A stretch of DNA of 51,867 nucleotides, the filler included, from Bipalium vagum (taxonomy: Eukaryota), in the NCBI GenBank assembly GCA_037834085.1. It is 3 parts of 3 records of this genome, joined end to end, with 100 filler letters (N's around TTAATTAATTAA, not from the genome) between each part and the next. Parts side by side here need not be neighbours in the genome. Positions count along the whole stretch, not along the records: positions 35,682 to 51,867 come from JBBMKC010123335.1; 2 more parts are not named here. One strand, written 5' to 3'. Shown here piece after piece: positions 1-51,867 of this stretch (the first letter of the stretch is position 1; every line of letters begins with the position of its first letter). A program made the translations under genes and the position numbers. The notes under the pieces are model-generated. The model was not told the origin of the DNA, did no database searches, and was given only the letters and a program-made list of their open reading frames with translations.

Positions 1-2457
1 ACTAATATACTTTTCTCATGTCTAGTTCCCAATATCTTGGGACTGATCTTCGTATGTTTTTATTTCCATATCTTTCCATAGGCTTTGTTCTTTATCCCTT
101 AGATCAAAGACATGCCATTTCTGGTTACGTTATGTGGTCTCTAATTTATTCCATTTGATATTCACATATTCAAAATCTCTCTGCTTTTTAGCATTAATTA
201 ATATTTCCAATTGGAATAGTCATAAAATATTATTTCTGTTAAATTTGCGAAGTTCATTTATATTTTCAAAAGGTTTGAGACAAAATATTTTTTCTGCATT
301 TCTTTAATGTTTTTTTGTTACCATTTTGTTGTATTAACATCATATGAAATATTTCTATAAACCAAAATAAATAAATTCAGTTTTGATTAATTAATGTCTT
401 CTCATATCATTTCCCAAGAACGTTTTTTTGTTTCTTATTAGAAATCTAATTAAATTAATTTTAATATAATTTTTGTTAATTAAATTTAAATTAAATATTT
501 TTGGTTAATTTATGCAATTTTATGTGTATTTAAAATATTGTCTCTGTTAATTATTCATAACCTTTATTTATTTTGTTTAAATAGAGTAATAAAAATATTG
601 ACAACTCTTTTATTTGTGTATATCTAGGTTTTTTAGAAATATTATTTATATTTAATCTCAAATATATCTGAAAATTAATTAAATATACAAATAGGAAATA
701 TATAATTTTAAAAAAATATCTTGCTTGATTTCTTTATTATTTTAACTCACAAATATATTAAAGTACTCTTTTTAGACATTTAAGATCTCTTATTATTAAT
801 TTTAATTATTTATATAGTCATTAAATCCTCGTAGAATTTAGATTAATTGATTAATCTATTGAATGAAAGTGTAATATTTTTTTGTTAGGTAAATAATAAT
901 CAATTTTTTAAGTTGTTTAAAAATAATGGTTTTTTAATTATTTTTATTATGGTTTCTGTTTGCCTAATGTAGAGTTTGAATATTCAAAAAAATTATCATC
1001 TTAAAGAATTCATAGTTTAATTATTCTCATATAAAATAATTATAATAATCTGATAAAATCGATTTCCGTATTTATATTAGATACATTATTGTGCGGATTT
1101 ATGTGAACACCATAATTTTTACAATAAATTGTTTTCACAGTTATATAAAAAATAGCGGCCATTTTGTTTTGTTGTTCTGATATTTAGGGAGTAACAACGA
1201 ATTTACTTACAGAATTCTGGTTTTTGTTAATTCAATTTTTGTTTTTCAATTTTGTTTTTTCAAGACTTTATCCATATTTTTCTTTTTTTTCTTTTTCTTT
1301 TTCTAGAATATGAATTTTTCTCACGAGAAGCGCACAAAAATTGCTACTTTAGTTGAGCACACATAGGTGATTCTAAGATATATTTTCATTATTCGCTTGT
1401 GTTCACATTAATTCAGTCAATACTGTAATTTGTATGGAGACATTTTTCTTTGGTTACTTAGTCAAATGACTGAAAAAAAATGGTTGACCTAATATAAACA
1501 TAACTTTTCCGTAATTTGTAATGCTTAAGCTTCATCTTTAATATATATACGTTTACATTTGAGCAATTGAAGTTATAATAAAGATTTCATACCTTTAATT
1601 TCATAATTATTTAATATTAATTATTAATTAATAATAACTAATAATATTAATATATAAATTTAAAACTATTATTTCAGAATAAAAGATAAACATTAAAAAT
1701 TAAGAAAAAGTAAGTTTTATGTTTGTCAAATCCGTTATTTTTTAAAATAATATTTATAAATGACCAAAGAAAAATATCTTCATACAAATTATCTGACATA
1801 AACACGGAGTCCATAATTTTCCGTCTTGAAAATTGAGGATAGAGATTTGCATAATTATTGAAAAATAAATTGGAAATTAAAATCAAAAATATTAAAGTCG
1901 AATTAGGTTTGTTTATGTTATGCGTTCTAATAATAATTTGATATAATTAAGTCTAAAAATATAGGACTTGAAACATAATTAGATTTATTATTTGAATATT
2001 TTATTAATTATATAGTACAATTATCAGTAATTATATTCTATTCTTCACGTAAGTAATTGTATATTTCCAAATCTAGAAATTATAATAACCATTATTAATA
2101 ATGACAATTTTTCTTCAATTATACCCTAGGTCTCATAATTTTTGTTTAATTATTTTAATTTTGTTCATTTCTTAGGTAATTTTATTATTATTAAAGGAAA
2201 AAAATATCGAAGACTATTTAAACCTTTATTCTGATTAAATTATCACGAAAATTGATTAAAATGATCTCTTTGCTGATATTCTCAGTTTATTTAAACAATT
2301 TAAATATTGTCAATCATTATATGTGATAAATTTCAAAAGATATATTTTATATAAAATAGAAATAAACAGACTTACAGTTTGCTATCAAATTGTAAGTCTT
2401 AAATACATTGAAACATGTTTATAATAGGGTTAATGAAATATTATTTGACTTATTATA

Positions 2458-3144
2458 CAGGTTCGTCGATATAAATCCGGAAAATTTTAAAGTTGTATTA
2501 AAAGAAGATATTTGAGTAAACAAGATGATTATTTTTGTTTAGGTAAGGTAATTTATCAATGAAATAGATTATTTAAATTTGAATTATTTTATATTAGTTA
2601 TTGCTTCAGAATATGTCCAAAGAGTTGCAGTGTTGGAACCACTTCGCCCCTGAAGAAACCCAAAAGAAATAATTGAATGGTTTGGCTACAACAATACTTA
2701 AGTTTATGACTTGGCAAAGGTATACTGAAAATAAGAACAAAGAAGCATTCAATACCATCTCACTTTTTCCATCGTGGTTTTAAAGTGGATGTTGACACCT
2801 ATATCCGTGTGGATGGACGAAATAGCCGATGAAAGACTGTATGTTTTCCAACAAGACTCTGGTCCAGCTTATCAAGCAATAAAAACACAAGCATAGCATT
2901 ACGAAAATCTGCCCCACCATGAGTCAGATGACTTATGGCCTCCCTCTATTCCGGATTACAATACTCTCGATTATTATCTATGGGGTGGTTGTGCTCAATA
3001 GTGGTAATCACATCGAATAATACTAAACGTGATACATTCATTTAGTTGTGTACCAATTTTTATTTTAATAAAGTTATTAGTTTTGTCTTTTTTCTTCTTT
3101 TGATTAAGATTTTAAAAAATTCCAGATTTATCTCGAGGACCTTG
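2458..3144 (+). mobile_element. Internally deleted maT (DD37D) Tc1/mariner-superfamily element
   Basis: Imperfect TIRs (TA|CAGGTTCGTCGATATAAATCCGGAAAATTTTAAA ... TTTAAAAAATTCCAGATTTATCTCGAGGACCTTG). Internal frame VFQQDSGPAY...LWPPSIPDYNTLDYYLWG has 37 residues between the 2nd and 3rd catalytic D, and one stop. Confidence 0.85.
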
Positions 3145-3509
3145 TGTATGCATTCATATTAAAAAAATAGTATATTAATTGATATTTTTAATGTGATAGT
3201 TCTTAATGTAATATTCTTTTTGTGATAGCTTTATATTATATATATAATTATATAAAAATAATCAGTCTTAGGAATATTTTTCTAGAAAACATTTAAAATT
3301 TGAAGTTAGGAGACTGTTTTCTGAGTTAACGTATCCCAGGTTAGTAAGAAAATATTTCTGTTTTAACCTTAAATTTGAAACTCAGAATATTCATGAGGTG
3401 GTCCCTGTCCGACTTCTATGGCTCTGTAAACTATTATCTACAGTGGAAGTCGGTTCATACGATATCACTTAATACGATTATGTGGATATTACGGATTATT
3501 CAGACATAA

Positions 3510-5667
3510 CACTGGTCTGCATCATTTTTGCAGTCTGGATTTTATTATGCATTTCTGAATCGTCTTTTCATGCTGATTTCAAATATGTAAGAAATTTTGC
3601 TCCATCACCTCAAATTTTCATTTAATATGTATATTTTAAATAACAAATTGTTTAAATAATTGTACAAAACGTGAGATATTTTAAATTGAAAAAGAATTTT
3701 TTTTTGGTAGATAGTACGTGAAACACATTATAATTAAAGAATATATTTAAACTATATTTTTAGATGAATAGAAGTGCAAAAGCAATCCTGACAAGTTCTG
3801 CTACATTTGTGGTTAAGTAATTTTTTCGGGTCTGCAGTTGCCTATCATCAATTTTGTAAAGAAAAGCTATCATGCCTATTTTGGTATTAACCTTGGTAAT
3901 CAAGACAATGCTTTTGCACCGCAAATATGTTTTAAAACATGTGTCGAAGGTCTTCGACGCTGAAGCAACTGAAGACAAAAAGCCTCTCATTTGGTATCTC
4001 TATGATTTGGAGAGACTAAGATATCATGCAAGTGACTGCTTTTTTTGCATGAGAAATCTGGAAGGCATAAATAGAAAAGCTAAACATCATATCAAGTATC
4101 CTGATGTTCTGCGTTGAAATCGGTTCCTCAAGGACCAGAGGTCCCAATTCCAAATACTCTCCATCATATAGAGTCTTCGTATGATTCATATAAAGATATG
4201 AATTTTATGGATAAATCTGCAACATATAAGCCAACAGCTGCCACAACTGAACCCATACCCTTTAACCAAACTGAGCTGAACGACTTGATAAGAGATCTAT
4301 GCTTGTCCAAGGAATCTGCTCAGCTGTTAGGATCTCGGCTGAAGAAAAATCATCAGATACATCCATCAGTGACATTCTCCTGGTACCGTAATCGTGAAGA
4401 AGAATTTTGTAAATACTTCACACTGCACAAAGAAGTATCGCTAATTTACTGCAATGATATAAGCGGCCTTATAACAGCTATGGGCTTAGCATACAACCGT
4501 TTAGAATGGCGCCTATTCATCGACTCTTCATCCAGAAGTCTGAAATGGTAACTATATAATAGTAACAAAGTCTCTTCTGTTCCGGTGGGCCACTCGATGC
4601 AAATGTCGGAAAAAATTGGAAATATGAAGCTTCTTCTACGTAATTTAAAGTACGAAAATCAAAACTGGATAATCTGTGGTGATCTAAAAGTTATTTCTTT
4701 GTTGCTTGGTCTACAAGGTGGATATACAAAATATCCCTGCTTCATCTGTTTATGGGACAGAAGGGCAGACGAGCAGCACTACATACGAAGGAATTGGCCA
4801 GTAAGATCTCATCTCCAGCCAGGTTCACATAATGTTTATTCCAATGCCCTTGTCAATCTCCAGAAGATTTTGCTTCCATTGCTGCACATCAAGCTCGGCG
4901 TAATGAAAAATTTTGTCAAGTCACTAGACAAGAAAGGTCAAGCTTTTTCTTTAATAAAGATAAATTTCCGCGCAAAAATAAGCCTAAATTGGAAGCAGGG
5001 ATTTTTGATAGCCCTCAAATTAGAGAGCTCCTGAAAGATACTGATTTCGATGATTGTCTTAAAGATTATGAAACCAATGCTTGGCGTACATTTAAGTCCA
5101 TTGCCAACAATTTCCTAGGAAACCATCGAAGTTCATACTATGAGCATATTGTGGAAGAGCACCTTCAGAGTTTCAAGGTTCTTGGTGCACGTATGTCTGT
5201 AAAAATACATTTCCTCAACTCACATTTGGACTACTTTCCTGACAACTGTGGTGACATGAGCGAAGAACAAGGAGAGCGATTTCATCAAGACATTAGTGTT
5301 ATGGAAGAAAGGTATCAGGGCCGCTGGGATGTGAACATGCTTGCCGACTATTGTTGGTGCCTCAAACGAGATGATTCTGTGCACAACACAATCGAAAGTC
5401 GTTGAAGAAGCCCTTTCTTCCACCGTGTAATCTATAATAAATTATTATTGTTACTTTGCAGATTTTTTGACAATTATAAACAGTATTGTACATATAATCG
5501 TAGTGTTTTTATGTAATAATATATAAAAATTTCAAATTGTTGTATCATAAAAACTAGACGTGACTGAGACAAACGAATTACTGATTTGAAATCAGCGAAA
5601 TATTTCGTTATAGAATCTGCTTAAAAAGTTCAAACCGCATAAAAAAGTCTTCAAATGCAGACCAGTG
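3510..5667 (+). mobile_element. Chapaev3-type DNA transposon (CMC group, Transib/RAG1-related), full length
   Basis: Perfect 13-bp TIR CACTGGTCTGCAT / ATGCAGACCAGTG, a 3-bp TAA duplication on both sides (3507-3509, 5668-5670), and a subterminal GCTGATTTCAA motif at both ends. Confidence 0.88.
3764..5430 (+). pseudogene. Chapaev3-type transposase, frameshifted
   Basis: Pieces in ORFs 3872, 4114, 4585 and 4989: CKSNPDKFCYICG, HASDCFFC, WRLFIDSS, ICGDLKV, GYTKYPCFICLWD, LHIKLGVMKNFVK, HFLNSHLDYFP, SEEQGERFHQDI, MLADYCW. Several frameshifts. Confidence 0.88.
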
Positions 5668-6359
5668 TAATAATTGATGAAAATATTTTATTAAATGATG
5701 AAAATAATATTGACGAGATCATAAAAAGAAAAGATTTTGATCTTTTTGTGAATGTGATATAGAAGAACCTACGACCTTGATGCTAACAGATTCAGATATC
5801 TTTGATGAAATTATGTAAAGAAGACTAGAGGAAGATGATGCCATTGAAGATGAAAATTTACGTTGCAAAGTGGAAGAACATATAAGTGCCAAAAGCATGT
5901 TAGCCTCTGTCAAGTGTATTTGCCAATACCTTTTACAAAACAATCCTAGTGTAGAATTGGAACTAACTTATATAATTAAAGATGGAATCAATAACTATCA
6001 ATGACAGACTTTTTCAAGTCATTGCGGACATTTAATATAATACATGTTTGAAAATCGATTGTTTCGTTTATTTCTTCCTATTGCATAATACATAATAAAT
6101 GAAATAATTACACTTCTGTTAATACGATATATCTTAATTTTTGGAAATCCCAACATCTTATTAACTGAATTCCATTGTAGTTGGAAATGAGAGGTTTATT
6201 GTGAGGGAGTTTATTATCTTAATTAATAATATTTCAGTTATATCTATGAGTATTTTTGTTTGAGTTGTCATATATGGATTTAAAAATGGCACAAGTTTTC
6301 TTTCTTATCTACTAAACAATACACAATACATATATAAGTATAAAAGTATATAATTCTTC

Positions 6360-6700
6360 ACCATTATTTTCAAAGGACATTTCAATGTCTTTACTGAATT
6401 TCTGATGATTTCAACATTCAACTCATGGTCTATGTACAAACGCAGTAATTTTGTCTGATTTAACTGAAAGGATTCTTTTAGAATTCTCCATCATGCTAAA
6501 CATGACAAAATATGGAGTATAAACGGTTTTCATCATTAAAGTTACTTCCTTTATTTTTCAGAAATCATTAGCGGTCAATAATCATAATAATAAAATATTT
6601 TTTTATTCAGACAATCAAATAAATACCGTTTTGGATAATCCAGTATAAATTTTAGGTTTCAAGATCTTGATTAACGTATGATCTTTCAAAGACCTTCAAT
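6360..6700 (-). mobile_element. Possible degenerate LINE (CR1/L2-like) reverse-transcriptase C-terminal fragment
   Basis: Minus-strand VNQDLET..YWIIQNG and KLLRLYIDHELN resemble LN.DL..I..W...N and K.LGV.ID..L.F of LINE RTs. Heavily decayed. Confidence 0.4.
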
Positions 6701-8249
6701 ATAAAAATTCAGTTATCATATAAAATTAAAAAAAACAAATTTATAGGCTTTTCCTTAAAATATTGCTAAAAATACCCGCTTTAAGGTATTTTATTGCTTA
6801 GGAATATCTCTTTTAGTCGAAACTACAAATAAAGATGATTCTTCTCAATTAATACCCCATTCCTCTCAATTTCGACTCAGTCACTTTTCACATTTCCGGA
6901 TTTTTCTGAGTCTGACTGCGATTATAAAATAAGAGAAACTATAAATATTTTTAAATAATTGATTTAATTGAAGAGTAAAAATAAGAAAAAGTTTATGTAG
7001 AATAAATGATTTTCTCGGTAAAAAAGAGCTCATTGTGACTTCCATTTTCCTTCTAGGATTGATCTAAAACTTTCAATTTTAATTTAAGCAAATTTTTTAA
7101 AATGGAAGTTTTTGTATTTTTAATGCACTCTTTCAAAACCATAGATGAAAATATAAATAAAATTCTACGAGATTATTTATTTTTAATTATTAAATTTTTA
7201 AAATAAAAATATATTTTGTAACATCAAAAAATGTTTTGTTCGATTAATCAAATTTTATTTTTATTATGAAAATGGAAATATTTTCAGTACGAACAAACAT
7301 GTGCTAATTATTTTTATGTTTAACGGTTAAGTAATAAAAATCAATTATTTAATTATGCTGATTGAAAAAATACCGATTTAAAAATTGATTTAAAATTGGT
7401 CATTGTCTGAAATTATTTAAACAATAAAAAAAAAGAAATCTGTAAAATAAAAAAAATAATTCGATAAAAATAAAATAAATAAAAGATCAATTCGATGTTG
7501 ATTTTTCCTTATTTATCTGACATCATAATAATTAAAATTTACATTTCTTTTTGGACAACCTGAATGGTTTTTTTAATAATTTATTATAATATTATTGCTA
7601 TTTAAAAATAAAGATTATACACAAATAAAACAAAAAATTGAATATAAGAATTGGTTATTAATGATTATATTTTTTGTCCACAATTTCCGTGTTGAAAGAT
7701 TATTACTATAGAATTTATTGGGTGACCTGAAAATTTTCTGACAATTTTAAACCAAAAAATTAACTGTTTTTCCCATACTTAAAATAAGAAAAATTATCAA
7801 ACATGTCGCTTTCTAGAAATTTTTTAAAATATTTTTCTGATAAAAACTATTTACTTGTCAAATTTGATCTCTAGATTTTTGGAAGAAAAACTACCCAGTA
7901 CTTTTATGGTTTTCCTTAGAAACCAATTTATACTAATAAGAAAATTCTGGGAGGCAACAATTTTTGGTTTAACCTTGATAAGTTTGTATTACACAGCACT
8001 TCAAACCCAAATTTTTTTAATTTGAGACAAGTCATGAAAGTTGTGTAAATACGGCTATGATCTTTAGGGGTTTAAACATTTTGTTTAAATAATTTAAATT
8101 AATCATTAAACGTTATAATGTTGTTCATTGATTTAAATAATAATTTTAATGATATATTAATTTTTTATTAATTTAAGTGAAAATTATACAGCGGTTTAAT
8201 ATCAAAATTAGGTCATTTTTACTTTACGCTTTCAAAATAGACGTGAATT

Positions 8250-8640
8250 GTTGTGCATTCATCCAGCAAACTTCTAATGTTATTGATTCACTGAATTTCA
8301 GAAATTCGTAATGAACTAATCCTATCGGACACGAAGAAGTGTAATCAATATCCTTTTTGGATAAAATTTAGAATATATCTCCTATCTAATTAATGTTTTG
8401 TCTTCCGATCCCATTCAACCAGTTGCATTAAAATTTAATTGTCTACTAATGACAATTTCAAATTTTGGAGTGTTCTGAAAACTTCTGTTGCCATTTCGGA
8501 ATCGTTCATACCAGTGTTAATATTGAACGATACCTAGATTATTATCATCATAACTTGAATTTAAATAATTGGCTGCATCTGAAACATTTGTACCAAACTC
8601 GAATTCATAAAAATTATCTTTCATGTTTCTTCACAATATC
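8250..8640 (-). mobile_element. Degenerate mariner transposase fragment
   Basis: Minus-strand YEFEFGTNVSDAANYLN...WYERFRNGNRS (HTH region) and GLVHYEFLKFSESIT. Confidence 0.65.
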
Positions 8641-8835
8641 TTCGTTAGTCAATTTTAGATGCAATTTTTCTCTGTTTTCTGTCTTCTTTGAAATCTATTA
8701 CCTAACATTCACAATAACTTTCACATTGAGTCTCCATTCCGAAATTATTTTTTTTGAAAAAAGTATATTTACTGACTTTCTTAAATTCATACTTAAAAAT
8801 ATTATAATTATTTATTTAAAATAAATATTATTAAA

Positions 8836-8898
<63 letters not shown>

Positions 8899-8930
8899 CA
8901 TTATTATTACTATTATTACTATTACTATTA
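8836..8930. repeat. (ATT)n microsatellite with ACT/ATC variants
   Basis: Directly visible tandem trinucleotide run. Confidence 0.95.
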
Positions 8931-9529
8931 AACGCATAAAAATTTTTAGACATTTTCAATAAATTTCTCAAAATTCTCAATTATTTTCGTCAATGAAACT
9001 GTTTGTTTAACAATTTGATGGAGTATAGATTAAACGTGTCATTCCTCATCAATTTCTTATCAAATTATTAATCATTAATTCATTAAATTGTAAAAGTAGT
9101 TTGATTGTTTAGTTTGTTTATTAATTTTGTTGTTAATTATTTTCTAGTTCAAATTCTTCCAAGCAATTTCTGGTCTATTTATATTATGTGGAAGGAGTAT
9201 TAAAATTAGTTAATGAAATTATTTTAATTTTTGTGTTTTGTTTAGAAAACATGAATATCCAATTAATTATAATTATTTTACACTTTTTAAAGGATATTTT
9301 TTATTTGATCTCTCCTCCAGTCATATTTGACATTTCCATTTCAATAACAAAAATAGGAATCCAAAAATTATATATTAATTTTAGAATTGACTTAACCTGG
9401 TTTCATAATATACAAGAATTGGAATATTGCATTTTACCTTTGCCTTTGTTAGGAACATCCAGGATGTTAAAATTCTGCGAAATCTTTACAATCTGTTTTA
9501 TGATATGATGATGTAAAAGTTCGTGCTCA

Positions 9530-9733
9530 GAATCTGGTGCTGAAATTGAGGTGGCTTGTAAAGTGTTTTTCGAATCAAAACAAAGCAATTGGTACTTTGA
9601 CCAGTTAAGAATGCTAACAGCTCGGTGAGGTAAAATCATTGAAGCTGATGGACTTTATTTTGAAGAGTAGTGTTATTTTTGTAAGTAAATATATGTATAT
9701 AATTTTGAGCGCGAACTTTTGTATTACCATAGT
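9530..9733 (+). mobile_element. Mariner 3' end fragment
   Basis: CKVFFESKQSNWYFDQLRMLTAR*GKIIEADGLYFEE* (mariner C-terminus) followed by a TIR-like end. Confidence 0.7.
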
Positions 9734-9859
9734 ACTATGTAATTAAGTGACGTATAGGTGTTTTAAATTCTAATTGACTCTTTTAAGTTTTTTACAAAGA
9801 GAATCTATACGATTTCGCATGCTTCTATTGCAAAAAATTGATTGAATCTATAAAATTTC

Positions 9860-10400
9860 CGTAAATGGTTTTTAATATAGTTATTGAAGACAAAAACATA
9901 CCCTTTCTCGACGAAACTGGATTTATGATTATAATAAGAGAACATTAGGTCGTCCTAATAGGCTGCAAAAAACCCAATTTGCATTACTCCTGGTATTAAA
10001 TGACGAAATAAGCGATTATGACATGTATGTGAAAATGATGAGTATTTCATTGTAAAGCAATTATTAGACCCTGTAAAACATTTCCTTTTTCGAATACTTG
10101 AAGGAAATGACTCTCAATTTTGACAGCGAAAAAATTGAACAATGTCATCAATGTTATGCATAACTTATTCTTCCACAGATGCTTGAAAATAAAAGACTTT
10201 TGACTATAAAGGACATAATACAATTATCATTTTACTATCTTATTTTTTTTGAAATCGACCGAGTTTTCTCAATGAAAAAATATTGTTACATCACAAAATC
10301 CGTATCCAAAAATAAAATTATTGCGATATTTTTTTATCTCCAGATTAATGTGGAGATCATGTGAGGCGTGGAGTTGACAATGCTATTAAATGTTGGGATG
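9860..10400 (+). mobile_element. Highly decayed IS630/Tc1-like transposase remnant
   Basis: FLDETGF motif near 9903; the downstream motifs are only weakly recognisable. Confidence 0.35.
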
Positions 10401-11338
10401 GAATTAACGTGTTTGTAGGATAAGTGATTTTTTATAATTTGTAAGTTAACAATTTAGCTTCCTAGTTTTAAATCCTAAGTACCGTATTTTGTGAATTTGA
10501 AAAATATCTGGTTCACTAAAAAGCACCATCATTCAAAAATAAATCATTCTCATTTAAACAAAACTCACCATAAAAATAAAATCTTTAGATTAAAAACCAC
10601 AGGGTATAAAATTCAAAAGTGTTTATGTGTTGGTGACATTATGCAGGATATTACAATCGAATTTATACAGGCAAAATTATTAAATATTTATAGTACAAAA
10701 TACTAGTCTTCCATTTTAGTAAGTAGCTTTCCACATGTGTGATTTTCAAGTCATATTTCCTTCTAAAAATTTCGAATCATTTGCAAATGTCATTAATGTG
10801 ACTCTCACGGGGTGTTACCAAGCAGGAATTCATAAAAATAAATAAATCCTAATTCACTCTCCGAAACTTTTATATTTAAATAAAAAGCACCTTCAAATTA
10901 CACAAGATACACTATCCAATTAACATGTTCGATTTCACACTCTTTCATATATTATCCAGTACTAGTCCTTTGCAAAATAGCAGATACTATAATCTTTCTA
11001 AACAAAATGAAAAGGTAACCACATCATTTTATTTTCATAAGAGTTTATTCTCAGCCAAAATTACGAAAATATATTACTAAAAACGATCTATCTTTATCGG
11101 AAAAAATTTCTTTCAAAATTCAATATAAAACGGCTGAGTGGATGAAATATATGGGAAATATTTATAATTTTGATTTGCAGAAAAAGGGTTTCGTGTTTCA
11201 TTTAACAATTATTTTATGAATATTGTTGTGAAAAAAGAGTCCAAAAAATTATAGTAATAGTTCCAACGATAATAATTATATTTATTATACGCATTTTTTC
11301 ATAAATTTTGAAATAATTTATTTTTTGAAAAATGTGTA

Positions 11339-11686
11339 TTAGGGGTGTGCGTTGAAAAAACAACAAAAATAATGTATTTGTTTTACTGAATTTAATAATA
11401 CTGATTTATATTTTTTAATAATGATTTGAATTGTTTCATATATTTTTAGATGGCGAAATACATCACCATGTTCGCGAACGATTCTTTTTCATTTTAACAC
11501 CAATAAATCAGCTGCAGAAACGCACAGGATACTTGTTGATTCTTATGGTGACAATTCACCATCAAATGTAACTCAAAGTCATTGTTAACGATGATCATTA
11601 CTTTGAATAGTGTTTCTTTTTCTGTTTATTTGTAAATAAATATTCAAAGTTGTTTAAATAGGCTCATTTTCAACGCACACACCTAA
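11339..11686 (+). mobile_element. MITE-sized internally deleted mariner (348 bp)
   Basis: TA|TTAGGGGTGTGCGTTGAAAA ... TTTTCAACGCACACACCTAA|TA TIRs. N-terminal NKSAAETHRILVDSYGDNSPS is joined directly to C-terminal VIVNDDHYFE*. Confidence 0.88.
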
Positions 11687-11902
11687 TATTCCATAAATGT
11701 TACATTAATTTGGTAAGTTATAAAAACCGGATTGGTGTTTCTTTTTAATAATTGTTTGAAAAGTATGTTTTGTTTTAAATATTATACCGTTTCATTATTT
11801 TATTTATTTTCACATTTTTAAATAATATTTATTTCTTATTGCTAAACTCAATATTTCACAATTTTATATCGTATCGGAAACTCCATTTCAAAATTAAAAA
11901 TA

Positions 11903-12000
11903 CAGTAGACTTTGCTTAATACGATATTGTCGGGACATCGAAAAATTATCGTAATAACCGATATAACGTATTAAAAAAAGTTTACCTAATACGAGTACAC
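11903..12000. mobile_element. Orphan pogo/Tigger-like terminus
   Basis: TA|CAGTAGACTTTGCTTAATACGATA, similar in style to the terminus at 3441; no partner end identified. Confidence 0.45.
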
Positions 12001-12539
12001 AATAATTACTGTGCAATATTAATTTTAAAAAAAGAATATTGATTCTAAAATACTAATTAAACATACATATCATTTAATTTTTTTAAAGAAGTCCGGTATG
12101 AATAACTGCTTATAGCATTGAGGCTTATTTAAATAAAGTGGATAATAAAAGGTTGTTTTGTAAATAATCTTAAAAAATATTTTAATATAAAAACCTGGAT
12201 AAATTAAACATTAAATAATAATTTTATTTAATTTACTAAAAATAATTTTATTGGATAATTATTATTATAAATAATACTATTTTGTATCAAGAAATATTAT
12301 TTATACTTATAATAAATGATATAAATTTAATTATTTTAATAATTGATAAATTAAAGTGTTATTCTTTTAATGATTTTAGTAACCAGTATTTGACCCAAAA
12401 CCGTATATATTTTTCGACAAATTTTTATGAATTCATCATTTAAAATCAATATTTTAAAACCATTATCTTCGGATAGTTTATTAAATTTTTTCTCTAAATG
12501 TTTTAATTGAATTAATATTTTTGTAAATTTGTAAAATTC

Positions 12540-12978
12540 CAAATAGGCACAGAGAGGAAAACTCACAAAATATATGATGGAGCGTGATGGATGGTGAAGA
12601 AGGAAACATTAATGAACTTCGTTTCGTAGTGGAGGTGAAAGTCTGAAAATGAAAAACACATTAATCGACCATAACGTATGTGTGATTGATCTCACATATC
12701 GAAAATGACGTTGCAATAGTTGTATGAATTGAAGTATGCGGTGCTCTTCTTCTTACTTTAGGCCTTCTTACTTCTTAGACCTCCAATTTACATGCTACAA
12801 TCTCTTCAATTATTAGGCGGATTTCATTCGGAGAAAAGTTTAGGAGGTCATCAACAACTTCATAGCGCGATAAATAAAAAATGTGTTCAAATGAATGGTT
12901 CTTATTTCAAATAATAATATATTATCACATTTCTATGATTAAAGGTCAAAAGCAACAATTTCTCGTTCACCAGCATAA
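12540..12978 (+). mobile_element. Degenerate mariner remnant
   Basis: FRSGGESLK (mariner RF.SG..SLED-like) and a mariner-like right TIR AAAAGCAACAATTTCTCGTTCACCAGCATAA|TA. Confidence 0.45.
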
Positions 12979-27340: not shown

Positions 27341-28716
27341 AGAGGGCGACTCAATCGAATTTTCTTTCACTACCGTGACAGAGGGCAATCTTGTAAAATA
27401 GTTGTTCTTGTAGAAGAATATCTGCACAATATTTATGTCGAAAAATTATCAAAAAATATAAAAAAAATTATTGAAGGTATTTCTAATAGTTTATGTCCAT
27501 GTTTTACGCAGTCAAGGATTATTAATAGGTTCTGTTGTCTGGTGGTCTCTGAGCCTAGTTCACGACCCAAGGATAATTTATCTCTTTCGGTAAGAGGTTA
27601 ATTAATTTTCTTAATTTTTTTTAATTTTCTTTAAGTAATTTCCTCTGTATCAAGTATTTTACAATAAAGTATACTGGTGTTCCACTAACAATTCATCAAT
27701 ATATTTTTCGTTGACACAAATTTGGCAGGATCATTTCGTGGATCATCTTCAATCAATTTACAATCACTTTTAAGTGCAATGAATGAAAAAAAATGAAGGA
27801 GTCCACTTATCCAATACATTTAAATATTCTTGTAAATTTCTTTCCATGCTAATCCTTTTTCAAATAAGTACTTCATAAATGCTTGATTTTCCAATTTTGC
27901 ATTCTAAAAGTGTAAACATGTTAACATACATTTGAACAGATATCCGATTGACAGATTAATTTCTTTCTCAAGATATTCTGGAATTCCTTGGAATCCCAGA
28001 AAATTGTAGCCATAATCTTACCAACCGTTTTTTTGCACTTTTGGTCTCTTCGGCACACATTCTGCAGGTGAAATCCGCTACTTCGATTTTTGAGTAGATT
28101 CTGGAGTGTAATAATAAATCCATGTTTCCTTGCAGGTGACTTATCGACGCAAAAGATCTTTTGGAGATTTTTGAAACACTGCCAGATTTCTCTGCGATAA
28201 CATGTTGCGATCAATAACATTTTGTTTCTTTTGATCAATGGTTAATGAACGTGGCGACTATTATGTAACCACATTTTCCAGTTTTCATGTATTTTCCGTC
28301 ATGCTCATAACTTCATCAATCCGGCTAATCTTCAAATTTTGATCTAACAAATTTTTGCTCCCTCAATTTGGACGACCACTACGAAATTCAACTTTAAAAT
28401 CTGAATATCAATTTTTAATAGGAGAATACGATGGTGCTAATTGCCCATAATGCTTATCCAAACTTGCTTTGGTTTCCGTAGGATTTTTCCCTTTCATAAA
28501 ATAATGTTTTATAAATATCCTTAATTCGTATTTGTCCATTTTCAAAAATTCAGCTATTAAAAATATTTAAATTGATTGTATAAAACAAATTAATTTTCCG
28601 AAATCAATAAAATTTCATATTAATTAATTTAGAAGATTTTCCTTTAAAGTATGCATAAAAATTGTTAGTTAGCCTTGTTATTAATAGTCAAGACCATAAC
28701 TCTGCGGATACCCTAG
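27341..28716 (-). mobile_element. Composite of two truncated mariner (irritans-like) copies
   Basis: Two N-terminal HTH regions (LENQAFMKYLFEKG near 27900; MDKYELRIFIKHYFMKGKNPTETK near 28540), RSGRP, VGKIMATIFWDS, and a terminus ...GGATACCCTAG|TA at 28716. Left boundary approximate. Confidence 0.75.
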
Positions 28717-29495
28717 TATACTCATCTCTCTGTTATGCGTACATCACTTGGTAACCTTCAGAAAATAAATATCCTTATCGCTTTAGGTTGGTATATACAG
28801 TGCCTTTTATTCATAAACATCACAGGTTCTATTTATAAATTCTGATTAGTACTGAAAATGGAAAAAGTAAAATAATGTCTACGAATTAAGAGGAATTTTG
28901 TAAAAATATATAAATAATATAAATCTTTTTCGAATTCATGATGCAAAAATTATTGCCCAGTTTATTTTTGAAATTGTTTCTTTATCTCCGCTAAAATAGG
29001 GTGGGGTTCAAAGGTATTTTGAAAGTGCTAAGATCTAATCAGATAGCGTTGAAGTAGTAGGAGCATCACAAAAAATATCGTCTGCCTACCGTTATGTTAG
29101 AAAAAGGATTAGCTGCAATCATCAGTAGTAGAAAAATGAAAAAAATTAACTTTTAAGTCAAAAATAAAAATTTTATTTTTATTAAATTAAATTTTTTATT
29201 TTTAGTCTTATTGCAATATCATTTTGAAGAAACATTCAGTACAAGTAAAATTATTTTTTCATGGTGAACTTAGAAACGACGAATTGCTGATTAAAACAAA
29301 ATTTAATTTGTTTTTGTTTAAATTGATAGAATTTTTAAAATTCTAGAACTAAATTAGAAAATATATAAGAAAGAAAATCACTACATTAGACAATAGGTCT
29401 TATAAAAAATGAAAAGTATGATACTTTCAAAATTAAGTTCAAATATTACTTGTTCTAATTATTCTTTTCCAAATTTAATGTTATCTGGTGCACTG

Positions 29496-29496
<1 letters not shown>

Positions 29497-29527
<31 letters not shown>

Positions 29528-29562
29528 TAATTATAAATTATTATAATTATTATTAATTATAA

Positions 29563-29601
<39 letters not shown>

Positions 29602-29620
29602 GTCATTATTATCATTATTA
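29497..29620. repeat. (AAT)/(ATT)n compound microsatellite
   Basis: Directly visible. Confidence 0.9.
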
Positions 29621-30533
29621 ATTTTTTATCATTAAAATTTAAATAAAATTTAAACAATTAATTTTAAATAACTAAATACTTATTATCTGTAGATCAAAAT
29701 AGATAAAAAGATATAAGAAAATTTTATTAAATCTGAAAAGAAAATTTCTCTTGAAAGATTTGCCAAATATCAATTAAAAGAGAGACTGAGAAAAATTACA
29801 TTTTATTAATTTTTATTAAATTCAGAAGGAAAATCAATTTCGTAAAATTATTTTCAGAAGTATTTAAGATAAAAAAATATCCCCATCAAATTCATTTAGG
29901 TCAGACAACAGACACAGATATGCGATTGATAGCTCAAATAAGGTAAATATCAATAATAAACAATTTCCACTCATTTTCTTCATGCTTTTATTCATAATAC
30001 GTATTAATTTTGCAAAAAATTAAAAAATAAATAATATTTACTTATTCTTCAATTGTACTGATGTGGATAATCAAGAATATTTAACTTTTCAAAGAATTTC
30101 AGTAATTCTTGCACAGTTTCTTATTTACACTGAATTAAAATAAATTTCATTTATTATTTATTTAAATTTTTAAAATAAAATTGAGAAGCGTAACTGAAGC
30201 ATTCAATTTTGAAATAAATTATTATTGTTTTCATTTATAATTTGAAGACTCCAAAATAATATTTCATAAATAAACAATATAATAATATATTTAATAATAT
30301 ATTTACTGTGGATTTGATGCTGAGAAAATGTCGAAGGTTTTTTTTCTTTTGGTGGTTTTCTTTTTTAAATTTTACAATTATTGATCAAAACATCTATTGT
30401 CTTTTATTTTTTCTTGACCGGGTTACCCTATATGATTGTTGACTCTTTCTATAAAGCAGGATGAACTGCTTAATTGATAGCTAACCTTAACTTCTATGGT
30501 TTGATGACCATATTGAGCTTAATTTTCCTAATA

Positions 30534-31330
30534 CAGTATTTTCTCTATATAAGCAACCTCTGTTAGGCAACTTTCTATATAAGTGGAAAATTTGAATATC
30601 GGTATTTTATGGAAATGGTGATTTATTTTGATATTAATTCTTAATAATATCATATTATTGACAAAGGAAGCAGAAAACATGAAATTCTTTCTTTAAAAGA
30701 TAAAATAGAAATCTTAAAGTGTCTGGAAAATGGTAAGAAATCAAAAACATTTTTATGATATTTAAAATTTATAAATCAACAATAACAAGAATTAAAAACG
30801 AAAGAAAGTATCAAGGAATTTTTATCAAAAAAATAATCATCAGAAGATCAAACGAGTGAAAAATATCAAATCTTCAGAAATACGTAGACGACCAATTATA
30901 TTTGTCGTTTCTAAAACAACGAATCGAAAACGGATTTGTTTCAAATGAATTTTTAAAAGTAAGAGCACTTGAATTGAAAAGGTTATTGAATATAGATGGA
31001 ACATTTGCTGCATGTGATGGGTGGTTGACTAAATTAAATGTACGTCATGAAATACTGACATTGACAGTTTTTGGAGAAAGTCTATCCTGTAATGTTGAGA
31101 CTGTCAAATCAAAGCACAACTGAATTAGAAAATATTGTTTTCGAAAATGGATTTCTAACAGACCAGATTTATAACACTGATGGATCTGGTCTTGTCATAC
31201 AGGTTTACATAACAAAACTAATGTCACAATCTTTGAAAGGGTCGGCATATGGAAGGAATGCTTTGAAAGAAAGACTGGAAATTATGCCATGTACAAACGC
31301 AACAGGTACATAAAAGCCTTAGTGTATCAA
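30534..31330 (+). mobile_element. pogo/Tigger (CENP-B/JRK-like) transposase remnant, 3'-truncated
   Basis: TA|CAGTATTTTCTCTATATAAG terminus; RKHEILSLKDKIEILKCLENG, ACDGWLTKLNVRH, GESLS, DQIYNTDGSGL, KERLEIMPCTNATGT. Confidence 0.88.
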
Positions 31331-31589
31331 GCGTTTAGTGTATATAATCTTTCAATTTGATCATTTTTAAAATGCTTAAAAAATCATATTTATATCAATA
31401 AAAATAAATAAAATTAATTCTATTTTTTTTATTGATAATTAATTAATGATTTATTCCAGTTTCTTATAAGAACTCAACAACGTATTCAGATTGTGGAGTT
31501 ATTTTATGAAAATGGGCTTTAGGTAAAAACATTAGGTTCACATAAAATTATGCAAGTTTTACGGTTGACATAATCGTCCACCCGAAAGT

Positions 31590-31815
31590 ACGATTAATCA
31601 AATGGTCGAGTTAATTTAAGAAATATTGATTTGAATTGACACCCTTAGATTATTTTTTTGGGGTTAAATGAAAAGTCAAATCTGTAAAAACAATTCACAA
31701 TTGATTCATAAGCAAGAGGTTAAAATTATTCGTGTCTTTGGTGAAATTGAACCGCAATTATTTAAACTTATTATTGAGAATTTTAACAGAAAAGTACACA
31801 TCTGTGGAAGTGTAA
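31590..31815 (+). mobile_element. rosa-like transposase C-terminal fragment
   Basis: LTPLDYFFWG*MKSQICKN...KIIRVFGEIEPQL. Confidence 0.7.
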
Positions 31816-32931
31816 ATCAGTAAAAAGAAACTGGAGATAACAATGAAAAACTATAATGGAGTGACGAAGAATGAAAAGTTTCATAAAATAAATGTTGATT
31901 TTTTTGTCGTTTGACAGATATTGCTTCTTGCATATAAATGCAAGAACTAGTACTTTAATTTTTAATAAAAATGTTCTTTGAAGTTAATATATATAATTTT
32001 TGGAAATGTTTAGCTTTTGACATTGTTCTTAAACATGTGTTTAATACATTACTTTTGTTGGTGATTTAATTATATGACCAGCATTTTTAAAGCAGACTTA
32101 GCTAAACATAAATTTTCCACGTAATTTTATATTTTAATTGCATAGATTTTATGGAATTTGTTTCGTATACATGTATTCTGTGACAAAATGTTTTCTCAAT
32201 ACATCATCATGATATAACATTAATAGAAGGCATTCATGCTTAATGATTACACCCACTTTTCTTGAAACAGTAATCTGGTTGATGGTACAAGATTGCGTGC
32301 TGAAAGAAGAATCTTTTCTTTCTTAGGATATTTAATTGCTGTCTTACTATTTAATATTTTATGAAAATATGATTTCGAAGCTTTACATTTCCTAGCCGCG
32401 CAATAAATCGAAACCACTATCATCAAAATGGGATTTGATCTGGTTTAGTTTAGAAACTGTGATATTTCTGACTTTATGTCCACTTCCTGAATTCCTTATT
32501 GTTGATAATTATAAGTTATTGTCTAACATTTCAAGAATGAAATAAATTGTTTGCTTTAGGACATTTCCTTCTGAAAATGGAAAACATTATAATTTTTCCC
32601 AGCTACATACTTACTCTCATAAAATTTGTGTACATTTTAAAAACATTCCATGTTCTTTAATCATTATTATTAAATAATTTTGATTAATATCTTAAAAGGA
32701 AATAAATCATTTGAATATATAAAAGGCATTTCTTTAAATGGCAACTATATTTTCCAATCATCACAAATTTTTAAAAAATTTTTCTATTACATTAACATGA
32801 AATTTTAGTGATATATTTTACTAAACTAACCAGTTTAAATAATATTAAAAGATGGTTGATTGATTTTAATGTCAATCAGTGAGTTAATTTCATAGATTGT
32901 TTTTGTCCAAATATTGTTTATCATCTCTGAT

Positions 32932-33945
32932 ATGGAAAATCGAAACACGTATTTGAAGTATATTTTCATTTTATCAGAATGGAAAACATGAAACCGAAGC
33001 TTGCAAAGAAGTATGTGAAATGTATGGCAAAGATGCATTAAAAGAACACCAATGTTGAAATAATTTGAGAAATTCAGAAGGGATGATTTCTCATTCAAAT
33101 AAGGGACGATCTAATCGTCTATTTGATGTCAATGAATCAAAATCAAAAACTTAATCAATAATGATCATGCAAGAATTACACGTGACATTGCAAAGGAACT
33201 CAGTATATCACATGTAACCATGAGACACATATTAAGCCGGTAGGTTACGTGAAAACTCGATTTATGGGTTTCTTACTAATTTAAGGAAAGTTACATTAGA
33301 CTTTGAAAGAGCAGCAAAATATTAAGCTTATTTTTGAAACAATTGGTAACGGAGATAAAAATTCATTTACTACAAAAATATTCATATAAAGTAGCATAGA
33401 CATTCTAGGCTGACAATCATCAAAATAAAGTTTTGCTATGCCTTTAGTGGAATTATTGAGGAATCATATACTTCGAAATTTTTAAAGCACGCAAAGGATT
33501 AAATCTAATATATTTCTTGATCATCTGTAGAAATGAAAACAGAAATTCAAGTTAAAAAGTCAAACTTCGTAAACCGTGAAGGCATTTTTTTTCATCTTGA
33601 CAAAGTAAAACCATATATCAGTTTACCACTCTAAAAAATTGTTGACCTTGATTGGGACATGTTGTCACATCAAACATATATCCCAGACCTCACAACATCA
33701 GATTACTATTTGTCTCCCTCTATGCAAAACTTGTAGAATGGTAAAACTATTACTAATGGTGATCCGACTTGTTACAAATTTTGCAGAAATGCCCAACAGG
33801 TCTTATGAATCAGGAATTCTTACGCTTTCTGGAAGATGAAAACCAATCATTGATAACAATGGACAATTCATAATTTAATAAAATATATTGTTTCATATAG
33901 CTTCATGTCTTTTTGTTCAAAAGAATTACTTTCTTGCCAGCCCAA
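32932..33945 (+). mobile_element. Degenerate mariner (DD34D) element
   Basis: CEMYGKDALKE, LKQLVT, HQTYIPDLTTSDYYL (HPPYSPDLAPSDY-like); right TIR AAGAATTACTTTCTTGCCAGCCCAA|TA. Left end not defined. Confidence 0.8.
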
Positions 33946-34457
33946 TATTTCAACTGTTACTTTATTAATTTGAAAAGTTTTCGGGGATAAAAATAATTTA
34001 GTATCAATTTTGGGAATTATTTCTAAATTGAAGGGAAGATAAAAATTGTTAAGTTTCAATCCACTTTAGTATACCGACAATGAAGTGGTCTCCATTAATA
34101 TTTAATTAATCTCAAGACAAATATCAAACAAGATTTATTTTTATTAAATACATATTTTTCATATTTACCAACTCCGATTTATGTTTTATGAATAAAATTA
34201 TAATAAACGTTTTTGAATATATAAAAAAGGTTTGTACTGATATTTTTGGTAAATTATTTTTAAATCACCAAAAATATTAAGCGTTATATATATAAAATAT
34301 ACTTTATTTTAATTGAGTAAAAAGGCATAATTAATAAATAATAATAATTAATTAATATTAATTATTTCAAATATTTAAATATTTAAATATAAATGAGAAG
34401 CTTACTAATAAGGCTAGTTGTTATGGTCAAATTAAAATAAAATAATAAGTTAAATTA

Positions 34458-35027
34458 TTAGGTTGTTTGGAAAGTAATTGCGTTTTTTGAAAGTTTTTTT
34501 TTCATATTTTAAGGCAAAAAAATTTTTTAATTTTAATCGCATTATATTGATGGATTTTAATAAACGATTTATATATAGTATGATATATTTTTAATTTTGT
34601 TTAAATACATATTTTTCTAGGTTACATATTTGAAATGAGTATAGAAAAGACTCATTTCAGACATTTATTACTTTTATTTCCGAAATTTTTTTCACTTGTC
34701 AAAGGCTGTTACAGCTTGGATGGGTTGTATTGCCCCATCCATCATTTTCACGAGATCTGGCACAATCTGATTATTACCTCTTTCGGTTCTTAGAAAATTT
34801 GTTAGATAGGTTCAGTTCCAATGTGGAGGTTAAAAATCACTTGGACCAGTTTTCAAGAATAAAGATGTGAAAATTTCTACGAAATTGGAGTCCTGCAACT
34901 CCTCCAAAGATGCCACAGCGTGTTGTACCAAATGTTCAATATGTAATTGATTAAAATATATGTTTACACAAAATAATCTGATTTTGGTTTTTATCAAAAA
35001 AACGCAATTGCTTTCCAAACAACTCAA
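34458..35027 (+). mobile_element. Internally deleted mariner (570 bp)
   Basis: TA|TTAGGTTGTTTGGAAAGTAATTGCGTTTTTT ... AAAAAACGCAATTGCTTTCCAAACAACTCAA|TA. MSIEKTHFRHLL is joined to LGWVVLPHPSFSRDLAQSDYYLF. Confidence 0.9.
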
Positions 35028-35581
35028 TAAATCATATTTACTCAGCAATATTTTACAACTGTAAACATTTGTTATTATAATATTATCATAATATTGTAAT
35101 ATTATATTTTAATATAAATAATATTACATACACAATACCATTATATTGGAAATCGTGATTAAAACAAAATCGCAAAATAAATATATTTTAATTTGAATAT
35201 TTTGCTTGAATGAATACAATTTCAGATTTTTCAGCGAAAATAATATTCATTATATATGAAATTGAATATTATTTCCCCCTAAAATTGTGGTGAATAAGTA
35301 ACACTTCTCTGAAATAGTTTGTACTTACTCCATGTTGGATAAAAGAAAAGTAAACAGATGGAATCTCTCCACCTATTTAGATCACCAAGAAAAACAAACT
35401 CCTCATAATTGTAACTAGAGACAGGGATAATCTGTGGCTTTTATTCTCATTAAAAATTTTAGTCATATTTCCAAGTAGCTCTTGTAACAGAGAAAAATAG
35501 ATTATTGTTATCTAAAAAGTTGGTAGAAATTAATGTATGGTACGACGTATTTCTTAATTAATTATGAATTTTAATTAAAAT

Positions 35582-35681
35582 NNNNNNNNNNNNNNNNNNN
35601 NNNNNNNNNNNNNNNNNNNNNNNNNTTAATTAATTAANNNNNNNNNNNNNNNNNNNNNNNNNNNNNNNNNNNNNNNNNNNN
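35582..35681. other. Assembly gap with artificial six-frame stop linker
   Basis: 44 N + TTAATTAATTAA + 44 N. Confidence 0.97.
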
Positions 35682-35700
35682 CCGTTTGTCGTAGGCTCCA

Positions 35701-35726
35701 AATTATTATTATTATTATTATTATTC

Positions 35727-35758
<32 letters not shown>

Positions 35759-35770
35759 GTTATTATTATT
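35701..35770. repeat. (ATT)n repeat, possibly coding poly-Asn on the minus strand
   Basis: Trinucleotide run whose interruptions read as AAC (Asn) and AAG (Lys) in the minus-strand frame MVDP-N14-K-N8-LEPTT. Confidence 0.85.
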
Positions 35771-38180
35771 GGGATCTACCATTAAGTCAGTGCTGAACAT
35801 CAGCAAACCCATAATAAACTCCAAGATTCATAAAAGCCTGCCGATTAATCAAAGAGAACAGCAGAAATATAGTAAAGTGACCCAAAAGAAGCAGTAACAG
35901 AGCCCGATGGAAAGTGAAGACAGCTTTCTCAAATTGACCATCGACTTTTCAATTATCACTGACGATCAGAAAAAATTATGAATTTTCGTCGTGTATATAT
36001 ATGATCTTTGCAAGAAAAGGTCCCGTTAGAACTTTGTTTTTATGATAATGTTCAATTAAAATAAATTGAGAAAAATGATAATTAAATTAGAATAATATTA
36101 GGTTATCAATATAAATAATAGTTTTAAAATATATTATTAATATAAAATAGTTTATAATGATAATATTAATAAAAGTAAAGCTATAATTAATAATAATAAT
36201 AATATTGTAATTATGAAAAAAAAAGAAAATATTAATAATTTAATAATAATGATGAAATAATAATCAGCATTTATAAGTATTAAGTTTTAAAAGAAAACTT
36301 ACAAAAAATAAACGAGAAAATTGAAATAAATGAAGTTACTAAAATTAATAAGTTTCATAAATTTGAACAAAATAACTTGATAAAAATAGTAAATTACTAA
36401 ATTTAGAAGCATTTATCAATGATTATCGGTTGTTACTAAATTTAATAAGTCTCGTTTAATAACAAAAAATCGGTTAGGAATAGTAAGATTGAGTTTAGAT
36501 ATAGTAAAATACTATTTTACCAATCAAAATTTTCAAATCGTGAAATTGGGTAGTATAATTGTCCCTTAAAAATAAGCTTAGAATAAAATTTCTAATCTTT
36601 TCAAATTAAAATCGATTAACTAAGTCAGTTAAATAAAAGTAGAGAGATTTTATAAATTCCACGTTCAACCGATTCCTAATTAAAAAATAATTTTTAGTAA
36701 TAGAAAAAACACTTACTCGCCTCCAGAGTTTTAGAATTCTCCTTTTCTTTTTTATTGTTTTCTTGGTAAAACGATTTTGCTTCGCTCTAGGTGACAGAAT
36801 ACGCATTTTTAGCATAGGACTTCTTTGGTTCTCGAAAAACTAAGAAGATAGTTGATTAATTTAATTTAACTAAATAATTTTTCATATCAGATTGTAATTA
36901 TAGATTAGGTTGTATTTTGATAAGAAATATGCCATTTTTTTTAATTGCAATTACGTGATTTTTCAATTACTAACACTTCCTCTGAAAGAGTTTGTGAACT
37001 CAGATAGTCACAAATTACATTGTAAGCAGTATTATAACAAGGAAAAAACCAAAACCTTACATTATTACCTTTGTGTACTTTTATTAATCATTGTTTATAA
37101 TTATTATTAAAATTCACAAGGAAGTGCCTTTGTCCAAAACAATTAATATAATAAATTAGATTAAATTGCTTACAACTTTTTGATTTAATCTTTATACCCA
37201 AGTAATGATCTTGGGGTTTTTTTTATCGATTAGTCATCTGGTGGGTCATCTTCTTTGTCTTTTTAAAAGTAACCAGATATATATTTTGGATCACTTATAC
37301 ATGACATAGATATCCATTAATAATTTGATCTTCAACCAAACCACATATGAAAAATTAAATAATCAAAACTTTATGATGATGAAAAATGAGATGTACTTCG
37401 CTTGTCTCACTTCATGTTAATGTACTCCAAAAGATGCTTTATCTCGTAAAATAGTGGATAGTGGATAATCAAAGCTTTATATAAACTTACGTTATAAATG
37501 AAAGTTTTAATATCAGTTGCTAATTATTTAATATGTAATTGCTTGAAAATTAATTTTCCACTTTAATCAATTAATTATACTTTCAAAGTGTTAGTGATAT
37601 TTCTTTTGAATTTCATCTGTCAAAACATATTCAAATATTGTATGACTTTAGTTCTAATAATATTGTACCATGTTAAAAATATAACAAATTAAAATTAGTT
37701 ATTTCTATTTAAAAAAGTATAATGATAATTTTAATGATTTTATTTTGACATATATTTAGTTAATTTTAAATTGTAAGGATAAGATATATATTAAACAGTT
37801 TATTAACATAATTTTTGTTGAATATAAACTATTATTATTTTCAACTCATTAATTTTTCAATGTAATAATTTATAATTTTGAAAATATAAAAAATTAATCT
37901 AATATAATTAATTATTAACATTTTACATTGGATTTTTCATTGGATTTTTCATAATAATTTGGAATTAAAAATCATTTAATATGTATTTAAAATAAATTAT
38001 TTTGTTTAAAATCTTATTGTTTTAAAGACATTGGCGGATTTATAATTTTCTTAATGATTTTATTTTATTTAAATTCTTTTCTTTTATTATTTTTAAAGAA
38101 TATTAACTTTATTATATTCTAGAATCTTAACAAATTTATCTTTACTTATTCATTTATTTTTAGACTAGTTAGTTCACTAA

Positions 38181-41100
38181 ATGAGCACTTTTGAACTTGA
38201 TTTATCAAAATCTGATAGTCTTATTGATGACATCCAAAAAATTTTCAAGCCACCATCTGTGGAACCTTCAGGAAATTCTCGTTTTGGTAAAATGTATTTA
38301 AAAAGTTTGCAATACAGTCAAAATAGCGGTGTAAACATAAAAGATTCTATTACATATTCTCAACAAAATTCCTTGGAAGAAATTGATAGTAAATCTTTAA
38401 AATCTGGCAACATAAGTTGGAAAAAACCAAAATCAAATAGCCATGAATACTGTGACAGTTGTGGGACAATTGAAGGTGAACGATTGGTATGTGATCGTTG
38501 TCCAGCAAGCTTTCATTTGGAATGTTTGGATCCACCAATTGACAACGAAGAAGCTCCAGTTGGTGTTTGGTATTGCAATCGTTGTACAGCGATTATGAAA
38601 GAAGAAGATGATAAATTTTCATCAATAAGTGCTGGAAGTACATCCAGAATTGATAATGATAACATTAATATTGGGTTTACTAATGGATGTTACGGTTTAT
38701 TGTCATTGTCGGCTAAGCGGTCAGTACATAGTAGTAGTTCTGCATCTTCGGAAATAACAACTGAAATGTCAGATGAAATTCCAATGAAAAAGCGTAAAGG
38801 CAATGATAATGGCATTTACAACAATGGTAATCAGAAATTAGTTGCTCTTCAAAACATTCAAGATGTTGTACATTGCTTGAACCCAAAAGAGTTCGATTTG
38901 TCTAAAGATCTATTTCCTGGAATCAAATTACCAAGTTAGTCAAATGAAATAAAGTGAAATGGATTAATTATTATCGAGTTCAGATTCCTTTAAAACCTTT
39001 GCTGAAATGAAAACGAAGTCGGTGGTCAACATCGAGAATGGAATAATTCCCAGACCCGTTGTTACGTGCTTTGAGTGTTCTAGGTAATTAAATAAATCTT
39101 GTATCATTGTATCTATTGCAATTATATATTATTCAGTATAAAAAACAACTGTTTTGTTAAATATCATTTACGTCAAATCATTTACTTCATCTCTTGACTA
39201 AATATTTTATTGCAATGTCTGAAGAATTTTTTCAGATATTTTTATTATGAAATTCTTTTCTTCGTCTGTTTTATTACTTACAATAGTAAGCTGATAAAAT
39301 TTCAATTTATTTTTTAATGGTTTGTATGCTCATTAATAAATATTTACAATAATTAAATTAAATTTATGAATATTGACTTGTTAAGTGCAATAGTTCCCAA
39401 TATGGTGCAATTGGTGCAAGTACGACTGTGATGAAGAAGACCAATGTCTTGTAGCTATCTGTCAAATTCATCATCTAATTATAATCTTTGGCATAAATTT
39501 TCCAAATTTTCAATTCCTTAAAATTCATTAAAAAAATAATCATATAAATAAATAAGATTAAAAAATATTATATATTACTGTTAGAAATAAGTAATAAATT
39601 AAAATTTAAAAATTTTTAATTTCTTAAAAAATGGGATACGTTAAGTACAATATAGTACAATAGTACAATATCCGAAATATTGTAACAAGGAAATTTTTAA
39701 AGTAAAATAAATATTGACTTTTATAAATATTAATCGATTTTTTGAAAAAAAATTAAACTCGTTTCAGGACTTGCATGTATGGATGTCTGATCCAATGTGA
39801 TTATTGCCCACTCTATTATCATCTCGATTGTCTTGACCCTCCTCTGGTGCAACTACCGTCTAGAATTGAAAGGTGGATGTGCCCCAATCACGTTGAACAG
39901 GTGATTGACAATGCCGGAATCGTCAAGTCCATCCGTTTATCGGAAAGAATGAAAGCATATGAAAATTTGCAAAAAGAAATCGATAATATCGATGAAATCG
40001 ATCTGTTAACGAGCTTTTCACAGGGTCATGGTTTTAGATTTGGTGAAAGATCAGATTCTGAGACACGAGTGAAACAGAAAATTAAGGTTCCAGATGCCGT
40101 AATAAGGATGTATAAATATCCACTGAAAGTCGTGTTTGTATTGATTTTCGATATTGATAATTTTTATGTTTTAGGGGAAGAAACCAAACGTATCAACACA
40201 TGTCGATGAATCTGTGTTTACAGAAGACCAGAAAAGTCTATTAACATCTCTTTTGCAGACAGGTAAGAATTTTTGTTTTCATGGTAACTATCAGTATATT
40301 TTCATAATTGTTTTTAATATTAATCTGTCTTTTTTATTAATAATATTGATTCGTGAAAATTTTCGTTAAGATGCTATTGGCACTGATGCCACTACACTGC
40401 TGAAGAGTGCACTCGATTCTTTACGACACTTGATTTCTAAAAACAATATTGATCTCTTTTCTCATTTGTCACCTAAACCTTTGTTGGTGTCGAAGAGTGG
40501 CGGAGAGAAAATAAAATCTCGAGCACTGCTGATTCCGATTTCTAAAGACGGTTTAATTCGTGACCAAAAGTCAGTGGCAAGAATGATTTATCGCAATTGT
40601 GATATTGGTTCAGGTTAGTGGTAGTAGTTTGTTCATATTTTCTTATTAAAGCAAGGATCATGCTAATACATAAAGTTATTGATACCAATAATTTTTCCTA
40701 TCTAAAGAATGGTTACTTATTGATTTTATTCCTGGTTTTCTATTTGATATATTTCCTGTTTTTCTTTTTGTTGTTGATGAGAATTAGGGACAAGGCTATA
40801 ATTTATCGATTAATGTATATTTCAATACACATCTTCAATTTTGTATTTCACAATTTAAACTTAAATATTATCTCATGTTTCGATTGGCTGTAATGATAAA
40901 TCGATATATAGACTAGTTCAATCGATTAATATGTTAATTAATCAGTCACTGTTTTTAGAATCACTAATGTTAATTTTCCCATCGTAAAAATATCTTGCAT
41001 TGATAATTTCAAATTAATTTTTTGATTGTCGGTTGGATTTTCATTGGATAATAATAATAAATCAATTTTTTTGATGGATAAATTAATTCCGTTCAGGTCT

Positions 41101-42290
41101 TGATAACGATTGTGTCATCAGCGGCTGCAAGTATGTTTCGGCTAGACATGCATCGATTTGCTATTTGGACAATCACTTCTCATTTGAACTGGTCAATTAT
41201 AGTCGATACGGAACAATTGTCGACGATCTGCTATATTACAACAATGTTTCTGACAAAGACAGTCATAAAGTTTCTCAGTCCAATCAGAACATCAAAGATT
41301 TGAGAAACTTTCTCGGAACCAATGATAAGTCTGCCAGACTGTCCAAGAAAGTCCCTCAAAAATCGATGAAATCCCAACGAGATGTGGTAACAAATATGAT
41401 TTTCTCTCCGTTTTATCTGTTGATCGGTACGGTTGAAAAACGTCTCTTTTCTTTCGCCGAAATTTATTAATTTTCATTTTTTTACACACCGACTTCTTCC
41501 ACATTTAATATTAATTCATTCAAAATTCCTTTTTTCTTCTCTGTCGTTCTTATTTTTAATATTACTGTCTATTGATTCTTTTCACTAAATAAAATCATTA
41601 TTATTGAAATATTATATGCTATCAATATTTTACATAAAAATTTTCCTATTTAAATTTCCCTTGTAAAACCGATTAAGGAAATTGTATTTACTTAATATTT
41701 TTTAATTGATTTTTAAATTTTAAAATCAGGACAAGAAAATTTGGAGTTGTACCTGCTCGGAATACGGTTACTCAAACACGGCCTCTAACAATTGTCAGGA
41801 AGACGGCTGGGAATTGACTGCCCCACTGAAATTTGGTTCCGTCATTCGAATTGGTTGTCAATCGTTTCTTTTCACAAATGTCAACCATTCTCTGCAGCCC
41901 GATATAACGGAATCGATCTCTTCCCAGTCGTCGAAGTCGAATTCCAGTGATTGCAATGATAACAAGGCACTAAACTCTGACACAACCCCCTCAGTTCAAA
42001 CAAGCAGCGGCAGCAGCAAATCACAGACCGAGACAGGAAAGCTGAAATCCGCGGATCAAACATCGCCACCGCCAATCACAGCCATCGTATCAATTGATGA
42101 TCCTGAGAAATCGAAAACTTCAATTGAAGTCGTTTCCACGACAACAGTAATAACAACGACAATGGCGATAACATCGTTATTGTCATCATCATCATCAACA
42201 TCACTGTCGTCGTCCTCCTCGTCATCATCTGTTCCTTTGGTTATTAAACAAGATGAACGTGAAACTGATACGAAAATATCCCACGAATAG
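38181..42290 (+). CDS. PHF12: PHD finger protein 12 (Pf1) orthologue: PHD1, PHD2 and C-terminal FHA domain; about 798 aa, 7 coding exons
   Basis: Proposed exons 38181-38934, 38984-39083, 39768-40128, 40175-40262, 40371-40613, 41097-41386, 41730-42290 (2397 nt, all GT-AG, phases consistent). Motifs match PHF12 as recalled: [130 protein letters not shown]. Confidence 0.93.
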
Positions 42291-42885
42291 GGCGGAGGTG
42301 AACACTGAATTTTTCACTCGATTTTTTGGCGAGATGGGCAGAGAAATCAAGAGCAGCTATTCTTAGAATCAAATATTCATTTTTTTCATAAATACAATAT
42401 AAAAACGTTGAAAATTCAATCGATATTTCACAAATTATCATTATCATCAATTGTTATTGAAATACTTGTAAATAGTTAATATATATTTATAGTCATCAAT
42501 AATATATATATTATTGTCATTGAATTTTATATAGGGAAATTTAAAGAAAACAAGTGTACGTTTTCTCCGAAAAACTTTTCAGAATTTCTGTTGGTTTAGT
42601 TTTTTAAAAAGTCCGCCGCTTTGCGTGACGCTCTTGGCCGCGATTAATTGGTTTTAAAATTTTTATAAAATCTTGTTAAGAAAATAGTCATTTTCTATAA
42701 TAAAATAATAATAAAATCTTTGGATTGTTGTGATAAATTTTAATGTAAAAACTTTTTGGGAAACGGTATTGATTGTAAAATGTTATAAATAATAATGATA
42801 ATAATCAAATTGTTGAAAGCTGAATGTACAAATGTAATTTTTAACCATTACGATTGATATATAAATGATTTGTCAATTACATTTA

Positions 42886-42891
42886 AATAAA
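42886..42891 (+). promoter_or_regulatory. Candidate polyadenylation signal for PHF12
   Basis: AATAAA followed about 20 nt later by a GT/T-rich tract. Other AATAAA copies occur near 42700, so the call is uncertain. Confidence 0.3.
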
Positions 42892-43509
42892 TCTCATAGC
42901 CTCAACTTTGTGGGTGTTTTTTATTATTCTTTGGTATTTAAAACAAGAAACTGTAAGAAGGCGTTCTGTATTAATTGTGAATCTCAAATAAATTAAAATT
43001 TTTTGGCATGTTAAAATAATTTGTTTTGATTAAGTCAATGCGAATAATCTTAGTTAATTCTCTAACACTTCAATTAGTTGAATAGGAATTAAATTACTTG
43101 TTCAATTGTAGTGGAATGTCCTCTAATTACGCTGAACAATAATACGGGTTAGCAAGGTATTTTATTTACACCATCTGAGCATTTCCATCAAATTAAATAT
43201 ATTTATTAAATAAAATAATTTCGAATGATATCTAATTTATAAATAATTTTATCGAAAAATTGAAGTTATTATTACTAAAGTTGGTAAAGTTAAAGAAAAA
43301 TGAGTAAAATGAAAATTAATTAATCATGTGATAAGAAGAAGTAAAAGATTGAACAAGCAAAAAAATAATTATAAATACAATAAATAAAAAGTCTTGGAAG
43401 TATATTCCAACTTATTTATCAGTATTATTATTATAATATTTATTACCTTTAATATGTAATACCGAAGTTTCAATATTTAAACTCATTCTTATTTTTTATA
43501 AAATTTTAT

Positions 43510-44528
43510 AATTTTTTAATCAGTACTCCATTATGTAAAAAAAAGACCATTGAAACAGAAGTTATACTATTGGAATTTAGCAGCAAATGTTTTTGAAGGA
43601 AGAATAAAATATAATGAAGAAAAATTATTTTGAAATTATGAAGAGACATTGGGACAAAAAGTCAAAGCATTGTTTTAATGAACTAATTCTCATTCTCATT
43701 CTAAATCTCAATCTTTTTATTTAAATAATTTTTCTGCATTCACATTACTAAAATTAAATTTACAAAACAAGGATACAGAAAATGGTTTTAGCTTTTACCT
43801 CGATTTATTAATTTTAGTAGCAATAAAAACCTTAGATCAATTGAAATGACATCCTATAAAGATTCAAAAAACTCAGAATCTTTAAAAATAAAAATTAATT
43901 TTGTTGAAAATACAAAGAAACTCAAGTTTAAAGTTTTAGATAGAGTAAGGATATTTAAATATACAAGGTTCGTTCAATAATGCCTCGGATTGAATAAGAA
44001 AAAAACATGATAAACCAATCAAGCCAATTGGCTTAAACACCTACTCGTATGTTTGTTTATATGCATAAATTAAATTATCTGATTGGCTGACGTATAATTC
44101 ATAAGCTAACTCACATTTCATTTTTTGCCAAATGAGTGAGGTGGAATGCAGAAGTGTAATAAAATTCTGTGCTTTTAAAGAAGTCGTCTGATGAAATATT
44201 TCTTGATATGGCAATTGCATATGGCAACAAATGTCCTTCTAGATTCACAATATATCGTTGGATATCATTTGTCAAGCATGGCCGTGAAAGTGTGCACTAG
44301 GATTATTCCAATGCTGGCAGACCAACTGAAATTTCCGATCAGAAAATTACTCAATGTGAGGCGATAAATGAATTTGATAAGGGTTATACAACAGAATGAG
44401 TTGAAGAGATATTTATTATTAAACAGTTCTTTATGACTACCCCAATAACTTGTGAAAAAATTGATTTAGATGTTGATAAAATTCTTGGAAAATTTTATGA
44501 GTATGAGTTACAGAAAACTCCATTTTGA
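43510..44528 (+). pseudogene. Polinton retroviral-type (rve) integrase remnant, interrupted by a mariner
   Basis: KFTKQGYRKWF*LLP..RSIEMTS..KLKFKVLDRVRIFKY | FDKGYTTE*VEEIFII..TTPIT..DL..ILGKFYEYELQK. The catalytic core appears deleted. Confidence 0.85.
43964..44372 (+). mobile_element. 5' half of a mariner (irritans-like) inserted in the Polinton integrase
   Basis: TA|CAAGGTTCGTTCAATAA terminus; MSEVECRSVIKFC..AYGNKCPSRFTIYRW..KHGRESV..AGRPT; truncated where the integrase resumes. Confidence 0.85.
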
Positions 44529-44999
44529 ATAAATTCTTAAAAATTATTTATTTGTTATACTCAGTAAAAAATAATTAAATTTAAAAATGGAGTGGTATAT
44601 ATTTTCTATTTTATATTATATTTAATAATTACTTAGATTAGAAGAATTGTATGAGGAGTTGGAGAAAATCCGTAACATGATTATAGGGAAAAAGAATTAA
44701 ATATTCAATTTGAAATGGAAGAAAATGGAATTGCAGATAAAAAATTGAACAAGAAAAAAATATAAAAGCTAAAAATAAAGGAAAAGAACAATGCAGAATT
44801 TTAAGAAAATACAGAATTTAATGATTAAACTATTTTTAATAGATTTAACTTTAGTATTAAATAAAATTGTTTAGAGTTCTCTCTTTTACTTGATAGTATA
44901 CAATCTTTTTTATTTTAATTTAAATATACTATAATAACTAGATTAGTATAGATTAGATTCTTTTAGAATTAGATTAGATTAGATTCTCATTTAAGATAA

Positions 45000-45577
45000 G
45001 GAAGTAATATTATAACTAGAATTGTTGGAATTGAAGCAGCAGCTTTAACGGGAAAAATAAAGATAACTTCAAGAGTATATGAAATTTCTTATATATCTTC
45101 ATATATTGAAAATGAATTTAAAAGTACAAAAGAATTAGACTCATCAAAATTAGAAGAGTATTATATAAAAGTTAATGATAATCCAATTTTTTCAAATAGT
45201 ATAATGAAAATATTTAAAGGTTATAATATACTTAATAACTTAATTGTTACTTTTTCAGAAAATTCAGTTGATGAAACGTTATACAGAGGGTGATTATGTA
45301 TCAAAAATGGTTAATATTTTTATGATAAATAGAATCATGATTGATTGCAATATTGTAGAAGAAGGATTTTTTAATGGTGAAAGAACGAAAAATATTATCG
45401 ATTTTCCTTCGAGCAATGTTAGAAGATAATCTTTAACCATTTAAAAACAAATCTGCCAATTTACTATCCTTTAATTACAAAAATATTAATAAAATAAAAT
45501 CTACGATATTTAATAACAAAATAACTTTTAATTTTAATGGAAAAGAACTTAATTTTAATATTCACCTCAAGAGGTAA
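45000..45577 (+). pseudogene. Polinton minor capsid (penton) protein remnant
   Basis: ITSRVYEISYISSYIE (IP.G.YEI-like), VNIFMINRIMIDCNIVEEGFFNG, PIYYPL, FNGKELNFNIHLKR*. Confidence 0.75.
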
Positions 45578-45601
45578 AGAGATTTAAAATATTTTATAAA
45601 A

Positions 45602-46325
45602 ATGGAGAACCATTTTTTTGATAGTTTAATAAAATTTAATCATTATCCTCATTTACCACAAATTTTATGAATGTTAAAAATTGGTCCTTTTGGATCAGAA
45701 AACATAAATTTATTATATTATATGCTTTTACAAGAAAACTATATAGATTTCAATAATCTTATAATTTTTTCTAAAACTGATTTTATTCAACCAGAATTTA
45801 AATGTATAAGAGATTGTATTAAATATGAATTATCTAAAGAAGTTCATAATAAATTTAAAAATAAAATAAAACAAAAATTTGAAGAAAATAAAGAATACGA
45901 TTATACAGAACGAAAAATAAAAGTAGATAGAATAATAAATTCAACCTCCAGATAAATTAGATAAGAAATTAAAACTATTAATTATTTTTGATGATAAAAT
46001 AAATGAAAAAAATCAACATATTATGGAACGTATTTTAATAGAGTAAAATGTGTTATTAATATACATATTTATTTATCTCAATCATTTTTTGAATTATAAT
46101 TAAGAAGTATAAGAAATAATACAGATCTTTCAATATAATATAAAATTTCTAAATCAAACAGAGAATATATATTCCAAAATGTTATCACATATTATTGAAA
46201 AAATTGAATTCAATTGTTTTTACGAAAAATATTTAAAAGAAAAACTATAAATATTTTTTATGAATTTAGAAGATGAAAAAATGTTCCCATCATCATTTTA
46301 TAGTGAAGAAGCCATTGAATATTAA
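45602..46325 (+). pseudogene. Polinton A32/FtsK-type genome-packaging ATPase remnant
   Basis: Decayed Walker A MLKIGPFGSENINLL, IIFSKT..QPEF, Walker B LLIIFDD, YLSQSFFEL*LRSIRNN. Confidence 0.82.
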
Positions 46326-46367
46326 CTTTCCCCAATTTTAATAAATGTTAATTTTCTATTAGAAAAA

Positions 46368-46890
46368 TGTTGAATTTAAATTTTGATAATAATTATGATC
46401 ACCAAGACTTAACAATAAAAGGAGTGATTATTTAAAAATATCTTTAACTGCTGCAGCATCAAAAAATTTAAATAAAAATGGAAATTTAACTTATTTTTAT
46501 TACAATCAGCAAATGCTATAGATTTATTATTATAGTTTTTTGAAATTGAAATTAAAGATATAAAAGCGAAAGAAAATATAACTTTACAACACAATTTCTT
46601 TTCTTATTTTTTTCTTATGTGACTTTAAAATTAGGTCCATCAGAAATAGAAAAAATTCAAAATTTAGGTCTATCAAATTCTATAACAAACTTTGCAATGA
46701 TTGATAAAAATAATGATGGAGAAATATTTTGATGGATTTCAGATAGAGAAAATGAAAATCAAACTTTAATAATCCAGATGGACTTTAATCAAAAGATAAT
46801 AAAGGATACAAAACTAGGAAAAGTTTATATTCAAAATAAATTTACAGGATAATTTTCATTAAAATTAATATTTGGATTTTTTCAATTTTA
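46368..46890 (+). pseudogene. Polinton major capsid (double jelly-roll) protein, N-terminal remnant
   Basis: DHQDL, ITLQHNFFSYFF..VTLKLGPSEIEKIQNLGLSNSI and LKLIFGFF occur in the order recalled for Polinton MCPs; truncated. Confidence 0.68.
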
Positions 46891-46959
46891 TTATTAAGTA
46901 TTATCATTTCTTTTCATATTCCTTTATAAAATATTTAACTTTAATTTCTTAAAATAAAT

Positions 46960-48810
46960 AATAGAATAGATGAAATTGTTTCAGATTAAAAAAAAATTCA
47001 AGGAGCATATAAAATTTCTTAAATATAAATTGCGAATAATCAACTTTATTACTTTTTGACACATTTCTTTGAACAAATACAGGTTTTAAAATTTTTAAAT
47101 TATAAAAAAATTTAAATTTATTTTCTAAATTAAATTTCGAAATTAGTATATGTCAGTATTTTCCAAGTCATTCCATCGTAAGATTAAAATAGAAATCAAA
47201 TAATTAGAAAACCAAAACGACATTCGAATATTTCTTTTAAATTTTTTTGATTTTGAATAATTATTTCTTTTATCTTCAGCTATACTTATTTATTTCATAA
47301 TAATAATTTGTATTTCGTTTTATATTTAAAAAATCATTATTCATTGCCTTAATAAAATCATCTAAAATGCTTTCTCCATGAAATTCAAAATATCTTTATT
47401 CATATAATTCCGGATAATTTGAATTAATATAAATTCCTGCTTCTAACGGAAGTGGTTTGATATTAATTTTGTATCATTTGGAATATTTTCATTTATATGT
47501 GTATTTTAACATTCAAAATCCCTGTATATTACAAATGGTATCTTATTTCTAAAACAATGATTTTTAAATTTACAACAATCTTCTTTTGGAAAGTTAGCTT
47601 TTACCTCTTCTTGTTCTTGAAATAATCTCATATGTTTATTAAGTATATTTTTTGGTAGGTATGAATTTCAGCAATTAAGACAAATATGATTACTATGTAA
47701 TTTAGCATTAAGAAACATATTCATATTTTTACATAATAAATAATGATGATTAGGTAATAAAAAATTACAATTCTTTTTCTTCTATAGTTGCATAAGCTAT
47801 AAAAATATTCAATATGTATTGGTTATATTATTTTATCTTCATTTGTATTTTTTTCTGATAATTCAAATATTTACACTAATGGAATTCGCGAATTACCTGA
47901 AAAATGGATAAAATGTATAGAAAATAATGGAGATTATTTCCCCGATTAATTTATATATATGTTGTATAAATATATCTGTATCTTATTAATGTTATGAGTT
48001 GTGAAAATTATTAAAATAGGCACCTTTTCTATTTGTAAACCTAATATAATTTTGATTATTAAATTTTTTAAATCTTCTATTTTCATGGGAAAATTTAATT
48101 CATTCATATATGGAGCATAACTTTTTAATATATCACTATGATCTACTGCAGGATATAGACTAGCAATAGAGAATAAACAAAACATTTAAAATCTTTATTA
48201 TTTATATTAATAATATATCGTGATGAAAAAATGGTAATTTAACATATGAAAAACTACCTAAACTTTATATTATATATATATATTTAACTAAATCTAGTCT
48301 AATTGATTTTATCTTTTGAAAATTTTTTATTTTCTTCTATATACTTAATTGATCTAAATTTGATTAAAGTGTATTTCTTATTTCTTCTTTCATCTTTATA
48401 TTTTCTGGCTTTGAGTAATATGAAGATGTTAATTCTTGTTTTTCTCCAGAAATATTTCTTTTATAATTACATTTTATTAATATCTGACATTAAAATTTAT
48501 TATTAACTTCAAAATATTTTCATTAATTCATTTTTAAAATTGTGAATATTTATGTCATTACAATTTTATGTAGTTGCTTTAGTTAATCCAATTTATAAAT
48601 TATAAATTTAAAAATAAATAAATTTATAAATTGTTTTAAATTATATTCATCATAAAGGATTTCTTTATTAAAATTAAGATCATCAGTTTTGTATTTTGAT
48701 ATTTTCCTGTATAAATATTCATTATAATGTTCTTCATTGTGTTTTAATTGTTCATTATATTTAGATTCATCCAGTTTTGGCTTGAAAATTCTTTCACATT
48801 TAAACTTCAT
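46960..48810 (-). pseudogene. Protein-primed DNA polymerase B (pPolB), N-terminal and exonuclease remnant
   Basis: SLGSFSYVKLP..IININNKDFKC, FPMKIEDL, HHYL, HICLNC, KFKNHCFRNKIPFVIYRDFEC (ExoI), and a decayed ExoII. Polymerase palm motifs are absent. Including 48300-48810 is tentative. Confidence 0.82.
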
Positions 48811-48949
48811 TTTTGGATCTCTATTTTATTGGTTATATTTTAAACATATTTTTCTGTACTTATGGATGTGGCGTACGATACGTAAGTCGTCGGCGTATAT
48901 AAAAATAGGGGTATATGAAAAACAGGATATATAAATAAACTAATCTTGT

Positions 48950-49545
48950 AGTAGTGAGAATGGCTGTTGGAAATTCTCATACAGAATATAGTTTTCATCA
49001 AAACGATTCGTTCGTATGTCTTATTAGACTTTCAATTGAGATCATAATCTTCATAGACCTCTGGTGATTTTATAAATTGTGTGGAATTCATAACCAAACT
49101 TTGTATGATATTATATTTCTCAATAAGGTGCAAATGATCAGAGGGTCTGTTCACTCTAGTGGAGATTAACACTCATTTCTGTGGCAGCATATCTGGAATT
49201 CTATTCGGCCAATTGTCGTACAGCTTCTTATTCAGAGTCAATGATCGAATAGTTTTTGAGAATTATACCATATGTCTATCACTATTTTTGAATCGATTGA
49301 ACCATACCTGCATTGGGTCTCACTTATTCATTCTTCCCATAAATTTCTTTTATCCTTAGGTGCTCACACTTATACAAAAGCTCTGGTCAAATTCATACAG
49401 TAGATAGTGTTTAATATGTATCTTATCTGCATGCATATTTTGATATTTAAAAATGTATCTAGAACGTCTCTATTTTTTGTTCTTGTCTCTCATGCTAAGC
49501 AGGGTAGTGAGAAAAATTTGTTTTTCTTTATTGAGGACCCCTGAG
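48950..49545 (-). mobile_element. Degenerate mariner, 5' portion
   Basis: ATG at 49436: MHADKIHIKHYLLYEFDQS, then WFNRFKNSD, HLHLI, IPHNL. Confidence 0.72.
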
Positions 49546-50134
49546 CTTAAGAGCTAGATTTTTCTTTTTTAAAGAGATAAAATATTCACTTGGGAAAGAA
49601 ATAATCAAGGACGATATCCGTATTTTGTAAAATTCTGTCTATAACAAAATATTCTTTATCTTAATAAATTGATTATTTTAGTCAAGTTAATTAATAATAG
49701 TAATTCGATAGCAACCTTCATCCGTTAAGACCTAATTAAATATTAAATTACTTCTCTCTTTTGAGGGTTTTAATATATTCATCGTTTTAAATGCTTTATC
49801 TAACATATTTGATATTAATATGAAAATTAAAATAATTATCAAAATTATATTATTATTAAATTAAATTATTAGTTACAAGTTATTGTGTTAAAATATTTAG
49901 AGATTCATTTCTCGTTTATTATTGGGCTTATCGCTTACTTATAATGGGACATTAAGATTGGTGGGATATACTTGAAAAAAATTTTCGTTGATTTTATTAA
50001 CACCATTTGATTTACAAGTTTATGATATTTCATGTTTATAAAAAACTCCAGGAAAATAAATAAAATCTTTAATATTTGATTTAATATATTAATAGTAATT
50101 TAATATATTATTTATTAATAATCACAATAATATA

Positions 50135-51367
50135 TTAGGGTGATTCATAAGTAATTTCGTTTATTATTTAAAATAATAAAAATAATAAAGGGAAAATAAA
50201 ATTATATTGTTTCAAAGTAAAGGCCATTTGAATCAATAGTTTTAAGCTATATATCTGGTAGTTATTGGATCCCTTGTTGATACCATTCCTTGTCCTTGAA
50301 CCTGAAAATGTCGTCTCAATCTCGTCCAAGTTATTGAATCTACATCATAAATCTAAATATGCTATTGATCGAAAAAGATGGCAATCCGATGGGCAAGATC
50401 AGTGCTGTATGCTGGATGTGGTAACAGTTCAATAAATTCATATTCTCTGATTTTTTCGATTGTTTTCTTGTCAGTGTGCAGTTTTGCAATTTCTTTCTGT
50501 AAGACCACCCGCTTTCGATTGACCAATACCGGATATTTCAACTTTAATTTTTGAAAAATTTGATCAAATTGAGCACAATATAGGCCTGCGTCTAGTGATA
50601 TACCATTTGGAATCAATTTGAAGTAGATCATGCCTTCGAAATTCCACGAAACGCATAATAATATCTTCTGTGACAATCTGTCTCTTTTTGGAATAGATTC
50701 TGGCACTTGTCCAACCACTGATTATTTTTGTGAGGATTGGTAAAATATATTCACTTTTCATCAGAAGTTACAATTTGTCTAATGAAACGATCATCCGGCA
50801 GTTTTCTACACCCTTTTATAAGTCGCTTTGCCTGATTTTTGGGCAAATCGTGAGGTACTTCACTACATCGGTTTTAACCTTATGGATTACTTTAAGCTGT
50901 CGAAAAATTGTTGCTTGATAAATACCTAGATCAGCAGACAATATTCGAGTGCTAGTTTGGTCTCAACAACATTGTGTAGCGCTTCTTGATTCACAATTAC
51001 TGGCATACCAGAACGTGGTTTATCGTATAGACCATTGTTACCCTCAATAAATTTTCTGAACCAGATTTGGCCTGTACGAATGGAGACCACATCTTCACCT
51101 TCCATTTGCATATTTGTTTGGTAGCTTTACTCGCTTTGAATTGTTGCTTCCAATAGTGTCGAACCAGAGTACGAATTTCAATTTTTTCCATTTTTATTTC
51201 AGCTAAAATAAAAAGTGGTATTACATTTATATAACATAAATTAATTAACCTATTAGTAGAAAATTTATTAGGTTTCAAATTGATATATAAATCGATATAT
51301 TCAAATTGTTTATCAACTAAAAAATTACTTTGAACTACTTAAAAAAATTACTTATGAATCATCCTAA
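50135..51367 (-). mobile_element. Full-length mariner (DD34D) element (1233 bp), disrupted transposase
   Basis: TA|TTAGGGTGATTCATAAGTAATTT ... AAATTACTTATGAATCATCCTAA|TA; MEKIEIRTLVRHYWKQ, WFRKF..RSGMP, KILLCVSWNFEG, LLPHPAYSTDLA. Confidence 0.93.
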
Positions 51368-51852
51368 TATAATATTAGGTCATTTAAAACATGCCTATTA
51401 AGGAATAAGCTTATAAAATAAAATGAACTATATAAATTGTTTATTTTAAAATAAAAGTATGAGATCAAGGTACATATTTACATTAGTCAATATATTCAAC
51501 ACATCTCCGCTACTTTTCTAATAGTTAAAGGGTTGAAACATTTATTCAATAATAATTATTTCAGTAATTTTTCATGTCAATCTTTATAAATGTAATAAAA
51601 AGATAAATTCTAAATTGCTGAAAGAAATTTATAAATAAATAAATAAAATTACTTTAAATGTATTATAATAAAATAATGATATCAATTTTGTAAGATAGCT
51701 TAATCTCAATAATATATTTAGCATTTAATCTTTTTATCCTTTAAAATATTTTAATTAATATTCAAATTTTTATTTTTTGTTAGTATTAGAAATGGTCAAA
51801 TAAAAAATACTTCTTAAACTTTATTATTTGATTAATTATGGTTATCTTTTAT

Positions 51853-51867
51853 TACTACTACTACTAC
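51853..51867. repeat. (CTA)n microsatellite at the window end
   Basis: Directly visible. Confidence 0.8.

Follow-up and report, generated by a model that had tools for sequence, protein, structure and literature searches.

Polintons/Mavericks and adintoviruses occur across animal phyla and are defined by the genes whose remnants are described here, including a vOTU domain in the polymerase pPolB, as set out in excerpts of five texts (PMC8502044; PMC11161782; PMC8097293; PMC4028283; bioRxiv 2023.08.22.554363). The last of these puts integrase-linked polymerases at over 20,000, spread over about 1,000 eukaryotic genomes. According to PMC8097293, vertebrate copies usually have converging gene modules, 96% of them are defective, and degraded copies commonly have no discernible terminal repeats; an adenain-type maturation protease is present in 74% of Polintons in the corresponding part of PMC4028283. 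The fossil reported below adds one host record to this already large group.

The DNA analyzed here, hereafter the window, is a stretch of 51,867 nucleotides (filler included) from Bipalium vagum (assembly GCA_037834085.1), of eukaryotic character and 26% GC, with assembly gaps and numerous transposon remnants. We hold with considerable confidence that it contains a dead Polinton/Maverick downstream of the host gene PHF12, preserved as five gene remnants, the middle having likely been lost in a deletion; that the fossil belongs to the Polintons is next to certain. Its type is known, and as a fossil it is ordinary.

Animal Polintons/Mavericks and adintoviruses, as described by Starrett et al. 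(PMC8502044) and Krupovic et al. (PMC4028283), carry the same rve-type integrase, OTU-containing pPolB and ATPase as the window element and have the penton and the double jelly-roll capsid in common with it; human chromosome 7 harbors a similarly degraded endogenous adintovirus relic (PMC8502044; PMC4028283). By contrast to the animal Polintons, the window copy is truncated and lacks a recognizable protease and ends. Vertebrate Mavericks, as described by Barreat and Katzourakis (PMC8097293), consist of two converging modules, in which integrase, minor capsid and major capsid follow one another on the strand opposite to that of pPolB, as in the window element. The ATPase belongs to the polymerase module in those vertebrate elements, whereas here the integrase strand carries it, flanked by penton and major capsid; furthermore, PZ, PW, PM and the protease of vertebrate Mavericks were not recognized in the window element.

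The locus beside PHF12

PHF12 occupies positions 38181..42290 (+) in several exons, in which Pfam finds PHD, PHD and FHA domains; its top PDB match is human PHF12 (8bpa_C, E 1.9e-20). The first recognizable element gene lies about 1.5 kb past the PHF12 stop. A 4.4-kb contig of a public run, X1, matches 41000-44024 with 0 differences and so links the integrase to the 3' exons of PHF12, placing the element in the host chromosome; X1 contains 82% of the sampled window words and may be the window's own source sample, so it is not independent. X1 contigs were compared with 41,000-45,843 at 80% likeness, and all contig evidence is confined to that interval.

The element had been drawn from 43500 to 48945 in the preliminary description. 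Remnants are recognized over 43759-48321; the outer parts fared less well, with nothing recognizable in 43,500-43,758 and a marginal signal in 48,322-48,945, reached by 5 of 200 shuffles. The right-hand boundary is formed by a decayed mariner-type transposase remnant (48950..49499, -; Pfam HTH_48 at E 9e-4, short of the curated cut-off). Terminal repeats were sought in three flank comparisons, in which inverted matches did not rise above shuffles (33-183 of 200). The element ends were not located, hence there is no site at which to compare a target-site duplication, and none was found. Likewise, an Rfam scan of 42,290-50,300 returned no RNA family, and the ATAAAC box is not enriched. Without the insert described below, the element has 20% GC; values are 29-48% in 11 reference contigs and 19-22% in many 1-kb bins of the host, whose non-coding DNA the element matches. 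The AT-richness at first offered as a mark of a distinct lineage is thus a feature shared with the surroundings.

Five gene remnants

Pfam scans of the six read-through frames of 42.9-49.2 kb, and of smaller pieces, returned no family of the five element genes, as had been anticipated for automated annotation. Word-based protein searches were equally blank (0 of 74 candidates for the ATPase piece, 0 of 85 for the capsid piece), and among PDB sequences the capsid piece, the profiles of penton and capsid and one reference polymerase drew nothing or chance matches, while the polymerase profile matched zinc fingers only. In AT-rich genomes, such fossils can escape both Pfam and word-based searches. 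With a 53-aa ORF (47,667-47,509) as query, full HMMER returned eight proteins, with pPolB at E 6.8e-13 among 1.84 billion proteins. Five of the eight match the window back by tblastn, the best being P0001 (60% identity over 104 aa); P0004, P0005 and P0008 are unrelated proteins and were excluded from the profiles. Alignment of the HMMER-found proteins led to 1,017 longer proteins (120 listed), 8 IMG/VR loci and 80 metagenome loci, and further reference loci were added through ATPase, capsid and penton scans. L001, a tailed phage, was rejected as a chance match.

Profiles of intact Polintons were built from 14 integrases, 13 pentons, 20 ATPases, 17 capsids, 24 proteases and 56 polymerases. Scoring was frameshift-aware, with one lenient parameter set, whose gap penalties were loosened after a first weak capsid result, and with block-wise dinucleotide shuffles as the null; the background model was not purely AT-rich, since such a background produces false peaks wherever GC is higher. 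The main scan covered 42,900-49,300, with 25 shuffles for integrase piece 2, penton, ATPase and major capsid; pPolB was scored separately, with 20. The shuffle maxima were 17.0 bits for integrase, 16.4 for penton, 17.2 for ATPase and 17.9 for major capsid, and 0 of 25 reached the observed scores. This search, of the kind that the preliminary description had proposed, recovered all five families, the capsid most weakly, each above all 20-25 shuffles and in the order and on the strands first read from the sequence: integrase, penton, A32-type ATPase and major capsid on the plus strand, pPolB on the minus strand. The families match co-linearly with their profiles in one 4.6-kb stretch. The claim of a Polinton/adintovirus fossil with both capsid genes beside PHF12 is therefore borne out by the profiles and the spanning contig.

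The same profiles reach 18-30 bits (maximum 29.6) on unrelated DNA at window positions 1-42,300, a level that, with the blank Pfam scans, would be in keeping with chance resemblance in AT-rich DNA or with scraps of unrelated transposons. Such a reading is scarcely credible in view of the pPolB E-value in a search of that size, the co-linearity of five families in 4.6 kb, and the protease profile and three control ORF profiles, all of which stay within shuffles; it is already refuted for polymerase, integrase, ATPase and penton, leaving some doubt for the capsid alone.

The integrase is split in two. Piece 1 (43759..43967, +; 20.4 bits, 0 of 60 shuffles; hmmsearch iE 8e-6) covers the region past the catalytic core, and piece 2 (44371..44522, +; tblastn E 1e-8) the C-terminal region, where the profile scores 30.6 bits at 44310-44522 (+; 0 of 25 shuffles). 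This C-terminal third resembles Polinton integrases, and a reference integrase bears Pfam rve and Chromo; the catalytic core is unrecognizable upstream of 43759, where 17 of 60 shuffles reach the score. The 403 nt between the pieces (43968..44370, +), overlooked in the preliminary description, are an insert, because one related X1 contig skips exactly 43,968-44,370; ten contigs diverge from 44365 onward, and 5-47 contigs overlap the listed insert sites. Its GC content of 35%, together with motifs that we take to be those of mariner, points to a likely 5' part of a mariner cut short on its 3' side; Pfam offers HTH_32 at E 0.05-0.08 only. Past the integrase, a small, broken candidate accessory ORF (44588..44830, +), seen in translation, has a hydrophobic start and a charged tail and matches none of 1,808 ORFs of the fetched loci and no Pfam family significantly.

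The penton, or minor capsid protein, is called PX in the literature. Its remnant (45033..45408, +) scores 37.3 bits (0 of 25 shuffles) and is found by plain tblastn with natural proteins at E 1e-3; it may extend to about 45,580, the tail beyond 45408 being non-significant (68 of 200 shuffles). In its modeled fold (pLDDT 71) the reference family resembles the mavirus penton (Z 12.1, rmsd 7.6, 221 aligned; Foldseek E 2e-8), and this single jelly-roll matches mavirus and Sputnik capsid chains. Atlas POTRA matches of the penton ORF scored below 0.9 and were rejected. The A32/FtsK-type genome-packaging ATPase remnant (45602..46189, +) has a broken Walker A region; it scores 48.4 bits at 45671-46129 (+; 0 of 25 shuffles), with tblastn at E 2e-7 and hhalign at 89.5% (E 2e-6), and the reference ATPases match Pox_A32.

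The double jelly-roll major capsid remnant (46554..46885, +; profile columns 78-186 of 432 by frameshift-aware profile) is the weakest of the five identifications, and a marginal one. Over 46,150-47,350 it scores 21.0 bits at strict and 26.7 bits at lenient settings, above all 200 shuffles each time; the lenient score exceeds the level reached on unrelated window DNA by just 4.5 bits. The capsid profile beats its reversed and complemented controls, other family profiles give 10-14 bits there, and a narrower capsid profile performed worse than the broad one. Neither tblastn with natural proteins nor Pfam finds a match at this site, and hhalign gave 13% (E 0.002) and 1%; the reference capsids match PF21738. 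The C-terminal half is absent, 123 of 200 shuffles reaching the score.

The pPolB remnant (47333..48321, -; profile columns 218-502 of 1224) comprises the N-terminal 40% of the polymerase, with the vOTU protease domain, a zinc finger and the Exo I motif. It scores 76.4 bits at 48321-47333 (0 of 20 shuffles; tblastn E 2e-33) and may start near 48,830. Each of the palm motifs A, B and C occurs in 53-55 of the 56 reference polymerases, but the window copy has none of them. A model of the pPolB family (pLDDT 87) folds like phi29 polymerase (E 2.5e-18) and like adintovirus PolB.

The longest stop-free runs measure 42-97 codons per gene, and the aligned stretches hold 0-9 stops and 0-6 frame breaks each. 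An intact Maverick has ORFs for all core genes; here no stop-free run exceeds 97 codons, and capsid and polymerase are cut off. The window copy cannot replicate or form particles and is likely without function today.

The junction and the history of the element

Capsid and polymerase meet at 46886..47332, and both break off there at about 40% of the profile length; this is a junction delimited by the profile columns covered. The later capsid and polymerase columns give no signal there. The junction spans some 450 nt, against an expected coding sequence of about 2.9 kb; as judged from the profiles, a stretch of about 2.4 kb or more has therefore likely been lost between the two genes. One deletion between the converging genes would account for both truncations. 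The layout is compact because these two genes are truncated, and compactness cannot be upheld as a mark of lineage. An adenain-type maturation protease gave no signal on either strand (its score was attained by 11 of 25 and 19 of 25 shuffles); it may be deleted, decayed or never have been present.

Alternatively, the plus-strand capsid module and the minus-strand polymerase piece could be two separate Polinton fragments, adjoined by nested insertion, recombination or misassembly. The junction itself holds no recognizable coding signal, the contig comparison stops at 45.8 kb, to its left, related copies are likely numerous in the genome and frequently interrupted by internal gaps, and 0 of the 22 multi-gene loci listed show exactly this gene order. 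Yet the halves are non-redundant and complementary, similar in composition, and both genes end at the same place; converging modules, moreover, are normal for Mavericks (PMC8097293). Two fragments are accordingly an improbable source of this arrangement.

A single element with an internal deletion remains the preferred reading. By analogy with the family, its ancestor would have been a linear element of dsDNA, roughly 13-25 kb long, copied by protein priming, integrated through a retrovirus-like integrase and probably packing its DNA by the ATPase into an icosahedral jelly-roll capsid. The virion-forming element of the preliminary description can stand as an inference on this ancestor; it does not extend to the window copy, which cannot make particles and in which the protease was not found. 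Germline integration would have been followed by the mariner-like insertion into the integrase, then by one internal deletion that took the 3' halves of both converging genes and anything between them, possibly including the protease, and finally by neutral decay. On its own, the window copy settles none of the standing questions, for instance whether particles are made by animal Polintons.

Related copies and placement

The window copy is likely one of many decayed copies. Among the X1 records compared, 890 of 1,282 are under 95% alike; at the listed penton and ATPase sites 5-58 contigs overlap, up to 58 at one ATPase site and several with gaps of their own, a depth that is no copy number and that short AT-rich records inflate. 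Penton and ATPase attract many more contigs than the integrase does, as might be seen if helper Polintons had moved an amplified, non-autonomous family whose internal deletion predates its spread. Contig depth, however, is no basis for ranking genes, no two of the gaps listed for other copies are alike, their depth is single-copy-like, and the terminal repeats that a mobile derivative requires were not found; we consider such a family very unlikely.

A phylogeny of pPolB, as first suggested, was attempted as a quick tree of 90 polymerase pieces over 119 columns (211 pieces reduced at 75% identity). It groups the window pPolB with P0001, P0002 and P0007 (stem 0.55), at an SH-aLRT of 93 that falls under the bar of 95; the window piece had itself served as query in finding all three, and a composition in common may draw them together. 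An undescribed lineage is possible on the basis of this 119-column tree. It is a tentative and rather doubtful proposition that an AT-rich, long-branched Polinton clade exists with its own gene order, dozens to hundreds of host copies and perhaps complete members; if complete copies with this gene order exist, they would add a branch to the Polinton phylogeny.

Beta adintoviruses, or group 1 Polintons, have a divergent OTU-PolB that does not match pfam03175, and the long reference polymerases, 6 of 6 without PF03175, would fit Beta. Against this assignment, bidnavirus-type polymerases rank high in the pPolB fold search.

Gene orders vary widely among the 22 multi-gene loci listed. Two IMG/VR loci, L097 and L098 (16.9 and 17.6 kb), carry the same five gene families as the window element and look like whole or near-whole Polintons; both match Pox_A32 and PF21738, with rve in one and a weak Peptidase_C5 in the other. 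L097 differs from the window in its order, INT(-), ATPase, penton, capsid, pPolB, protease, and both loci, at 32-38% GC, lie above the 20% of the window element.

Edges of the element and joins between records

The depth of public-run contigs aligned to positions 41,000-45,843 climbs from ~42,620, and the left end of the Polinton/Maverick element may therefore lie near that position. Short CG-rich patches are present on both sides of the element, at 42,610-42,660 and 48,860-48,900; when compared, the two patches proved not to be inverted copies of one another. The fillers that join the three records (15,767-15,866 and 35,582-35,681) span 100 nt each, with a 12-nt linker between N runs, and neither touches the element.

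Sequence features within the element

The motif TAAAATGG occurs at six sites in the window, three of which, at 44,582, 45,597 and 46,473 on the plus strand, fall inside the element. Two of these three are located at apparent gene starts, those of the small ORF (44,588-44,830, +), possibly a broken accessory gene, and of the ATPase remnant (45,602-46,189, +). Six sites compare with 2.8 expected, and at least six were found in 3 of 100 shuffles, an enrichment that is weak because the motif was picked post hoc, once it had already been seen in the window.

On the minus strand, ~140 nt of the polymerase (pPolB) remnant, within 47,890-48,040, appear in the profile alignment as an insertion relative to the profile. 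A 34-nt segment of this remnant (47,952-47,984) matches window positions 19,182-19,215 at 88%. Two adjoining major-capsid-like genes are found in a reference Polinton contig, L095 (1932-5133, -), and likewise in another, L102.

Other transposon remnants and candidates in the window

Translation of positions 4105-5405 (+) yields three overlapping ORFs of 148-190 aa, which have no significant match in Pfam and presumably resemble a frameshift-broken Chapaev-type DNA transposase. Tc1/IS630-type transposase remnants lie at 17,628-18,561 (-; Pfam DDE_3, E 4e-10; HTH_Tnp_Tc3_2, E 2e-7) and at 24,282-25,085 (+; DDE_3, E 0.006), and a broken mariner transposase occupies 50,362-51,338 (-; Transposase_1, E 5e-11; HTH_48, E 4e-5).
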